A stretch of 64,000 bases of DNA, taken from positions 8,908-72,907 of the forward strand of contig JAUYEI010000014.1 in NCBI GenBank assembly GCA_030691385.1, read 5' to 3'. Below the pieces are notes generated by a model. It was not told the origin of the DNA, ran no database searches, and saw only the letters and a list, made by a program, of their open reading frames with translations. Below are positions 1-64,000 of the stretch, one piece after another. Origin of the DNA: Azonexus sp. (GTDB lineage: Bacteria; Pseudomonadota; Gammaproteobacteria; Burkholderiales; Rhodocyclaceae). Numbering within the stretch: the stretch's first letter is position 1; the number at the start of each line of letters is the position of its first letter. A program made the translations under genes and the position numbers.

Positions 1-2
1 CT

Positions 3-1166
3 TGCCAGCAGTGTGGTAACAAATGCCAGCACGAGCGAGTCTGCTATCAACGCAGGGGTGACTAGAACTCCCGCAGTAAAACCAGTGTCCATACCAGGAG
101 GAGGGGGCATGGGGATTCCAATCGCAGAAAGGATTACGCTAAGGATGTATCCAGTGGTGGCGCCCAACAAGCCTCCAATAACTCCGACAGTTACTCCTTC
201 GATAATAAATAGTCGAAGCACGCCATCTGTTCTGGTCCCCATTGCCAGCATTGTTCCGATTTCGGTTGTTCGCTCCAGGACACTCATTGTCTGGGTGTTG
301 GAAATTGTCAGAATGATGATCAACCCAATAATGAGCTTCATGAACTCGGTTTGTTTGCTGAACAGGCTAACTGTTTTGTTATAGAAATCGGCCATGTCGA
401 ACCACGGAACAACTTGGAAATGATCGGCAGATAGGTTGTTTTTGAGATCATCGACGGTATGCTTGGTGTTGCTTGTCTCTTTCAATAACAGTACCCAGGA
501 TGTTGCTCCAGTTACCCGCATCAGTTTCCGTGACGGTGTAAGCGGTAGTCTAAGTGCAGTATCGTCAAATTCCTTTGAGGCAGTGAAGAACGTTCCAACG
601 ACAGTAACTTCTACGGCGCTGGGAGCACCTTCTGCCGTCGTGGCAAATAAAACAACGTTGTCGCCGATGGTGACCCCAAGAGTTTTTGCCAAGCCCTCAC
701 CCAAAATCACGGTTCGTTCGTTGATTCCCGCCAGGTTGGAACCCTCGCGGATATGGATTTGATCGGATATGCGGGCTTCCTTCTCAGGATCCACGCCTTC
801 ACCGATAAAGATCGCCGTGGTGTCGCCATGGCTGATTAGGCCACTAAAAGCCAATCTTTCTGTCATTGAAACTACTATGGGTCTCTCAGAAATTGTCTTT
901 TGCTCGAGGGAGTTCGCGGGAAGAAGGAAACGGTACGGGTCGGCAATTCCCTTTTCGAGATATCCCGGACGAACAATCTGGATGTGTCCCAGTTGCGACC
1001 GTATGGTTGATTCACGCATGTTTTCGAAAATCCATTCGATAAAACCACCGGCAAGAAGGAAAGCAATTAATCCGGCGGCAACTGTGAGCACTGCCACAGC
1101 CGTTCTACCGCGATGGCGCTGCAGGTTTCTCAGGGCGATCTGAAAGTCAGTTTTTAACTGGAGCAT
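3..1166 (-). CDS. FtsX/LolE/MacB-family ABC transporter permease (partial, runs off left edge; not in ORF track)
   Basis: Manual translation from ATG at 1166: MLQLKTDFQIALRNLQRHRGRTAVAVLTVAAGLIAFLLAGGFIEWIFENMRESTIRSQLGHIQI..., typical 'ALRNL.R...RT' start. Frame is still in hydrophobic TM sequence (ALIADSLVLAFVTTLLA) at the window edge. Confidence 0.85.
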   Translation of the reverse strand, partial: MLQLKTDFQIALRNLQRHRGRTAVAVLTVAAGLIAFLLAGGFIEWIFENMRESTIRSQLGHIQIVRPGYLEKGIADPYRFLLPANSLEQKTISERPIVVSMTERLAFSGLISHGDTTAIFIGEGVDPEKEARISDQIHIREGSNLAGINERTVILGEGLAKTLGVTIGDNVVLFATTAEGAPSAVEVTVVGTFFTASKEFDDTALRLPLTPSRKLMRVTGATSWVLLLKETSNTKHTVDDLKNNLSADHFQVVPWFDMADFYNKTVSLFSKQTEFMKLIIGLIIILTISNTQTMSVLERTTEIGTMLAMGTRTDGVLRLFIIEGVTVGVIGGLLGATTGYILSVILSAIGIPMPPPPGMDTGFTAGVLVTPALIADSLVLAFVTTLLA

Positions 1167-1243
1167 TGGTTTGAATGGCAGTGTGATGTAATGTTGTGCA
1201 GACCATTGTAATACTGATTCCTTAGGACGAAAGGAGGCTGGCA

Positions 1244-2122
1244 ATGTTTGATTACGAAGCTGCGTTTTCCAGGAATATAGGGTGGGTGACTGAGAAAGAA
1301 CAGGCACGATTGCGTGAGTCGTGTGTTGCTATTGGCGGCATGGGCGGTGTAGGAGGCATTCACCTGCTGACCTTGGCGCGGCTAGGTATCGGTCGCTTCA
1401 GAATCTCGGAGTTTGATGAGTTCGAGATAGTCAATTTCAACCGCCAAGTCGGGGCTACGGTCAGTACTATTGGGCGTAAGAAGATTGACGTTCTGAAAGA
1501 GATGGCCTTAGACATTAATCCGGAGATTGAAATTGAACTCTTCCCGAATGGGGTTCAACCAGACAACGTTAGCGTATTTCTCAAGGGTGTTGACCTCTAC
1601 GTTGACGGGTTGGATTTTTTTGCGTTCGGTGCTCGACGTTTGACTTTCTCTGCTTGTGAAGCCAATGGAATTCCAGTTGTCACCGTCGCGCCCTTGGGGC
1701 TTGGTGCAGCAACGCTCGTATTTGCACAAGGTGGAATGTCTTTCGAAGATTATTTCGGCTTTGAGGGATGCGATGAAATGGAGATGGCAATCCGATTTCT
1801 TGTTGGTTTATCGCCCGCAATGCTTCAACGTGGTTACGTTGCCGATATGAGTCGGGTCAACCTGGCCGAACGACGGGGCCCGTCGAGTATTGCCGCCTGT
1901 CAACTATGTGCCGGGGTTGCTGCTGTTGAAACAATGAAGCTACTGCTCGGTCGGGGAGGTGTAAGGCTAGCCCCCTGGGGAAGCCAGTTTGATGCATATC
2001 GCATGCGGTATGTCCGCACCTGGCGTCCTGGTGGGTATCGGAATCCGCTACAGCGCCTGATGCGGAGTTTGGTTCGTCGGCAGTTGGCGCTGATGGCAAG
2101 GAAAACTGACAATGACTCGTGA
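1244..2122 (+). CDS. ThiF/MoeB-family adenylyltransferase (TyzB / OxzB N-domain-like)
   Basis: GGMGGVGG nucleotide-binding loop, EFDEFEIVNFNRQ and GRKKID motifs, no CxxC Zn sites. GGAGG RBS upstream. Confidence 0.85.
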   Translation: MFDYEAAFSRNIGWVTEKEQARLRESCVAIGGMGGVGGIHLLTLARLGIGRFRISEFDEFEIVNFNRQVGATVSTIGRKKIDVLKEMALDINPEIEIELFPNGVQPDNVSVFLKGVDLYVDGLDFFAFGARRLTFSACEANGIPVVTVAPLGLGAATLVFAQGGMSFEDYFGFEGCDEMEMAIRFLVGLSPAMLQRGYVADMSRVNLAERRGPSSIAACQLCAGVAAVETMKLLLGRGGVRLAPWGSQFDAYRMRYVRTWRPGGYRNPLQRLMRSLVRRQLALMARKTDNDS

Positions 2123-3185
2123 CGTGCTGATAAAAATTCTCGACCTGGTTCGTTGGGCGCCGAGTGGTGACAACACGCAGCCGTGGCAATTTGAAATCGT
2201 GGCAGACGATCATATTGCAGTACACGGTTTTGATACCAGGGAGCATGTCCTTTACGATTTTGATGGGCATCCGAGCCAGATGGCTCACGGTGCACTCATT
2301 GAAACATTGCGAATTGCGGCGAGTGGATTTCAGCTTGCGAGCGAGTGGCATGTGCGATCAGGATCTCCAGATAACGCTCCTGTTTATGATGTTCTATTGA
2401 GGAGCGCGCCGGATTTGTTGGCTGATCCGTTGCTGCCGTATATTGAAAAGCGTGTAGTCCAACGTCGTCCCATGCGTATGACACCACTCACTTCGGAACA
2501 GCGTAACAGTCTTTCACTGGCCACCGGCGGCAATTATTCCGTCCAGTTTTTCGAGAAGACGAGTGATCGGATCAAGGTGGCAAGATTGCTTTGGGATAAT
2601 GCATATATTCGTCTGACTTGCCCGGAAGCCTTCCTGGTACATAGGGAGATCATTGAATGGGGGGCGCGCTTTAGTCATGATCGCTTGCCTGAAGAGGCAA
2701 TTGGTGTTGATCCAATGACGGCCAAACTCATGAAGTGGGTGATGCAAAGCTGGGGCAGGGTGGAATTCTTCAATCGCTACCTGATGGGAACGGTTGCGCC
2801 ACGCATCCAGCTTGATTTTGTCCCGGCTATTGCTTGCGCGGGGCATCTGTTGCTTAAGCCGCGTAAACCACTAAATTCTTTGCATGATTACGTTGAGGCC
2901 GGAATGGCGATGCAACGTCTTTGGCTGACGGCTACTTCGCTTGGCTTGCATCTGCAACCAGAGATGACACCCGTGATATTTCGCTGGTATGCCAAGGCTG
3001 GTCGAGAAATATCGGCCCACTCGAAGATAAACAAAAAAGTTGAATTGATGGCTTCACGCTTTGAGCGCTTGGTTGAGGCTTCAAGTGATCAGAGCTTTGC
3101 TTTCTTTTGTCGAATTGGCCAATCGGTTCCCCCGAAATCCCGGTCTTTACGCAAGAGCCTGAGCCAACTGCTCGTTAGTAAATAG
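2112..3185 (+). CDS. Nitroreductase-superfamily protein (TyzC / OxzB C-domain-like)
   Basis: WAPSGDNTQPW N-terminal motif and AGMAMQRLWLTATSLGLHLQP second nitroreductase motif. Overlaps the ThiF gene by 11 nt. Confidence 0.8.
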   Translation: MTRDVLIKILDLVRWAPSGDNTQPWQFEIVADDHIAVHGFDTREHVLYDFDGHPSQMAHGALIETLRIAASGFQLASEWHVRSGSPDNAPVYDVLLRSAPDLLADPLLPYIEKRVVQRRPMRMTPLTSEQRNSLSLATGGNYSVQFFEKTSDRIKVARLLWDNAYIRLTCPEAFLVHREIIEWGARFSHDRLPEEAIGVDPMTAKLMKWVMQSWGRVEFFNRYLMGTVAPRIQLDFVPAIACAGHLLLKPRKPLNSLHDYVEAGMAMQRLWLTATSLGLHLQPEMTPVIFRWYAKAGREISAHSKINKKVELMASRFERLVEASSDQSFAFFCRIGQSVPPKSRSLRKSLSQLLVSK

Positions 3186-3209
3186 GTTTTGCATCATCAA
3201 CAATGACAA

Positions 3210-3240
3210 TAAAAAAGCCGCCCGAAGGCGGCTTTACTTT
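3210..3240 (-). terminator. Intrinsic terminator between converging nitroreductase and PEP-CTERM genes
   Basis: AAAGCCGCC-cgaa-GGCGGCTTT hairpin (3214-3235) with an A-run on the left (U-tail on the minus strand) and a T-rich right side. Confidence 0.8.
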
Positions 3241-3251
3241 TAGAGCAAGTA

Positions 3252-4049
3252 TTATTTGGCAGAACGGCGACGGCGGAGAGCACCAACGCCGAGCAAACCC
3301 AAGCCAACCAGAGCCAGAGAAGCGGGTTCAGGAACAACGGTGACTTGGTTGATGGTCAAGTCAAGTGCAACTTTGCTGCCAGTCGGGTCAATAATGGCCT
3401 GCAATGCGCCAAGATTTCCCCAATCAACCGCGCCGCCAGCGCCACAGGTGACGACAACGCCCGGAAGGCTGAACGTGTTGGTACAGTCAAGGAAGCCCAG
3501 CAGCGGAAGAAGACTTGATACGCCATTCGGAAGTACGGCGGGATTTACTTCGTGAGCGATCAAAGATACCTTGGACCATTGGGTGCTTGAGGTAAAGGCA
3601 CCGAGTTCAAAACCAAAATCGCCATCGGAAAAAATGGTCTTCAGCTCAATAAAAGTTCCGAAAGGATTGAACGATGCACCAAGTCCGAATATCGTCGGAT
3701 CCGAGAAAGACATTGCTGCGGTAGAGCCATCCCAACGAACCAAACCACGGCCGCCAGTCAGCGACTCAGTGCTGAACGACAGCGCGCCACCGGCAACTTG
3801 AATGCTGGCGGAACCACCAGGGTTAAACGGATCTTGATTCAGCACTTCGACACCAATGTCGCGATATCCGCCGATGATATCCGTGCCACCAGTCGCCACT
3901 TGAGAGAACAAAGCGTTACCATCAACGACGGTATCGGTGAGTTTGGCTTGTGAGGTGCTAAACAGGTCGATCGTGCTGATCAACGCTGCGTTTGCAGCGG
4001 AACTGAACGACAGTGCGACTACTGCTGCCGCGATAAGAGTTTTTTTCAT
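3252..4049 (-). CDS. PEP-CTERM sorting domain-containing secreted protein
   Basis: Signal peptide MKKTLIAAAVVALSFSSAANA (ATG 4049, GGAG RBS). C-terminus VPEPASLALVGLGLLGVGALRRRRSAK = PEP motif + TM helix + basic tail. Confidence 0.95.
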   Translation of the reverse strand: MKKTLIAAAVVALSFSSAANAALISTIDLFSTSQAKLTDTVVDGNALFSQVATGGTDIIGGYRDIGVEVLNQDPFNPGGSASIQVAGGALSFSTESLTGGRGLVRWDGSTAAMSFSDPTIFGLGASFNPFGTFIELKTIFSDGDFGFELGAFTSSTQWSKVSLIAHEVNPAVLPNGVSSLLPLLGFLDCTNTFSLPGVVVTCGAGGAVDWGNLGALQAIIDPTGSKVALDLTINQVTVVPEPASLALVGLGLLGVGALRRRRSAK

Positions 4050-4109
4050 GAGGATTCTCCGATGTGTCTGGATGGAAATTACAGTGTTTGAACTTACGCA
4101 GTGATCTAA

Positions 4110-4125
4110 AGCGATATGCGTGCCA
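4110..4125 (-). promoter_or_regulatory. sigma54 (-24/-12) promoter of the PEP-CTERM gene
   Basis: Minus strand TGGCACGCATATCGCT = GG-N10-GC, close to consensus TGGCAC-N5-TTGCW. Confidence 0.75.
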
Positions 4126-4200
4126 GCATGATAAAAACCTTTATTAGTCAGTTGGTAACGTTTTTTTTCTTCCTGCATGAGCGCTATCAAAAACAGCCCG

Positions 4201-4217
4201 TGTAAAACATTCCGACA
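4201..4217. promoter_or_regulatory. Upstream activator site (PEP-box-like, TGT-N11-ACA) for a sigma54 activator
   Basis: TGTAAAACATTCCGACA about 110 bp upstream of the inferred TSS. PEP-CTERM genes are known to carry such boxes with sigma54 sites (PrsR-type activator). Confidence 0.6.
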
Positions 4218-4257
4218 GTATTTTCTTCACCGGGCATTTCTGCGTCGCAAACGAAAC

Positions 4258-4962
4258 TCAAACAGATTTTGCGGCATTCTCTGGAAGCTGAGCGCTTGGC
4301 GCCGTTCTTCCAATCAATTTGGCCGGAATGCCACCCCATATTTCACCCGGGCCTATTTGGGTGCCTTTTGTTACTACAGCTCCGGTGGAAACAATAGCGC
4401 CATCGCCGATCGTCACGCCAGAAAGCACCGTTGCGCCAGCACCTATCGTTACATTGTTCCCCAATTGAATGGGGTAATGCGCCAGCTTTTTTCCCTCGAT
4501 CACGTGTGGAACAAGCAAAGCATACTGGCCAACAATACTATTTCTGCCAATTTCGACAAATTGCGCGTCGAGAATAATGCCTGAGCTATAGGTGTTAGCG
4601 CCAAGTTTTGCGCCCAAGCCCAGATACACCAATCGCATGATGGGCACGGGAACGAAGCCACTCCGCAGAATTGGGTAGAAAAGGATCAGATAAAACAAGA
4701 GGTAAACGTGGTAGACAAACTCCTGTTGAGATTCTTCCGGGATATCTCCGATGCGCAGTGGGAAGAACAACAGAAAGGCCCTGAAAAAAAATAAAGCGAA
4801 GGAGTAGATCAGAAGCCCGGAAAAAAAAACCACGGCTATTTCGTGGTATCCACCCAGCGGAATCAGCCTCGCCAACAGCAAGGCTAGGCCTATCCCCATG
4901 CTAACGGCCAGTGTCAGCAGCAGTGAAAACACAACTATCTGCCAACTGTTAATTTTTCTCAT
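4258..4962 (-). CDS. Membrane-anchored left-handed beta-helix (hexapeptide repeat) acyltransferase
   Basis: Three N-terminal hydrophobic segments, then hexapeptide repeats (IQLGNNVTIGAGATVLSGVTIGDGAIVSTGAVVT) ending in WGGIPAKLI. Confidence 0.8.
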   Translation of the reverse strand: MRKINSWQIVVFSLLLTLAVSMGIGLALLLARLIPLGGYHEIAVVFFSGLLIYSFALFFFRAFLLFFPLRIGDIPEESQQEFVYHVYLLFYLILFYPILRSGFVPVPIMRLVYLGLGAKLGANTYSSGIILDAQFVEIGRNSIVGQYALLVPHVIEGKKLAHYPIQLGNNVTIGAGATVLSGVTIGDGAIVSTGAVVTKGTQIGPGEIWGGIPAKLIGRTAPSAQLPENAAKSV

Positions 4963-5000
4963 CAAATAATCCTTGCACTCAAACGATTTTCAAAGACCCG

Positions 5001-6221
5001 TTATGTGTTGCTGAAGCTGTTTTTATCGTATTCGGCAATTATATGATGAGACAATGGGTGCAAGCCGCCAACCTGTCCTGGATTGCCAGCCAATTCCTCG
5101 GCGCGAGCCGCGTATTTCGGGTCGCCCGTGAGTAATTTGATGGCTTGCCGTAACTGGGTTGGGTGGGCACGGTCGGCACGAATCATTAGCCCGGCCCCAA
5201 AGGTTACGATAGCTTCCATATTGAGAAACTGATCCATGTTTTGGGCAATTCCCAAGACAGGTACTCCGCAGCTTAACGCCTGGTTGGTAGTCGGGCTTCC
5301 GCCGTTACAGATGACCAGGTTTGCGTGCTGGCAAACGACCGATCCTGGCAAGTAGTCGAAAATCTGCGTGGTTGGGCGCTTTGGTTTCAGTTGTAGAGGC
5401 TTTCCTGCCGTCGCTATAACTATCCTGCTTCCGGACTGCTCCAGGATAGGCACGATGCTCTCGATAATTTGTGGATTGCCGGAACTGCCCATGGTGATAT
5501 ATGTCAGTGGTCCGTTGCCTGAGAGGTAGTCCAAGTCCGCATCGAAATCGGGCGACCAGGCGATCGGGCCAATGAAGTCGGCACCTTTATGTGCCGATAC
5601 CTCAGGGAATAATGCTGGGAAGTTGGCAAACAATCGCAGGTCGGCGTCGGTGTAGCAGCGACGCAGGTCATAACCCAGCGAGGGTTGACCGAATTTTTTC
5701 CGTAGCCGTTCAAGTGGCAAGGCGTGCAGGTGGAATGCGAAGGGGGCTATTCGGCGAAAAATGAATTCGGCCAAATGGATTGGCGCGTAGCGGGTGAATT
5801 TAAAAACAGGCAGTGGTGGGCGTAGTGGTCTTTCCGGGCTCCAGTATGCATCGCAGATAGCGATGTAGGGGATTGACCGCAGACGAGCGCTTACTGACAG
5901 CGAGAGTCGAAAGTCGCCGATGACGACGTCAGGCTTTATTTGATCGATTAGGGAGAGATCTTCGTCCACATAACGGCAGAGCGTTGAGAAGTCATATAAG
6001 GGGGAGCCATGTGCCAGTTTTTGGGCAAATATCTTTGCGTCCTGACATTCGAGTCCGAGAACCGGGAAGGGCAGTCCTGCCGTGAGTTTTGAGAATGCTT
6101 CGGGGCGGCAAAGGGTGACATCAAACTGAGTTGCATCCAATTCTTTGGCCAGCATCAAGGGCCGTGCAACGTGGGCAAGGGTGGCTCCTTCGGCAAAGAA
6201 AAGCACTTTTAGCTTGTTCAA
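5001..6221 (-). CDS. GT1/MGT-like glycosyltransferase (GT-B fold); start approximate
   Basis: N-terminal FFAEGATLAHVARP, C-terminal YITMGSSG and ICNGGSPTT...GVPVLGIAQNMDQ motifs. TTG 6221 chosen to avoid overlap with the upstream gene. Confidence 0.8.
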   Translation of the reverse strand: MNKLKVLFFAEGATLAHVARPLMLAKELDATQFDVTLCRPEAFSKLTAGLPFPVLGLECQDAKIFAQKLAHGSPLYDFSTLCRYVDEDLSLIDQIKPDVVIGDFRLSLSVSARLRSIPYIAICDAYWSPERPLRPPLPVFKFTRYAPIHLAEFIFRRIAPFAFHLHALPLERLRKKFGQPSLGYDLRRCYTDADLRLFANFPALFPEVSAHKGADFIGPIAWSPDFDADLDYLSGNGPLTYITMGSSGNPQIIESIVPILEQSGSRIVIATAGKPLQLKPKRPTTQIFDYLPGSVVCQHANLVICNGGSPTTNQALSCGVPVLGIAQNMDQFLNMEAIVTFGAGLMIRADRAHPTQLRQAIKLLTGDPKYAARAEELAGNPGQVGGLHPLSHHIIAEYDKNSFSNT

Positions 6222-6270
6222 TGGGATACCCGTGACCTGTTTTGGGGGCGGTGAGCACCCATAAGCCAAG

Positions 6271-7608
6271 TTAAAAACTGTAGCGGACCTCTGAATAGAC
6301 GCGATCCTGCTGGTCATATCTTCCAAACAGGCCAGTTGGAGGCCCCTTGAAGATATCAGTGCCAATCAACAGGCGCCAATTGCGTTCAAAGTTCCAGGTC
6401 AAACGTGGGCGCAGTAGCCAATCATTCCGGTTCAGGCTGGAAATGAAAATGGCTTGGGCTTCCCAGTTGTTGATGAATTTACTGTTGAATAGAAGGCTGT
6501 AGCCGTTTTCTTCCTTGTCCGGAATCTGGGTGGCGTTGTAGTTGGAATAACGACGCTGGAATAGCTGAACATTGAAACGACTTTCAGCTGGAAGGGTGAA
6601 ATCGAGGCCGACGGCCCAGTCGAGTGTATTTTGTCGAACGACACCATCACTGTCGGCAAGGTCCAGTACGCTGAAGCTGCGGCCTGTCGTATATACGCCT
6701 TCGGCCTTCAAGACCACGTCTCCGAAGTCCTTGGACAGCGTGCTCCCGTATTGATGGATACGGTCGTGGCGCGCTTGATAGACGACTGTCGGGCCATCGA
6801 ATTGGCGGTAGAAGGTTGGGCTGATATCTGTGCTGCGGTAGTAGAAGCCTGAAATGTCCCAGCCATTTTTCAGGGTTGAGAGGCGTAGACCGTAGTTCAT
6901 GTTGTCGGCGTTACGCTCCGGTCTTGTTTCCGGGAGGTAGCGCACGTTGGGGGCTGCGGGCATTGGATAAAATCCCGAACCGGGTTTGCCGATGTTGTCG
7001 TAGGTGGCGACTGGAATCCATAGCAATTCGGCGTGGAAGTCGTTGGCAAAGTATTCAGCGCGGGCGGCCCATTGTGGAATGCGCATCTGGTCGAATTCGG
7101 GGAGAACGAATTCTCGGAGATCGCGGGCGGAGACGACATCGGCGAAGAACAGGCCGACCATTTCACCCCAGACGACGTGCTGTTTGCCGAAACGGAAGTC
7201 CCAGTTGCCAGTGCTGTAGTCAAGGTAGTTTTCGCGAAGTTCCACGTTGTAGCGTTGATTGCGTTCGACATCGGCAGGGTAGTAGTCGTTGATGCTGTAG
7301 GCCGCGTCGTAGCCCAAGCGTGCGCCCAACTTCCATTTGAGTCCTTCGCCCAGTTTGCCGGAGCTGCCGAGTTCAGCACGTGTGCGAAGTTTCGACCAGT
7401 GTTCTGGATTGCCAGTCGTCCGAGCGGCTTCAAACTGAAGAAAACCTTTAATTCCGGGGGAGGTGTCCTTGGCAGGCGCGGATACCGTTGGCAGGTCGTC
7501 GCCGAAAAGTGCATCGCGGCTCAATAAATTGTCGGCGGCGTTTGCCCCGAGTGCCAAGTAGCTGGCCGCTATGATGGTCAGGCGGTGGACGGTTTTTTGT
7601 GCAGTCAC
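6271..7608 (-). CDS. Outer-membrane beta-barrel protein (DUF1302-like)
   Basis: Signal peptide after GTG 7608 (AGGA RBS), LRENYLDY...RFGKQHVVWG motif, alternating beta-strand pattern, C-terminal YSF. Confidence 0.7.
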   Translation of the reverse strand: MTAQKTVHRLTIIAASYLALGANAADNLLSRDALFGDDLPTVSAPAKDTSPGIKGFLQFEAARTTGNPEHWSKLRTRAELGSSGKLGEGLKWKLGARLGYDAAYSINDYYPADVERNQRYNVELRENYLDYSTGNWDFRFGKQHVVWGEMVGLFFADVVSARDLREFVLPEFDQMRIPQWAARAEYFANDFHAELLWIPVATYDNIGKPGSGFYPMPAAPNVRYLPETRPERNADNMNYGLRLSTLKNGWDISGFYYRSTDISPTFYRQFDGPTVVYQARHDRIHQYGSTLSKDFGDVVLKAEGVYTTGRSFSVLDLADSDGVVRQNTLDWAVGLDFTLPAESRFNVQLFQRRYSNYNATQIPDKEENGYSLLFNSKFINNWEAQAIFISSLNRNDWLLRPRLTWNFERNWRLLIGTDIFKGPPTGLFGRYDQQDRVYSEVRYSF

Positions 7609-7636
7609 GGGGTATTCCTGTCTTGCGGTAAGGTAT

Positions 7637-8386
7637 TTATTCGTCGTCGGATTCGGGCAGTGCGCGAACACGCGCCAGGTTCCAGGTTTTGTCGGTTTCG
7701 TTGCGCACACCGAAGGCGGTGATGCAGCCATCTTCCATCTGGACCAGACGGTCAGCACGATCAATGACTTTCTGGTCGTGCGTCGAGAATATGAATGTGG
7801 TTTTCAGGTGGCGGTTGATCTTCTTCATCAGGCTGAGGATTTCGCGGCCGGTTGCCTTGTCGAGGTTGGCGGTTGGCTCATCGGCCAGGACGATGCTGGG
7901 CTTGATGGCCAGGGCGCGGGCAATGGCGACACGTTGGCGTTGTCCGCCGCTTAGCTGATTGGGGCGGTGGTTGGCAAATTGGCTGAGACCAACGATATCC
8001 AGGAAGTAGTCGACCCGCATTTTGCGTTCTTCGGCGGAAATATCGGTGCGACGGAGCAGGGGGTATTCGACGTTTTCCGCAGCAGAAAGAACTGGGAGCA
8101 GATTGAAGGTCTGAAAGATGAAGCCGATTGAGCGAGAGCGCAGATCGGCTAGTTCGTTGGCAGATTTTTCCGAGACGTCTTCATCGTTGATAAATATCTT
8201 GCCGCGAGTCGGTTTGTCGATGCAACCGATCAGGTTGAGCAGGGTGGTTTTGCCACTGCCGGATGGGCCGGAGATGGCGAGAAAGACGCCTGCATCAATG
8301 GACCATGTAATATCATTCAAGGCGTGGACGGTCTGTTCGCCGAGCTGGTAATCCTTGAAAACGTGTTCGATTCGGACAACGCTCAT
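7637..8386 (-). CDS. LolD/MacB-family ABC transporter ATP-binding protein
   Basis: GPSGSGKTT Walker A, LSGGQRQRVAIARAL signature, LADEPTANLD Walker B, STHD switch. Confidence 0.92.
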   Translation of the reverse strand: MSVVRIEHVFKDYQLGEQTVHALNDITWSIDAGVFLAISGPSGSGKTTLLNLIGCIDKPTRGKIFINDEDVSEKSANELADLRSRSIGFIFQTFNLLPVLSAAENVEYPLLRRTDISAEERKMRVDYFLDIVGLSQFANHRPNQLSGGQRQRVAIARALAIKPSIVLADEPTANLDKATGREILSLMKKINRHLKTTFIFSTHDQKVIDRADRLVQMEDGCITAFGVRNETDKTWNLARVRALPESDDE

Positions 8387-8440
8387 GACCGGTTTCTGCC
8401 GTCAGTATTTAGACCATCAGGATTGTGCGGGAGAGTATTC

Positions 8441-9235
8441 ATGGCAAGTAATAACTGCATTCGGAATGGCCGGTGGTGCGTTGCGCTGACGTGTGGCATT
8501 TTTCTCTTGCTCCAGTCGCTGACTGTTGCAGCGCAAGGATCAACTGTTGCGCCGACCGATGATGCGATTGCCCGCAGTATAGTTGAAAAGGCAGACAAGG
8601 TTCGCTTTCCGGCCGAAGGCTTTCAGGTTGACATTGTAATAAATTCCCTGCGGCCGGACAAAGAGGCCGATACCCGAAAATACCGTGTTCTTTCAAAGGG
8701 AAATGAAAACACGGTCGTCATGGTTACCGAACCGGCAGCGGAGCGTGGTCAGATCATTCTCATGAAAGGGCGCGATCTGTGGGTCTTCATGCCGGAGGTA
8801 TCTCAGCCGGTCCGGATTTCGCTGGCGCAGCGCCTGACGGGGCAGGTGGCCAACGGCGATCTGGCGCGTGCCAATTTCGCCGGTGACTACAATCCGAAAA
8901 TCATCGGTACCGAAAAAATCGGCAACGATATTTTTCAAATTCTTGAATTAATTGCCGTTGACCGTAGCGTTACCTATCAGCGCGTCGTTTATTGGGTCAA
9001 TGAAAAGTCCGGCTGGCCTTTGAAGGCCGAGTTCTACTCGCTGTCCAACCGCCTCATGAAGAAATGCAGCTACGAGAATTTCCAGACGTTGGCCGGACGG
9101 GTTCGACCAACCCGGCTGGTCATGGAGGATGCACTGCGCAATGGGGAAAAATCCGTTCTGGATTACTCGGATATGAAATTACGCGATTTGCCGGACAAGG
9201 TCTTTACCAAGGAATACCTGAAGAAGCTGGACTGA
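8441..9235 (+). CDS. Outer-membrane lipoprotein-sorting (LolA-like) periplasmic protein
   Basis: Signal peptide, then G..ILMKGRDLWVFMP...PVRISLAQRLTGQVANGDL motif typical of LolA-like sorting proteins. ATG 8441 with GGGAG RBS. Confidence 0.75.
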   Translation: MASNNCIRNGRWCVALTCGIFLLLQSLTVAAQGSTVAPTDDAIARSIVEKADKVRFPAEGFQVDIVINSLRPDKEADTRKYRVLSKGNENTVVMVTEPAAERGQIILMKGRDLWVFMPEVSQPVRISLAQRLTGQVANGDLARANFAGDYNPKIIGTEKIGNDIFQILELIAVDRSVTYQRVVYWVNEKSGWPLKAEFYSLSNRLMKKCSYENFQTLAGRVRPTRLVMEDALRNGEKSVLDYSDMKLRDLPDKVFTKEYLKKLD

Positions 9236-9239
9236 GCGA

Positions 9240-9611
9240 TTAGTCGAAGATCAGTGCTGCAGCCACCTTCCTGCCTTCGGCGGCAAGGATGTTGTAGGTC
9301 CGGCAGGCGGCTTTCAGGTCCATGATTTCCAGCCCGATGCCGGCCGGGGCGAAGGGGCGGAGCAGGGCGCCGGGTGGGAAGCGCAGGCTTTTTCCGGTGC
9401 CGAGCAGGACGATTTCGGTACCTAAACCCAGCAGAATTTGCATGTCTGCTTCGCTCAAAGTGTTGACGGTCGCAGTGGTCCAGGCAGGAATGATCGACTC
9501 GGGTAGCAGAATCAGGTTTTTCTCGTGTTTTTCGTGGTTGACCACAGCATAGTCGTCGCCATAGGCGGTGAATAAATTAAGTCCTGCGGTATTCGAGATG
9601 TGTAGTTTCAC
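9240..9611 (-). CDS. Mth938-like (DUF498) protein
   Basis: VLLGTGKSLRFP and LEIMDLKAACRTYNILAAEGRKVAAAL motifs. Real start GTG 9611; the track ORF is extended through antisense alaA. Confidence 0.88.
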   Translation of the reverse strand: MKLHISNTAGLNLFTAYGDDYAVVNHEKHEKNLILLPESIIPAWTTATVNTLSEADMQILLGLGTEIVLLGTGKSLRFPPGALLRPFAPAGIGLEIMDLKAACRTYNILAAEGRKVAAALIFD

Positions 9612-9719
9612 TGCGCGATCATTCCGAAAAGCCCGCCAAAATTGCGGTGCACCATACGATAAAGTAGGATTATACCTTTGGCCCTCACGGGCCATACGCC
9701 GCCAAGCCGGAAGATTCCA

Positions 9720-10949
9720 ATGAAACACGTCAAGAAATCCACCAAACTCGCCAACGTCTGTTACGACATTCGCGGCCCTGTGCTGCAAAAAGCCAAGCAG
9801 ATGGAGGAGGAGGGCCACAAGATCATCAAGCTGAACATCGGCAATCTGGCCGCGTTCGGTTTTGATTCGCCCGAGGAAATCCAGCAGGACATGATCCGCA
9901 ACCTGCCCAATGCGGCCGGCTATACGGACTCCAAGGGTATCTTCGCGGCGCGCAAGGCGATCATGCACTACACCCAGCAAAAAGGTATCAAGGGTGTGAC
10001 GCTGGAAGATATCTACGTCGGCAACGGTGTGTCCGAGTTGATCGTCATGGCCATGAACGCCTTGCTTGATGCGGGCGATGAGGTGCTCGTCCCGGCGCCG
10101 GATTACCCGCTGTGGACGGCCGCGATCAGCCTGTCCGGCGGGACGCCCAAGCACTACCTGTGCAATGAGGAAAAGGGCTGGTTGCCGGATCTCGACGATA
10201 TCCGCAGCAAGATCAATGCACACACCAAGGCGATCGTGCTGATCAACCCGAACAATCCGACCGGCGCCCTGTATCCGGATGACCTGCTGTGCGAGATCAT
10301 CGACATCGCCCGTCAGCATCACCTGACCATTTATGCCGACGAGGTATACGACAAGGTGTTGTATGACGCCGCCAAGCACACGTCGATTGCCTCGCTGGCC
10401 GAGGATGTGCTGATGATCACCTTCAATGGTCTGTCGAAGAATTACCGCTCCTGTGGTTATCGCGCCGGCTGGATGATCGTTTCCGGCGACAAGCGACATG
10501 CCAAGGACTACATCGAGGGCCTCGACATGCTGGCCTCGATGCGTCTATGCGCCAATGCACCGGGACAGCATGGCATCCAGACAGCCCTGGGCGGTTACCA
10601 GAGTATCGACGACCTGATCAAGGAAGGCGGCCGCCTGCGTCGCCAGCGCGATATCGCACATGAATTGATCACGGCCATTCCTGGCGTTAGCTGCGTGAAA
10701 CCGAAGGCGGCGCTCTACATGTTCCCCAAGCTGGATCCCAAGGTCTATCCCATCAAGAACGACCAGCAGTTCATTTCCGAATTGCTGCAGGAGGAAAAGG
10801 TCCTGCTCGTTCAAGGGACGGGCTTCAACTGGCCGCACCCGGATCACTTCCGCCTGGTATTTCTGCCGCACGAGGATGATCTGCGGGAGGCCATCGGTCG
10901 CATCGCCCGTTTCCTCGAAAATTACCGTAAACGCCACGGTACGAACTAG
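9720..10949 (+). CDS. alaA: PLP-dependent aminotransferase AlaA
   Basis: YDIRGPVL...KLNIGN, INPNNPTG, FNGLSKNYRSCGYRAGW (PLP Lys). Usual position upstream of hom. Confidence 0.9.
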   Translation: MKHVKKSTKLANVCYDIRGPVLQKAKQMEEEGHKIIKLNIGNLAAFGFDSPEEIQQDMIRNLPNAAGYTDSKGIFAARKAIMHYTQQKGIKGVTLEDIYVGNGVSELIVMAMNALLDAGDEVLVPAPDYPLWTAAISLSGGTPKHYLCNEEKGWLPDLDDIRSKINAHTKAIVLINPNNPTGALYPDDLLCEIIDIARQHHLTIYADEVYDKVLYDAAKHTSIASLAEDVLMITFNGLSKNYRSCGYRAGWMIVSGDKRHAKDYIEGLDMLASMRLCANAPGQHGIQTALGGYQSIDDLIKEGGRLRRQRDIAHELITAIPGVSCVKPKAALYMFPKLDPKVYPIKNDQQFISELLQEEKVLLVQGTGFNWPHPDHFRLVFLPHEDDLREAIGRIARFLENYRKRHGTN

Positions 10950-11044
10950 CTGTTAGATGTTAGGGGCTTGAGCTGTTGGTAAAGGCTCAACCCCCTGGCT
11001 TCTTTCTTACTCGATCCTAATAACTAACTCCTCGATCCTCAAAA

Positions 11045-12355
11045 ATGAAACCTATCAATGTTGGCCTTATCGGCATCGGCACCGTCGGCGGTGGCACCTG
11101 GACTGTTCTCAAACGCAACGCAGACGAAATTGCTCGTCGCGCCGGCCGGCCGATTCGCATTACGGCCGTGGCCGACAAGAATGTCGAGCTGGCCAAACAA
11201 GTTACCGGCGGTGAAGCACGGGTGACTGACGATGCTTTTTCGCTGGTCAATGATCCCGAGATCGACATCATTGTCGAACTGATCGGCGGCTACGGCGTGG
11301 CCAAGGATGTCGTTCTCCAATCCATCGCCAATGGCAAGCATGTCGTGACAGCCAACAAGGCCTTGCTCGCCGTGCACGGCACGGAGATTTTCAGTGCTGC
11401 TCAGGCAAACGGCGTCATGGTTGCGTTCGAGGCGGCCGTTGCCGGTGGCATCCCGGTTATCAAGGCGCTGCGCGAGGGCCTCAGTGCCAACCGCATCGAA
11501 TGGGCGGCCGGCATCATCAACGGCACGACCAATTTCATCCTCTCCGAAATGCGTGACAAGGGCCTGTCCTTTGACGACGTGCTCAAGGAAGCCCAGCGTC
11601 TCGGTTATGCCGAAGCCGACCCGACTTTCGATATCGAAGGTGTCGATGCCGCTCACAAGGCCACGCTGATTGCCTCAATCGCCTTCGGCATCCCGGTGCA
11701 GTTCGATAAGGCCTATGTTGAAGGCATAACCAAGCTCGAAGCCTCAGACATCAAATACGCCGAGCAACTCGGCTACCGCATCAAATTGCTCGGCATTGCC
11801 AAGCGTCGCGAAAATGGTATCGAGCTGCGCGTCCATCCGACCTTGATTCCGGCCAAGCGCCTGATTGCCAATGTCGAAGGCGCCATGAATGCCGTGCTCG
11901 TCAAGGGCGATGCCGTGGGCGCGACGATGTACTACGGCAAGGGTGCTGGCGCCGAGCCAACCGCTTCGGCCGTCATCGCTGATCTGGTCGACGTCACACG
12001 CCTGGCGACAGCCGATGCCGCTCACCGCGTGCCGCACCTGGCTTTCCAGCCGGATGCCATGTCCAACCTGCCGATCCTGCCGATGAGCGAGATCGAGACC
12101 GGTTATTACCTGCGTCTGCGCGTTGAAGACAAGCCGGGTGTGCTGGCCGATGTCACGCGCATCCTGGCCGACCAGGCCATCTCCATCGATGCCATGCTGC
12201 AGCGCGAACCGGAAGAGGGTGAAGGCGAAACCGACATCATCATCCTGACCCACGTCTGCAAGGAAAGCGCTGCCGACACCGCGATTGCCAGGATCGAAGC
12301 GCTGTCTGCCCAGAAGGGCAAGGTCAAGCGCATTCGTCTCGAGGAATTGCAGTAA
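11045..12355 (+). CDS. hom: Homoserine dehydrogenase with C-terminal ACT domain
   Basis: GLIGIGTVGGG, VTANKALLA, FEAAVAGGIP, GYAEADPTFD, DKPGVLA (ACT). Confidence 0.95.
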   Translation: MKPINVGLIGIGTVGGGTWTVLKRNADEIARRAGRPIRITAVADKNVELAKQVTGGEARVTDDAFSLVNDPEIDIIVELIGGYGVAKDVVLQSIANGKHVVTANKALLAVHGTEIFSAAQANGVMVAFEAAVAGGIPVIKALREGLSANRIEWAAGIINGTTNFILSEMRDKGLSFDDVLKEAQRLGYAEADPTFDIEGVDAAHKATLIASIAFGIPVQFDKAYVEGITKLEASDIKYAEQLGYRIKLLGIAKRRENGIELRVHPTLIPAKRLIANVEGAMNAVLVKGDAVGATMYYGKGAGAEPTASAVIADLVDVTRLATADAAHRVPHLAFQPDAMSNLPILPMSEIETGYYLRLRVEDKPGVLADVTRILADQAISIDAMLQREPEEGEGETDIIILTHVCKESAADTAIARIEALSAQKGKVKRIRLEELQ

Positions 12356-12372
12356 GCCGGACTAGGCATGCA

Positions 12373-12409
12373 AACCAGAAACGGGAGTTTCAAGCTCCCG
12401 TTTCTGGTT
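12373..12409. terminator. Bidirectional terminator hairpin between hom and the TIGR03790-like gene
   Basis: Perfect 15-bp stem AACCAGAAACGGGAG / CTCCCGTTTCTGGTT, overlapping the stop of the minus-strand gene. Confidence 0.8.
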
Positions 12410-13649
12410 AACGCACCAGGCGAAGATAGGCCTTGGCGCTTGGGGGAACTGTGATGCGCACAGAGTTTCTCCCGGCCACGACAGGTAGACCGCGGGTGGT
12501 CGGCTGAAACGGCCCCATGACCGAATCCGCTTGTTCGACCCGCCAGACGGCTTTTTTTGGCGAGATCAGCTTGAATCGAAAAATTTCATCGCCGGCTTTC
12601 GTCAGTGTCGGTGCAAACGGGCGGGCCAGCGGCTCGCCAATGAAAAGGCCCTCACCGGGCCAGGCCACGCTTTTCCAGTAGGCCTCGATGGCCGTTGCGC
12701 CTGACAGATAGTGAAACATGGCCACGGCAGGCATCGGAAACTTCTGCAGGTGATTGCAGGGTTCGGTGACCGTGCCGTAACTTGCCGTTGCACCAGCCTC
12801 CAGCCAGCGCAGGCTGCTCATTTGCTTCGAGTCGGTCAGTTGGCCGCCGAATGAGGTCAGGTGGTCGGCTAGCGCACCCGGCATGAATTTGAGCGTACCA
12901 AGATTCGGTACCTGAGCCAGCCCGGTGAAATAAAACAACACATCCTGGCGCCCCGTGATCGAGTCTGCCTCGATTTCTTCGATGGGGAACATGGCGCCGA
13001 CTACGCTTTTGGTCATGCCGAATAGCTTGGCTCGGACGCTGCGCGTCTTGTCGGACGTATTGAGCAAATATCCGGTGCCATCGGGGAAGCTCTGATCCGC
13101 CTCGACGCCGCGATCAATCAGCGCCTTGACGTCGGCGAAATTCTGGCCGGCCAGCATCATGGCCGGGCGAATCTGGAAATCGTTGAAGGGGTAGGTGCTG
13201 GCCGTGTCGAAATATCGGCTGACGCTACTTGGGCCGCATTTCGTCGAGCAATATTTTTCGTCGTATCCGAAGGCCAGGGCCGAGGTCATCGACATGCAGC
13301 CAACCTGATAGGGCTGAGTCCAGGCTGCCGCATAGGCTTGAATGTGCCTCGGGGTGAGGCGGTCGATTTCGGCCTTGAGTGGCTCGAATTCCTGTGGGCT
13401 CAGTGTTGTTTTTCCGGCGGGAAAGCGCAGACGAATGAGGTTTTGTTCAGGTAGCTGGCGCATCCGCTGGTAATAGGTACCGGTCTCGCGGGAGAGTGGG
13501 TCATCGTCATTGATCAGCAGCGCCAACTCATCGGCAGAAATGCCGGTTCTCGGCAACTGGATATTGGGGCCTGCGACGGCATGCATCGCCCCGAGCGGGA
13601 TGCTCAAGGACAGAATGCGCAGGAAGACGGGTAGATGCTTGGCGGGCAT
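12408..13649 (-). CDS. TIGR03790-family protein (exosortase-associated, secreted)
   Basis: Signal peptide. Motifs SMTSALAFG, ALIDRGVEAD, GALADHLTSFGG, AGATASYGTVTEP, AEAYWKSV-like and FIGEPLARPF match the family as recalled. Confidence 0.75.
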   Translation of the reverse strand: MPAKHLPVFLRILSLSIPLGAMHAVAGPNIQLPRTGISADELALLINDDDPLSRETGTYYQRMRQLPEQNLIRLRFPAGKTTLSPQEFEPLKAEIDRLTPRHIQAYAAAWTQPYQVGCMSMTSALAFGYDEKYCSTKCGPSSVSRYFDTASTYPFNDFQIRPAMMLAGQNFADVKALIDRGVEADQSFPDGTGYLLNTSDKTRSVRAKLFGMTKSVVGAMFPIEEIEADSITGRQDVLFYFTGLAQVPNLGTLKFMPGALADHLTSFGGQLTDSKQMSSLRWLEAGATASYGTVTEPCNHLQKFPMPAVAMFHYLSGATAIEAYWKSVAWPGEGLFIGEPLARPFAPTLTKAGDEIFRFKLISPKKAVWRVEQADSVMGPFQPTTRGLPVVAGRNSVRITVPPSAKAYLRLVR

Positions 13650-13732
13650 GGCGATTCGCTTGTTCAACAGTAAGCTGATTGTCGCGCATAATCACGGTCT
13701 TGAAATCCATTGATCATCGTTCTTCCCGGATC

Positions 13733-14806
13733 ATGTCGTCTCTCAACGATCAGCTTTGCCTGCGCCTGCCTCAATTGCGGATAACGCCGCTGTTAATAGC
13801 TGCCAACGTCCTGGTCTTCGGCGCGATGCTGCTCAGCGGTGCTGGCTTGTGGCATTCGCAGAACGGTGTCCAGTTGGCCTGGGGCGCCAATTTCGGTCCG
13901 GCGACTCAGGATGGCGAGTGGTGGCGGCTGGGCAGCGCGATGTTCCTGCATTTTGGCCTGCTTCACCTTGCTTTGAATATGTGGGCGCTGTGGGATGGTG
14001 GCCAATGGGTCGAACGCATGTATGGTCACTTCCGGTTTGCGGTGATCTATTTTGTGGCAGGTCTGGCCGGTAATCTGCTGTCGCTGGTGGTCCATCAGGG
14101 GCATGCCGTGTCAGGCGGGGCTTCGGGGGCCATCTTCGGTCTCTATGGGGCCTTGCTGAGCTATCTCTGGCTGGAGCGTTCACAAATCCAGAGCGGCGAA
14201 TTTCGCTGGCTGTTCTGGGCAGCAGTTGGCTTCTCGGTGGTCAGTATTATTTTTGGATTCATGGTTCCGGGAATTGATAACGCGGCGCATATCGGTGGCT
14301 TGATCGGCGGTCTGCTGATGGGCGTTTTGATCAAGCCAGATACCGGGTCCGTGGTCATGCCACAGCGGACGAAATGGACGGCAGGCCTGGTGTTTGTCGC
14401 TATCGTTGGCGTCATGGTCGCCCACATTCCGCAACAGGCTTACCGCTGGAGCGATGAAAAGCAGGTCCAGCAGGAGATCGGTGAGTTCTTGCAGGAGGAT
14501 GCGGCGATTACCCGGGCCTGGGAGAGCATCATGCGGCAGGGGCAAAGAAAAGGCGCCTCTTTTGAAGAGCTGGCTGATGTGATCGAGTCGGTGGTGGCTG
14601 ATCGCTACGAACACAGCTTCGAAGAGCTTTCCGCATTGCCCCATGACCCCAATTTGCCATCGGCCCTGGCTGCCGAGCGTGTGACGCGATATGCCGAACA
14701 GCGACGCGATGCTTCGCGTGCCATGGTGGAAGGCCTGCGGGCCAGGGATAGGGTGCAGATTCAAAAGGCGCTGGAGCAGGCGCGCCAATCGGGGGCTGGC
14801 AAATGA
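13733..14806 (+). CDS. Rhomboid family intramembrane serine protease with C-terminal helical extension
   Basis: WWRL, HFGLLHL..NM, GASG (catalytic Ser), AHIGG (catalytic His). Confidence 0.92.
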   Translation: MSSLNDQLCLRLPQLRITPLLIAANVLVFGAMLLSGAGLWHSQNGVQLAWGANFGPATQDGEWWRLGSAMFLHFGLLHLALNMWALWDGGQWVERMYGHFRFAVIYFVAGLAGNLLSLVVHQGHAVSGGASGAIFGLYGALLSYLWLERSQIQSGEFRWLFWAAVGFSVVSIIFGFMVPGIDNAAHIGGLIGGLLMGVLIKPDTGSVVMPQRTKWTAGLVFVAIVGVMVAHIPQQAYRWSDEKQVQQEIGEFLQEDAAITRAWESIMRQGQRKGASFEELADVIESVVADRYEHSFEELSALPHDPNLPSALAAERVTRYAEQRRDASRAMVEGLRARDRVQIQKALEQARQSGAGK

Positions 14807-14937
14807 TGGTGGCCGTGATGCCGAGCGGAGGGCCTGATCGGGAAAGGGTTATTCAGATCAGGATCAAGGAAATGGCGGAGGCCGACGGGCAGAATTGCCG
14901 CCTGATGCCATCCCGGCACGCCTTTTCTGGAGCTCAC

Positions 14938-15213
14938 ATGCAAACCATTCACGCCGCCCATTCCTGCGACCGTCCTACCGCCGAAGCCCTCTACCCGTTC
15001 GATGCCCGCGGTATCGCCAAGCGTTTCCGTCACGCCGCCATTTTCGGCGCGCTAGATGCACTGCAGGTCGGCGAAACGATGCGTTTCTGCAACGACCACG
15101 ATCCCTTGCCGTTGCTGGCCCAGTTGCAGGCCCGCTATGGCGCTCACCTCTCCATCGAATACAAGCAGCGTGAACCGGGCGCGATTGTTATCGATTTTTC
15201 CGTTGTTGGCTGA
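14938..15213 (+). CDS. DUF2249 domain protein
   Basis: FDARG...RHAAIFGALDAL..GE.....NDHDPLPLLAQL motif. Confidence 0.85.
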   Translation: MQTIHAAHSCDRPTAEALYPFDARGIAKRFRHAAIFGALDALQVGETMRFCNDHDPLPLLAQLQARYGAHLSIEYKQREPGAIVIDFSVVG

Positions 15214-16338
15214 GTGATACAGACTGCGAGCCTGACCCTGCTTTCACTGGTGTGCAGCGTCGTTCTGGCGCTGAGCGGGTTGGGTTCGCCGTTGGCGGTA
15301 GCGCATCTGGCGTTTGCCGTCGGCATCGTGCCCCTGATTTTTGCGGCGATGATGCATTTTGTGCCAGTGCTGACTCGCACTGGCGAGCCGGACAAGCGCC
15401 TGGCAAAGCTGCCTTCCGCTGTCCAGGCGACCGGCTTGGTGGCCGTCGCTGGGATGCAGGGCTGGCTGCCTTACAACGTGGTTTACCTGGCTGCTGCGGT
15501 CGACCTTGTTTTGGCCGCCATTTTGCTCAACTGGATTGCCCTGCGTGCCCGGGCCACCCTCGGAACACCACACCCCGGCTGGCGCTGGTACGGGGCGGCG
15601 CTCGGCTGCCTGATGCTGGCACTCCTGGCCATCGTGCTGATTCCGGTCTGGCCCTCCTATTGGCAGGCGCTGCGGGTTTTTCACCTGCATCTCAACACGC
15701 TCGGCCTGATCGGCCTGGCTGCCCTGGGTACTTTGCCCGTACTGCTGCCGACGGCTCTGGGCATGGTCGATCCCGAGGCTGGTAGCTGGCTGCGCCGGCG
15801 TTTGTGGCTGGTGGCTTCGGGTGCCCTCATGGTGGCGACCGGCGCCGCCATCGCCTGGCCATTCGCCGCCCCCGGTACGGCGCTCATGCTGGTCGCCGCC
15901 CTGGGCCTGCTCGGGCAATGGGGGCGACGTTTCGGTATCTGGCCGCTGCTTCGCGACGGGGTTGCCGCTTCGCTGCTGGTGGCGGTCATCGGGCTGCTGC
16001 TGACGCTGGTAGCGGGTTTGCTGCACGGCGCCGGCATTGTTTCGACCCGGCCGTCCTTGCTGGCCTGGGTGAGCGGTTTCCTGCTGCCCCTGGTGAGCGG
16101 TGCGCTGAGCCAGTTGCTGCCAGTCTGGCGCTGGCCCGGACCGCAGACGCCGGAGCGAGTGCTCATGCGGCGAAAACTGGCGTCGTCCGGCTCGGTGCGG
16201 GCCGGTTTGTTCCTGTCATCGGCGCTGGCCTTGCTGGCCGGACTGGAGGTGCTGGGTGCGGCCTTGGCCGCATCCGCCCTGGCCCTCTTTGTCATCGCCG
16301 TGCTGCAAGCCGTGCGCGTGTCACGGTCGACGCGGTAA
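15214..16338 (+). CDS. Polytopic membrane protein (about 11-12 TM; NnrS / heme-Cu-associated type), function unknown
   Basis: Hydrophobic throughout, His-containing motifs AHLAF, MHFVPVL, FHLHLNTLG. Starts immediately after the DUF2249 stop. Confidence 0.65.
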   Translation: MIQTASLTLLSLVCSVVLALSGLGSPLAVAHLAFAVGIVPLIFAAMMHFVPVLTRTGEPDKRLAKLPSAVQATGLVAVAGMQGWLPYNVVYLAAAVDLVLAAILLNWIALRARATLGTPHPGWRWYGAALGCLMLALLAIVLIPVWPSYWQALRVFHLHLNTLGLIGLAALGTLPVLLPTALGMVDPEAGSWLRRRLWLVASGALMVATGAAIAWPFAAPGTALMLVAALGLLGQWGRRFGIWPLLRDGVAASLLVAVIGLLLTLVAGLLHGAGIVSTRPSLLAWVSGFLLPLVSGALSQLLPVWRWPGPQTPERVLMRRKLASSGSVRAGLFLSSALALLAGLEVLGAALAASALALFVIAVLQAVRVSRSTR

Positions 16339-16370
16339 AATCACGGTTTTTCGCCTTTCAGGTTTTCGCC

Positions 16371-17798
16371 ATGCGCTACATTTCGACCCGCGGCCACGCC
16401 GCGCCCCAGTCCTTCTGCGACATTCTGCTAGGTGGCTTGGCGCCCGATGGCGGCCTCTACCTGCCGGAAAGCTATCCGCAGATCAGCCGGGCCGAACTCG
16501 ACGCCTGGCGCCAGTTGTCGTACGCCGATCTGGCCTACGAAATCCTCGCCAAATTCATCACCGACATCCCGGCTGCCGACCTCAAGGCGCTGGTCGCCAG
16601 GACCTACACCGCCGAGGTTTATTGCCACACCCGCAACGGTGGCGATGCGGCGCAGATCACGCCGCTGACCAAACTCGAAGACGGCCTCTACACGCAGGAA
16701 CTGTCGAATGGCCCGACGCTGGCCTTCAAGGACATGGCCATGCAGTTGCTCGGCAACCTGTTCGAGTACGTGCTCGACAAGCGCAACGAGTCGATCAACA
16801 TTCTTGGCGCCACCTCCGGCGACACCGGTTCGGCGGCCGAATACGCCATGCGCGGCAAGCACAACGTCAAGGTCTTCATGCTCTCGCCGGACGGCAAGAT
16901 GAGCGCCTTCCAGCGTGCCCAGATGTATTCGCTGCAAGACTCGAACATCTTCAACATCGCCGTCACCGGCCTGTTCGACGATGCGCAGGATATCGTCAAG
17001 GCCGTCTCCAACGACGCCGCCTTCAAGGCCAAGTACAAGATCGGCGCCGTCAATTCGATCAACTGGGCCCGCGTTGCAGCGCAAATCGTCTATTACTTCC
17101 AGGGCTATTTCCTGGCCACGAAATCGAACGACGAGCAGGTCGCCTTCGCCGTGCCCTCGGGCAACTTCGGCAACATCTGCGCCGGCCACATCGCCCACCA
17201 GATGGGCCTGCCGATTGCCCGCCTGGTGCTCGCCACCAACGAGAATGATGTGCTCGACGAGTTTTTCCGCACCGGCGTCTATCGTCCGCGCACCGCAGCC
17301 CAGACCAGCATCACCTCCAGCCCGTCGATGGACATCTCCAAGGCCTCCAACTTCGAACGCTTCGTTTTCGATCTGGTCGGTCGCGACCCGGCGGTGGTCA
17401 GGGAACTGTGGGCCAAGGTCGACAAGGGCCAGGCTTTTGACCTGTCTTCCACGGTCAACTGGAAAAATTTGCCAAAATTCAAATTCGTTTCCGGCAAGAG
17501 CACGCACATCGACCGCATCAACACCATCCGTTTCGCCCAGGGTCGCTACAACGTGATGCTCGACACCCACACGGCCGACGGCCTCAAGGTCGCGCTCGAG
17601 CATCGTTTGCCCAACATCCCGATGATCGTTCTCGAAACCGCCCAGCCGGCCAAGTTCGAGGAAACCATCCGCGAGGCGCTGGGCACCGAGCCGGTCCGCC
17701 CGGCCGATCTGGTCGGTATCGAAAACCTGCCGCAGCGCGTCGTGGTCATGGCGCCGGATGTTGCCGCGATCAAGCAGTTCATCGTCGAGCGCGGGTGA
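16371..17798 (+). CDS. thrC: Threonine synthase
   Basis: MRYISTRG start, GLAPDGGLY, GPTLAFKD (PLP Lys), ATSGDTG, NSINWAR, VPSGNFGN. Confidence 0.95.
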   Translation: MRYISTRGHAAPQSFCDILLGGLAPDGGLYLPESYPQISRAELDAWRQLSYADLAYEILAKFITDIPAADLKALVARTYTAEVYCHTRNGGDAAQITPLTKLEDGLYTQELSNGPTLAFKDMAMQLLGNLFEYVLDKRNESINILGATSGDTGSAAEYAMRGKHNVKVFMLSPDGKMSAFQRAQMYSLQDSNIFNIAVTGLFDDAQDIVKAVSNDAAFKAKYKIGAVNSINWARVAAQIVYYFQGYFLATKSNDEQVAFAVPSGNFGNICAGHIAHQMGLPIARLVLATNENDVLDEFFRTGVYRPRTAAQTSITSSPSMDISKASNFERFVFDLVGRDPAVVRELWAKVDKGQAFDLSSTVNWKNLPKFKFVSGKSTHIDRINTIRFAQGRYNVMLDTHTADGLKVALEHRLPNIPMIVLETAQPAKFEETIREALGTEPVRPADLVGIENLPQRVVVMAPDVAAIKQFIVERG

Positions 17799-18415
17799 GC
17801 TTCGACCACGAAGCCTTCTGGTCGGCCCGCTATCGCGATGCGGGTGAGGAGTACCTGTTCGGCACGGCGCCCAACAAGTTTCTCGCTTCGCAGGCGGGTG
17901 GCTTCGGCGCCGGCATGCGCGTGCTTTCGGTCGCTGACGGTGAGGGTCGCAACGCCGTCTGGCTGGCCGAGCAGGGCTGTCAGGTAACAGCCACCGAAAT
18001 TTCGCCGGTGGCGCTCGAGAAGGCGGCGAAACTGGCCCGTGGCCGGAATGTCGCGGTCGACTTCGTTGAAGCTGATATTTTGAACTGGGAGTGGCCGCGG
18101 GAAGAATTCGACGCCGTGGTCGGCATCTTCATCCAGTTCGCCACGCCGGCCGAGCGGCCGCGCCAGTTGGCCGGCATGAAGCAGGCCGTCAAATCGGGCG
18201 GTTTGCTGTTTTTGCAGGGCTATACGCCGAAACAGCTCGACTACAAGACGGGCGGGCCGTCAGCGGTGGAAAATCTGTACACCGCGGAAATGTTGCGTGA
18301 GATCTTCGCCGACTGGGAAATCGTCTTGTTTCATGAACATGAAGACACGATTGAAGAAGGTTCGGCCCACATCGGCCGATCGGCGCTGATCGACCTTGTG
18401 GCGCGTAAACCCTAG
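17795..18415 (+). CDS. Class I SAM-dependent methyltransferase
   Basis: VLSVADGEGRNAVWLA motif I variant. 4-nt overlap with thrC. Confidence 0.85.
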   Translation: MSFDHEAFWSARYRDAGEEYLFGTAPNKFLASQAGGFGAGMRVLSVADGEGRNAVWLAEQGCQVTATEISPVALEKAAKLARGRNVAVDFVEADILNWEWPREEFDAVVGIFIQFATPAERPRQLAGMKQAVKSGGLLFLQGYTPKQLDYKTGGPSAVENLYTAEMLREIFADWEIVLFHEHEDTIEEGSAHIGRSALIDLVARKP

Positions 18416-18553
18416 CTAGAGATAAATGACGGCTGGAAAGACGGCCACCGCCAGAACCAGCACCAGCCATTCGAGGTTGCGCCGGGCCAGAAAGCCCGTG
18501 AAATGCAGTACCAGGATGAAGATGGCGACGACATAGAACAGCGCAAACAGCAT
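18416..18553 (-). CDS. Small 45-aa two-helix membrane protein (not in ORF track)
   Basis: Manual translation MLFALFYVVAIFILVLHFTGFLARRNLEWLVLVLAVAVFPAVIYL*. AGGGG RBS upstream. Fills the gap exactly. Confidence 0.65.
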   Translation of the reverse strand: MLFALFYVVAIFILVLHFTGFLARRNLEWLVLVLAVAVFPAVIYL

Positions 18554-18618
18554 CTGAATTTCCCCTGATTATTTTTGGATCGTCTGATGCCGATTATGAC
18601 GACAATTCGCTCGGAATT

Positions 18619-19482
18619 CTAGCCGACGAAACGCATCGAGAGGTCGAGTGCCTTGACGTCCTTGGTCAGCGCGCCGACCGAAATCCGGTCGACGCCGGTT
18701 TCGGCAATGGCGCGGATGGTCTCCAGCGTGACGTTGCCGGAGGCTTCGAGAACGGCGCGGCCGGCGTTGATGGCGACGGCCTGGCGGAGCAGGTCGTTGG
18801 CGAAATTGTCGAGCAGGATCATCGTCGCGCCGGCGTTCAGGGCCTGATTCAGTTCATCGAGGTTCTCGACTTCGACCTGGATGAATTTGCAGCGATCGGC
18901 GGCGCTGGCCGCCACTTTTTTGGCTGCGTCCATGGCCTGGGCAATGCCACCGGCGGCGTGGATATGGTTTTCCTTGATCAGGATGGCGTCCCACAGGGCG
19001 AGGCGATGGTTGCCGCCGCCGCCGGCGCGAACTGCGTATTTTTGAGCGATGCGCAGGCCGGGCAGGGTCTTGCGCGTATCGACGACCTGCGCCTTGGTGC
19101 CGGCAATGGTGTCGGCGTAGAGGCGCGCCTTGCTGGCGACCGCGGAGAGCAATTGCAGGAAATTGAGGGCGCTGCGCTCGGCGGTGAGCAGGGCACGGCC
19201 GTTGCCGGCGATTGCGCAAAGCAGTTGGTTGGCGACGATGCGCTCGCCATCGGCGGCATGCCAGGTGACGACGGCCGTCGGGTCGCAGCGCCGCACGCAT
19301 TCGTCGAACCACGCCCGGCCGCAGAGCACGCCCGGTTCGCGGCAGATCACCGTGGCTTTGACCTGGCGTTCGCCGGGAACGAGGCTGGCAGTCAGGTCGC
19401 CGGCGCCGACATCCTCGGTCAGGGCGGCATCAACGTTGCGGGAAATTTCGGCGGCGAGCGGGTAATCGAAGGCGATGGTCAT
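18619..19482 (-). CDS. nadC: Nicotinate-nucleotide diphosphorylase (carboxylating)
   Basis: ALTEDVGAGDLT, ERSALNFLQ, DTRKTLPG, HRLALWDAILIKENH, VDRISVGALT. Confidence 0.95.
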   Translation of the reverse strand: MTIAFDYPLAAEISRNVDAALTEDVGAGDLTASLVPGERQVKATVICREPGVLCGRAWFDECVRRCDPTAVVTWHAADGERIVANQLLCAIAGNGRALLTAERSALNFLQLLSAVASKARLYADTIAGTKAQVVDTRKTLPGLRIAQKYAVRAGGGGNHRLALWDAILIKENHIHAAGGIAQAMDAAKKVAASAADRCKFIQVEVENLDELNQALNAGATMILLDNFANDLLRQAVAINAGRAVLEASGNVTLETIRAIAETGVDRISVGALTKDVKALDLSMRFVG

Positions 19483-19515
19483 TGCGGGATTCTGAATGCG
19501 GTGGTGGGCGCGATT

Positions 19516-21012
19516 TTACAGGCTGCCGTTGCCGGCAACCCATTCGTTGAACAGATTGCGCGCGGCATCGATGACTTCGCCGGCGGTCAGGCCGACCGGC
19601 CCGACGCCGTTGGCGACCAGGCGATCAGCCGCTGCGCCGTGCAGATGCACGCCCGCCAGCAGCGCCATTTCGGGCGGCCAGTTCTGGGCGAGCAGGGCGA
19701 CGATCAGGCCGCTCAGGACGTCACCCATGCCGGCCGTGGCCATGCCGGGATTGCCTGTTGAATTTAGCCAAAATTTCCGGTTCACCGTAGCAATCACCGT
19801 TCCGCAGCCCTTGAGGGCGACGTGGCAGCGATAGCGGCTGGCCAGCTCGCCGGCGGCCTTGATCCGGTCGGTCTGCACGTCACGCACCGAGCAGCCGAGC
19901 AGGCGGGCGGCTTCGGTCGGGTGCGGGGTCATGATGGCCGGGCCGACGCGGTTGTAGAGGTTGCCTTCGAGGCGCCCGTCTTCAGCCAGCAGGTTGAGCG
20001 CATCGGCATCGAGGACGAGCTGGACCGGGGCTTTGAGCGATTGTTCGAGCAGACGCAGGGCTTCCGAGGAGCGACCCAGCCCGGGTCCGCAGGCGAGCGC
20101 CTGGAGGTCGGCCTGGAGCAGGGTGTCGGCGCGGCGCATCATGAGCTCTGGCTGGAGCAGGTCGACGGCCGGCGCATCGGCGTCGAGCAGCCCGAGATAG
20201 ACGCGGCCGGCGCCCAGTTTGAGCGCGGCGCGGCCGGCCAGCAGGGCGGCGCCAACCATCGATTTGCCGCCGCCGAGAATGCCGGCGCTGCCGAAGCTGC
20301 CTTTGTGCGTGTTGTTCCGGCGCGGTTTCAGGCGGGAGGCAAAATCGGCCAGGGTGACGATGCGGCTATCCGGCTCGAGTTCGTCGGCCGGATTCAGGGC
20401 GAGGTCGGCGATGCGAATCTCGCCGCAGCAATCGGGGCCGTCGGCGGTGAGCAGCCCGGGCTTGCCGGCAATGAAGGTGATCGTGTGGCTGGCCTGAATG
20501 CACGGGGCAAAGCTGGCGCCGGTGTCGGCATTGAGCCCGGACGGGCAGTCGAGCGCCAGCAGCGGGCAGTTGTCGCGTTCGGCCAGGCGGTTGGCCGTGG
20601 TGATCCACTGGGCGTAGCTGCCCTCCGGCGCTCGGGTCAGGCCGATGCCGAACAGGCCGTCGATGATCAAGGACCAGCGGACATTCTCGGGAATCGCTGT
20701 GCTCGTCTCGCCACCGGCTGTGATGAAGGTTTGTCGGGCGGCCGCCGCATCGGCCGGGAGTTTCCCGGCATCGTCGGCGAAAACGACGCGCACGTCGAAG
20801 AAGCGTTGGCGCAGCAGGCGCGCCACCTCGAAGGCATCGCCGCCGTTGTTGCCCGGTCCGGCGAGAATCAGGATGGCGTGGTTCCGTTCGCCGGCGAGGC
20901 TGACCGCCCAGTCGGCGGCGGCCGCTCCGGCGCGTTGCATCAGGGCGTCATTGGCGTGATGGCTTTCGATCTGGCGCAGGCTCGGCGAGCGGTAAAGCGT
21001 GTTCGGGTTCAT
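19516..21012 (-). CDS. nnr: Bifunctional NAD(P)H-hydrate epimerase/dehydratase (YjeF/Nnr)
   Basis: GPGNNGGD, IDGLFGIGL, ALDCPSGL, GPGLG, LDADALN, TPHPTEAARL, NPGMATAGMGDVLSG. Confidence 0.92.
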   Translation of the reverse strand: MNPNTLYRSPSLRQIESHHANDALMQRAGAAAADWAVSLAGERNHAILILAGPGNNGGDAFEVARLLRQRFFDVRVVFADDAGKLPADAAAARQTFITAGGETSTAIPENVRWSLIIDGLFGIGLTRAPEGSYAQWITTANRLAERDNCPLLALDCPSGLNADTGASFAPCIQASHTITFIAGKPGLLTADGPDCCGEIRIADLALNPADELEPDSRIVTLADFASRLKPRRNNTHKGSFGSAGILGGGKSMVGAALLAGRAALKLGAGRVYLGLLDADAPAVDLLQPELMMRRADTLLQADLQALACGPGLGRSSEALRLLEQSLKAPVQLVLDADALNLLAEDGRLEGNLYNRVGPAIMTPHPTEAARLLGCSVRDVQTDRIKAAGELASRYRCHVALKGCGTVIATVNRKFWLNSTGNPGMATAGMGDVLSGLIVALLAQNWPPEMALLAGVHLHGAAADRLVANGVGPVGLTAGEVIDAARNLFNEWVAGNGSL

Positions 21013-23786
21013 GACGGGATTCTAGCGCCGGATGCTTGTCTCGCATGCTTGAGAATCATCGCGAACAGCGTGTCCGGATCGATGGGCTTCGAGATGTGGT
21101 CGACCATGCCGGCAGCAAAGCAGGCGTCCCGTTCTTCGGCCAGGGCATGAGCTGTCTGGCCGATGATCGGCAGCTCGGGGGCGAACTGGTGGATGGCGCG
21201 GGTGGCTTCGAAACCGTTCATCACCGGCATCTGGATATCCATCAAAACGACATCGTAGGCCGGCGCGCCATGCCTGCGGACGGCATCCACGGCCTGCTGG
21301 CCATCCTCCGCAAAGCTGGCTTCGGCGCCGACCTCGGCAAGAATTTCGCTCATGATCAGGCGGTTGATATCGACGTCTTCGGCGACCAGAATGCGCAGCC
21401 CGTTGAGGATTTTGGGCGTCGCCGCGCTGGCCGCCACGGTTTCGCGTGTTGGCGGGCTTTGGCGGCGGACGGGGGTGTAGGGCAGGTGCACCGTGAAGCA
21501 GCTGCCGACATCGGGCGTGCTGTCGACGCTGATCGTGCCGCCCATGAGGCGAACGAGGTGATCGGTGATGGCCAGCCCGAGGCCGGAGCCGCCGAAGCGC
21601 CGGGTCGTCGAATTGTCGCCCTGCTCGAAGGGGTTGAAGATATTGCCCATCTGCGCCGGCGAGATGCCGATGCCGGTGTCGGTAATGCGGAAACGCAGGT
21701 CGTCGCCGTCGAGGTCGGCGTCGAGGCTGACGCTGCCGTTGCTGGTGAACTTGACGGCGTTGGAGAGCAGATTGAGCAGGATCTGGCGCAGGCGCAGGGC
21801 GTCGCTGCGACACTCGGCGGGCAGGTCGTCGGCACGCCTCAGGCTGAATTCAAGGCCTTTGCCGGTGGCGCGCTCCTGCATCATCTCGACGGTTTCGTCG
21901 AGAACGACACGGAGGTCGACCGGCGTGTCCTCGATCTTGAGCATGCCGGCTTCCATCTTCGAGAAATCGAGGATGTCGTTGATGATGCCGAGCAGCAGCT
22001 TGCCGGAATGCTGGATCTTGACCAGGGCGTCGTGCGCCTTGCTGCCATCTTCCGTCGCGCGCAGGCCGATGTGCGTCATGCCGAGGACACCGTGCAGCGG
22101 CGTGCGGATTTCATGGCTCATCTTGGCCAGGAATTCGCTCTTGGCCATGGCCAGCCGGATGGCATCGGCCCGCGCCAGTTCGAGATCGGCCGTGCGTTCC
22201 TCGACCAGTTGTTCGAGATGGTCGCGGTAACGGGCGATCTCGGCATCCTTGCGCTGGTGCTCGTCGAGCCCATTGCGCAGTTCGGTCTCCATCGCCTTGA
22301 TGTCGCTGATGTCGGCCACGAAGCCGCAGAAAATGATGCTGTTGTCCGTGCTCGGCTCGGGAATGGCACGGATGAGCAGCCATTTGATCTGCCCATCGGG
22401 CATGCACAGGCGATACTCGTGCCGCCAGGGCGTCAGGTTTTTTGCGGCAGCGTTCAGCGTGTGCATGAACAGTGGAAGGTCATCCGGATGGATCATCCGG
22501 CGCAGGCTGTCGGTGCTTTCGCGGACCTCCTCGGGCGTGACGCCATAAAGCTCCTTGATCGCATCGCTGGCAAACGGAAAACTGCCGTGGCCATCGGCGT
22601 TCAGACGGTACTGGAAGACGACGCCCGGCACTTCCGAGACGATCTGGCGCAGGCGCTTGTTGGCGGAGTGTTCGGCCGCCTTGGCCTCTTCGGCGATGAT
22701 GACTTCGTGCAGGCCGTTGAAGGCCGTGGTCAATTGCCCGATTTCGTCATTCCGGTGCACCGGCAGTGCCTGGCGCGGCACTTCGCCGCGGCTCATCCGG
22801 GTCAGCAACTGCGAGGTTTCGGCCAGTGGCTGGAACTGCCGCCGCAGCCACCACCAGCACAGGATGGCGAGGACGAGGGTGAGGCCGGACGAGACCATGA
22901 CCAGGTGTCGCTCGACACTGTCGATCGGTGCGAAGGCTTCGGCGGCGGGCAGGACCGATTGCATGAGCCAGCCGGTCGTCGGTATTTCCTTGCTCGACGA
23001 CAGTTCGAGAACACCGCGGGAGCTGCGGGCCAGCCCGGAGCCTTCGTTGCCGTCGATGTAGCGGTCGTACACCGCATTGACGCCGCGCGGCGGGCCGCTC
23101 TTGAGCAAGCGGCGCTTGTCCGAAGCGGTGACGTAGCTGCGCGTTTTGGGCGCAGTGATCAGGAAATCGCCCGTCACCCCGTATTTCGTCGTGCCGATCT
23201 GATCGAGGAAATTCGGCAGGTTCAGGTTGGTGACCCCGACGACGACGCCAACCACCTGTTTTTGCGCGTCATGGATCGGCGCCATGATGGCAAAGAGCGG
23301 TTGCTGGCTGTGTTCGCTGAATAGCGGATCGGTAATCGTTGCGCCGGCGCCACTGAGCACATGCCTGATCCCCGGGTAGTCGAGAAAGTTGACGCCGGTG
23401 CGCTTGAGTTGGCGCGGAATGCTCGCCACCGCCATCCCCTGGCGATCGATGACGATCACGCCCCAGTTGAAAATGCTCTCGGGGAGTGGGTGGCGCTCGA
23501 GCGAGGCCTGGGCTTCCGGCGAGTCGCCCAGCCGGCTGATGCGATAGCCGTCGGCGATGGTCTGGATGATCTGCTGCCGTTCGCGAATGGAGCGGTCGAG
23601 TTCGTTGGCAATCAGGGCGACTGTCGAGAACTGCTGCCTCGAGATGGTCGTTTCCATGTCGCGGCGCATGGTATGGCCCAAGGCAAAAACGGCACTCCAC
23701 AACACGAACAGGCCAAGCAGCAAAACGCCGATGGTGATGCGCACCTGCAGCGATCGCAAGTCGAACAGCGCGAGCAGTTTTTTCAT
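21009..23786 (-). CDS. Hybrid sensor histidine kinase (Cache-HAMP-PAS-HisKA-HATPase-REC)
   Basis: FLAKMSHEIRTPLHG H-box, NLLSNAVKFT, GSGLGLAI, C-terminal VLMDIQMPVMNG receiver. Confidence 0.92.
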   Translation of the reverse strand: MKKLLALFDLRSLQVRITIGVLLLGLFVLWSAVFALGHTMRRDMETTISRQQFSTVALIANELDRSIRERQQIIQTIADGYRISRLGDSPEAQASLERHPLPESIFNWGVIVIDRQGMAVASIPRQLKRTGVNFLDYPGIRHVLSGAGATITDPLFSEHSQQPLFAIMAPIHDAQKQVVGVVVGVTNLNLPNFLDQIGTTKYGVTGDFLITAPKTRSYVTASDKRRLLKSGPPRGVNAVYDRYIDGNEGSGLARSSRGVLELSSSKEIPTTGWLMQSVLPAAEAFAPIDSVERHLVMVSSGLTLVLAILCWWWLRRQFQPLAETSQLLTRMSRGEVPRQALPVHRNDEIGQLTTAFNGLHEVIIAEEAKAAEHSANKRLRQIVSEVPGVVFQYRLNADGHGSFPFASDAIKELYGVTPEEVRESTDSLRRMIHPDDLPLFMHTLNAAAKNLTPWRHEYRLCMPDGQIKWLLIRAIPEPSTDNSIIFCGFVADISDIKAMETELRNGLDEHQRKDAEIARYRDHLEQLVEERTADLELARADAIRLAMAKSEFLAKMSHEIRTPLHGVLGMTHIGLRATEDGSKAHDALVKIQHSGKLLLGIINDILDFSKMEAGMLKIEDTPVDLRVVLDETVEMMQERATGKGLEFSLRRADDLPAECRSDALRLRQILLNLLSNAVKFTSNGSVSLDADLDGDDLRFRITDTGIGISPAQMGNIFNPFEQGDNSTTRRFGGSGLGLAITDHLVRLMGGTISVDSTPDVGSCFTVHLPYTPVRRQSPPTRETVAASAATPKILNGLRILVAEDVDINRLIMSEILAEVGAEASFAEDGQQAVDAVRRHGAPAYDVVLMDIQMPVMNGFEATRAIHQFAPELPIIGQTAHALAEERDACFAAGMVDHISKPIDPDTLFAMILKHARQASGARIPS

Positions 23787-23820
23787 TGTGTTTTCTTGTT
23801 CTTGGCTATTTTTTGACAGC

Positions 23821-24723
23821 TTACGGCGTCCGGATCGATTTCGCCAGAAGGATGGTTTGGCGGTGAATGCTGACGGTATCGTTTATCTGGCGGGCGTAGC
23901 CGCCGGCCATGGCAATGGCGACCGGCGCCGGGTGAGCGCGGCATTTGGTGAAAACCATGCGGTCCCGTTCGGCCAGTCCATCGATGCTCATGGCCAGTCG
24001 TCCGAGGCGGTCGTCGTGGTAGGGATCGGCGCCGGCCAGGTAGATGACGAGGTCGGGGCGAGCGAGGTCGAAGGCGGTATCGAGGCCGTGGGCCAGTTGC
24101 AGCAGGTAGGCGTCGTCGGAACAGCCGTCGGGCAATTCGATATCGAGGTCGCTCTGTTCCTTGGCGAAGGGAAAGTTGCGGGCGCCGTGGATGGAGAAGG
24201 TGAAGATGCTGTCATCGCCGCGCAGGATGCTGGCCGTGCCATTGCCCTGATGCACATCGCAATCGACGATCAGCACGCGTTCGACGCGGCCTTCGGCCTG
24301 CATGGCGCGGGCGGCGACGGCAGCGTCGTTGAAGACGCAGAAGCCTTCGCCGTGCTCGCGGAAAGCGTGGTGCGTGCCGCCGGCCAGATTGGCCGCGACG
24401 CCGTCTTCGAGCGCCGCTCGGCAGGCGCCGATGGTGGCCCCGGCCGAGCGGCGGGAGCGTTCGACCATGCCCTCGCTCCACGGAAAGCCGATTTGCTTTT
24501 CGGCCGTTTTTTCCAGTTGACCGTGGGAAACGGCGTCGATGTACTTCAGGTCGTGGGCGCGGGCCAGTTCTTCGTCCGTGGCGGCGTGCGGCAGGTGAAA
24601 ATCAGCCGGGCTGAACTCGCCGCTGGCGAGCAGTGCTTCGCGTAGCCGGGAATACTTTTCCATCGGGAAACGGTGCCCGGCTGGCAGCGGCAAAACGAAA
24701 ACATCGGTGTAAAACAGCCGCAC
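23821..24723 (-). CDS. Histone deacetylase superfamily protein
   Basis: HRFPMEKY, GGTHHA, GFCVFND, DCDVHQGNGT, AGADP motifs. Confidence 0.92.
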   Translation of the reverse strand: MRLFYTDVFVLPLPAGHRFPMEKYSRLREALLASGEFSPADFHLPHAATDEELARAHDLKYIDAVSHGQLEKTAEKQIGFPWSEGMVERSRRSAGATIGACRAALEDGVAANLAGGTHHAFREHGEGFCVFNDAAVAARAMQAEGRVERVLIVDCDVHQGNGTASILRGDDSIFTFSIHGARNFPFAKEQSDLDIELPDGCSDDAYLLQLAHGLDTAFDLARPDLVIYLAGADPYHDDRLGRLAMSIDGLAERDRMVFTKCRAHPAPVAIAMAGGYARQINDTVSIHRQTILLAKSIRTP

Positions 24724-24746
24724 AGCCGATGCCTACGCGGAAAAGC

Positions 24747-25604
24747 CTAGTTGAGGGCGGCCGACATCTTGCGACGGAATTCGCGGATCAGGTCGTCGTA
24801 CTGGTCGCTGCCGGCGAGGGCTTCGAACAGGGTGAGCAAGGCCTTGCGGCCGGCACCTTCGTCGAAGGCGCGGTCACGGACGACGACGTCGAGCGCCGCT
24901 TCCATGGCTTCGCGGAAACGGGCCTGGGCGGCGTAGGCGCGCGAGAGGTCGAGGCGGACGGCGTGGTCGGCCGGGTTGGCGGCCAGCTTGGCTTCGAGTT
25001 CGGCTGTGTCGGCAGCGCCGGCCGAGAGCGCCAGGCGGGCGCGCAGGGCGTTGGCGCGGTCGGCTTCCTGGGTGTAGTCGCCGGAGAGCAGTTGGCCGGC
25101 TTCGTCGTTGCGGCCGAGTTGCATCATGACGTCGACGGCGTCGAGCTGGATGGCCTGGTCTTCGGGCTTGGCTTTGCTGGCTTCGACCAGCTTGGCGAGC
25201 GCTTCTTCGAGCTTGCCTTCGATGACCAGCGCGGCGGCTTCGGCGCGCAGGTCGCCGCCCGGGGCGGGGGGCAGGGCGAAACGGTCGAGAAATTCGCGGA
25301 TCTGGCCTTCGGGCAGGGCGCCGTTGAATTCATCGACGAGCTGGCCCTGGAACAGGACCTTGACCGACGGAATGCTGCGCACGCCGAAGTGCTGAGAGAG
25401 CTCGGGGTTTTCGTCGGCATTGACCATGGCGAGCAGGAAGCGGCCCTTGTATTCCTCGGCGAGCTTCTCGAGCAGGGGCTTGAGCACCTTGCACGGCTCG
25501 CACCACGGCGCCCAGAAATCGACGACCACCGGCACGCTTTCGGCTGGCTGGAGAACCTTGGTTTCGAAATCTTCGATGGATACGTCAAAAGCAAATTCGG
25601 ACAT
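24747..25604 (-). CDS. ybbN: Thioredoxin-TPR chaperedoxin YbbN/CnoX
   Basis: VVDFWAPWCEPCK thioredoxin site plus C-terminal TPR region (RKALLTLF). Confidence 0.88.
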   Translation of the reverse strand: MSEFAFDVSIEDFETKVLQPAESVPVVVDFWAPWCEPCKVLKPLLEKLAEEYKGRFLLAMVNADENPELSQHFGVRSIPSVKVLFQGQLVDEFNGALPEGQIREFLDRFALPPAPGGDLRAEAAALVIEGKLEEALAKLVEASKAKPEDQAIQLDAVDVMMQLGRNDEAGQLLSGDYTQEADRANALRARLALSAGAADTAELEAKLAANPADHAVRLDLSRAYAAQARFREAMEAALDVVVRDRAFDEGAGRKALLTLFEALAGSDQYDDLIREFRRKMSAALN

Positions 25605-25621
25605 GGCGGGGCCTGTTTAAA

Positions 25622-26296
25622 TTAGAGTCGGGTGAATTCTACCGTCAGCTTCATGGCGGCGGGAGAATGCAGGGAAAGCGTCGAGCCGTCGTGGCCTGCC
25701 AGCCATTCGGCGAGGCGGGCCGGGAAGTCGGGGGTGTCGGGTAGAGCATCGCTTGTGGTGCCATCTGCCAACTGGAGGCAGGCCGGCGAATTTTCAAGAG
25801 TGCCTCGGCTCAAGGCCAGCCAGTGGCCGCTGGCGACATCGGCCGCGTGGTCGAGCTGGGCACACAGCACCTGGGCGCAACGGCCTTCTTTGAGCCAGAC
25901 GATGGCCAGGTTGAGCAGCAGCGACCAGTTCGCCACCCCCTCGCTGTCGAGCGGCAGGTGCATGGCCGTTTGCAGGCCGGGCAGGAAAGTCTGGATCTGG
26001 GCGGCGGCGATGGCCGGCTGGGTGGCGAGAAAATCGTAGGGCATCGGCTCGGCGCTGCCATTACAGACTTCTTCGAGCAGGGTCAGCGTTTCGAGGCGCG
26101 GGCCGCTGGTCGATTGCCAGAGCAGGGTGGTTGGCAGGGCGCGGCGCTCAACTGGCAGGCAGGCCAGGGCGCCGACCAGGGCCAGCTGGGTGAGCGGCGC
26201 GGCACGGCGCAGCGGCTTGCCGAGCGCGGCACGGACGGCGGCCGGCAGGTCGGCGGGGGCGAAGCTTTGGCTGAGGACGGTGGTCAGGCTGATCAT
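25622..26296 (-). CDS. Truncated, catalytically inactive ketosynthase-like (chain-length-factor-like) protein
   Basis: LRRAAPLTQLAL and PYDFLATQPAIAA resemble the KS N-terminal domain. No active-site Cys motif. 4-nt overlap with the KS gene. Confidence 0.6.
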   Translation of the reverse strand: MISLTTVLSQSFAPADLPAAVRAALGKPLRRAAPLTQLALVGALACLPVERRALPTTLLWQSTSGPRLETLTLLEEVCNGSAEPMPYDFLATQPAIAAAQIQTFLPGLQTAMHLPLDSEGVANWSLLLNLAIVWLKEGRCAQVLCAQLDHAADVASGHWLALSRGTLENSPACLQLADGTTSDALPDTPDFPARLAEWLAGHDGSTLSLHSPAAMKLTVEFTRL

Positions 26297-27375
26297 CCGT
26301 GGCGCTCCACGATCAGGCTGGCCAGCCCGCCGCCAAAGCCGATCAGGTTGAGCAGGGCGCGCTCGATGTGTTCGGTGCTGCGCTCGACCATCGGAAACAG
26401 GGCGATTTCCGGATCGACCTTGGAAAAACCAGCCGTGGCTGGGATCTTGTCGGCATCGAGGCAGGCGAGCAGGGCAGCCAGTTCGGCCAGGCCGCTGGCG
26501 CCCAGCGTGTGGCCGAGGCCGGGTTTCAGCGAGAGGAGCGGCGGCATGTTTTGACCAAAGACGCTGCGCAGGGCGTTGGCTTCAGCCAGATCGGTGCCCG
26601 GCGAGCCGGCGGCCTGCAGCTTGATGAGTTCGATGTCGGCGGATTTCAATTTTGCGTCATTTAGACAGTCGACCGTGACATCGGCGATTCGGCAGCCGTC
26701 CGGATTGGGTCCGGTGGTCGAATAGCCGTCGAGGCCGGTGCGCAGGCCGGCGACGCGCCAGGTGGCGGGTTTGGCGCTGAGGCGCACGGCGGCGACCGCC
26801 TCGCCGAGAACCAGGCCGTCACGTCGGGCGTCAAAGGGGCGTCCTGCCGTGCGCGAGAGCAATTCCATGGCGGCAAAGCCGGCCAGCGTGCTGTCGTTGG
26901 CGAGTTCGACGCCGAGGACGATGGCGTCGTCGATGAGGCCGGCGGCGATCAGGCTGCGCGCCGCGTCGAGGGCGGAAAAGCCGGAGGTGCAGGCGTTGGA
27001 AAAGCTGGTGCGGGCACCGCTCAGGCCCAGCCATTCGCTGATTTTCCGGCTGAATGCAGCGTTGGCAACCGGCAGGTCGAACGGTGCGCCGAGTTGCTCG
27101 AAATGGCCGATCTGGAAGGACGACGAGGCGATGAACAGCGGCGCTTCGGGGGGTAAGGGGCCAAGCTGGCCGGTGACCTGGCGGATGGCTTGCTCGGCGC
27201 GGAGCAGCCAGTCGACCTCGTTCAGTGGAAGCCCAAAATAGGGAAAAGCCCGCTCGCCGAGCTTTCGTTGGCCGGCGCCGCATTCGCCATTCCACAGGGC
27301 GCTGGCGACGGTGGCCGGCGAATTGCCGCGGGCGCAAAGCAGGGCGGTTTTATTGATGAATACCGGGCGCGTCAT
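26293..27375 (-). CDS. Beta-ketoacyl-ACP synthase (type II KS)
   Basis: SNACTSG catalytic Cys, PFDARRDGLVLGEA, KPGLGHTLGASG. ATG at 27375. Confidence 0.88.
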   Translation of the reverse strand: MTRPVFINKTALLCARGNSPATVASALWNGECGAGQRKLGERAFPYFGLPLNEVDWLLRAEQAIRQVTGQLGPLPPEAPLFIASSSFQIGHFEQLGAPFDLPVANAAFSRKISEWLGLSGARTSFSNACTSGFSALDAARSLIAAGLIDDAIVLGVELANDSTLAGFAAMELLSRTAGRPFDARRDGLVLGEAVAAVRLSAKPATWRVAGLRTGLDGYSTTGPNPDGCRIADVTVDCLNDAKLKSADIELIKLQAAGSPGTDLAEANALRSVFGQNMPPLLSLKPGLGHTLGASGLAELAALLACLDADKIPATAGFSKVDPEIALFPMVERSTEHIERALLNLIGFGGGLASLIVERHG

Positions 27376-27641
27376 GCGCGGCTGGCCAGCCAGGCGTCGA
27401 GGTGTTCGGCCATGTTGGCGACGCTGGACAGGACGCGCCGGGTTTCCTTGCTGTCCGGCAGGCGCAGGCCGTAGGTCTTCTTGATCGCCATCGAGACCTG
27501 CAGGGCGTCGAGCGAATCCAGTTGCAGCGGCGCTTCCGGCCCGAAGAGGATTTCGTCGTCGGTGATGCTTTCCGGGGCGCAATCCTTGTCGCAGGCTTCG
27601 ACGATCAGGGCTTTGAGGGCGAGGCGGAGGTCGGTGGTCAT
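27372..27641 (-). CDS. Acyl carrier protein
   Basis: 89 aa, acidic, LQLDSLDALQ phosphopantetheinylation motif. Confidence 0.9.
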   Translation of the reverse strand: MTTDLRLALKALIVEACDKDCAPESITDDEILFGPEAPLQLDSLDALQVSMAIKKTYGLRLPDSKETRRVLSSVANMAEHLDAWLASRA

Positions 27642-28852
27642 GCTGTTTGGCGGCGGTTGAGCCAGGTCGCGGCGGCGAGTGCCAGGGCCGCGCAGGCGAG
27701 AAGTTTGACGAGGTCAGGCAGGATGGCGGCAAAGTCGCCGTGGCGCAGCATGACGGTGTGGAAGCCGTTGAGCGCCCAGGCCATCGGCGACCATTCGGCG
27801 AGGGTCTGCATGGCGCCCGGCATCATGAACTTGGGGACCATGATGCCGCCGATGGCCGCCATCAGGATGTTGCCGACGCCGCCGATGATCGTCGATTGTT
27901 GTGTCGTCTGGGCCAGGCTGGCGACGAGCAGGGCGCAGGCGACGGCGGCCAGGCTGACGGCGGCGGCGACCAGCCACCAGTGGAGCAGCCCGGCGCCGGT
28001 GGGCATGGCGAGCGCCTCGCCGCCGAACAGCGGGACGCCCCAGATGCCGACGGCAACCATCAGCACGGCCTGGATCTGGTTGACGACGAAAAAGGGCAGC
28101 AGCTTGCCGAGCAGGAGGAAGCGGAAAGGCAGGCCCATGGCGGCGAGGCGCTGGAGCGTGCCTTGCTGGCGTTCGGTGATCAGGATGGCGGAAATCGGGA
28201 TGACCACGAAGAACATGGCGAAAACCAGCCAGGCCGGCACGTTTTGCTGCACCGACGAGGGCGGGCGGATGCTGCGGTCGTTCTGCACGGCGGTGCTGAC
28301 GATTTCGTCCGGCCAGTCGCGTTCGGCCGGCCGGGCGCTCGTCGGCAGGCCGAACAGCTTGCCGGCGCTGTGCGTCAGTTCGTCGGCCCGCAGCATGCCG
28401 AGCGCGGCACTGGTCTGGTTGCGGAAGGCGAGTTGCAGGGCGGGGTTAAGGGTCGGATCGACCATCAGGGTCAGCGCCTCGGTGGCCTGGCCGTCGGCCC
28501 CGGCCGGGGTCAGCAGGCGTTCGCCGAAGCCCTTGGGCAGGACCAGCGCCAGCGCGTAGCGACCGGCGCGGATGTCGGCTCGGGCGGCGTCGGTTGTCGC
28601 CGGGTCGGCGACGCGACGGAAGCTGCCGGTCTTGCCCAGGCGGCGGGCCAGCGATTGCGAATGGGGGCTGCCGTCGAGGTCGACGATGGCGTAGGCCACG
28701 TCGATGGCGGCGCCGGGCATGAAGGCATCGTGCAGCGCCATGGTCATGACCAGGATGAAGATGACGGGCATGACGAAAAGGGCAGCCAGACCGTGCCGGT
28801 CGCGCAGCAAGGCCAGGGTTTCCTTGGTCCACAGGGCGGTGAGGCGGGTCAT
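27638..28852 (-). CDS. ABC-2 type exporter permease
   Basis: KETLALLRDR start, QQNVPAWLVFAMFF, ERQQGTLQRL, GGIMVP, SPMAWAL. Confidence 0.88.
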   Translation of the reverse strand: MTRLTALWTKETLALLRDRHGLAALFVMPVIFILVMTMALHDAFMPGAAIDVAYAIVDLDGSPHSQSLARRLGKTGSFRRVADPATTDAARADIRAGRYALALVLPKGFGERLLTPAGADGQATEALTLMVDPTLNPALQLAFRNQTSAALGMLRADELTHSAGKLFGLPTSARPAERDWPDEIVSTAVQNDRSIRPPSSVQQNVPAWLVFAMFFVVIPISAILITERQQGTLQRLAAMGLPFRFLLLGKLLPFFVVNQIQAVLMVAVGIWGVPLFGGEALAMPTGAGLLHWWLVAAAVSLAAVACALLVASLAQTTQQSTIIGGVGNILMAAIGGIMVPKFMMPGAMQTLAEWSPMAWALNGFHTVMLRHGDFAAILPDLVKLLACAALALAAATWLNRRQTA

Positions 28853-28862
28853 GGCGTTTTCG

Positions 28863-29774
28863 CTAGTCCCGCAATGAGCGCCGGGTCAGGCGCATGAAAA
28901 GCTGTTCGAGATTTTGCCGTCCGACGTGCAGTTGGCGCACGGTGCAGCCGGCTACGGCCAGTTCATCGAGCAAACGCGCCACTTCCACGGTCGACCGGAA
29001 AAATAGGCCAAATTTGAAATGGCCGAGATCGGTCGCTGCGTAGCGTTCGGCCAGGGCTGCAGGCAGCGCCTGGTCGAGCTCGATTTCGGCGCTGCTGTCG
29101 GCGGTGGCCAGCAGGTCGTCGAGTGTGCCTTCGCTCAGGACGCGACCCTGGTCGAGGATGGCGACACGCTGGCAGATGGCCTCGACTTCTTCCATGTAGT
29201 GGCTGGTGTAGAGCACCGTGGTGCCGCTGGCGGGCAGGGCGGCAATGGATTCGAGCAGGAAGCTGCGCGACTGCGGGTCGACGCCGACGGTGGGTTCGTC
29301 GAGCAGGAGCAGCTGTGGCTGGCCGAGCAGGCCGATGGCCAGGTTGAGGCGCCGGCGCAGGCCGCCGGAGAGTTGTTCGGCGCGTTTGCCGGTGACCTGT
29401 TCGAGCCGGGCGAAGGCGATGGCGGCGTCGATCTGCTGCCGGCGTTCGTCGCGCGCCAGGCCAAGCGCGCCGGCGAAGAAGGCCAGATTCTCGGCCACCG
29501 TGAGCATCGGGTAGAAGGCGTAGTCCTGCGGCACCAGCGAAATGGCGCGCGGGTTGGCGGCGCGGGCTTCGGTCAGCGGCTGGTCATTCAGCGAAATTTT
29601 GCCATCGGCTGCGGTCAACAGGCCGGCGAGCAGGGAGATCAGCGTCGTCTTGCCGGCGCCGTTCGGGCCGAGCAGGCCGTAAACGCCGCCGGCTGGAATG
29701 TTGAGCGATACATCCTGCAACGCCGGGGCGGCGGCATCGCGATAGCGGTAGGAAACGCCATCGACCTTGAGCAT
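28863..29774 (-). CDS. ABC exporter ATP-binding protein
   Basis: GPNGAGKTT, LSGGLRRRLNLA, LDEPTVGVD. ATG 29774 coupled to the upstream stop (TGATG). Confidence 0.92.
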   Translation of the reverse strand: MLKVDGVSYRYRDAAAPALQDVSLNIPAGGVYGLLGPNGAGKTTLISLLAGLLTAADGKISLNDQPLTEARAANPRAISLVPQDYAFYPMLTVAENLAFFAGALGLARDERRQQIDAAIAFARLEQVTGKRAEQLSGGLRRRLNLAIGLLGQPQLLLLDEPTVGVDPQSRSFLLESIAALPASGTTVLYTSHYMEEVEAICQRVAILDQGRVLSEGTLDDLLATADSSAEIELDQALPAALAERYAATDLGHFKFGLFFRSTVEVARLLDELAVAGCTVRQLHVGRQNLEQLFMRLTRRSLRD

Positions 29775-30769
29775 CAGGCAGCGCGGCGCAGGTCGCGGAA
29801 GAAGACCTGCTCGCGGTCGGCGATGGCGCACAGCTTGTCGGCCAGCTTGGCGGGATTGAGCGGCTCGCGGTCGCGGATCATGCGGGCGGTGGACAGCGCG
29901 AATTCGCGCCACTCGTCGCCGATGTCGATGAGGGTTTCGGACAGTTCGTTGAGCCCCGGGCGGGCGAGGCGTTCGGCCGCTTCCTGCAGGAAGGCGGCGT
30001 AGATGAAGCGGAAGCCGCCACCGCCGGTGCCGATTTCTTCCTGCATGCGGACGACCTGGCCGATGAACATCTTGGCCGCAGCCGGCTTGCCGGCTGCATC
30101 GAGGCGCCCGATGGCCTTGGCCAGGCGCCGGATGCCGCGCACGCCGATGATCGGGATCGGCGAGTCGAGCAGGATGCGCGTCGTCTTCTTGATGGCCTTG
30201 GGCAGAACCTTGGCCCAGTCCGGCTCGGACGGCTTGCCTTCCGGGTAGTAAAGCAGCCCCTTCGGCGCCAGCACGCCCTTGGCGAACCGGGCCCGGCGCA
30301 GATCGGCCGGGGCGCAGGTCACGGTCGTTTCGACCACCGGATCGGATAGCTGGTAGTCGCCGCTCGCCGCATCGCGGCCATAGGCCAGCACATTGTGGGC
30401 GTTGAAATGAAAGCGCAGGTCTTCCGGCATGTAGGGCAGCCAGAACACCGAGGTCTGCATGCCGACCAGCTGGCCAGCGGCGAGCAGTTCGTTGAGGCGC
30501 TTTTCGCCGGCTTCCGGGCTGCGGAAGGTTTCGAAACGCATCTTGAGGCCGAGCGGTTTCTGCAGACCCTTGATGATGAACTTCGGCGGCATGCGGTAGG
30601 CGACCAGCGGCAGGCCGTTGATCTTGATGATCGGCAGATAGGCGAAGGAGAGTGCCGACGACAGGCCGAAAGCCATCGCTTCCGAGATCGGCAGGCCGAG
30701 ATGGCGCAGCATGGCCGACATGACGCCGCTTTCGCAGTGGGAAGCGTGGCTGTGCTGGAATTCCATCAT
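29774..30769 (-). CDS. BtrH N-terminal / DUF4872 protein (papain-like Cys-His fold)
   Basis: MMEFQHSHASHCESG (Cys), FHFNAHNVLAYG (His), EEIGTGGGGFRFIYAAFL C-terminal motif. Confidence 0.75.
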   Translation of the reverse strand: MMEFQHSHASHCESGVMSAMLRHLGLPISEAMAFGLSSALSFAYLPIIKINGLPLVAYRMPPKFIIKGLQKPLGLKMRFETFRSPEAGEKRLNELLAAGQLVGMQTSVFWLPYMPEDLRFHFNAHNVLAYGRDAASGDYQLSDPVVETTVTCAPADLRRARFAKGVLAPKGLLYYPEGKPSEPDWAKVLPKAIKKTTRILLDSPIPIIGVRGIRRLAKAIGRLDAAGKPAAAKMFIGQVVRMQEEIGTGGGGFRFIYAAFLQEAAERLARPGLNELSETLIDIGDEWREFALSTARMIRDREPLNPAKLADKLCAIADREQVFFRDLRRAA

Positions 30770-31004
30770 CCTTGAAACCTCAGTTGGGCGTGGCTGAGGG
30801 TGCGCCGGGGCGGGAGGGCCGGCGCCACGCGACGACGCGGCTGGCTCATGCCTGCACGGAGGAGCGACAAAGCCGGACGCCCGACCAGGCGTGCCAGCGG
30901 CCACGTAGCGCTGTCACCCAAGGGGTCAATCGCCTCGAAGGCGCAAAGGCCCGTATGCAGGCGGCTGGCCAAGGCTGGATAAGCGGTCAACTGAGGTTTC
31001 AAGG
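30770..31004. mobile_element. MITE-like element with perfect terminal inverted repeats
   Basis: CCTTGAAACCTCAGTTG (30770-30786) and CAACTGAGGTTTCAAGG (30988-31004), flanked on both sides by AT. Non-coding interior; occupies the whole gap between two operon genes. Confidence 0.7.
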
Positions 31005-31005
31005 A

Positions 31006-31401
31006 TTACGGGGCCTTTTTGAGTTGCTCGACCGTCAGGCCCATGGCATCGCCATAGCGCTTGAGCAGCCCGGTCGACAGGCCCTGGAAAATATCGGGTC
31101 GGAAGTGACGGCGGATGCGCCATTGCCACAGGCCGGTGACCTGCGACAACAGTGGCACGTCCATGCGCGCCCGGTGCATGTGGTATTCGAGCGGCGAAGT
31201 CTGGCCGGCGATGACGCGCTGGCGGGCATCCTCGGCCAGGCGGTTGAGGTCTTCGACGGCCTGCCGGGTGACGATTTCCTCGACTTCCCAGCCGGCCGAT
31301 TGCACGATGTGCAGCTTGCCATCGGCGCCGCGTGCGTACATCGCCTTGCGCTGGCCGCCCAGCGTGCTGTTGCCCTCCTGCGGAACTTCGCTATCCAGCA
31401 T
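31006..31401 (-). CDS. Conserved hypothetical protein of dar-type clusters (C-terminal HTH-like region)
   Basis: 131 aa, overlaps the darB stop. SPLEYHM...MD...L....[10 protein letters not shown] motif recalled from darAB neighbourhoods. Confidence 0.65.
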
Positions 31402-32557
31402 GGTCGACCGCCGTCAGGTGCATGAGCGAGCCGGTGAAGCGGCCGCTCTCGGGGATGAAGCAGAGCAGGCGGTCGCCGTGTTTGAGGCGGCCGCTTTTGA
31501 GCAACTCGTCGATCATGATGTAGATCGAAGCCGAGCCGGTATTGCCCTTGCTCTGCAGGTTGGAAAACCATTTGTCCTGGGCGATCGGGAAGCCGACGGC
31601 GGCCATGCAGTCGGCCATCGGCCGGCGGAAATACTCGGAAGACATGTGCGGCAGGAACCAGTCGATGTCGGCCGGTTTGACATCGCGGGTGCGCTGCATT
31701 TTTTCCAGCGACTTGCCGATAGTCTGGTAGGTCACTTCGGCATTGAGCAAACGGACATCCTGTTTGACCGAGAAGATCGACAGAGTCGCCCGCTGTTCCG
31801 GCGAATAGTGCTGCCAGCCCTGCAGCGACCCATCACCGAGCTTTTCACCGCCGGCATACATGCAGACTTCCATCGTATTGGCCTGCGACAGGATGTCGAT
31901 CCAGTCGATGCGCAGCGACAGGCCGTCGGGGCGTGGCTGATCCTGGAGCAGAAAGGCGCCGGCGCCATCAGACAGCATCCAGCGCAGGAAATCCTTCTCG
32001 AAAGCGATTTCCGGATTGGTTTCCAGTTCGGCTACCCGGTGTTCCGATTCGGCGGCGAAATTGCGGGCATGCAGGATGCTGGAGGATAGTTCGGAGGCGG
32101 TCGCCACCGCGTTGCGGGCCAGACCGGAAAGAACGCTCATGTAGGCATACTTGAGCGCCGTGATGCCGGCGACGCAAATGGCTGCGGTCGACACCACTTC
32201 GCAGGCCGGAATGCCCAGTTCGCCATGCACCATGACGCCATGGTTGGGCATGATCTGGTCCGGAATGGTCGTGCCGCTGACCAGGCAATCGATGTCATCG
32301 GGAGAAAAGCGTTCGCAGGCCAGGCCGCGCACGGCTTCGGCCGTTAGCTGGGCATTGGTATGGGTAGGGGCGCCGGTCACCGGGTCGATGGCGTAGTGGC
32401 GCTGGCGGATACCGTTGTTGCGCAGCACGATGCGCCGGGCGCGCGATGGCTTGCCGGCGATCATGCCGAGCACTTTTTCGATATTGTCGTTGCCGACCGG
32501 CGCATTGGGCAGGAAGGCCGAGGTGCCGTTGATATAAACCTTGCCGCTAGGGTGCAT
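31391..32557 (-). CDS. darB: DarB/StlD-family ketosynthase III (dialkylresorcinol/cyclohexanedione synthase)
   Basis: [28 protein letters not shown] (Cys), [37 protein letters not shown]. Confidence 0.85.
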
Positions 32558-33491
32558 ATTTTTGTAAGTTGAATTCCTGCGAGCCGGAAGGTTGTTCCAG
32601 TTCGGCCTTGAGCCGCTCAAGTCGCGGTTTGAGCAGCGGGGAAAATAGCCATTGTAACAACAGGCTTATTGGAACGACGGTCACGATGAGCGTAATCAGG
32701 TAGACAACGAAAAGTAAAAGCACGGGCCGCCGCCGCCACTGGCCACGCTGGCCAAATAGCCGGACCAGTTTCGACCAGACGCCAAAAGCCCGCCGGCCGG
32801 CGCGTTCGCTGATGGCCAGGCGCGGATTGACGGTGACTGCACGCAGTCCGCCGAGCATCGGCTGTTCCAGTTTTTCCTGGTCGTGGTTGAGTCCATCGGC
32901 CAGGGCCAGCCCGAATCGGCCGGCCTGATGTATTTCTTGAGGCGATACGCCGGCCGGTGGCAAGCCAAGAAAGCTGTCCTTCTTGCCCGTCCACACCCAG
33001 CGCGGCGTGGTGATGAAGGTGGCTAGCGGATGGCCCTGGTCGGTAAAGGCCATGTGGTCGATCAGGCGGCCGCCAGCATCGGCAATTAGCTGTTTCATCG
33101 TTTCCTGTGCCGACAGCCACATGTTGCGGCAGGCGACCAGGGTGATGACCGGTTTGCCGCAGATCAACTGCCGGCCTTCAGCGCTTTGCAGGAAGGCCGT
33201 CATTGGCAAGGCGGGGGAGAGATACCAGACCTGATAGGTCAGGATCACCAGATCGAAGGGGGTATCAGCGGCGATGCCCAGCGGGCGCAACGGCGGCGCA
33301 TCGAGCTGCACGCATTCGGGGAAGGCATCGAAAAAATCGACAATCGGCCACGGAAACGGAAACGGCGTTGCCGGCACCAGTGTTTCGAGATGCACGTCGT
33401 GACCGGCTGCCCGCAAGGGGGCGACGACCCGCTCGGTAATGTCCGAAAGCTGTCCGGTTTGGGAGTAATTGACGACGAGAACGCGTTTCAA
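32547..33491 (-). CDS. darA: DarA dialkylresorcinol condensing/aromatase enzyme
   Basis: [19 protein letters not shown]...[35 protein letters not shown]. Probable TTG start 33491. Confidence 0.85.
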
Positions 33492-33623
33492 GAGGCATCC
33501 GCTGAGCTGGCTAACCTGTAATTCTAGCAAATCGGCTTGGGCTGACGGCGATCGGGCATTATCCCATCCGCAAGTGTGATTTTGGTCGGGACGCTTGGGG
33601 TTTTTCGCCCTTATCGGCTATGA

Positions 33624-36124
<2,501 letters not shown>

Positions 36125-36176
36125 TTCACCTGTTAATTATTTAGTTTAAGTTTTTAATTTAACCTTCTGATAATAA

Positions 36177-37469
<1,293 letters not shown>

Positions 37470-37475
37470 TCACGC

Positions 37476-37760
37476 ATGCGCTGGCTGACGGTCGGCCTTC
37501 TCGCAGCCATCGGCCTGCTCCAGTTCCCTCTGTGGATGGGCAAGGGCGGCTGGCTGAAGGTATGGGAGTACGACCGTCAATTGCAGCAGCAGAAGGAAGT
37601 GACCAAAAAACTGGAAATCAGGAACGCGGGCCTCGACGCCGAGGTTCGCGACCTGAAACAAGGTTACGACGCCATCGAGGAACGTGCCCGCTTCGAGCTG
37701 GGCATGGTCCGCCAGGACGAAACCTTCGTGCAGATTCCGGAAAAGGTTCCGGGAAAATAA
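37476..37760 (+). CDS. ftsB: Cell division protein FtsB
   Basis: TM helix, LWMGKGG, coiled coil, [12 protein letters not shown]. Canonical eno-ftsB order. Confidence 0.93.
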
Positions 37761-37856
37761 GCGAAATAAAGGCGTCGACCGCAGTAGTCATCAGCATTTG
37801 CCTCCGTTAGAATCGTTCTCGGCAGTGCCCCACGCAGAGCGCTCAAGGAGAACAAC

Positions 37857-38330
37857 ATGCTGCTCAAGGTTGGCGAAATGGCTCCCTCATTCTCGTTGCC
37901 GGATGCCGATATGGAGACTATCGATCTGGCGAAGTTTCAGGGGCAGAAACACATCGTTATTTTCTTCTATCCAAAAGATGGAACCCCCTGTTGTACCAAG
38001 GAGGTCACCGATTTTTCGGATCACGAGGACGAGTTTCTCCGCCAGGATTGCGTGCTGTTCGGCGTTAGTCGTGACGACTGCCTGAAGCATGCGGAGTTTC
38101 GCGACAAGGAAGGTATCGGCATCGATCTGCTGTCCGATGCAGAAGGCACCGTCTGCAAGCAATACGGTGTCTGGCAGGCCAGGGAGGTGGATGGCCACAG
38201 GAAATTCGGCGTTTGCCGCTCGACCTTTATCATCGATCGTCGCGGTATCATTCGCCACGCGCTTTACAACGTCAATTACAAGGGCCACGCACTGGAAGTG
38301 CTGCGCCTCGTCAAGGAACTAAATTCATGA
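37857..38330 (+). CDS. bcp: Peroxiredoxin, Bcp/PrxQ family
   Basis: FFYPKDGTPCCTKE, GVSRD, RSTFIID. Confidence 0.85.
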   Translation: MLLKVGEMAPSFSLPDADMETIDLAKFQGQKHIVIFFYPKDGTPCCTKEVTDFSDHEDEFLRQDCVLFGVSRDDCLKHAEFRDKEGIGIDLLSDAEGTVCKQYGVWQAREVDGHRKFGVCRSTFIIDRRGIIRHALYNVNYKGHALEVLRLVKELNS

Positions 38331-38827
38331 ACACGCAGGTTGCCAAGAATTCCGTCATCACCCTCGATTACCACGTCACCGATCCCGATGGCGAAGTGGT
38401 CGATGAAGGCCGCGAGCCGCTGATTTACCTGCATGGTGGTTACGACGATATTTTCCCGCTGATCGAGGAAGCCTTGCAGGGCAAGAAGATCGGCGAGTCG
38501 GTCAAGGTCAAGCTGCAGCCGGACGAGGCGTTTGGTGAATACGATGCCGAGATGGTTCAGATCGAGCCACGCAAGGACTTTCCGAAGGAACTTGAGGTTG
38601 GCATGCAGTTCGAAGGCGGCCCGGAAGAGGGCGGCGAAGATGACTTCGTGATCTATCGCGTCACCGAAATTGCCGACGAGAAGGTCGTTCTCGACGGCAA
38701 TCACCCGCTGGCCGGCATGGCTTTGGTCTTCACCTGCACGGTCACGGCAATTCGCCCGGCCAGTGCGGAAGAAGTCGAGCACGGCCACGTGCATGGCGGT
38801 GATGACGAAGAGGAAGGCTGCCACTAA
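38327..38827 (+). CDS. slyD: FKBP-type peptidyl-prolyl isomerase SlyD
   Basis: YLHGG, AFGEYD, DGNHPLAG, His/acidic tail EHGHVHGGDDEEEGCH. ATGA overlap with bcp. Confidence 0.9.
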   Translation: MNTQVAKNSVITLDYHVTDPDGEVVDEGREPLIYLHGGYDDIFPLIEEALQGKKIGESVKVKLQPDEAFGEYDAEMVQIEPRKDFPKELEVGMQFEGGPEEGGEDDFVIYRVTEIADEKVVLDGNHPLAGMALVFTCTVTAIRPASAEEVEHGHVHGGDDEEEGCH

Positions 38828-38941
38828 GGGTTCGTAAGGAAATAAGCTGGATATTTGGCCGCTGGGTCGGGATGCGATGCAAGGCGCGGAGCGCGCCCGA
38901 GCCCAGCGAGCCAAATGTTCAAGTTATTGACGAACGAGCCC
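38828..38941. mobile_element. 114-bp palindromic MITE with TAA target duplication
   Basis: Begins GGGTTCG, ends CGAGCCC. About 45-bp imperfect inverted arms. TAA on both flanks (38825-27 is the slyD stop; 38942-44). Confidence 0.6.
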
Positions 38942-38944
38942 TAA

Positions 38945-39554
38945 GGAAGGCCTACGAAATAACTTCCCATTTTTTGACGGCGTAACGAAGGGACGTCGCT
39001 TGCGTGGTAGCTGACTCCAAAACGTCAGAGGTGTGCAGGGTGAGCTATTACCGAGAAGATGTAGAGAAACAGATGAAAGAGTTCTATCGGCGCCTATCGG
39101 AAAAGGATCGTCGCCGATACGCTGCCGTGGAGGCAGCCAAGTTGGATCATGGCGGGCAACAGTACATCGCGGGGTTGTTTGGAATTGACGGCAAGACAAT
39201 TCGGCAAGGATGGGCGGATTTGGAACTGAAGATGCCGCCGGGGAGAAACTCCGAAAAAAGGCGGCGGGCGGCGGGCGGAAGCGCAAGCTCGACCTGACGC
39301 CCAGTCTATCGGCAGCCGGGAGCTCCCTGCTTTCCTGTCTCCATGAGTCACCCCAAAAAGACAGAAAACTACACAAATCAAGGGGCTGTGAACAGCCTCC
39401 TTCGCAACCCGTTGAGCGTGAACGATTATTTCAGAGGGGCAAGGACAATGGCATTCGAATTTTGATGCGATTGCCCTGGCGCGGAGGCTCAGAATACTGC
39501 CGGTAGTGAGTGTCTGTGTTATCCGGATAAGCACGCTTATTTTCTTGCGAGCCT
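38945..39554 (+). pseudogene. Degenerate ISAzo13-like transposase remnant with IR-like ends
   Basis: 39040-39297 encodes LSEKDRRRYAAVEAAKLDHGG....A.LFGIDGKTIRQG (ISAzo13 N-terminus). Continuation GGGRKRK is in another frame, with no DDE core. 39535-39554 (rc AAGGCTCGCAAGAAAATAAGC) matches the MITE left arm at 16/19 nt. Confidence 0.6.
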
Positions 39555-39738
39555 TGAGCTGAACGGCAAGGGTGTCGCGGGCGACTGCGAATCTGGAGGA
39601 AGCCGAAGGCAAAGCGCTAGCCTAGCGAACAAAGAAGCGGATAAGAGGCGGCACAGTGGGGAAAGACGACCGATATCGTCAAAGCCTGAAGCGGCAGGAC
39701 GGGCAGGGAATGGGTTTCATGCGGGCTCCACGCCCGCA

Positions 39739-41628
39739 TCATGCCGGACGAATCGTTCCCAGGTTAAGCTTGACGCCCTTCTTCATCTTGCCGACGACGT
39801 GCATTTCGCAGGCTTTGCAGTCGAACTTGAGGATCAGTTTTTCGTTGCCGTTGATCAGCGTCATCGGGTCCGGTTTGAGGTGTTTCACCTCTTTCGGGCA
39901 CAGGTTGAAGCTGTAGCGCAGGCAGTGGCGCGTGATCATCAGCGAGACCATGCCCTTTTCATTGCCGGCCTCGTAGGCTTCCTCGATCAGCTTGACGCCG
40001 TGTTTCTCGTAGAACTGGCGGGCCTTGGTGTTGAAGACGTTGCCGAGGTAGCTCAGTTCTTCCTGCGGGTAGGGCACCGGGTTGGCGGCCGGGGTGGCGC
40101 GCGGCGGGCGCGGGTGGCTGGCCAGGCGGGCGGCTTCGAGCTGTTCGGTGGCTTCGCGACGCAGGGCGTTGATGGCGCTGACGGGCAGGAACCATGGCTG
40201 GCTGAGCTTGAGTTCAACCGGCTCGGCGACGAACATCGTGTTGCCGAATTTGCCGAGGTTTTCCTTGAGCTTGGCCATCGCTGGTTCAGGGTTCTGGGCC
40301 AGTTGCCATTCTGATTTTGGCCCATTTTTCCGGTTGACCGTGGCAGTCACGCCATCTTCGTCGGTCAGGGTCAGCGCGAAGCCGTCTTCGGTTTCGACCA
40401 GCACCGGTTTCACCGAAATGCGGCGGTCGGCCGATTCCTTTTCCAGAGAACGCTCGAATTCCTGGTCGCGGTTGCGGAAGAGGGTGGCGCCGGCGGTCAG
40501 TTCTTCCGGCATTTCGGCCGGGAACAGGGTCTTGCCATCGGCGCGGTTGATGCGCATGCCGACGACTTCACCGTGGCCGTCGTAGAAACAGACACCGTCG
40601 CCGTTGTTGAAGGGTTTTTCAGCATTGACCGTGAAAGAACCGTCGCCGATGTCGACGACTTCACCGATCAGCTCGCCGACGAAACTGGGCGAATCGAAGG
40701 CGCCGATGTCGTCCTGACGGTCGTTGGCGAAATAATCGGTGTAGCCGCGGTTGAACGTCTTGTCCGGCTGCGGCGTGAAGGTCCAGGTGCTGCGACCGCT
40801 TGAGGCGCGGGTGAATTCGGGATTGTTGGCGATGATCTCGTCGAGCAGGCCGCGGTAGTGCGCGGTGATGTTCTTGACGTAGCTGAGGTCCTTGAGCCGT
40901 CCCTCGATCTTGAAGGAGCAGACGCCGGCGCGGGCCAGGTCGAGCATGTTGGCGGTCTGGTTGTTGTCCTTCATCGAGAGCAGATGCTGGTTCTCGGTGA
41001 TCGTCTTGCCCTTGTCGTCGACCAGCGTGTAAGGCAGGCGGCAGGCCTGCGAACACTCGCCGCGATTGGCGCTGCGGCCGGTGTGGGCCTGGCTGATGTA
41101 ACACTGGCCGCTGAACGCGACGCACAGCGCACCGTGAACAAAATATTCCAATGAAACATTGGCTTGCGAAGCAATATTGATAATTTCGTTTAAGCTGCAT
41201 TCGCGCGCCAGAACGACTTGTGAGAAGCCGACGTCTTCGAGAAACTTGACCTTGTCGGCGTTGCGATTGTCGGTCTGCGTGCTGGCGTGGAGCTGGATCG
41301 GCGGCAGGTCGAGTTCGAGCAGGCCCATGTCCTGGATGATCAGCGCATCGGCCCCGGCTTCGTAAAGTTGCCAGGCGAGCTGGCGGCTGTCTTCAAGCTC
41401 GTCGTCGCGCAGGATGGTGTTGAGCGCGACGAAGACCTTGGCCCGGTAGCGGTGGGCAAAATCGCAGAGCCGTTTGATTTCGGCGACATCGTTGCCGGCG
41501 CCGTAACGGGCACCGAAAGCCGGGCCGCCGATGTAGACGGCGTCGGCCCCGTGCTTGATGGCTTCGATGCCGAAATCGGCGTTCTTGGCCGGGGCGAGGA
41601 GTTCGAGCGGGTGTTGAATTCGAGTCAT
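39739..41628 (-). CDS. rlhA: U32 family protein with DUF3656 (23S rRNA 5-hydroxycytidine synthase RlhA-like)
   Basis: ELLAPA, GADAVYIGG, HASTQ, EYFVHGALC...SGQC, SANRGECSQACR, KIEGRLK, ITRHCLR. Confidence 0.82.
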   Translation of the reverse strand: MTRIQHPLELLAPAKNADFGIEAIKHGADAVYIGGPAFGARYGAGNDVAEIKRLCDFAHRYRAKVFVALNTILRDDELEDSRQLAWQLYEAGADALIIQDMGLLELDLPPIQLHASTQTDNRNADKVKFLEDVGFSQVVLARECSLNEIINIASQANVSLEYFVHGALCVAFSGQCYISQAHTGRSANRGECSQACRLPYTLVDDKGKTITENQHLLSMKDNNQTANMLDLARAGVCSFKIEGRLKDLSYVKNITAHYRGLLDEIIANNPEFTRASSGRSTWTFTPQPDKTFNRGYTDYFANDRQDDIGAFDSPSFVGELIGEVVDIGDGSFTVNAEKPFNNGDGVCFYDGHGEVVGMRINRADGKTLFPAEMPEELTAGATLFRNRDQEFERSLEKESADRRISVKPVLVETEDGFALTLTDEDGVTATVNRKNGPKSEWQLAQNPEPAMAKLKENLGKFGNTMFVAEPVELKLSQPWFLPVSAINALRREATEQLEAARLASHPRPPRATPAANPVPYPQEELSYLGNVFNTKARQFYEKHGVKLIEEAYEAGNEKGMVSLMITRHCLRYSFNLCPKEVKHLKPDPMTLINGNEKLILKFDCKACEMHVVGKMKKGVKLNLGTIRPA

Positions 41629-41634
41629 GGCGCC

Positions 41635-42456
41635 TTAGTACGTAAAACGCGGGGCAAGTTCGTCGAGATTGAACTCGCGCAGGATGGCTTCGGCCCGTTC
41701 GCGGGCATTTTTGCGCGGAGCGCCGCGCTTGCTGGCGATGATCAGCTCGTTCTTCATTGAATGTTCCCAGCCGACCAGCTCAGTCACGGTGACGTCATAG
41801 CCATGCGACTCCAACAGCAGGCAGCGCAGGACGTTGGTCAGGTGGCTGCCGAGTTCGCGGGTGTGGATCGGGTGTCGCCAAAGTTCGGACAGCGGTTTTT
41901 GCGACAGCGATTCGTTCTTCCGGGCCCGCATGGTGGCGGCTACTTCGGCCTGACAGCAAGGGACAAGGACGATATGGCGGGCGTTCTTGGTCAGGGCAAA
42001 ACGGATGGCGTCGTCGGTCGCCGTGTTGCAGGCGTGTAGCGCTGTCACGACATCGACGCTGGCCGGCAGCTCGGGTGCAGTCAGCGAGTCCTCGACCGTG
42101 CAGGCAAGGAAGCGCATACGCTCAAAGCCAAGCCGGGTGGCCAGTTCGCGGGATTTTTCGACAAGCTCCGGGCGTGTTTCGATGCCGATGATCGCGCCGG
42201 TGGCGCGATTCTTGATGCAGAGATCGTAGAGGATGAAACCGAGATAGGACTTGCCGGCCCCATGGTCGACCAGGGTCTCGGCGCCATCCAGCAGCGGTTC
42301 GATGAACTGGTAGAGGTGATAGACCTGTTTGAGCTTGCGCCGCGTGTCCTGATTGAGCTTGCCGTCTCGGGTCAGGATGTGGAGTTCCTTGAGCAGTTCG
42401 ATGGACTGCCCGGGACGGATTTCAGGGATATCGGCGGTGGTATTGAGCTTCTTCAT
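41635..42456 (-). CDS. Class I SAM-dependent methyltransferase (Methyltransf_32-like)
   Basis: VDHGAGKSYLGF, ALHACNTATDD, VPCCQ. Confidence 0.85.
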   Translation of the reverse strand: MKKLNTTADIPEIRPGQSIELLKELHILTRDGKLNQDTRRKLKQVYHLYQFIEPLLDGAETLVDHGAGKSYLGFILYDLCIKNRATGAIIGIETRPELVEKSRELATRLGFERMRFLACTVEDSLTAPELPASVDVVTALHACNTATDDAIRFALTKNARHIVLVPCCQAEVAATMRARKNESLSQKPLSELWRHPIHTRELGSHLTNVLRCLLLESHGYDVTVTELVGWEHSMKNELIIASKRGAPRKNARERAEAILREFNLDELAPRFTY

Positions 42457-42566
42457 GGGGCGACATTATCGCATTCAAACTTCTGTCACTTTCGTGTCAA
42501 CCGAATCAAAGTCGAGTCGTTATACGACACATGGTGATCAAACACCGCATACCTACGGAGATATAA

Positions 42567-42845
42567 ATGGGCAGTCTGAGCAACGAATCCTTCGATCAAT
42601 TCCTGGATTCCCTGAAGAAAGCCGGTATTACCATTTCCAACGAAGCCGAACTGCGCGAGCGGCTGGCTGAAGCCCAACGCTGGCGTTTCGCCTTCCAGAC
42701 TCTGGCAGCCAACGGCAAGGTTATCGGCATCAATTTTGAAGATCATTCCGAAGGTCGCAATGAAGCTGAAATCAGCCGCGCTTTCAACGAATTCCAGTTT
42801 TCCGAAAAGACCAAGGCGGTTTTCTCCGCCAGCCTCAAGCACTAA
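42567..42845 (+). CDS. Hypothetical 92-aa protein
   Basis: Clean ATG ORF with GGAG RBS filling an intergenic gap and followed by a hairpin. No recognised motif. Confidence 0.65.
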   Translation: MGSLSNESFDQFLDSLKKAGITISNEAELRERLAEAQRWRFAFQTLAANGKVIGINFEDHSEGRNEAEISRAFNEFQFSEKTKAVFSASLKH

Positions 42846-42883
42846 GACTTCAAGTTTCATCCTTCCGCATTGGCGGGGGGAAG

Positions 42884-42916
42884 AAGAAAAAACGGGCGCC
42901 GAGTGGCGCCCGTTTT
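42884..42916. terminator. Terminator hairpin downstream of the 92-aa ORF
   Basis: AAAACGGGCGCC-gagt-GGCGCCCGTTTT. Confidence 0.7.
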
Positions 42917-42943
42917 GCGTTGACTGCGACGGTCAACCGGAAA

Positions 42944-42973
42944 AAATGGCCGAAATCGAAATTTCGGCCATTT
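42944..42973 (-). terminator. Terminator hairpin downstream of ettA
   Basis: AAATGGCCGAAAT-cgaa-ATTTCGGCCATTT with an A-run on the left. Confidence 0.75.
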
Positions 42974-42979
42974 GCTTTT

Positions 42980-44644
42980 TTAGCGCGTAATCGGCTTGTA
43001 GCGAATCCGCTTGGGCTTGGCACCTTCTTCGCCCAGACGCTTGCGCTTGTCTTCCTCGTATTCCTGGAAATTGCCTTCGAAGAAATTCCACTGCGAATCG
43101 CCTTCGGCCGCGAGGATGTGCGTACAAATGCGGTCGAGGAACCAGCGATCATGCGAGATGACCATCGCGCAGCCGGGGAATTCGAGCAGGGCGTCTTCCA
43201 GCGCGCGCAGCGTTTCGACGTCGAGGTCGTTCGACGGTTCGTCGAGCAGCAGCACGTTGCCGCCCGTCATCAGCGTCTTGGCCAGGTGCAGGCGACCGCG
43301 TTCGCCGCCGGACAGATTGCCGACCTGCTTGCCCTGGTCGGCGCCCTTGAAGTTGAAGCGGCCGATGTAGGCGCGTGACGGCATTTCAAACTTGCCGATC
43401 TGCAGGATGTCGCTGCCTTGGGCGAGTTCCTCGAATACTGTCTTCGAGCCATCCAGGCAGTCACGCGATTGGTCCACATAGGCCATCTTGACCGTCGGGC
43501 CGATGTCGACCGTGCCGGAGTCGGGCTGTTGCTGGCCGGTGATCATCTTGAACAGGGTCGATTTACCGGCACCGTTCGGGCCGATGATGCCGACGATGGC
43601 GCCGGCCGGGATGGTGAAGCTGACGTTGTCCATGAGCAGCTTGTCGCCGAAGGACTTGGTGACGCCGTTGAATTCGATGACCTTGCCGCCCAGACGGTCG
43701 CCGACCGGGATGAAGATTTCCTGGGTCTCGTTGCGTTTCTGGTATTCCTGGCTCGACAACTCTTCAAAACGGGCGATGCGGGACTTCGATTTGGCCTGGC
43801 GCGCCTTGGGGTTTGAACGCACCCATTCCAGTTCCTGCTTCATCGCCTTCATGTGGGCGTCGATCTGCTTGTTTTCCGTTTCCAGGCGGGCTTCCTTCTG
43901 CTCCAGCCAGCTAGAGTAGTTGCCCTTGTACGGAATGCCGTGGCCGCGGTCGAGTTCGAGAATCCATTCGGCAGCGTTGTCGAGGAAATAGCGGTCGTGG
44001 GTGACGGCGACGACGGTGCCGGGGAAGCGGACGAGGAATTGTTCGAGCCATTCGACCGATTCGGCGTCGAGGTGATTGGTCGGTTCGTCGAGCAAAAGCA
44101 TGTCCGGCTTGGCGAGCAGCAGCTTGCACAGCGCGACGCGACGCTTCTCGCCGCCGGACAGGTTGCCGATCACGGCCTCCCAGGGCGGCAGGCGCAGGGC
44201 GTCAGCGGCCAGTTCCATCTGTGCTTCGGTGTCGGAGCCGGCGGTGGAAATGATCGCTTCGAGGCGGGCCTGTTCTTCGGCCAGCTTGTCGAAATCAGCT
44301 TCCGGGTCGGCGTAGGCGGCATAGACCTCATCGAGCTTGGCCTGGGCCTGCATCACTTCGCCGAGCGCCGATTCGACTTCCTCGCGCACCGTCTTGGCGG
44401 CATCGAGCTGCGGCTCCTGCGGCAGGTAGCCGATGGAAACGCCGGCCAGGTGTTGCACTTCGCCGTCGTATTCCTTGTCCACGCCGGCCATGATCTTGAG
44501 CACGGTCGATTTGCCCGAGCCGTTCAGGCCGAGCAGGCCGATCTTGGCGCCGGGGAAGAAAGAGAGGGAAATATCCTTGATGATCTGCCGCTTGGGCGGA
44601 ACGATCTTGCTCACGCGGAGCATGGACATGACGTATTGAGCCAT
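42980..44644 (-). CDS. ettA: Energy-dependent translational throttle protein EttA (ABC-F)
   Basis: MAQYVMSM, ISLSFFPGAKIG.LGLNGSGKST, two ABC domains, WVRSNPKARQAKSK linker. Confidence 0.95.
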   Translation of the reverse strand: MAQYVMSMLRVSKIVPPKRQIIKDISLSFFPGAKIGLLGLNGSGKSTVLKIMAGVDKEYDGEVQHLAGVSIGYLPQEPQLDAAKTVREEVESALGEVMQAQAKLDEVYAAYADPEADFDKLAEEQARLEAIISTAGSDTEAQMELAADALRLPPWEAVIGNLSGGEKRRVALCKLLLAKPDMLLLDEPTNHLDAESVEWLEQFLVRFPGTVVAVTHDRYFLDNAAEWILELDRGHGIPYKGNYSSWLEQKEARLETENKQIDAHMKAMKQELEWVRSNPKARQAKSKSRIARFEELSSQEYQKRNETQEIFIPVGDRLGGKVIEFNGVTKSFGDKLLMDNVSFTIPAGAIVGIIGPNGAGKSTLFKMITGQQQPDSGTVDIGPTVKMAYVDQSRDCLDGSKTVFEELAQGSDILQIGKFEMPSRAYIGRFNFKGADQGKQVGNLSGGERGRLHLAKTLMTGGNVLLLDEPSNDLDVETLRALEDALLEFPGCAMVISHDRWFLDRICTHILAAEGDSQWNFFEGNFQEYEEDKRKRLGEEGAKPKRIRYKPITR

Positions 44645-44762
44645 TGAACAACCTACCTGTCGTCGTAAAGATTAATGATGCGCGAGTCTACGAGGCTTCA
44701 ATGCAAATGACCAGCCTCCCGAAGCTCGGGTGCTGGTCATTTACGTTGAAGCGAAGGGAAAA

Positions 44763-45392
44763 CTAGAAGCTCAGACTGCCGAGCGGACGGTGCAGCAGCA
44801 CCGCCGGCGCATCCACCCGGGGGCAGGTGCGAACGGTACCAATCTGCGAAAACCCGAATTCCCGGCGGTAGTAGGCCGCATGACGCGGATTGACTTCGAT
44901 GACCGCATCGGTCACGCCAAAAACTGCCCGGGCGTATTGATAACTTGAGCGGAAAAGTGATTTCAGCAATTCGGGATCATGGGCATCGACATCCACCGCC
45001 AGCCTTGTTACTTCGCAGAGAACGCGGGACGGCTGGCGCAGCCCGGCCAGTTCCTCGGCGTAGAGATTGTCGGCGAGCAGGCCGGCGCTGGAATCGCGCG
45101 AAGCGGTCAGCGTCGCCACCAGTTCGCCCTCCAGCCAGGCGCCCAGCGTCGCGTGATTCGGATCTTCGATCAGTTGTCGCGGTGGCGAAATCCGGTAGCC
45201 GCGCCAGGCGTACATGCGGCGAACCAGGGCGCTGCAGGCACGGTGCTGGTGGTAGCTCACGGCTGGGGCAACCACCAGTTCCGGTTGCTCAAAACCCCTG
45301 CTGGAGCCGAGCGAACCCGGCCGCAAGGCAGCTAGCATTAAGCCGGGCCGGAGCGTCGAACTTGAGGGTATGACGTTTTGCATAGTCTGCAT
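44763..45392 (-). CDS. FeeM-type N-acyl amino acid synthase (GNAT-like)
   Basis: RRMYAWRGY, GLLADNLY, LCEVTRLAV, VIEVNPRHAAYY...GF, CPRVDAPAVLL match the FeeM/NAS catalytic domain as recalled. ATG at 45392 or 45383. Confidence 0.75.
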   Translation of the reverse strand: MQTMQNVIPSSSTLRPGLMLAALRPGSLGSSRGFEQPELVVAPAVSYHQHRACSALVRRMYAWRGYRISPPRQLIEDPNHATLGAWLEGELVATLTASRDSSAGLLADNLYAEELAGLRQPSRVLCEVTRLAVDVDAHDPELLKSLFRSSYQYARAVFGVTDAVIEVNPRHAAYYRREFGFSQIGTVRTCPRVDAPAVLLHRPLGSLSF

Positions 45393-45415
45393 TCTATGGC
45401 TTATGCAATTTGCAA

Positions 45416-45976
45416 TCAACCGGCTACGGCAACGGCGCTGAGTGTTTTTGCCGTTTCGTCGCGGAGGTGAAAGGGCGTCGATTTCTCGGCCGACAGGGCG
45501 TTGATGTCGCCGCACAATTCGCCGCCTTCATCGATGACCAGCTTGCCGTAGCGGATCTTGCCGTGCACCTTGCCGGTCGCGTGGATGATCAGTTGCGAGC
45601 GGGCAGTCAGTTCGCCTTCGAAGCAGCCGTGAATTTCGGCGATGTCGATGCTGACCTTGCCCGAGAACGAGCCATTGTCGGCGATGCGGATAACCCGGCT
45701 GTCCATGGTCGCTTCGACGCGCCCTTCGACGACCAGCGTGTCGCAATCGAGAATTTCGGCGCCCTTGAGTTTGACATCGGGGCCGACGATCAGGCGGGCG
45801 CCCATGACGTTTTCAGCCGGCGACTCGGTCTTTTCCGGCTGCGGGGCTGGTGTAGCTGCTGTGTTGCTTGGTGCAGCAGAGACGTTAAGGTTGCTGGCGG
45901 CACTGCCCAGAATATTATTGACCTCCTTGTGGGTGATGGCGTCATTGCGATTGGGGATGCTGGGTTTGTTGAACAC
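45416..45976 (-). CDS. Bactofilin (polymer-forming cytoskeletal protein)
   Basis: Disordered N-terminus, then LIVGPDVKLKG...LVVEGRVE...IHGCFEGEL...TGKVHGKIRYGKLVIDEGG beta-helix repeats. GTG start with GGGAG RBS. Confidence 0.88.
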   Translation of the reverse strand: MFNKPSIPNRNDAITHKEVNNILGSAASNLNVSAAPSNTAATPAPQPEKTESPAENVMGARLIVGPDVKLKGAEILDCDTLVVEGRVEATMDSRVIRIADNGSFSGKVSIDIAEIHGCFEGELTARSQLIIHATGKVHGKIRYGKLVIDEGGELCGDINALSAEKSTPFHLRDETAKTLSAVAVAG

Positions 45977-46024
45977 GTTGACTCCCGTCTTGAGGTTTCG
46001 ATGAATGGCGGACCGGAACTCCAG

Positions 46025-46040
46025 TGCGATAAGCGTGCCA
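46025..46040 (-). promoter_or_regulatory. sigma54 promoter of the bactofilin-FeeM operon
   Basis: Minus strand TGGCACGCTTATCGCA (GG-N10-GC). Confidence 0.78.
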
Positions 46041-46059
46041 TGTAATCAAGGTATCAGTT

Positions 46060-46072
46060 AATCAATGACTTA
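46060..46072 (+). promoter_or_regulatory. IHF binding site
   Basis: AATCAATGACTTA = WATCAANNNNTTR exactly, between the activator sites and the sigma54 core. A second exact match lies on the minus strand at 46205-46217. Confidence 0.7.
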
Positions 46073-46114
46073 CGATTTATTTTAAAAGTTGCTTCGTAAT
46101 TCACAGCCTCGATC

Positions 46115-46198
46115 CGTCGTGAAATTGCGACAGATATTTTTGGTTTTCCCGGCAAAGGCAGCTAATCTAGACCAGAAGCCTGTCGTGAAATTGCGACA
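46115..46198. promoter_or_regulatory. Two GlrR-type activator sites (TGTC-N10-GACA)
   Basis: CGTCGTGAAATTGCGACA (46115-46132) and TGTCGTGAAATTGCGACA (46181-46198): 17-bp direct repeat 66 bp apart. Confidence 0.72.
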
Positions 46199-46330
46199 TG
46201 TTTCTAATCAATTGATTTATAAGTTATAAATTGCTCACCATGGCGGCTGATAGCCTGGTTTCCCGGTGGCCTCCCAGCCGTACCCGCCCGCATGGCGGTT
46301 TAAACTTCAGTTTTAAGACACAGAGCGCCG

Positions 46331-47734
46331 ATGAATCGAATTTCCTTCCGCCAGGGGATGTTGCTTGGCTTTGCCCTGATTGTCCTGCTCCTTGGCGGCG
46401 CGGCGGTGCAAAGCTGGCTGGTTGTAGAGCGGCTGGTCGATCAGAGCCGGCGCAGCAGCGAGCTGGCCATTCAGTTGACGGCGTCGATCCAGGAACTTGG
46501 CGAACGCACCGTCGATATCGAACGCAGCGCGCGGCAGTATCTGGTGCTCGACAATCCGGTCTTCCGCCAGCGCTTCGACGAACACCTGAGCCAGTCGCTG
46601 GCCGTCGTCGATCGGCTCGACACGCTGGCCGCCGAGCCGCTCCAGCCCTTGCTTGGCGGTTGGCGCATGGTCGCCGAGGCGCTGCGCAGCGGCCTCGAAC
46701 AGAACATTCCCCAAGCCGAGATCATTCCCCTGCTGGCCCGCATGGCCGAGCTCGATGGCCTGTTGAAGCAGGCCGGGCAACGCTGGATTGAAGGGCAGAA
46801 TCGCAAGTCGCTGGAAGACCTCGAGACCAACCGCTTGCGCCTGGGCGGGCGCATTGCCCTGGCCCTCTGTGGCGCGCTGCTCGTCGCGCTGGCCATGGGC
46901 TGGTGGCTGGTTCGGCCGGTGCGCCACCTTGAGCAGGCGATCATCCGGCTCGGCGCCAGCCGTTTCGACGAAGCCATCACGGTCAGCGGCCCGGCCGACT
47001 TGCGCCAGCTCGGCAAGCGGCTGGACTGGTTGCGCCAGCGTCTGGCCGAGTTGGAGGCGGACCGTGAGCGGGCCTTGCGCCATGTCTCGCACGAATTGAA
47101 AACGCCGCTGACGGCACTCAAGGAAGGCGTCTCCTTGCTCCGCGAGGAAGTCCCCGGACCGCTGGCAGCAGGGCAGCGCGAGGTGGTTGATATCCTGCAG
47201 CACAACGTGATCAGCCTGCAGCAGCAAATCGAGAGCCTGCTGACGCTCAATGCCGCCGCCTTCGAGGCGCGTCGCCTGCAAATTGCCCCGACCCGGCTGC
47301 GCCGGCTGCTCAGCACGGTCGCCCAGCGCCGCGAACTGCACAGCCAGTCGCGGCAGTTGAAGATCGTCATCGAGTCCTCGCAGGAAACGGCCATGCTCGA
47401 CGCCGAGAAAATGACGGTCGTGCTCGACAATCTGTTGTCCAACGCCATCGATTTCAGCCCCGAGAACGGCGAAATCCGCCTCTCGGTCAGCCACATTGAA
47501 GGCCTCTGGCGCTTCGAGTGTGTCGATCAGGGGCCGGGCGTCGCCGAGGAAGACCGGCAACGCATCTTCGAGCCCTTTGTCCAGGGCCAGCGCTCGGCGC
47601 CGGCGCCGCGCCAGGGTAGCGGCGTCGGGCTTTCCATCGTGCGCGAGCTGGTGCGGGCGATGGGCGGCACGGTGTACCTCGTCCCGCAAGAAACGGGCGC
47701 CCATTTTTGTGTGGAAATACCTGATGAGCAGTAA
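46331..47734 (+). CDS. glrK: Sensor histidine kinase GlrK/QseE-like
   Basis: 2 TM + HAMP, LRHVSHELKTPL, NLLSNAIDFSP, DQGPG, GSGVGLSIV. Synteny with lipoprotein and sigma54 response regulator. Confidence 0.8.
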   Translation: MNRISFRQGMLLGFALIVLLLGGAAVQSWLVVERLVDQSRRSSELAIQLTASIQELGERTVDIERSARQYLVLDNPVFRQRFDEHLSQSLAVVDRLDTLAAEPLQPLLGGWRMVAEALRSGLEQNIPQAEIIPLLARMAELDGLLKQAGQRWIEGQNRKSLEDLETNRLRLGGRIALALCGALLVALAMGWWLVRPVRHLEQAIIRLGASRFDEAITVSGPADLRQLGKRLDWLRQRLAELEADRERALRHVSHELKTPLTALKEGVSLLREEVPGPLAAGQREVVDILQHNVISLQQQIESLLTLNAAAFEARRLQIAPTRLRRLLSTVAQRRELHSQSRQLKIVIESSQETAMLDAEKMTVVLDNLLSNAIDFSPENGEIRLSVSHIEGLWRFECVDQGPGVAEEDRQRIFEPFVQGQRSAPAPRQGSGVGLSIVRELVRAMGGTVYLVPQETGAHFCVEIPDEQ

Positions 47735-48284
47735 ATATCCGACGTTTTTCCGCCGCGTGGCGGTTTTCATTTTTGGCCTTTTTTTCGGGTTGACCGTAGC
47801 AGGCTGCGCTTCCGGCCCATTGGCCAGGAAACTGCACCTCGAAGACACCAGTCCGGAGGCTGCACTGGTCTATAACCAGAGCCTGTCGCGCCTGACGCCG
47901 GCCGAACTGGGCCGCGAACGCACGGTGCTCGTTGCCGTGCCGCAGACGCCCTTCACGCAGGTCAGGATGGCCTTGCTGCTCGGGCATCCGCGCGTCCAGC
48001 AGGATCTCGGCAAGGGGCTGGCGCTGCTCGAAGGCGTACTCAAATCGAGCGAACCGGCAGCGGCGCCTTTTCACCCGCTGGCCCGGCAACTCGCCGACAA
48101 CTACCAGGAACGCATGAAACTCGAAAACCAACTGGAAAAGCAGGGCCTGCTCTTGAGCCAGCAACTGAAGGACAGCCAGCGCAAGACGGCCGAACTGCAG
48201 GAAAAACTCGACAGTCTGGCCAACATCGAACAAACACTGATCCCGCGCCCGCGCGTTGTCAGCCCGGATGGAGGCAAGCGGTAA
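47724..48284 (+). CDS. QseG/YfhG-like outer-membrane lipoprotein
   Basis: Lipobox VAGC after a hydrophobic signal, helical/coiled-coil C-terminus (LQEKLDSLANIEQTL). Located between kinase and regulator. Confidence 0.72.
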   Translation: MSSKYPTFFRRVAVFIFGLFFGLTVAGCASGPLARKLHLEDTSPEAALVYNQSLSRLTPAELGRERTVLVAVPQTPFTQVRMALLLGHPRVQQDLGKGLALLEGVLKSSEPAAAPFHPLARQLADNYQERMKLENQLEKQGLLLSQQLKDSQRKTAELQEKLDSLANIEQTLIPRPRVVSPDGGKR

Positions 48285-49693
48285 TGGCCGGCGCCCACGT
48301 ACTGGTCGTCGACGACGACGACGATATTCTCAAGCTGCTGACCATGCGCCTGCGCGCCAAGGGTTTCCGCATCACCGCTGTCGGTTCGGCCGAGCAGGCG
48401 CTGGCCCAGATCGCCGTCGATCCGCCGCGCGTCGTCGTCAGCGACGTTCGCCTGCCCGGGCTGGACGGCCTGGCGCTGTTCGAGGAAATCCGCCGGACCC
48501 GGCCAACGCTGCCGGTCATCCTGCTCACCGCCCACGGCAATATCCCCGATGCCGTCGCTGCCACCTCGCGCGGCGTTTTCGGCTACCTGACCAAACCCTT
48601 CGACAGCCAGATCCTGCTCGAAAAGATCGACCGTGCCCTGCAACTCTCGGCGCCGACCTCGCACCCAGGTGACGAGCCACGCGCGGCCGGGAAGGGCGAC
48701 GACGCCTGGATGGAAGGTGTCATCTTCCGCAGTAGCCGGATGGCCGAACTGATGGCCGAGGCGCGCATGGTCGCCGCCTCCGATGCCAGCGTGCTGATCC
48801 GCGGCGAAAGCGGCAGCGGCAAGGAAGTCCTGGCCCGCGCCATCCACCGCGCCAGTCCGCGCGCCAAGGGGCCATTCGTCGCCATCAACTGCGGTGCCAT
48901 TCCCGAACAACTGCTTGAATCCGAACTCTTCGGCCACGCCAAAGGCGCCTTCACCGGTGCCGGTGCCAGTCGTGTCGGCCTGTTCCAGACGGCCAATGGC
49001 GGCACGCTCTTCCTCGACGAAATCGGCGACATGCCGCTCGCCCTGCAGGTCAAGCTGCTGCGCGTGCTGCAGGAACGCGTCGTGCGCCCGGTCGGCACGA
49101 CCAAGGCCGAGCCGGTCGATGTCCGTCTGCTCTCGGCGACCCACCGCGACCTTGATCTTGCGATGGCCCAGGGCCAATTCCGCGAAGACCTCTATTACCG
49201 TCTCGACGTCGTGTCGCTGACCCTGCCCCGCCTCGACGAGCGGCGCGAAGACATCCCGCTGCTCGCCCTGCATTTCGTCCAGCTCCTCGCCGGAAAATAC
49301 GGCAAACCGGTCAACGGCTTCGCCCCCGAAGCGCTGGAGGCGCTGGCCACGGCCGCCTGGCCGGGCAACGTCCGGCAACTGTTCAACGTCGTCGAGCAAA
49401 GCTGCGCGCTGACCTCCACGCCGCTCATCCCGCTGACCCTCGTCCAGCGCGCCCTGCGCGTGCCGGTCATGGACGCCCTCAATTACGCCGAAGCCAAGCA
49501 ACGCTTCGAGCGCAACTACCTCGTCCAGCTTCTCAAACTGACCGACGGCAATGTCGCTGATGCCGCGCGCCTGGCCGAACGCAACCGGACCGAGTTCTAC
49601 CGCCTGTTGCAGAAACACGACCTGACGCCAGCCATGTTCCGCAGCGAAGGCGATAGCCCGCCGTCAGGCGGAGACAAGCCGGGGCCTGCCTAG
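48284..49693 (+). CDS. glrR: sigma54-dependent response regulator GlrR/QseF-like
   Basis: Receiver, GESGSGKE, ESELFGHAKGAFTGA, DEIGDMP, WPGNVRQL, and C-terminal AARLAERNRTEFYRLL, characteristic of GlrR. Confidence 0.85.
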   Translation: MAGAHVLVVDDDDDILKLLTMRLRAKGFRITAVGSAEQALAQIAVDPPRVVVSDVRLPGLDGLALFEEIRRTRPTLPVILLTAHGNIPDAVAATSRGVFGYLTKPFDSQILLEKIDRALQLSAPTSHPGDEPRAAGKGDDAWMEGVIFRSSRMAELMAEARMVAASDASVLIRGESGSGKEVLARAIHRASPRAKGPFVAINCGAIPEQLLESELFGHAKGAFTGAGASRVGLFQTANGGTLFLDEIGDMPLALQVKLLRVLQERVVRPVGTTKAEPVDVRLLSATHRDLDLAMAQGQFREDLYYRLDVVSLTLPRLDERREDIPLLALHFVQLLAGKYGKPVNGFAPEALEALATAAWPGNVRQLFNVVEQSCALTSTPLIPLTLVQRALRVPVMDALNYAEAKQRFERNYLVQLLKLTDGNVADAARLAERNRTEFYRLLQKHDLTPAMFRSEGDSPPSGGDKPGPA

Positions 49694-49702
49694 CGAAACA
49701 GC

Positions 49703-49731
49703 GCCGTCATTCCCGACTGCGCGGGATGACG
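49703..49731 (+). terminator. Hairpin downstream of glrR (terminator or REP-like)
   Basis: CCGTCATTCCCG-actgcg-CGGGATGACGG. Confidence 0.45.
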
Positions 49732-49766
49732 GTTTCCCGGGGATTTCTCCCCGCGGCAAAAACAGC

Positions 49767-49864
49767 TGTCGTTACCGCACGACGGAATACCCGTCGTTGA
49801 AAACGCAAGACTGATTTAATTCGTTGATTTAAAACAAAAATAAATAGCTGGCACGGACTTCGCA
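49767..49864 (+). promoter_or_regulatory. GlrR-type site + IHF site + sigma54 promoter of the BON gene
   Basis: TGTCGTTACCGCACGACG (49767-49784); IHF on the minus strand AATCAACGAATTA (49817-49829); TGGCACGGACTTCGCA (49849-49864). Confidence 0.72.
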
Positions 49865-49901
49865 ATAGGCTGATGGCAATCAACAATAAAAGGGAATAGC
49901 C

Positions 49902-50243
49902 ATGTTCAAACGTCACCTCATGGTCGCCAGCATCACCGCTGCAGCCACCTTTGCCGGCCTCGGCCTTGCCGCCTTCGCCACCGACGATCCGCAACTGCTC
50001 GCCGCGATGGTGGCCAACAACGAAGCTCAGGACGCGGCCCTCATCGACAAGGTCGAAACCCTGCTGCGCACCGACATCGGTCTGGCCGGTTCGCAGTTCC
50101 GTGTCCTTGCCAAATCAGCCGTCGTTACCGTTGGCGGCTCGGTGCCCGACGAACATGCGCTGCGCCGGGCGATCGACCTCGCCAGTGGTGTTCGCGGCGT
50201 GCGTGAAGTGCGCAACGCCATGGAGGTCGATGTCCCAAAGTAA
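49902..50243 (+). CDS. Secreted single BON-domain protein
   Basis: Signal peptide, DAALIDKVETLL..., VVTVGGSVP, ASGVRGVREVRNAM. AGGG RBS. Confidence 0.85.
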   Translation: MFKRHLMVASITAAATFAGLGLAAFATDDPQLLAAMVANNEAQDAALIDKVETLLRTDIGLAGSQFRVLAKSAVVTVGGSVPDEHALRRAIDLASGVRGVREVRNAMEVDVPK

Positions 50244-50279
50244 GGGGAGGGGGCGATTCCGGCTTCCCGAAAGCGCTTT

Positions 50280-50546
50280 TCAGTCTGATTCCAGAGTCAC
50301 CAGTAGCGCGCCTTCGGCGACTGTATCGCCCTCTGTAACGTGGATTTGAACCACCCGGCCCGCGTGCGGGCTGGGAATATCCAGCGCCACCTTGCCGGTT
50401 TCCAGCGTCAGAATGTTGTCGTCGCGCTCCACCCTGTCGCCAACCGCCACCAGCAATTCGAGAATGAATACATCGCCGCTCGCGCACGAACCGCAACTCG
50501 ACCAGCACTCGGGGTACATCGGCATGCGAACGAAGGAGAAAGACAT
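50280..50546 (-). CDS. Stand-alone lipoyl/biotinyl carrier domain with Cys-rich insert
   Basis: VAVGDRV...LTLETGKVALDIPSPHAGRV..IHV.EGDTV.EG aligns to E2 lipoyl domains. N-terminal ECWSSCGSC. Confidence 0.75.
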   Translation of the reverse strand: MSFSFVRMPMYPECWSSCGSCASGDVFILELLVAVGDRVERDDNILTLETGKVALDIPSPHAGRVVQIHVTEGDTVAEGALLVTLESD

Positions 50547-50567
50547 CAGCTTTTTTCGGCGGAAACC

Positions 50568-50602
50568 TTGCATTCTACGCCAGCGCCCGTATAATGCGCC
50601 GC
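50568..50602 (+). promoter_or_regulatory. sigma70 stable-RNA promoter for the tRNA pair
   Basis: TTGCAT-16 nt-TATAAT followed by GC-rich discriminator GCGCCGC. Confidence 0.75.
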
Positions 50603-50611
50603 TCTGACAGT

Positions 50612-50688
50612 GCGCCCGTAGCTCAGCTGGATAGAGTACTTGGCTACGAACCAAGGGGTCGGGCGTTCGAATCGCTCCGGGCGCACCA
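50612..50688 (+). tRNA. tRNA-Arg(ACG)
   Basis: 77 nt, acceptor GCGCCCG/CGGGCGC, anticodon loop CT-ACG-AA, T-loop TTCGAAT, encoded CCA. Confidence 0.97.
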
Positions 50689-50750
50689 GCAGAACAACCC
50701 GCCGAAGCTTGAAAAACCGGCAGCAGTAGAAGATAAAGCAGTTTAGGTGT

Positions 50751-50827
50751 GCGCCCGTAGCTCAGCTGGATAGAGTACTTGGCTACGAACCAAGGGGTCG
50801 GGCGTTCGAATCGCTCCGGGCGCACCA
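50751..50827 (+). tRNA. tRNA-Arg(ACG), identical second copy
   Basis: Identical 77-nt sequence. Confidence 0.97.
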
Positions 50828-50837
50828 AAAATTCATG

Positions 50838-50864
50838 AAAAAGCCACCTTCGGGTGGCTTTTTT
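50838..50864 (+). terminator. Intrinsic terminator of the tRNA operon
   Basis: AAAAAGCCACC-ttcg-GGTGGCTTTTTT. Confidence 0.88.
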
Positions 50865-50973
50865 GTTTTGGTGCGCAGTTTCAAGGTTAAATGCGGAAAA
50901 GTTAGAGTTTTCTTGTCTTTCGATGGTACGGATGCTAACTTTTACGTGTCTGAAACACGCGAAAGTTATAAAA

Positions 50974-52818
50974 GTGCCCCTTCACCTCGTCGGCGAGACC
51001 ATCGACAAGACCCGCAGCCACTACCTGGCAGAGACGGGCAAGCTCGTCCAGTTGATGCGGGGCATCTATGTCGATGCCACTGATGACATCGACCAGACCG
51101 TCCTTGCTCATGCCGTGCGCATCGCACGCTACCTCTATCCGAATGCTTACCTGTCGGCCGCGAGCGCAGTTCTGCTGGGGCCGACCCGCGATGGCTGCCT
51201 CTACCTGACGGGCCAACGCGGCCAGCGCACCCGGATCAGAGCACTAGAGATCGTTCAGAACAAGGCACCCGGGAAAGCCTCTCTCGCGCCCGCCGTTGTT
51301 GCCGACAGCATGGGCGAGTTTTCCGTCAATGTGTCCTCGATCCGCCAACGCTTTCTCGAAGCCTTTCGCCTGCGCAGCGAACATGCTGCGTCCATCGATT
51401 CATCGACACGCGAGGCCATCGCTGCCCGCCTTGTCGAGGAGTACGGAAGCCCCAAGGCCGCCAGCGATGCCGTATGGGCGCTCGCCCGGGAGAACGACTG
51501 GTACCGCGAGGGCGAGGGGGCCGAGAAGTTCTTGCTGCGCCATCCTTCGACAGCGCCAGCCCGTAATGAGGCCGCGTTCGACCTGACGGTCGCGTGGCAT
51601 GGGGTGCCGATTGGCAACCTCGTTCATGACGGCTTCGAATGGCGGTGGTCCCAGACAGACACCGGTACGCCCATGCCGCCCGTTATTCGCCAGACGGTAC
51701 CGGGAAAGCTGCCGCCCTTCATCGTCTCGTTGCTGCCCGAGGGGTGGCTCGAAGCAGTCCTCAAGGGTCGCGATGAGCGGGCCGTGTTGCGCTCGGGCAC
51801 GCGCTACATGTCCAACATCACCATTGCCGAGAACAGGAGCGAGCTTGCTGCTCTGCCGCTCGATGTGCTCACGACACGCCTTGCCGAGCATGCGGCGGCA
51901 GGCGTGTTCACCGGCACCTATGCCGGGCCAGGCCGCAGCGCGATGGAGCAGGACTTCGAGCGCAACCTCGCTCTGATTTACGCGCACGCCGACACGCCGC
52001 GTCTGTCCGGCGTACAGATCAAGGCTCCTATGACGCTGGGGCCGGATGGCAAGTTGTCGGCCAGCATCGGCACACCATTCACGCAAATCCTGAAACCCGC
52101 AGGGACTGGCGGCTTCGAGGCTTTGCCGCTGGTCGAGTGGCTCGGCCTCGCGCTGGCAAGGGAGGCCGGGTTCACGGTTCCCGCAGCGGCCCTGATCGCG
52201 ATGCCTGATGGCATGCCTCCGGCGCTCCTGGTCGAGCGGTTCGATATTCGCACGGGAGCCGATGACCACCGCCTGCTGGCGATGGAAGACTTTTGCTCAG
52301 TGCTCGACTTGGCCCCGGATGCTAAGTACGACGGCACCATTGAACGCGTGGCGCGTGCCTTGAAAGCGCTGTCCTCATCACCCGATGAAGACCTTCTGAT
52401 TCTCGTGAAGCGCGCCTTGTTTGGCTGGCTTATCGCCGATGGCGACATGCATCTCAAGAACATGGCGGTTCTGAAAATCGCCGGATCCGGCGATCCGGCC
52501 TTCCGCAGCGTTCGGCTTGCCCCGGTCTACGACACCTTAACGACACGGGTCTTTCCCCGCTTTGAACATGACCGCATGGCGCTCAAGCTCAACGGCAAGG
52601 ACGAACGGCTCAAGCGTGCCGACTTCCTAGGGGTTTCCGCGATAGCCGGACTTCGGGCTTCGGACACGAATGCCGCGATCGATGACGTTCTGCAACGGAT
52701 GCAGGCTGCCGTTGCCGCGATTACCTTGCCCAAGCTCCCCGACTACGGGCCATCTGGTGAGGCTACTGTGAATCGAACGCTTGAGATATGTGAGGAGCGG
52801 ATTGTCTCGTTCGCGTGA
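50974..52818 (+). CDS. HipA-family kinase fused to an N-terminal AbiEi-like domain; start approximate
   Basis: N-terminus GKLVQLMRGIYV and YLSAASA (AbiEi-like). Middle LTVAWHGVPIGNL, PPFIVSLLPEGW (HipA N-domain). C-terminus LSGVQIK, ILKP, LLVERFD, MEDF, DGDMHLKN, LAPVYD. Confidence 0.82.
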   Translation: MPLHLVGETIDKTRSHYLAETGKLVQLMRGIYVDATDDIDQTVLAHAVRIARYLYPNAYLSAASAVLLGPTRDGCLYLTGQRGQRTRIRALEIVQNKAPGKASLAPAVVADSMGEFSVNVSSIRQRFLEAFRLRSEHAASIDSSTREAIAARLVEEYGSPKAASDAVWALARENDWYREGEGAEKFLLRHPSTAPARNEAAFDLTVAWHGVPIGNLVHDGFEWRWSQTDTGTPMPPVIRQTVPGKLPPFIVSLLPEGWLEAVLKGRDERAVLRSGTRYMSNITIAENRSELAALPLDVLTTRLAEHAAAGVFTGTYAGPGRSAMEQDFERNLALIYAHADTPRLSGVQIKAPMTLGPDGKLSASIGTPFTQILKPAGTGGFEALPLVEWLGLALAREAGFTVPAAALIAMPDGMPPALLVERFDIRTGADDHRLLAMEDFCSVLDLAPDAKYDGTIERVARALKALSSSPDEDLLILVKRALFGWLIADGDMHLKNMAVLKIAGSGDPAFRSVRLAPVYDTLTTRVFPRFEHDRMALKLNGKDERLKRADFLGVSAIAGLRASDTNAAIDDVLQRMQAAVAAITLPKLPDYGPSGEATVNRTLEICEERIVSFA

Positions 52819-52828
52819 GCAGGAGGGA

Positions 52829-53170
52829 CTAGAAATCGTTGTCCAAGCTGCGATCAGGCCGCGCGCGGGCGCGTTCGCGGGACAAGGCGAGGGCTTGGCC
52901 TTCCTCGTCTTTTTCCGGTGCGGCAACGTTGTCCATGTGGCCCAGGAGATCGAGCGCCCACAGCATCGCCGCATAGACAGCCATCCCCGTCGAGGCCTTG
53001 CCGTGTTCGGCATCGGCAACCGCACGAACCCCCGTGCCGATCTTCTCCGCTATATCTTCGATGGTGAGGTTTCGGCGCAGGCGTGCCGTGCGGAGGTTCG
53101 CGCCCAGGCGCTTGAGCGTCTGTTCGACGGGATAAGGCGGCGCAGCCAGCAGCTTGTTCCGGGCAGTCAT
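52829..53170 (-). CDS. XRE-family HTH protein (HipB-like), convergent with the HipA fusion
   Basis: LGANLRTARLRRNLTIEDIAEKIG.....VADAEHGK HTH_3 pattern. Confidence 0.85.
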   Translation of the reverse strand: MTARNKLLAAPPYPVEQTLKRLGANLRTARLRRNLTIEDIAEKIGTGVRAVADAEHGKASTGMAVYAAMLWALDLLGHMDNVAAPEKDEEGQALALSRERARARPDRSLDNDF

Positions 53171-53417
53171 GGTTCACCGATGAAAAATTGGCACGTCTCC
53201 AACAGATACCATGCTTGGCGGGCAATGACCCGACATAAACGCTCTCACGAGCATTCTAATGGAGATAAGACGCTCTTAAGAGCCCTTGCGTGCTAAAATT
53301 CAGTCGCAGGCAGCACTGGCCGGTTGCCAAGGGCGACAAAGAGACTGATGTGGAACGAGCTATGAGCACATTGGGGAATGCGTACATAGCTGTGTACATA
53401 ACGGGGAAAGAGTTCTG

Positions 53418-54998
<1,581 letters not shown>

Positions 54999-55057
54999 GG
55001 GAGTTGTTAGTCGTAGGTTTTGGTTGTTAGCAGACAGGCAAGCAGGTGGAGGGCAGG

Positions 55058-55510
55058 ATGACGGTACGGGTGCAGGAAGCGGATTTTGACGTTGGGGCCG
55101 AACTGGCCGCCTTGCGCGCCGGCGACGCCCGGGTTGGCGCGCTGGCCAGCTTTCTCGGTCTGGTTCGTGACATGAACCACGGCACCAGCATCTCGGAAAT
55201 GACACTGGAACACTATCCCGGCATGACCGAAAAGGCGCTCGAAGAAATCGTCGCCGAAGCCAAAGGCCGCTGGGATATCTACGATGCGCTGGTCATCCAT
55301 CGCGTCGGCCCGCTCAAGCCCTGCGACCAGATCGTGCTCGTCGCCGTGACCAGCGCCCACCGCGGCGAAGCCTTTGCCGCCTGCGAATTCATCATGGATT
55401 ACCTGAAGACCCGCGCCCCGTTCTGGAAGCGCGAAGCGACGCCGGAGGGCGCCCGCTGGGTCGATGCCCGCGATGCCGACGACAGCGCGGCGGCGCGCTG
55501 GCAGAAATAA
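55058..55510 (+). CDS. moaE: Molybdopterin synthase catalytic subunit
   Basis: LEHYPGMTEK, IHRVG, SAHRGEAF.ACEFIMDYLKTRAPFWKRE. Confidence 0.93.
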   Translation: MTVRVQEADFDVGAELAALRAGDARVGALASFLGLVRDMNHGTSISEMTLEHYPGMTEKALEEIVAEAKGRWDIYDALVIHRVGPLKPCDQIVLVAVTSAHRGEAFAACEFIMDYLKTRAPFWKREATPEGARWVDARDADDSAAARWQK

Positions 55511-55552
55511 AAAAGGGGAGCGAAGGCTCCCCGGAGAAATCCAGACCACCAA

Positions 55553-57187
55553 TCAGGTTTTGAACTTCGCTACTGTCTGATGCAACGCGTTCGACAACGC
55601 CTGTAACTGGCGAGCGGCATCGGCCGTATGGTGAACGGCGACAGCGCTTTCTTCAGACATCTGGGCAATCGTTTCCAGTTTTTGGGCGATTTCGTTGCTG
55701 GCCATGCTCTGTTCCGAAATCGAATCGGAAATGCCGTTGACCACAACAGTGACGCGCATGGCGCCATCGCGAATCCGGTTGATCGAGTCACCGGCCTGAT
55801 TGGCCAGTTCGACGCCATTGCCAACCTGGCGGACGCCATCCTGCATGCTGCTCACCGCACTGCGTGTGCCATTCTGGATCTTGGCCACCATTTCGCCGAT
55901 TTCCTTGGTCGAGTTCGCGGTGCGCTCGGCCAGCTTGCGCACTTCGTCGGCGACCACGGCAAAGCCGCGACCCTGTTCGCCGGCGCGGGCGGCCTCGATG
56001 GCGGCATTGAGCGCCAGCAGGTTGGTCTGATCGGCAATTTCCTTGATGGTATTGACGATGGAAGTGATCTGGTCAGACTGGTGTCCGAGGTCTTCGATGA
56101 TCTCCGACGATGCCTGAACCGCCTGGGAAATCTTGCGCATTTCGCTTGCAGCATTGTGGATGACGGCTGCCCCATCTTCGGAGATTTCACCGGCTGTTTG
56201 CGAAATGCTGTGCGCTTCACTGGCATTTTCCTTGACCTGATCGATGCTGACCGCCATCTCCTCGACCGAGGCGGCCATTGATGAGGCTGCATCGCTCTGC
56301 TGGCTGGCCCGTACGGCGACTTGTTCGGAGGCGCTGAGCAACTGGTCGGCTGCACAGGCGACTTGTTCGGCGTTGGCGACGATGCTGGCGATCATGGTGC
56401 GCAGGGTTTCCTGCATGATGCGGATGTTGGCGAGCAGGCTGTCCTTGTCGTCCGGGCGGCAGTCGACCGGCGTTGCCAGATCACCGGCCGCGATGCGCTT
56501 GGTGATGGCCGAGGCGATTGCCGGGTCGCCGCCCAGGGTTTTGATGATGTTGTTCGACAGCAGCAGCAGCGAGATGGCGATGAAACCGGCGATGCCCAGA
56601 CCCCAGAGCAGAAGCTTGACGGCATCGCTATGAAACTTGGCGTTGACGTCGTCTACGTAGATCCCGGAACCGAGTACCCAGCCCCATGGCTCGAAACCCA
56701 TGACGAAGGAAATTTTTGGCACGCCTTCCTCTGAACCCGGTTTCGGCCAGAGGTAATCGACAAAGCCAGCGCCTTTGGTCTTGACCGTGTTGTTGAATTC
56801 GACGAACAGCAGCTTGCCGTTCTTGTCCTTGATCTGGTCGAGTTTCTTTCCCTCAAGTTCAGGCTTGATCGGGTGCATGACCATGATGTCCTGCAGGTCG
56901 TTGATCCAGAAATACTCGATCTTGTCGTAGCGCAGGGTACGAATTGCCGCAGCAGAGGATTTTTTGGCGTCTTCAACGGACATTTGCCCGTCGCGGGCCA
57001 GTTTTTCGTAGAAGGTCAGAATGCCATGCGTTGATTCAACCAGATTGCGCACCTTGGCTTGGCGATCTTCGAGCATCTGGCTCTTGCCATTGATCAGCAG
57101 CGCCGAGAAGAGGGCGGCCAGCGCGATGACCGTTATGGCCGTCATGGCGAGCAGTTTGCCCCGTAGTGTCATTCCCTGATTGGACAT
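55553..57187 (-). CDS. Methyl-accepting chemotaxis protein (Cache-HAMP-MCP)
   Basis: YFWINDL..MVMHP and YLWPKPG Cache_2 motifs; [34 protein letters not shown]. Confidence 0.95.
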
Positions 57188-57313
57188 CTCTCTATCCCTT
57201 CGCGCTTCTTGATTTGACTAAAGTTTCAAATTTGATACTCGAAATTTAGCACAATACCATTATGTAATGGGGTTTTTAGAAGTCGGTCAGGTGGTAAACC
57301 CTGATGGCTGCGG

Positions 57314-57341
57314 GTTGAAATTTCCTGATCAGTCCTCATCT
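57314..57341 (+). promoter_or_regulatory. sigma32 (RpoH) promoter of clpB
   Basis: GTTGAAA-13 nt-CCTCATCT versus consensus CTTGAAA-N13/17-CCCCATNT. Confidence 0.65.
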
Positions 57342-57377
57342 GTCCGGTAACAGAAAATCCTCACCGGGAGAATTGAA

Positions 57378-59955
<2,578 letters not shown>

Positions 59956-59966
<11 letters not shown>

Positions 59967-60738
59967 GGCTTACGCCGACTGGCGGCAGGCTCGCCACAAC
60001 GAGCTTGCCGCCGCCGACAGTTGGCTCGGGATGGTCGGGCTGTTCTGGCTGGAGCCGGGGCGTAACAGCGTCGGTAGCGCTGCCGGATCGGTCGTCCGCC
60101 TGCCCGGCGGGCCGGCGCATCTTGGCGATCTGCTGCGGCAGGACGGGCGGGTGATCTGGCAGCCGGTGGCAGGCGAAGCGCGCGAATTGCAGACCGATAT
60201 CGCCGGCCAGCCGAGCGTGGTCGAATTTCAAAATTGGGCGTTTTTTCCGGTTGACCGTGAGAGTCGGATTGCGGCCCGGGTGCGCGACCGCGACTGGGCG
60301 GCAAGCCAGCCATTTGCCGGGCTGGACTATTTCGACTTCGATCCGGCCTGGCAGATCGAGGCCGAGTGGCAGGCGCTGTCGCCGCCGGTCCGGATGGAAG
60401 TGCCGAATGTCAGTGGCGATCTCAAAATTGTCGAGGTCAGCCATCAGGCCGTGTTTGAAGTGGCCGGCGAGACGGTGACGCTGCTGCCGATGGCGGTCAG
60501 TGACAAGGAAGTGTTCTTCGTCTTCCGGGATCGGACGAGTGGCAAGGAAAGCTACGGCGCCGGCCGCTTCCTGAAAGCCATTCCGACGGTCAACGGGAAA
60601 ATTTGCCTGAATTTCAATTGTGCCTACAACCCGCCCTGCGCCTTCACATCCTTCGCCACCTGCCCGCTGCCGCCGCCGGAAAACTGGCTGCCGTTTCCGG
60701 TGGCGGCCGGTGAAAAGAGGTGGGTCAAGCTGGCCTGA
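59956..60738 (+). CDS. DUF1684 domain protein
   Basis: [55 protein letters not shown] start overlapping the clpB stop. Confidence 0.85.
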
Positions 60739-60758
60739 CCGGCGATTGCCTGGGCCGA

Positions 60759-61418
60759 TTACAGTTCGGCCAGCCCGTTGCGGATGGCGTAGCGAACCAG
60801 GCTGGGAATGTCCTGCAGCCCCAGCTTGTGCATCATCTGAGTCCGATAGGTTTCCACCGTTTTGATGCTGATATCCAGGGCAAAGGCAATTTCCTTGGTG
60901 CGCATCCCATCCACCGTCATTTTCAGCACGGTGGACTGGCGAGCGGTCAGTTCGTGCGATTTGCGCACTTGATCGAGATAGAGATTCAGCATCTGCTGGG
61001 AGATCGATGGGGGAAGCCAGATCCCGCCGAGCAGAACCTTCCGGATGGCGAGCAGAAGCTCTTCGGGGGCGGATGTCTTGATGACATAGCCGTCGGCGCC
61101 AAGGCTCATGGCTGAATTGACGTGTTCCTGATCGGCATGCATTGACAGCATGATTACCTTGGTGGGGCTGCCTTGCTCGCGGATTCGGGCAAGGATCTGA
61201 TATCCCGTCACGCCCGGCATGGCGATATCGAGCAGGGCGATATCGGGTTTCGTGTCGGCAATGAGCTCAATGGCTTCTTCGCCCGATCCCGTGCTGCCGA
61301 CAATCTCGAATTCCGGATGGCCATTCAAGAGGGAAGCAAGCCCGGCGCGGACCAGATGATGATCGTCGGCCAGGAGAGTTCGGATGGGCGTCACGTTCGC
61401 GCTATTCGTGGCAGGCAT
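60759..61418 (-). CDS. NarL/LuxR-family response regulator
   Basis: LLADDHHLVRAG, LLDIAMPG, LSMH, TKEIA..L.IS.KTVETYR. Confidence 0.93.
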   Translation of the reverse strand: MPATNSANVTPIRTLLADDHHLVRAGLASLLNGHPEFEIVGSTGSGEEAIELIADTKPDIALLDIAMPGVTGYQILARIREQGSPTKVIMLSMHADQEHVNSAMSLGADGYVIKTSAPEELLLAIRKVLLGGIWLPPSISQQMLNLYLDQVRKSHELTARQSTVLKMTVDGMRTKEIAFALDISIKTVETYRTQMMHKLGLQDIPSLVRYAIRNGLAEL

Positions 61419-63460
61419 GCGGCTACCCTTGTTCCAGTATTCGGTTGGGAATCAATCACGAACGTGCCACCGAGACTGGTGACGCGTTCGCGTATCCCGA
61501 TCAGGCCGAGCGAGATTCGCTCGTCGTCCTTGTCGAGAGGGTTGTCGAGATCAAATCCCTTGCCGTCGTCGGCCACGGAAAGGCATATCTGATCCGGCGT
61601 ACAGGTAATCTGCACAATGATGCCGCTGGCCTCGGCGTGGCGCAGCGCATTGGTGATCGCCTCCTGAACAATGCGGAAGCAGGCCAGTTCGACCGCTTCG
61701 GAGAAACGCAGGGCATCGATATTCTGGGCGAAGCGCACCTCGACGCCGGGCGGCAGTGACAGATTCCTGATGTGCCAGGCCAGGGCGGAGCCGATCCCCA
61801 GTTCGTCGAGCAGCGGCGGCCGCAAGCGGCGGGCAATATCGCCGGTGGTCTGCGCGATGCCCGCGACGATTTCTTGTGCGGTATCGAGCGCCGCGCTGGT
61901 CGTCAGCGGGTCGCCGACATGCAGTTTGGCGCCGGCCAGCGAAATCTTGAGGGCAGCCAGTGACTGACCAATCTGATCGTGCAATTCCATCGACAGGTGA
62001 TGGCGCTCCCTTTCCTGGATATCCTGGTGCATTCTGGCCAGGGCCTGGAGTTGCCGGGTGTATTGCGCTTGCAGCTTCTGGGCATCCTTGACGCTGGTGA
62101 TGTCCACGTAGGTAATGACGGCGCCGCCGGAGCCCACTTTGAAAGGCGTCACGTTCATCATGAACCACAACTCCTGGCCGGGGGTGATGCAGGCGCTCTC
62201 CATCGAAAAGCGCGCTGTCTTTCCATCGAGCACCGCCTGCACGCCGGCCAGCGCGGCCTTGGCCCGTTCGGGGTCAGAGCCTTCACGATGGCGGCAGCCC
62301 GCAAAAAAGCTGCTGCCGACTCCTGCCTTTTTCTCATCGGCCTGCACGCAAGTATGGTCGCAGGCACATCGGGACCAGGCGTTATTGACGCTGACAATCA
62401 TGCCGGATTTGTCCACCACCGCCATTTGGGTGGCTGAAGCATCGAGCACGGCACAATTGAATTCGAGGCTGGCCTGGAGGGATTCCTCGGATAGTTGTTG
62501 CGCCGAGATGTCGCGGGCAATGCCGACGATGCCGATCAGTTCGTCATGGATGTCGAATACCGGGCTTTTGGTGATTTCAAAATGCGAGAGCTTGCCATCC
62601 GGGTCGCGATACGACTGGTTGGTGACCAAGGCTGCGGTCGCCCCTGCTTTCAGGCCGGATTCGACAAACGCCCCGGTGTCAGCCGTCGGCCGGATGTCCT
62701 TGTCCGTGCGATTGAGGATTTGCTCCGCCGGCAGCTTGAACAGTTTCTCGAAAGCCGGATTGCAGGCGATATAACTTCCCGTCGTGTCTTTCATCCAGAC
62801 CGGGTCCGGGATCGAACGAATCAGGGCCTGCAGGCGCTGGCGTTCCATATCGGCGCTCTTTTGTGCCCGGCGCGTTTCGGTCAGGTCCGATCCGACGGCC
62901 AGGTAGCTGCCATCGGGCAGGCGCTGGGTGGTGACTTCGATATGCACACGCCAGCCATCCTTGTGCCGGATGTCCCAATCCTGCCGAATGAAGGGGTGCA
63001 GTTCAAGTGCGGCAACATGGGCGCCGAGCAGGGCGGCGTAGCGCTCGGACAGGATCTCGGCAATCGGATGGCCGACCAGCTCCGCGGCGCGGTAGCCGGA
63101 TATTTTCTGCGCTGCCGGGTTGGCGTAAATAATGCGCAAGGCCTGATCGCACAGGACGATCCCGTCCTTGGCCTGCTCGCTGATGATGCTGAACGTCTGG
63201 TTGTGCACGGCCTGTGCCTGGGCACGGCGAGTCAGGATCACGTAGAGCAGGGCCGCCGTCACGCCGACGAAAAGCAGGTCTTCGGCCAGATTCCAGGCGG
63301 TAAGGTGAAATGCGCTTCCGGTGATGCGTGCCAGAAACCAGTCGGCCAGAACAAGCCAGGTGCCAGCGCCGAGCGCATAGACAAGGACCGGACAAAACAC
63401 ATCCCTTCTGGCCGCATGAGGGCGATTGAATGGTGTTTCGTCTCTGGTCTTGCAAACCAT
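61391..63460 (-). CDS. Membrane-anchored multi-PAS HisKA_3 sensor kinase
   Basis: Two N-terminal TM helices, three PAS-like domains, ERERHHLSMELHDQIGQ, FRIVQEAITNALRHA, DDGKGF, GLIGIRER. Confidence 0.9.
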   Translation of the reverse strand: MVCKTRDETPFNRPHAARRDVFCPVLVYALGAGTWLVLADWFLARITGSAFHLTAWNLAEDLLFVGVTAALLYVILTRRAQAQAVHNQTFSIISEQAKDGIVLCDQALRIIYANPAAQKISGYRAAELVGHPIAEILSERYAALLGAHVAALELHPFIRQDWDIRHKDGWRVHIEVTTQRLPDGSYLAVGSDLTETRRAQKSADMERQRLQALIRSIPDPVWMKDTTGSYIACNPAFEKLFKLPAEQILNRTDKDIRPTADTGAFVESGLKAGATAALVTNQSYRDPDGKLSHFEITKSPVFDIHDELIGIVGIARDISAQQLSEESLQASLEFNCAVLDASATQMAVVDKSGMIVSVNNAWSRCACDHTCVQADEKKAGVGSSFFAGCRHREGSDPERAKAALAGVQAVLDGKTARFSMESACITPGQELWFMMNVTPFKVGSGGAVITYVDITSVKDAQKLQAQYTRQLQALARMHQDIQERERHHLSMELHDQIGQSLAALKISLAGAKLHVGDPLTTSAALDTAQEIVAGIAQTTGDIARRLRPPLLDELGIGSALAWHIRNLSLPPGVEVRFAQNIDALRFSEAVELACFRIVQEAITNALRHAEASGIIVQITCTPDQICLSVADDGKGFDLDNPLDKDDERISLGLIGIRERVTSLGGTFVIDSQPNTGTRVAACLPRIART

Positions 63461-63779
63461 TGACCGGTCTCCGCTGTTATAGATTTGTGGTGTTCTGGCA
63501 AAGCCCCCGATTGTCTAGCTTTGGTCAGGGCAATCAATCAGACAATGCGTTACTGACGACAGCGATTTACCTGACAAGGCGGCTTTTTGTCGAACCAAGT
63601 GGTCGCCGGCATTGTCAGTTTCAGGTGGACCACCGTTTTGCTCAGGAATTTCGTAGATGTTTGGTTTTATCTTCCCGATGGTTGCCATGGTGCGCGCAGC
63701 GCAGAATTAATCATGCTCACATGCTGCAAGCCGCTCCCCGTGCGACCAGGTCAAAAAATACCAAGGGCATTGGAGGAAG

Positions 63780-64000
63780 ATGAAGTCGCTTGATGATCCG
63801 TGCCGGGTTCGACCCCTGCAGTTGCTCTTGGTCGTCGACAAGCCGAATGCTTCGGGCGTGATTGAAGAAGTGCTTTTTTCATCCGGTATTGTTGGCAAAC
63901 TCGGGCGGATTTCCTGTGCCGAAGCGCTTGAGCCGGTTGTCGACGATCCTCTGGATGCCATCGTCGCCAGCTTCCCCCATCCGGACGCGGAATTCAAGGC
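63780..64000 (+). CDS. Partial ORF, probable degenerate receiver-domain signalling protein (runs off right edge)
   Basis: GGAGG RBS + ATG 63780. MKSLDDPCRVRPLQLLLVVDK...CAEALE...LDAIVAS resembles a receiver N-terminus. Confidence 0.5.
   Translation, partial: MKSLDDPCRVRPLQLLLVVDKPNASGVIEEVLFSSGIVGKLGRISCAEALEPVVDDPLDAIVASFPHPDAEFK

What the first reader, a model, noticed from the sequence alone, without database searches (positions are those of the whole stretch)
46025..49864. Self-contained GlrK/QseG/GlrR-type regulon: both flanking units carry activator site + IHF + sigma54 promoter
Seen: on the left, two TGTC-N10-GACA-type sites, an exact IHF site and TGGCACGCTTATCGCA drive bactofilin-FeeM. 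On the right, TGTCGTTACCGCACGACG, an exact IHF site and TGGCACGGACTTCGCA drive the BON gene. Oriented toward their promoters, the three sites share TGTCG-N6-CACGAC(A/G) and lie about 90-185 bp upstream of the inferred TSS. Established: enterobacterial GlrR/QseF binds TGTC-N10-GACA and activates sigma54 promoters, notably of the sRNA GlmY. Inference: here the system is rewired to protein outputs (cytoskeleton, lipid synthase, BON envelope protein), an undescribed envelope-remodelling response.
Basis: partly seen in the sequence, partly recalled or inferred. Interest (0 to 1): 0.78.

Follow-up and report, generated by a model that had tools for sequence, protein, structure and literature searches.

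The report
GlrR/sigma-54 switch driving envelope genes
A relative of the E. coli envelope sensor GlrK-QseG-GlrR sits between two conserved sigma-54 promoters carrying GlrR-type binding sites, so it very probably switches on a membrane cytoskeletal protein with a lipid-making enzyme on one side and a secreted BON protein on the other, and similar wiring recurs in most sampled betaproteobacterial genera that carry the sensor.

Summary
Both intergenic regions flanking glrK-lipoprotein-glrR carry TGTCG-N8-CGAC(A/G) palindromes, an exact IHF site and a -24/-12 promoter. All of these are conserved in 15 species of the genus while the surrounding DNA diverges.

GlrR is 55% identical to E. coli GlrR and has the same recognition helix. 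The layout matches the E. coli glmY promoter: sites about 65 bp apart, the proximal one about 90 bp before TGGCAC.

In 64 of 76 loci from other betaproteobacterial genera, a comparable unit follows glrR. It drives EF-hand/BON, glycine-zipper, OpgGH or CsbD-type genes. None was found in 57 control loci around other sigma-54 activators.

- The regulon is not self-contained. A third unit lies on another contig, ahead of a contractile-injection gene cluster, and a MITE splits it there.
- Protein outputs are the common state outside the enterobacteria, not a local rewiring.

The middle lipoprotein is at best a remote QseG homologue.

This scan has already noted such units in at least 52 other genomes, including one bactofilin+BON case. 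I found no published description.

The parts
44705..44742 (-). Stem-loop after FeeM, the likely end of the bactofilin-FeeM transcript
   Evidence: Read from the sequence: AATGACCAGC...GCTGGTCATT directly after the FeeM stop. It was not picked up by the T-run terminator scan.
44763..45392 (-). FeeM-type N-acyl amino acid synthase gene (209 aa from the ATG at 45392), second gene of the left unit
   Evidence: Pfam PF21926, E 5.5e-48. The ATG lies 23 nt after the bactofilin stop. FeeM is present next to bactofilin in 11 of 16 bactofilin-bearing loci, including two outside the genus.
45416..45976 (-). Bactofilin gene (186 aa; GTG start here, ATG in relatives; N-terminus MFNKP)
   Evidence: Pfam PF04519, E 1.8e-17. 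The start codon and ribosome-binding site are conserved in the alignment of 13 species.
46025..46040 (-). Sigma-54 promoter of bactofilin-FeeM, TGGCACGCTTATCGCA; inferred transcription start near 46014
   Evidence: The promoter is conserved as TGGCAC-N5-TCGCA in the genus alignment while the flanks diverge.
46060..46072 (+). Exact IHF site AATCAATGACTTA between the proximal GlrR-type site and the promoter
   Evidence: only 3 exact matches in 64 kb, all in these two intergenic regions. The core TTGWTT column is conserved.
46115..46132 (.). Proximal GlrR-type site CGTCGTGAAATTGCGACA, 92 bp before TGGCAC
   Evidence: 17.1 bits with a PWM trained only on other genomes.
46181..46198 (.). Distal GlrR-type site TGTCGTGAAATTGCGACA, 66 bp from the proximal site
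   Evidence: 20.6 bits. The 65-67 bp spacing is kept in the genus and in 64 of 70 site pairs elsewhere.
46205..46217 (-). Second exact IHF-consensus match on the glrK side of the distal site
   Evidence: E. coli glmY also has two IHF sites.
46331..47734 (+). glrK-type sensor histidine kinase gene (467 aa)
   Evidence: HAMP + HisKA + HATPase_c domains. 31% identity to E. coli GlrK over the full length, including the periplasmic part, E 3e-58.
47724..48284 (+). Lipoprotein gene (186 aa, lipobox VAGC, coiled-coil C-terminus). It overlaps the glrK stop by 11 nt and its stop overlaps the glrR ATG (TAATG).
   Evidence: Sequence. No match to the Pfam or NCBIfam QseG models. An iterated profile reaches enterobacterial QseG at E 4e-5 to 3e-4, and hhalign gives 92% probability.
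48284..49693 (+). glrR-type sigma-54-dependent response regulator gene (469 aa)
   Evidence: Best NCBIfam hit is GlrR at 603.9 bits, against NtrC at 411. 55% identity to E. coli GlrR. The recognition helix RNRTEFY(K/R)LL is invariant.
49766..49783 (.). GlrR-type site TGTCGTTACCGCACGACG, 83 bp before TGGCAC of the BON promoter
   Evidence: 13.9 bits.
49817..49829 (-). Exact IHF site AATCAACGAATTA between the site and the promoter
   Evidence: The core is conserved.
49849..49864 (+). Sigma-54 promoter of the BON gene, TGGCACGGACTTCGCA; inferred transcription start near 49875
   Evidence: It is conserved as CTGGCAC-N5-T(C/T)GC in 11 species.
49902..50243 (+). Gene for a secreted single-BON-domain protein (113 aa)
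   Evidence: Pfam PF04972, E 3.3e-10. Weak OsmY/DolP-type NCBIfam hits.

Best explanation
Proposed mechanism:
1. An envelope signal, still unknown, is sensed by the membrane kinase GlrK together with the periplasmic lipoprotein encoded between the kinase and regulator genes.
2. GlrK phosphorylates GlrR at Asp54.
3. Phosphorylated GlrR binds the TGTCG-N8-CGAC(A/G) palindromes, two upstream of bactofilin-FeeM and one upstream of the BON gene.
4. IHF bends the DNA between site and promoter.
5. The AAA+ domain of GlrR opens the sigma-54 closed complex.

The outputs would be a membrane-associated bactofilin co-transcribed with an N-acyl amino acid synthase, and a secreted BON protein. A third unit of the same build on contig C70 drives a 113-aa protein at the head of a contractile-injection gene cluster. 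In this genome a MITE separates its sites from its promoter.

Shown in silico: the elements, their conservation, and their specific linkage to glrR orthologues. Inferred: binding, activation, the signal, and the physiological role (an envelope or osmotic stress response).
For: Elements and their rarity:
-.
- The genome has one rpoN and 11 full sigma-54 activators.

Phylogenetic footprints in 13 and 11 species:
- Half-sites, IHF core, -24/-12 elements, ribosome-binding site and start codon are conserved.
- The site spacers and the rest of the intergenic DNA vary.

Link to E. coli GlrR:
- 55% identity to E. coli GlrR, with an invariant recognition helix.
- The experimentally defined E. coli site is TGTCN10GACA and needs IHF (PMC3045617).
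- E. coli glmY has sites at -230, -197 and -134, IHF sites at -177 and -58, and TGGCAC at -27. Its second site is TGTCGC-N6-GCGACA.

Linkage to glrR:
- 64 of 76 loci from other genera have such a unit right after glrR, and 55 of them have two sites.
- The control found 0 of 57 loci around other activators, and 1 unit in 639 kb.

Other points:
- A PWM trained without this genome scores the window's sites at 13.9-20.6 bits.
- The three genes overlap, which suggests translational coupling.
Against: - There are no transcript, binding or mutant data.
- GlrR scores below NCBIfam's equivalog cut-off (603.9 against 763).
- The lipoprotein fails the QseG family models.
- The -12 element is TCGCA rather than TTGCA.
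- The BON promoter has a single, weaker site (13.9 bits).
- About a third of the survey loci contributed sites to the PWM, so the survey is not fully independent. The 60 loci L165-L224 are independent.
- The envelope-stress role rests only on what the targets encode.
Confidence: 0.82

Rival explanations
1. The palindromes are bound by a different regulator, such as one of the other ten sigma-54 activators or a repressor. Their position next to glrR would then be incidental.
For: The genome encodes 11 full sigma-54 activators. No binding data exist. A strong PWM hit at C98:6207 has no sigma-54 promoter nearby.
Against: - The unit follows glrR orthologues in 64 of 76 genera although the target genes differ, and in 0 of 57 loci around other activators.
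- The motif equals the experimentally defined E. coli GlrR site, and the recognition helix is identical.
Confidence: 0.06
2. The palindromes are RNA or DNA hairpins (terminators or repeat elements), not protein-binding sites.
For: The terminator scan flags all three as short stem-loops. The right-hand one lies 73 bp after the glrR stop.
Against: - The half-site sequence itself is conserved rather than covarying, and the loop region varies freely.
- No T-run follows the sites.
- Spacing to each other and to the -24 element is fixed.
- Only a handful of copies occur in the genome.
Confidence: 0.03
3. The units are GlrR- and sigma-54-dependent, but the response is to periplasmic calcium or another divalent cation, or to growth phase, rather than to envelope damage or osmotic stress.
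For: - In other genera many targets are secreted EF-hand proteins or EF-hand+BON fusions, in the same cluster as this BON protein.
- In E. coli the stimulus is unknown and activity rises in stationary phase (PMC6075780).
Against: - This genus's BON protein has no EF-hand.
- OpgGH, glycine-zipper and CsbD-type targets point to osmotic or general envelope stress instead.
- No experiment separates these signals.
Confidence: 0.2

Closest known systems
GlrK(QseE)-QseG-GlrR(QseF) with the sigma-54/IHF promoter of glmY (and glmZ) in Enterobacteriaceae (PMC3045617, PMC6075780)
   Same: - Gene order kinase-lipoprotein-regulator with overlapping genes.
- 55% identical regulator with an identical recognition helix.
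- TGTC-N10-GACA sites about 63-66 bp apart, the proximal one about 90-107 bp before TGGCAC.
- IHF site between site and promoter.

   Different: - The outputs are protein genes (bactofilin-FeeM, BON), not a small RNA. No GlmY or GlmZ is found in the genome.
- One unit is divergent from glrK and one follows glrR, whereas in E. coli the unit sits upstream of glrK in the same direction.
- There are two sites or one, rather than three.
- The lipoprotein is outside the QseG Pfam family.
QseF-activated sigma-54 P2 promoter of rpoE in E. coli (as described in PMC6075780)
   Same: A protein-coding gene for envelope homeostasis is activated directly by GlrR/QseF from a sigma-54 promoter with similar upstream sites.
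   Different: That target is a sigma factor located away from the operon. Here the targets are structural or enzymatic envelope proteins next to the operon. No GlrR-type site plus sigma-54 promoter was found at other loci except C70.
Osmotically induced envelope proteins of E. coli (OsmY, a double-BON protein; OsmB, a glycine-zipper lipoprotein; YjbJ, CsbD-like; OpgGH). Their regulation by RpoS/Rcs is from my own knowledge.
   Same: The same protein types appear as GlrR/sigma-54 targets in this genus (BON) and in other betaproteobacterial genera.
   Different: The control system is different (sigma-54 plus GlrR rather than RpoS/Rcs). Bactofilin and FeeM have no counterpart in that E. coli set.

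Membership tests
GlrK/QseG/GlrR (QseEGF) three-component system | Response regulator with receiver + sigma-54 AAA+ + HTH domains, orthologous to GlrR | tested here: inconclusive
   - Domains are present.
- The best NCBIfam model is GlrR at 603.9 bits (NtrC 411), but this is below the equivalog cut-off of 763.
- 55% identity to E. coli GlrR over the full length.
- Asp54, GAFTGA and the recognition helix are conserved.
GlrK/QseG/GlrR (QseEGF) three-component system | Cognate membrane kinase GlrK encoded first in the operon | tested here: met
   HAMP/HisKA/HATPase domains. 31% identity to E. coli GlrK over residues 25-467, including the periplasmic part, E 3e-58. NCBIfam returned no GlrK-specific model even for E. 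coli GlrK itself.
GlrK/QseG/GlrR (QseEGF) three-component system | QseG (YfhG, PF13942) lipoprotein encoded between kinase and regulator | tested here: inconclusive
   - A lipoprotein is at that position in all but four of the 44 orthologous loci examined.
- It does not match PF13942 or NCBIfam QseG even at E<=10, and BLASTP is not significant.
- An iterated profile hits enterobacterial QseG at E 3.8e-5 to 2.7e-4 in a set of 20.6k ORFs, and hhalign gives 92% probability.
- The signal is mostly a C-terminal coiled-coil motif that another lipoprotein of this genome also carries.
GlrK/QseG/GlrR (QseEGF) three-component system | Regulator binds TGTC-N10-GACA sites upstream of sigma-54 promoters, assisted by IHF | tested here: met
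   Met at sequence level only. Sites, IHF consensus and promoters are present, conserved and specifically linked to glrR. Binding itself is not testable with these tools.
GlrK/QseG/GlrR (QseEGF) three-component system | Controls the small RNAs GlmY/GlmZ | tested here: not met
   No GlmY_tke1 or GlmZ_SraJ match in the window or in the 99.9%-complete genome. The E. coli control was positive.
Sigma-54-dependent promoter | GG at -24 and GC at -12 with fixed spacing, rpoN present, activator sites upstream | tested here: met
   TGGCAC-N5-TCGCA appears twice and is conserved. One rpoN gene is present. Transcription was not tested.
Bactofilin | Bactofilin (DUF583) beta-helical domain | tested here: met
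   PF04519, 63.8 bits against a cut-off of 27.9.
FeeM N-acyl amino acid synthase | FeeM domain | tested here: met
   PF21926, 163.2 bits against a cut-off of 27. Enzyme activity was not tested.
BON domain proteins (OsmY/DolP type) | BON domain behind an export signal | tested here: met
   PF04972, 40.5 bits against a cut-off of 27. The hydrophobic N-terminus was read from the sequence. The protein is far below the OsmY and DolP equivalog cut-offs, so it belongs to the domain family only.

The most novel reading that the evidence does not exclude
The GlrK-lipoprotein-GlrR system may be, in origin, a direct sigma-54 switch for periplasmic and envelope proteins, with the enterobacterial GlmY small RNA as a late substitute. 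The target types seen are:
- BON and EF-hand proteins
- glycine-zipper proteins
- periplasmic glucan synthesis genes
- CsbD-type proteins

In this lineage the switch has additionally taken over a membrane-bound bactofilin paired with an N-acyl amino acid synthase, and a gene at the head of a contractile-injection cluster. Envelope sensing would then be coupled to cytoskeleton-guided lipid modification. If so, the target sets could point to the long-unknown stimulus of QseE/GlrK.
Probability: 0.45. Interest if true: 0.75.

Novelty: new variant of a known kind. Interest (0 to 1): 0.6.

Why it matters
QseE/QseG/QseF (GlrK/GlrR) is described in the papers I read as an enterobacterial system whose stimulus is unknown, with known direct targets glmY/glmZ and rpoE.

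- Here, and in most sampled betaproteobacterial genera that carry the system, the same regulator and the same promoter layout sit directly in front of envelope and periplasmic protein genes.
- That gives a set of simple, testable outputs. The types of target (BON, glycine zipper, periplasmic glucans, CsbD) suggest an osmotic or envelope signal.
- A sigma-54 promoter in front of a bactofilin gene, paired with a lipid-modifying enzyme, did not turn up in my two literature searches that included the term bactofilin.

Tried and rejected
TGTCG-N6-CACGAC finds only the three local sites and would have suggested a closed regulon. A PWM from other genomes was needed to find the C70 unit.
- **QseG models.** Pfam, NCBIfam and BLASTP comparisons of the lipoprotein with QseG gave nothing.
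- **113-aa C70 protein.** Pfam and NCBIfam gave nothing.
- **Rfam.** A scan of the C70 leader found only a chance-level hit.
- **Literature.** Searches for GlrR/QseF outside enterobacteria and for sigma-54 control of bactofilin, BON or opgGH returned no relevant paper. One query was badly designed and uninformative.
- **Organism.** The organism's name could not be obtained, because close records appear to be left out of the named collection.
- **Weak candidates.** A candidate site upstream of ftsH (C16) and one on C61 found with loose patterns were not pursued. The sites score poorly.
- **Read-through into the injection cluster.** Whether the C70 transcript reads into that cluster could not be decided. 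There is a 600-bp gap with no clear terminator.


Full report
**What is in the window**

The finding spans the two intergenic regions that flank a three-gene operon:
- glrK-type kinase, 46331-47734.
- A lipoprotein, 47724-48284, with lipobox VAGC.
- glrR-type sigma-54 activator, 48284-49693.

The genes overlap (an 11-nt overlap, then TAATG), which suggests translational coupling.

To the left, on the minus strand, lie a bactofilin gene (45416-45976) and a FeeM-type N-acyl amino acid synthase gene 23 nt after it (44763-45392), followed by a stem-loop. To the right lies a 113-aa secreted BON protein gene (49902-50243). EttA bounds the block on the left. A small lipoyl-domain gene and two tRNA genes bound it on the right.

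**Observation check**

- TGGCAC-N5-TNGCW gives 3 matches in 64 kb, against 0.35 expected.
It occurs only 3 times in the whole 3.45-Mb genome, all here.
- The exact IHF consensus occurs three times in the window, all inside these two intergenic regions, against 0.74 expected.
- A loose genome-wide search for a YGTC-N10-GACR site within 300 bp upstream of a sigma-54-like promoter found these two units. It also found two weak candidates.

**Conservation**

I fetched the locus from 14 other species of the genus and from other families. Gene order is kept, although FeeM, BON or bactofilin is missing in some species.

Alignments of the left region (13 species) and the right region (11 species) show classic footprints.
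- Conserved: the half-sites TGTCG(C) and (G)CGAC(A/G), an AT-rich IHF core, CTGGCAC-N5-TCGCA, the ribosome-binding site and the start codon.
- Variable: the 6-8 bases inside each palindrome and nearly everything else.
- Spacing: the two left sites stay 65-67 bp apart. The proximal one lies about 92 bp before TGGCAC in most species (80-81 bp in three), and the right site lies 81-83 bp before it (92 bp in one).

The half-sites are conserved in sequence rather than covarying. This argues for a protein-binding site and against an RNA hairpin.

**Is it a GlrK/QseG/GlrR system?**

- Regulator: its best family model is GlrR (603.9 bits; NtrC 411), though below the equivalog cut-off. It is 55% identical to E. 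coli GlrR over the full length. In an alignment of ten betaproteobacterial orthologues with E. coli GlrR, the recognition helix RNRTEFY(K/R)LL is invariant. So are the phospho-acceptor Asp and GAFTGA.
- Kinase: 31% identical to E. coli GlrK, including the periplasmic part.
- Lipoprotein: it does not match the QseG models of Pfam or NCBIfam even at E<=10. A lipoprotein was found between kinase and regulator in 40 of the 44 orthologous loci examined, from beta-, gamma- and deltaproteobacteria and Nitrospira. These share a C-terminal KL-x2-L-x2-IE-x2-L coiled-coil motif with E. coli QseG.
  - A profile of the betaproteobacterial proteins, iterated once, reaches the three enterobacterial QseGs at E 3.8e-5 to 2.7e-4 against 20.6k ORFs.
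  - hhalign gives 92% probability over 121 columns.
  - A second small lipoprotein of this genome carries the same C-terminal motif.
  - I therefore call this a probable remote homologue, not a member.

**Comparison with the E. coli glmY promoter**

In E. coli K-12, glmY, glrK, qseG and glrR all run in the same direction. The glmY promoter has GlrR sites at -230, -197 and -134, IHF matches at -177 and -58, and TGGCAC at -27. The second site reads TGTCGC-N6-GCGACA, identical to the betaproteobacterial consensus.

The published consensus TGTCN10GACA, and the need for IHF, are experimental results (PMC3045617). The layout in the window is the same in site sequence, in site spacing and in the IHF site between site and promoter. 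The genome has one rpoN and 11 full sigma-54 activators. It has no GlmY or GlmZ.

**How general is it?**

A GlrR orthologue (E<=1e-140) is present in 139 of 301 sampled genomes of the order, in 64 of 144 genera. I fetched one locus per genus where possible and added named loci from a public collection. I then scanned all of them with a PWM built from sites of other genomes and a simple -24/-12 score.

| Set | Loci | With a unit right after the activator gene | With two sites |
|---|---|---|---|
| GlrR orthologues, other genera | 76 | 64 | 55 |
| Control: other sigma-54 activators (36-47% identical) | 57 | 0 | 0 |

- Site spacing is 64-68 bp in 64 of 70 pairs, and the proximal site lies 82-98 bp (interquartile range) before TGGCAC.
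- The control set had 1 unit anywhere in 639 kb.
- About a third of the survey loci had contributed training sites. The 60 loci L165-L224 had not.

The genes behind these promoters fall into a few classes:
- secreted BON, EF-hand or EF-hand+BON proteins
- membrane-anchored glycine-zipper proteins
- OpgG or OpgH (periplasmic glucan synthesis)
- CsbD-like proteins
- a 57-aa acidic protein
- small membrane proteins

The divergent bactofilin unit occurs in 16 loci: the genus, a second genus of the family, another family, and one named metagenome bin. Eleven of the 16 also carry FeeM. The window is therefore one member of a widespread arrangement. Its special feature is the added bactofilin-FeeM unit.

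**The regulon is not closed**

The PWM scan of the window's own genome ranks a pair on contig C70 first (22.7 and 16.0 bits, 67 bp apart). It lies after a yjbQ-like gene.

In five related species the pair is followed about 70 bp later by TGGCCCGGTAGTTGC(A/G). Next comes a conserved 113-aa protein with no family match, and then the sheath gene of a contractile-injection-type cluster.

In this genome a 245-bp MITE sits between the sites and the promoter, pushing them 299 bp apart. It has 15 or more copies in the genome and belongs to the same family as the element at window 30770-31004. Two things cannot be told from sequence:
- whether the promoter still responds to GlrR;
- whether its transcript reaches the injection genes across a 600-bp gap.

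**Mechanism and role**

- Best-supported reading (confidence about 0.8): GlrK and the lipoprotein sense a signal. Phosphorylated GlrR then binds the palindromes and, with IHF, activates the sigma-54 promoters of bactofilin-FeeM and BON.
- Physiological reading (perhaps 0.5): an envelope or osmotic stress response. It is inferred only from what the targets encode here and in other genera.
- From my own knowledge, the conserved MFNK N-terminus resembles the membrane-targeting sequence of bactofilins. That would fit a scaffold placing the acyl-amino-acid synthase at the membrane.

**Literature and earlier notes**

The papers I could search describe QseE/QseG/QseF as an enterobacterial system with an unknown stimulus and with glmY/glmZ and rpoE as targets. 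One survey lists GlrK/GlrR orthologues in beta- and deltaproteobacteria and Nitrospira without naming targets. I found nothing on bactofilin, BON, glycine-zipper or opgGH promoters under GlrR. Subscription journals and regulon databases were not searchable.

This scan has noted the same kind of unit 58 times in at least 52 genomes. Those notes include a bactofilin+BON case, opgGH, EF-hand, glycine-zipper and 57-codon targets. My survey reproduced those classes independently.

**Verdict**

This is a real, well-conserved regulatory architecture and a new variant of a known system. All support is computational.

Noticed in passing
G000 contig C70:22375-23157 (locus L133:2376-3158), outside the window: A third GlrR-type unit: two sites 67 bp apart, the sigma-54 promoter TGGCCCGGTAGTTGCA and a 113-aa protein with no family match. 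It is conserved without the MITE in five related species. Here a 245-bp MITE separates the sites from the promoter.
   Followed up: partly
G000 contig C70:23756-46649, outside the window: A contractile-injection or phage-tail-like gene cluster (sheath, tube, DUF4255-like, AAA+ ATPase, spike and baseplate-like ORFs, judged from their N-terminal sequences) lies directly downstream of the third unit. Co-transcription is unknown.
   Followed up: no
window 30770-31004 and at least 15 other places in the genome: A MITE family of about 240 bp with terminal repeats CCTTGAAACCTC / GAGGTTTCAAGG. Copies are 90-97% alike within the genome, and related copies occur in other species of the genus.
   Followed up: partly
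G000 contig C117, about 2450-2800 (locus L135): A small lipoprotein (about 115 aa) whose C-terminal coiled coil carries the same KLxxLxxI(D/E)RxL motif as the GlrK-associated lipoproteins and QseG. Its neighbours were not examined.
   Followed up: no
G000 contig C98:6207-6224 (locus L134): A strong GlrR-type palindrome, TGTCGCTCAGAGACGACA (20.9 bits), with no sigma-54-like promoter within 350 bp. Unexplained.
   Followed up: no
window 4110-4125 (-): A sigma-54-like promoter, TGGCACGCATATCGCT, resembles the bactofilin promoter but has no GlrR-type site nearby. It probably belongs to another activator.
   Followed up: no
window 50612-50685 and 50751-50824: Two tRNA genes with identical scores lie inside the long minus-strand ORF 50280-50828. 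That ORF is therefore spurious beyond the 88-aa lipoyl-domain gene.
   Followed up: no
window 39575-39734: An Rfam match to group II intron domains D1-D4 (40.1 bits, above the gathering score).
   Followed up: no
L062:3160-3400 (Kushneria), L061 and L069 (Xenorhabdus, Arsenophonus): In gammaproteobacterial loci the sites and the sigma-54 promoter lie upstream of glrK in the same direction, as for glmY. In Kushneria no convincing ORF follows, which suggests a non-GlmY small RNA.
   Followed up: no
L060, L192, L199, L216: In four genera the GlrR/sigma-54 unit drives a conserved acidic protein of about 57 aa with no family match.
   Followed up: no

What the first reader, a model, noticed from the sequence alone, without database searches (positions are those of the whole stretch)
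50280..50546. Free-standing lipoyl domain carrying a CX3CX2C insert
Seen: 88 aa. The loop that is PDIG-like in E2 lipoyl domains reads YPECWSSCGSCASG, i.e. C-x3-C-x2-C, and the modification-site hairpin is ETGKV (neither DKA nor MKM). No dehydrogenase, carboxylase or glycine-cleavage genes are adjacent. Established: CX3CX2C is the [4Fe-4S]-binding spacing of radical-SAM enzymes, and lipoylation depends on Fe-S sulfur insertion. Inference: a metal/Fe-S-binding carrier or redox-sensing lipoyl relay. The spacing may be coincidental.
Basis: partly seen in the sequence, partly recalled or inferred. Interest (0 to 1): 0.55.

Follow-up and report, generated by a model that had tools for sequence, protein, structure and literature searches.

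The report
Lipoyl carrier with three-cysteine loop
A small free-standing protein built like the lipoic-acid-carrying arm of pyruvate dehydrogenase carries an unchanging three-cysteine loop right beside the lipoic-acid attachment lysine. It defines an undescribed protein family in Dechloromonas-type bacteria and some relatives, and it probably gives lipoic acid a new redox or metal-linked job.

Summary
An 88-aa gene on the minus strand (50546..50283, stop 50282..50280) encodes a Biotin_lipoyl domain with an 8-9-residue insert in the beta1-beta2 loop.

- **Conservation:** the insert reads CWxxCGxC (C14, C18, C21). All three Cys, W15, G19 and K52 are kept in all 53 Rhodocyclaceae genomes that carry the gene. 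They are also kept in 7 genomes from four other families of the class and in 119 of 120 close database homologues. dN/dS is 0.09-0.22.
- **Origin:** none of about 139 E2-type relatives has the motif, and no solved structure covers it. The family is one clade nested among AceF/Lpd-type lipoyl domains, and I found no real fused forms.
- **Hairpin:** ETGK is only a Rhodocyclaceae D-to-G variant. Distant members read ETDKT, so the domain looks lipoylatable.
- **Context:** no partner gene is adjacent in this window. In 13 of 53 relatives the gene follows gcvTHP (often with an ACT gene between), and in 21 of 53 ettA lies within 5 kb, usually downstream. This looks ancestral, but gcvP is not required.

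Best reading: a lipoylated stand-alone carrier whose rebuilt recognition loop forms a Cys3 metal/Fe-S centre, or alternatively a disulfide centre, next to the lipoyl arm. The chemistry is inferred, not shown. It is not a radical-SAM protein. I rate it a new variant of a known kind, of moderate to high interest.

The parts
50280..50546 (-). Gene for the 88-aa stand-alone lipoyl-type domain protein (P0001). Coding sequence 50546..50283, stop 50282..50280.
   Evidence: Translation. Pfam PF00364 at 5.2e-16. More than 1100 near-length homologues. dN/dS 0.09-0.22.
50475..50522 (-). Enlarged beta1-beta2 loop, residues P9-G24. Invariant residues are P9, P12, C14 (50507..50505), W15, C18 (50495..50493), G19 and C21 (50486..50484).
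   Evidence: Alignments A1 and A2. All 53 family genomes and 7 out-of-family genomes keep the motif. The insert shows against own AceF/Lpd/SucB. AF2 gives a one-turn helix at 14-17 with loop pLDDT about 65.
50373..50405 (-). Lipoyl-lysine hairpin L48-P58 (LETGKVALDIP), with invariant K52 at 50393..50391.
   Evidence: T50, K52, D56, I57 and P58 are invariant. The hairpin aligns to the DKA/DKV turn of AceF, Lpd and SucB.
50572..50577 (-). TAGAAT, a likely -10 box of the gene's own promoter, 26-31 nt upstream of the ATG.
   Evidence: My own reading of the sequence. Similar TAGAAT/TACAAT/TATAAT-like hexamers lie 25-45 nt upstream in many relatives, including loci without the tRNA. The consensus scan did not call a promoter here.

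Best explanation
This is a cytoplasmic, stand-alone swinging-arm carrier that descends from an AceF/Lpd-type lipoyl domain.

K52 at the tip of the hairpin is lipoylated by the housekeeping LipB/LipA pair. The beta1-beta2 surface loop normally lies against the lipoyl-lysine turn and tells E1 enzymes which domain to use. Here it has been replaced by an invariant P-x2-P-x-C-W-x2-C-G-x-C loop.

I think the three thiolates most likely hold a metal centre. That could be an Fe-S cluster with one open site, or Zn/Fe, placed within reach of the dithiolane. The protein would then pair lipoate with a second sulfur-ligated redox centre. Housekeeping dihydrolipoyl dehydrogenase would charge or discharge it, and the new loop would steer it to a partner other than the E1 enzymes.

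Shown: the fold, the insert position, invariance of Cys3/W/G/K, a single origin, purifying selection, and presence of LipA/LipB and Lpd.

Inferred: lipoylation, metal binding, coupling of the two centres, and the partner.
For: - **Fold and ancestry:** PF00364 at 5e-16. The best profile matches are PDH E2 and long-form E2. Identity to the genome's own Lpd N-terminal lipoyl domain is 49%. AF2 gives pLDDT 88, and Foldseek's top hits are lipoyl/biotinyl domains including 1gjx and 1qjo.
- **Invariance:** P9, P12, C14, W15, C18, G19, C21, T50, K52, D56, I57, P58 and G63 are invariant in 54 sequences. The motif is kept in 7 genomes from 4 other families and in 119 of 120 close homologues.
- **Three Cys rather than two:** a Gly directly follows the middle Cys, as in metal-thiolate knuckles and ferredoxin CxxCGxC. 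The only peptide-level look-alike in the PDB is the FwdG polyferredoxin motif, at a non-significant E of 2.
- **Lipoylation competence:** distant members have a canonical E-T/S/A-D-K-T hairpin. lipB-lipA are present on C38.
- **Single origin:** the family forms one clade even without the loop columns, SH-aLRT 91.
- **No private partner:** there is no fixed operon partner and the gene has its own promoter. This fits use of housekeeping partners.
- **Precedent:** LbpA is a lipoate-binding protein that gained conserved Cys for a non-canonical role (PMC6067878).
Against: - No experiment and no model coordinates were available. Cys-Cys and Cys-Lys distances were therefore not measured.
- Only three invariant ligands exist. 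Residue 13 is mostly E or D but is P, V, G or F in some members. A classical four-protein-ligand structural site is thus not present.
- An exposed 12-residue loop is an unusual home for an Fe-S cluster.
- The CGxC element equally fits a thioredoxin/PDI/DsbC-like dithiol.
- The Rhodocyclaceae D-to-G change removes the Asp that NMR work links to E3 contact.
- No Fe-S assembly, metal-handling or dedicated ligase genes are consistently nearby.
Confidence: 0.38

Rival explanations
1. Dithiol/disulfide relay. K52 is lipoylated. C18-G-x-C21 forms a redox-active disulfide, with C14 as a resolving or third thiol, and exchanges with the neighbouring dihydrolipoyl arm. NADH to Lpd to lipoyl-K52 to the CGxC pair would then reduce client proteins. 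This would be a one-domain version of the mycobacterial Lpd-DlaT-AhpD-AhpC chain. No metal is involved.
For: - CGxC with an invariant Gly resembles the WCGPC, CGHC and CGYC active sites (my own knowledge).
- The loop lies beside the lipoyl turn.
- In one out-of-family genome the gene sits directly upstream of cysH, a thiol-dependent PAPS/APS reductase, inside a sulfate-assimilation cluster.
- The absence of any metal-handling neighbours fits this reading.
Against: - Three Cys are strictly invariant, not two.
- There is no thioredoxin fold, and no helix is predicted after C18.
- The cysH adjacency is seen in one of two genomes of a single genus.
Confidence: 0.25
2. Retargeted recognition loop or regulatory adaptor. 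The Cys3 loop, possibly stapled by Zn, is a rigid docking surface. It redirects the domain from E1p/E1o to another partner. That partner could belong to the glycine cleavage system or its ACT-domain regulator, next to which the gene ancestrally lay. The Cys have no redox chemistry of their own.
For: - The loop is the known E1 specificity determinant.
- The order gcvT-gcvH-gcvP-(ACT)-X is found in 13 of 53 genomes. It is scattered over the X tree, needing at least 7 changes, so it is probably ancestral.
- The start overlaps or nearly abuts the stop of the ACT gene in several loci, with gaps of -1, -1, 17 and 23 nt.
Against: - GcvP is in 132 of 151 family genomes, so co-occurrence does not discriminate. 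X occurs without a detectable gcvP in a 98%-complete genome.
- In this window's genome gcvP is on another contig, and no ACT-gene homologue was found.
- Out-of-family members have no gcv neighbours.
- The other recurrent neighbours, ettA, trhP and tRNA-Arg, are housekeeping genes. Plain ancestral synteny therefore suffices.
Confidence: 0.17
3. Sulfur (persulfide/polysulfide) carrier in the manner of LbpA. The Cys and the lipoyl arm together bind and present sulfane sulfur to an oxidoreductase.
For: - LbpA proteins differ from GcvH by two strictly conserved Cys and act in sulfur oxidation (PMC6067878).
- One named out-of-family member is from Sedimenticola. I recall this genus as a sulfur oxidiser, which is my own knowledge and was not checked.
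- A GcvH-like gene and a neighbouring 132-aa gene lie near X in a same-genus genome. I read the latter as DsrE-like from its N-terminus only. The pair is separated from X by the tRNA genes.
Against: - No hdr-like, sox or dsr genes, and no dedicated LplA or radical-SAM maturation genes, are next to X in any of 60 loci.
- X is an E2-type domain, not a GcvH-type domain.
Confidence: 0.08
4. The protein is biotinylated rather than lipoylated, or is a decaying duplicate whose Cys spacing is coincidental.
For: Weaker profile hits to BCCP families exist, for example NF006079 at 9e-12. Foldseek ranks BCCP structures alongside lipoyl domains.
Against: - No MKM-type motif occurs in any member. The hairpins are TGK, TDK, SDK, ADK, TNK, TSK or AEK.
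- The closest relatives are AceF/Lpd lipoyl domains.
- dN/dS of 0.09-0.22 and invariance over five families exclude decay or coincidence.
Confidence: 0.04

Closest known systems
Lipoyl domains of PDH E2 (AceF) and the N-terminal lipoyl domain of betaproteobacterial Lpd (Neisseria P64K type, PDB 1gjx; E. coli E2p 1qjo)
   Same: Same flattened beta-barrel fold. Identity over residues 25-88 is 40-50%. The Lys sits at the hairpin tip, and the (L/M)(D/E)(I/V)P and AG-x-V motifs follow it.
   Different: X stands alone at 88 aa, with no PSBD, catalytic or E3 domain. The PDIG-type loop is replaced by an 8-9-residue-longer loop with invariant CWxxCGxC. In Rhodocyclaceae the residue before the Lys is Gly, not Asp.
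LbpA lipoate-binding proteins of the sHdr sulfur-oxidation system (PMC6067878)
   Same: Both are single-domain lipoate carriers outside the classical complexes, marked by extra strictly conserved Cys.
   Different: LbpA is GcvH-type and about 150 aa, with its Cys at the N- and C-termini. It is always encoded with hdr-like genes and its own ligase and radical-SAM maturases. X is E2-type, has its Cys in one loop, and has no fixed neighbours.
[quoted passage not shown] 2006, cited in PMC4016012)
   Same: Both are free-standing proteins of about 8-9 kDa with the biotinyl/lipoyl fold and no known function.
   Different: I know of no Cys-rich loop in BLAP. It is biotinylated and lipoylated in E. coli but is not lipoylated by its own host's enzymes. 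The two were not compared by sequence here.
Mycobacterium tuberculosis Lpd-DlaT(SucB)-AhpD-AhpC peroxidase relay (my own knowledge; papers located but not read)
   Same: A lipoyl domain passes reducing power from E3 to a CxxC protein. X would unite the lipoyl arm and a CxxC in one domain.
   Different: AhpD is a separate all-helical protein. No peroxiredoxin is linked to X. This is a functional analogy only.
Radical-SAM CX3CX2C and ferredoxin CX2CX2CX3CP [4Fe-4S] motifs
   Same: X has the same Cys spacing as radical SAM. The C-G-x-C part matches ferredoxin motifs (non-significant).
   Different: X has no TIM-barrel or Radical_SAM domain, no aromatic residue before the third Cys, and no fourth Cys-Pro. 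It is not a member of either family.

Membership tests
Biotinyl/lipoyl single hybrid-motif domain (Pfam PF00364) | Profile match above the curated cut-off, and the flattened 8-strand barrel fold | tested here: met
   58.7 bits against a 22.1 cut-off. AF2 pLDDT 88 with strands as expected. Foldseek probability 1.00 to lipoyl and BCCP domains.
Lipoyl (as opposed to biotinyl) domains | Acceptor Lys at the tip of the beta4-beta5 hairpin in a D/x-K-A/V/T context, not M-K-M | tested here: met
   K52 is invariant. The context is TGKV in Rhodocyclaceae and T/S/A-D/N/E-K-T in other families, and no member has MKM. The nearest relatives are AceF/Lpd lipoyl domains.
Lipoyl (as opposed to biotinyl) domains | Lys actually carries lipoate | not testable with these tools
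   lipB-lipA are present in the genome. The modification itself needs mass spectrometry or an anti-lipoate blot.
2-oxoacid dehydrogenase E2 acyltransferase | Peripheral-subunit-binding domain and catalytic 2-oxoacid_dh domain (PF02817, PF00198) | tested here: not met
   The protein is 88 aa and holds a single domain. NCBIfam E2 models match only 62-64 of their 400-640 positions, far below cut-off. The 'longer' search found only over-called ORFs and ordinary E2s without the motif.
Glycine cleavage H protein (PF01597) / LbpA | Full-length GCV_H profile match (about 120 positions) | tested here: not met
   Only profile positions 29-74 of 122 match, at 22.9 bits against a 22.2 cut-off. This is hairpin-region similarity.
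Radical SAM superfamily | CX3CX2C within a Radical_SAM (PF04055) partial TIM-barrel domain that binds SAM | tested here: not met
   The spacing is present. No Radical_SAM hit appears in Pfam or NCBIfam. The motif lies in a loop of a beta-barrel of 88 aa.
4Fe-4S ferredoxin (Fer4) | CX2CX2CX3CP motif, usually paired | tested here: not met
   The first spacing is 3 and there is no fourth Cys-Pro. The only similarity is a peptide-level match to FwdG at a non-significant E of 2.
Thioredoxin-fold CxxC oxidoreductases | CxxC at the N-terminus of a helix in a thioredoxin fold | tested here: not met
   CGxC is present, but the fold is a lipoyl barrel. The predicted helix spans 14-17, before C18.

The most novel reading that the evidence does not exclude
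The three-Cys loop holds an Fe-S cluster whose open iron site is completed by a sulfur of the protein's own dihydrolipoyl arm. This would be a self-contained lipoate/Fe-S redox module, a 'lipoyl-ferredoxin' able to bridge two-electron dithiol chemistry (Lpd/NADH) and one-electron Fe-S chemistry. No such cofactor pairing on a single 9-kDa domain has been described.
Probability: 0.15. Interest if true: 0.85.

Novelty: new variant of a known kind. Interest (0 to 1): 0.56.

Why it matters
Lipoate has very few known protein carriers: the E2 enzymes, GcvH and LbpA. Each new carrier has so far revealed new biochemistry.

This family has hundreds of members. About 315 species genomes matched, and it is present in 53 of 151 sampled Rhodocyclaceae genomes. 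These hosts include Dechloromonas and Azonexus, which I know as wastewater phosphate-removing and (per)chlorate-reducing genera. The family places three invariant thiols exactly where the lipoyl arm rests.

It is small, soluble and directly testable by mass spectrometry, metal analysis and spectroscopy. A metal or disulfide centre coupled to lipoate would be a new way of wiring NADH/Lpd to thiol or Fe-S chemistry. A negative result would still define a new specificity loop for lipoyl-domain recognition.

Databases currently label these proteins 'biotin/lipoyl-binding protein' or, wrongly, 'dihydrolipoamide acyltransferase'.

Tried and rejected
The contexts of the most divergent metagenome members (P0177, P0202, P0239, P0244) could not be fetched. 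Only one got a name, Sedimenticola sp..
- **Co-occurrence with the glycine cleavage system:** GcvP is nearly universal in the family (132 of 151), so this is uninformative.
- **Fused forms:** the 'longer' search gave only ORFs over-called through the antisense tRNA, one chimeric contig product without the loop, and ordinary E2/E3 proteins.
- **Loop peptide against the PDB:** nothing significant. The family profile against the PDB showed that no chain covers profile positions 1-22.
- **Other occurrences of the motif:** CWxxCGxC appears nowhere else in the genome apart from one spurious 38-codon frame.
- **Shared regulator site upstream of the gene in 49 loci (window plus 48 relatives):** by eye, only -10-like hexamers and no common operator. 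The consensus promoter scan called nothing.
- **Literature:** six searches found no paper on a lipoyl domain with a Cys-rich loop or on this protein in Dechloromonas.
- **Earlier scan notes:** no look-alike by sequence.
- **AF2 coordinates** are not exposed, so Cys-Cys and Cys-Lys distances could not be measured.
- **Rejected readings:** the 182-aa extended ORF (it overlaps the tRNAs), radical-SAM membership, E2 or GcvH membership, and a biotin carrier.

Full report
**1. What is there**

The finding's coordinates hold a minus-strand ORF. The ATG is at 50546 and the TGA stop at 50282..50280, giving 88 aa (P0001). Residues 11-24 read YPECWSSCGSCASG, and residues 48-58 read LETGKVALDIP.

Pfam places residues 28-85 in Biotin_lipoyl at 5.2e-16 (58.7 bits, cut-off 22.1). 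NCBIfam gives only partial matches. The best are to PDH E2 models (3.7e-17 and 2e-15), with weaker ones to BCCP models. None reaches a cut-off, so no curated family covers this protein.

The mechanical ORF list offers a 182-aa version starting at 50828. That stretch is the antisense of two tRNA-Arg(ACG) genes at 50612-50688 and 50751-50827. Homologues all start M-x(2-5)-[VI]-R-M-P, so 50546 is the start.

**2. Is the gene real and the motif conserved?**

- A near-length search found 1148 proteins. The best 120 are almost all 88 aa and at least 80% identical. The names that appear are Dechloromonas, Azonexus and Rhodocyclaceae.
- A pattern scan of one genome per species found 315 genomes that encode a relative.
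- In a sample of the window's own family, 53 of 151 genomes (36 of 89 genera) carry one copy each.
- In an order-wide sample of 401 genomes, full-length matches occur only in that family. Every other hit covers residues 25-88 inside long E2/E3 ORFs.
- A class-wide sample added 7 genomes from 4 other families with full-length matches. One metagenomic relative is labelled Sedimenticola.
- In a 54-sequence alignment reaching down to 43% identity, the invariant residues are P9, P12, C14, W15, C18, G19, C21, T50, K52, D56, I57, P58 and G63.
- Every one of the 53 family genomes and the 7 outsiders keeps CWxxCGxC. So do 119 of the 120 close homologues.
- E13 is not invariant. It is mostly E or D, and P, V, G or F in some members.
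- None of the roughly 139 long E2-type representatives among the best 150 library hits contains any C-x3-C-x2-C.
- Pairwise dN/dS against relatives is 0.09-0.22.

The Cys triad is therefore a selected feature and not a coincidence.

**3. Ancestry and architecture**

The body of the protein (residues 25-88) is 49% identical to the N-terminal lipoyl domain of a 594-codon ORF on contig C47. I read that ORF as a P64K-type Lpd from its length and position, without running a domain check. Identity is 43% to the neighbouring ORF I read as AceF and 40% to SucB.

The best solved relatives by profile are E. coli AceF, the Neisseria P64K lipoyl domain (1gjx) and 1qjo. No PDB chain aligns to profile positions 1-22.

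Aligned with the genome's own domains, whose loop reads PDIGDFAEVP, the loop of this protein is 8-9 residues longer.

A tree of 65 family members, 70 E2-type domains and the three own domains puts the family on one side of a branch. Support is SH-aLRT 99 with all columns. It is 91 when all columns up to and including the loop are removed. This is consistent with a single origin of the insert.

AF2 with the 54-row alignment gives a confident lipoyl barrel (pLDDT 88). The loop is less certain (about 65) and contains a one-turn helix over residues 14-17. Foldseek returns lipoyl and biotinyl domains only.

A search among longer proteins found no genuine fusion.

**4. The hairpin**

Within Rhodocyclaceae, T-G-K is indeed almost fixed. 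The out-of-family members, however, read ETDKT, ESDKT, EADKT, ETNKT or EAEKT, and the Sedimenticola-type sequence reads ETDKT.

The family as a whole therefore has a normal lipoyl hairpin, and the Gly is a lineage-specific change. No member has a biotin-type MKM. The genome has lipB-lipA. Lipoylation is therefore likely but unproven.

**5. Why the loop position matters**

NMR work reviewed in PMC6270654 states two things about the prominent surface loop between strands 1 and 2. [quoted passage not shown]

Replacing exactly this loop with a Cys3 element does two things at once. It should abolish normal E1 targeting. It also places three thiols next to the dithiolane.

**6. Genomic context**

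In the window, the gene is convergent with a BON-domain gene (49902-50243). It is divergent from the two tRNA-Arg genes. Beyond these lie a hipA-like gene, an HTH gene and prfC on one side, and a sensor kinase with a sigma-54 regulator on the other.

I read a TAGAAT -10-like box for the gene at 50577..50572. It overlaps the TTGCAT -35 of the tRNA promoter, whose TATAAT is at 50590-50595. The consensus scan called neither.

Across 53 family loci with 5-kb flanks, the counts are as follows:

| Neighbour | Loci out of 53 |
|---|---|
| gcvP upstream on the same strand, usually as gcvT-gcvH-gcvP | 13 |
| two-ACT-domain gene within 5 kb (between gcvP and X in most of these; in some its stop overlaps or nearly abuts the X start) | 10 |
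| ettA within 5 kb, usually downstream | 21 |
| Fer2-FAD-NAD reductase (a divergent LysR gene in 5 of these) | 9 |
| trhP | 8 |
| divergent tRNA-Arg (the window's own clade; only 14 of the 52 fetched loci were scanned for tRNAs, so this is a floor) | 7 |

On the protein tree, gcvP linkage needs at least 7 changes and ettA linkage at least 16. The order gcvTHP-(ACT)-X-ettA therefore looks ancestral and has been repeatedly broken.

In this genome gcvP is on another contig. ettA lies 5.6 kb downstream (42980-44644, minus strand), and no ACT homologue was found.

GcvP is present in 132 of 151 family genomes. It is absent from one 98%-complete genome that has X.

Outside the family the neighbours differ entirely. 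They include UPF0014 with a stop/start overlap, cysH, a TPP-enzyme gene that I read as korAB plus a methyltransferase, VWA-CoxE, and transporters.

Overall this is a solo gene in core-genome neighbourhoods. The glycine-cleavage link is a lead, not a requirement.

**7. Mechanism**

I commit to a lipoylated stand-alone carrier whose Cys3 loop forms a second sulfur-based centre beside the lipoyl arm. Within that picture I rank the options as follows.

- **Metal or Fe-S site (0.38).** There are three invariant ligands rather than two. A Gly follows the middle Cys. The i, i+4, i+7 spacing is shared with radical-SAM sites and, from my own knowledge, with ZAS-type (H/C)x3Cx2C metal sites. There is also a weak ferredoxin-like resemblance.
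- **CGxC dithiol/disulfide relay (0.25).**
- **Metal-stapled recognition or regulatory loop tied to the glycine cleavage system (0.17).**
- **LbpA-like sulfur carrier (0.08).**
- **Biotin carrier or relic (0.04).**

None of these is shown. The radical-SAM comparison is spacing only.

**8. Novelty**

No paper, curated family, solved structure or earlier scan note covers this protein. It is a new variant of a known kind, a lipoyl domain. The family is sizeable and cleanly defined, and its feature points to unexplored lipoate chemistry.

Noticed in passing
window 50568-50611: Back-to-back overlapping promoters. The -10-like TAGAAT of the lipoyl gene (minus strand, 50577..50572) overlaps the TTGCAT -35 (plus strand, 50568-50573) of the tRNA-Arg promoter. 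That promoter has a perfect TATAAT at 50590-50595 followed by a GC-rich discriminator. The same layout occurs in same-clade loci L051-L056.
   Followed up: partly
window 50838-50863: Palindromic hairpin (AAAAAGCCACC-CGAA-GGTGGCTTTTT) immediately after the second tRNA-Arg. It is a likely bidirectional terminator closing the tRNA unit before the hipA-like islet.
   Followed up: no
L051:945-4484 (same genus); own genome contig C99:6708-9640: The block selB, tRNA-Sec, a 159-aa GcvH-like gene and a 132-aa gene lies just upstream of tRNA-Arg x2 and X in a same-genus genome. I read the 132-aa gene as DsrE-like from its N-terminus only. In the window's genome the block is on another contig. It is reminiscent of LbpA/DsrE pairs and was not analysed further.
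   Followed up: partly
own genome contig C47:12616-14223: Two adjacent ORFs each open with a lipoyl domain whose loop reads PDIGDFAEVP. From their length and position I read them as AceF and a P64K-type Lpd. The domain on the 594-codon ORF is the closest paralogue of the finding (49% identity).
   Followed up: partly
L194:5731-7342 and L192:7001-10974 (other families of the class): Outside Rhodocyclaceae the homologue sits directly upstream of cysH within a sulfate-assimilation cluster in L194. In L192 it sits downstream of a methyltransferase gene and a TPP-enzyme gene that I read as 2-oxoacid:ferredoxin oxidoreductase (korAB). In L190 its stop overlaps the start of a UPF0014 (FetB-like) permease gene.
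   Followed up: partly
P0190 (metagenome protein): A degenerate family member with W15 changed to G, the acceptor Lys changed to Arg, and about 12 extra residues after the Cys loop. It is either a decaying copy or a sequencing artefact.
   Followed up: no
window 42980-44644 (minus strand): ettA, the energy-dependent translational throttle (NCBIfam 979 bits). It is the ancestral downstream neighbour of the lipoyl gene. Here it is separated from the gene by an N-acyl amino acid synthase gene (so called in an earlier scan note, not checked here), a bactofilin gene, the sensor kinase/sigma-54 regulator pair and the BON gene.
   Followed up: partly
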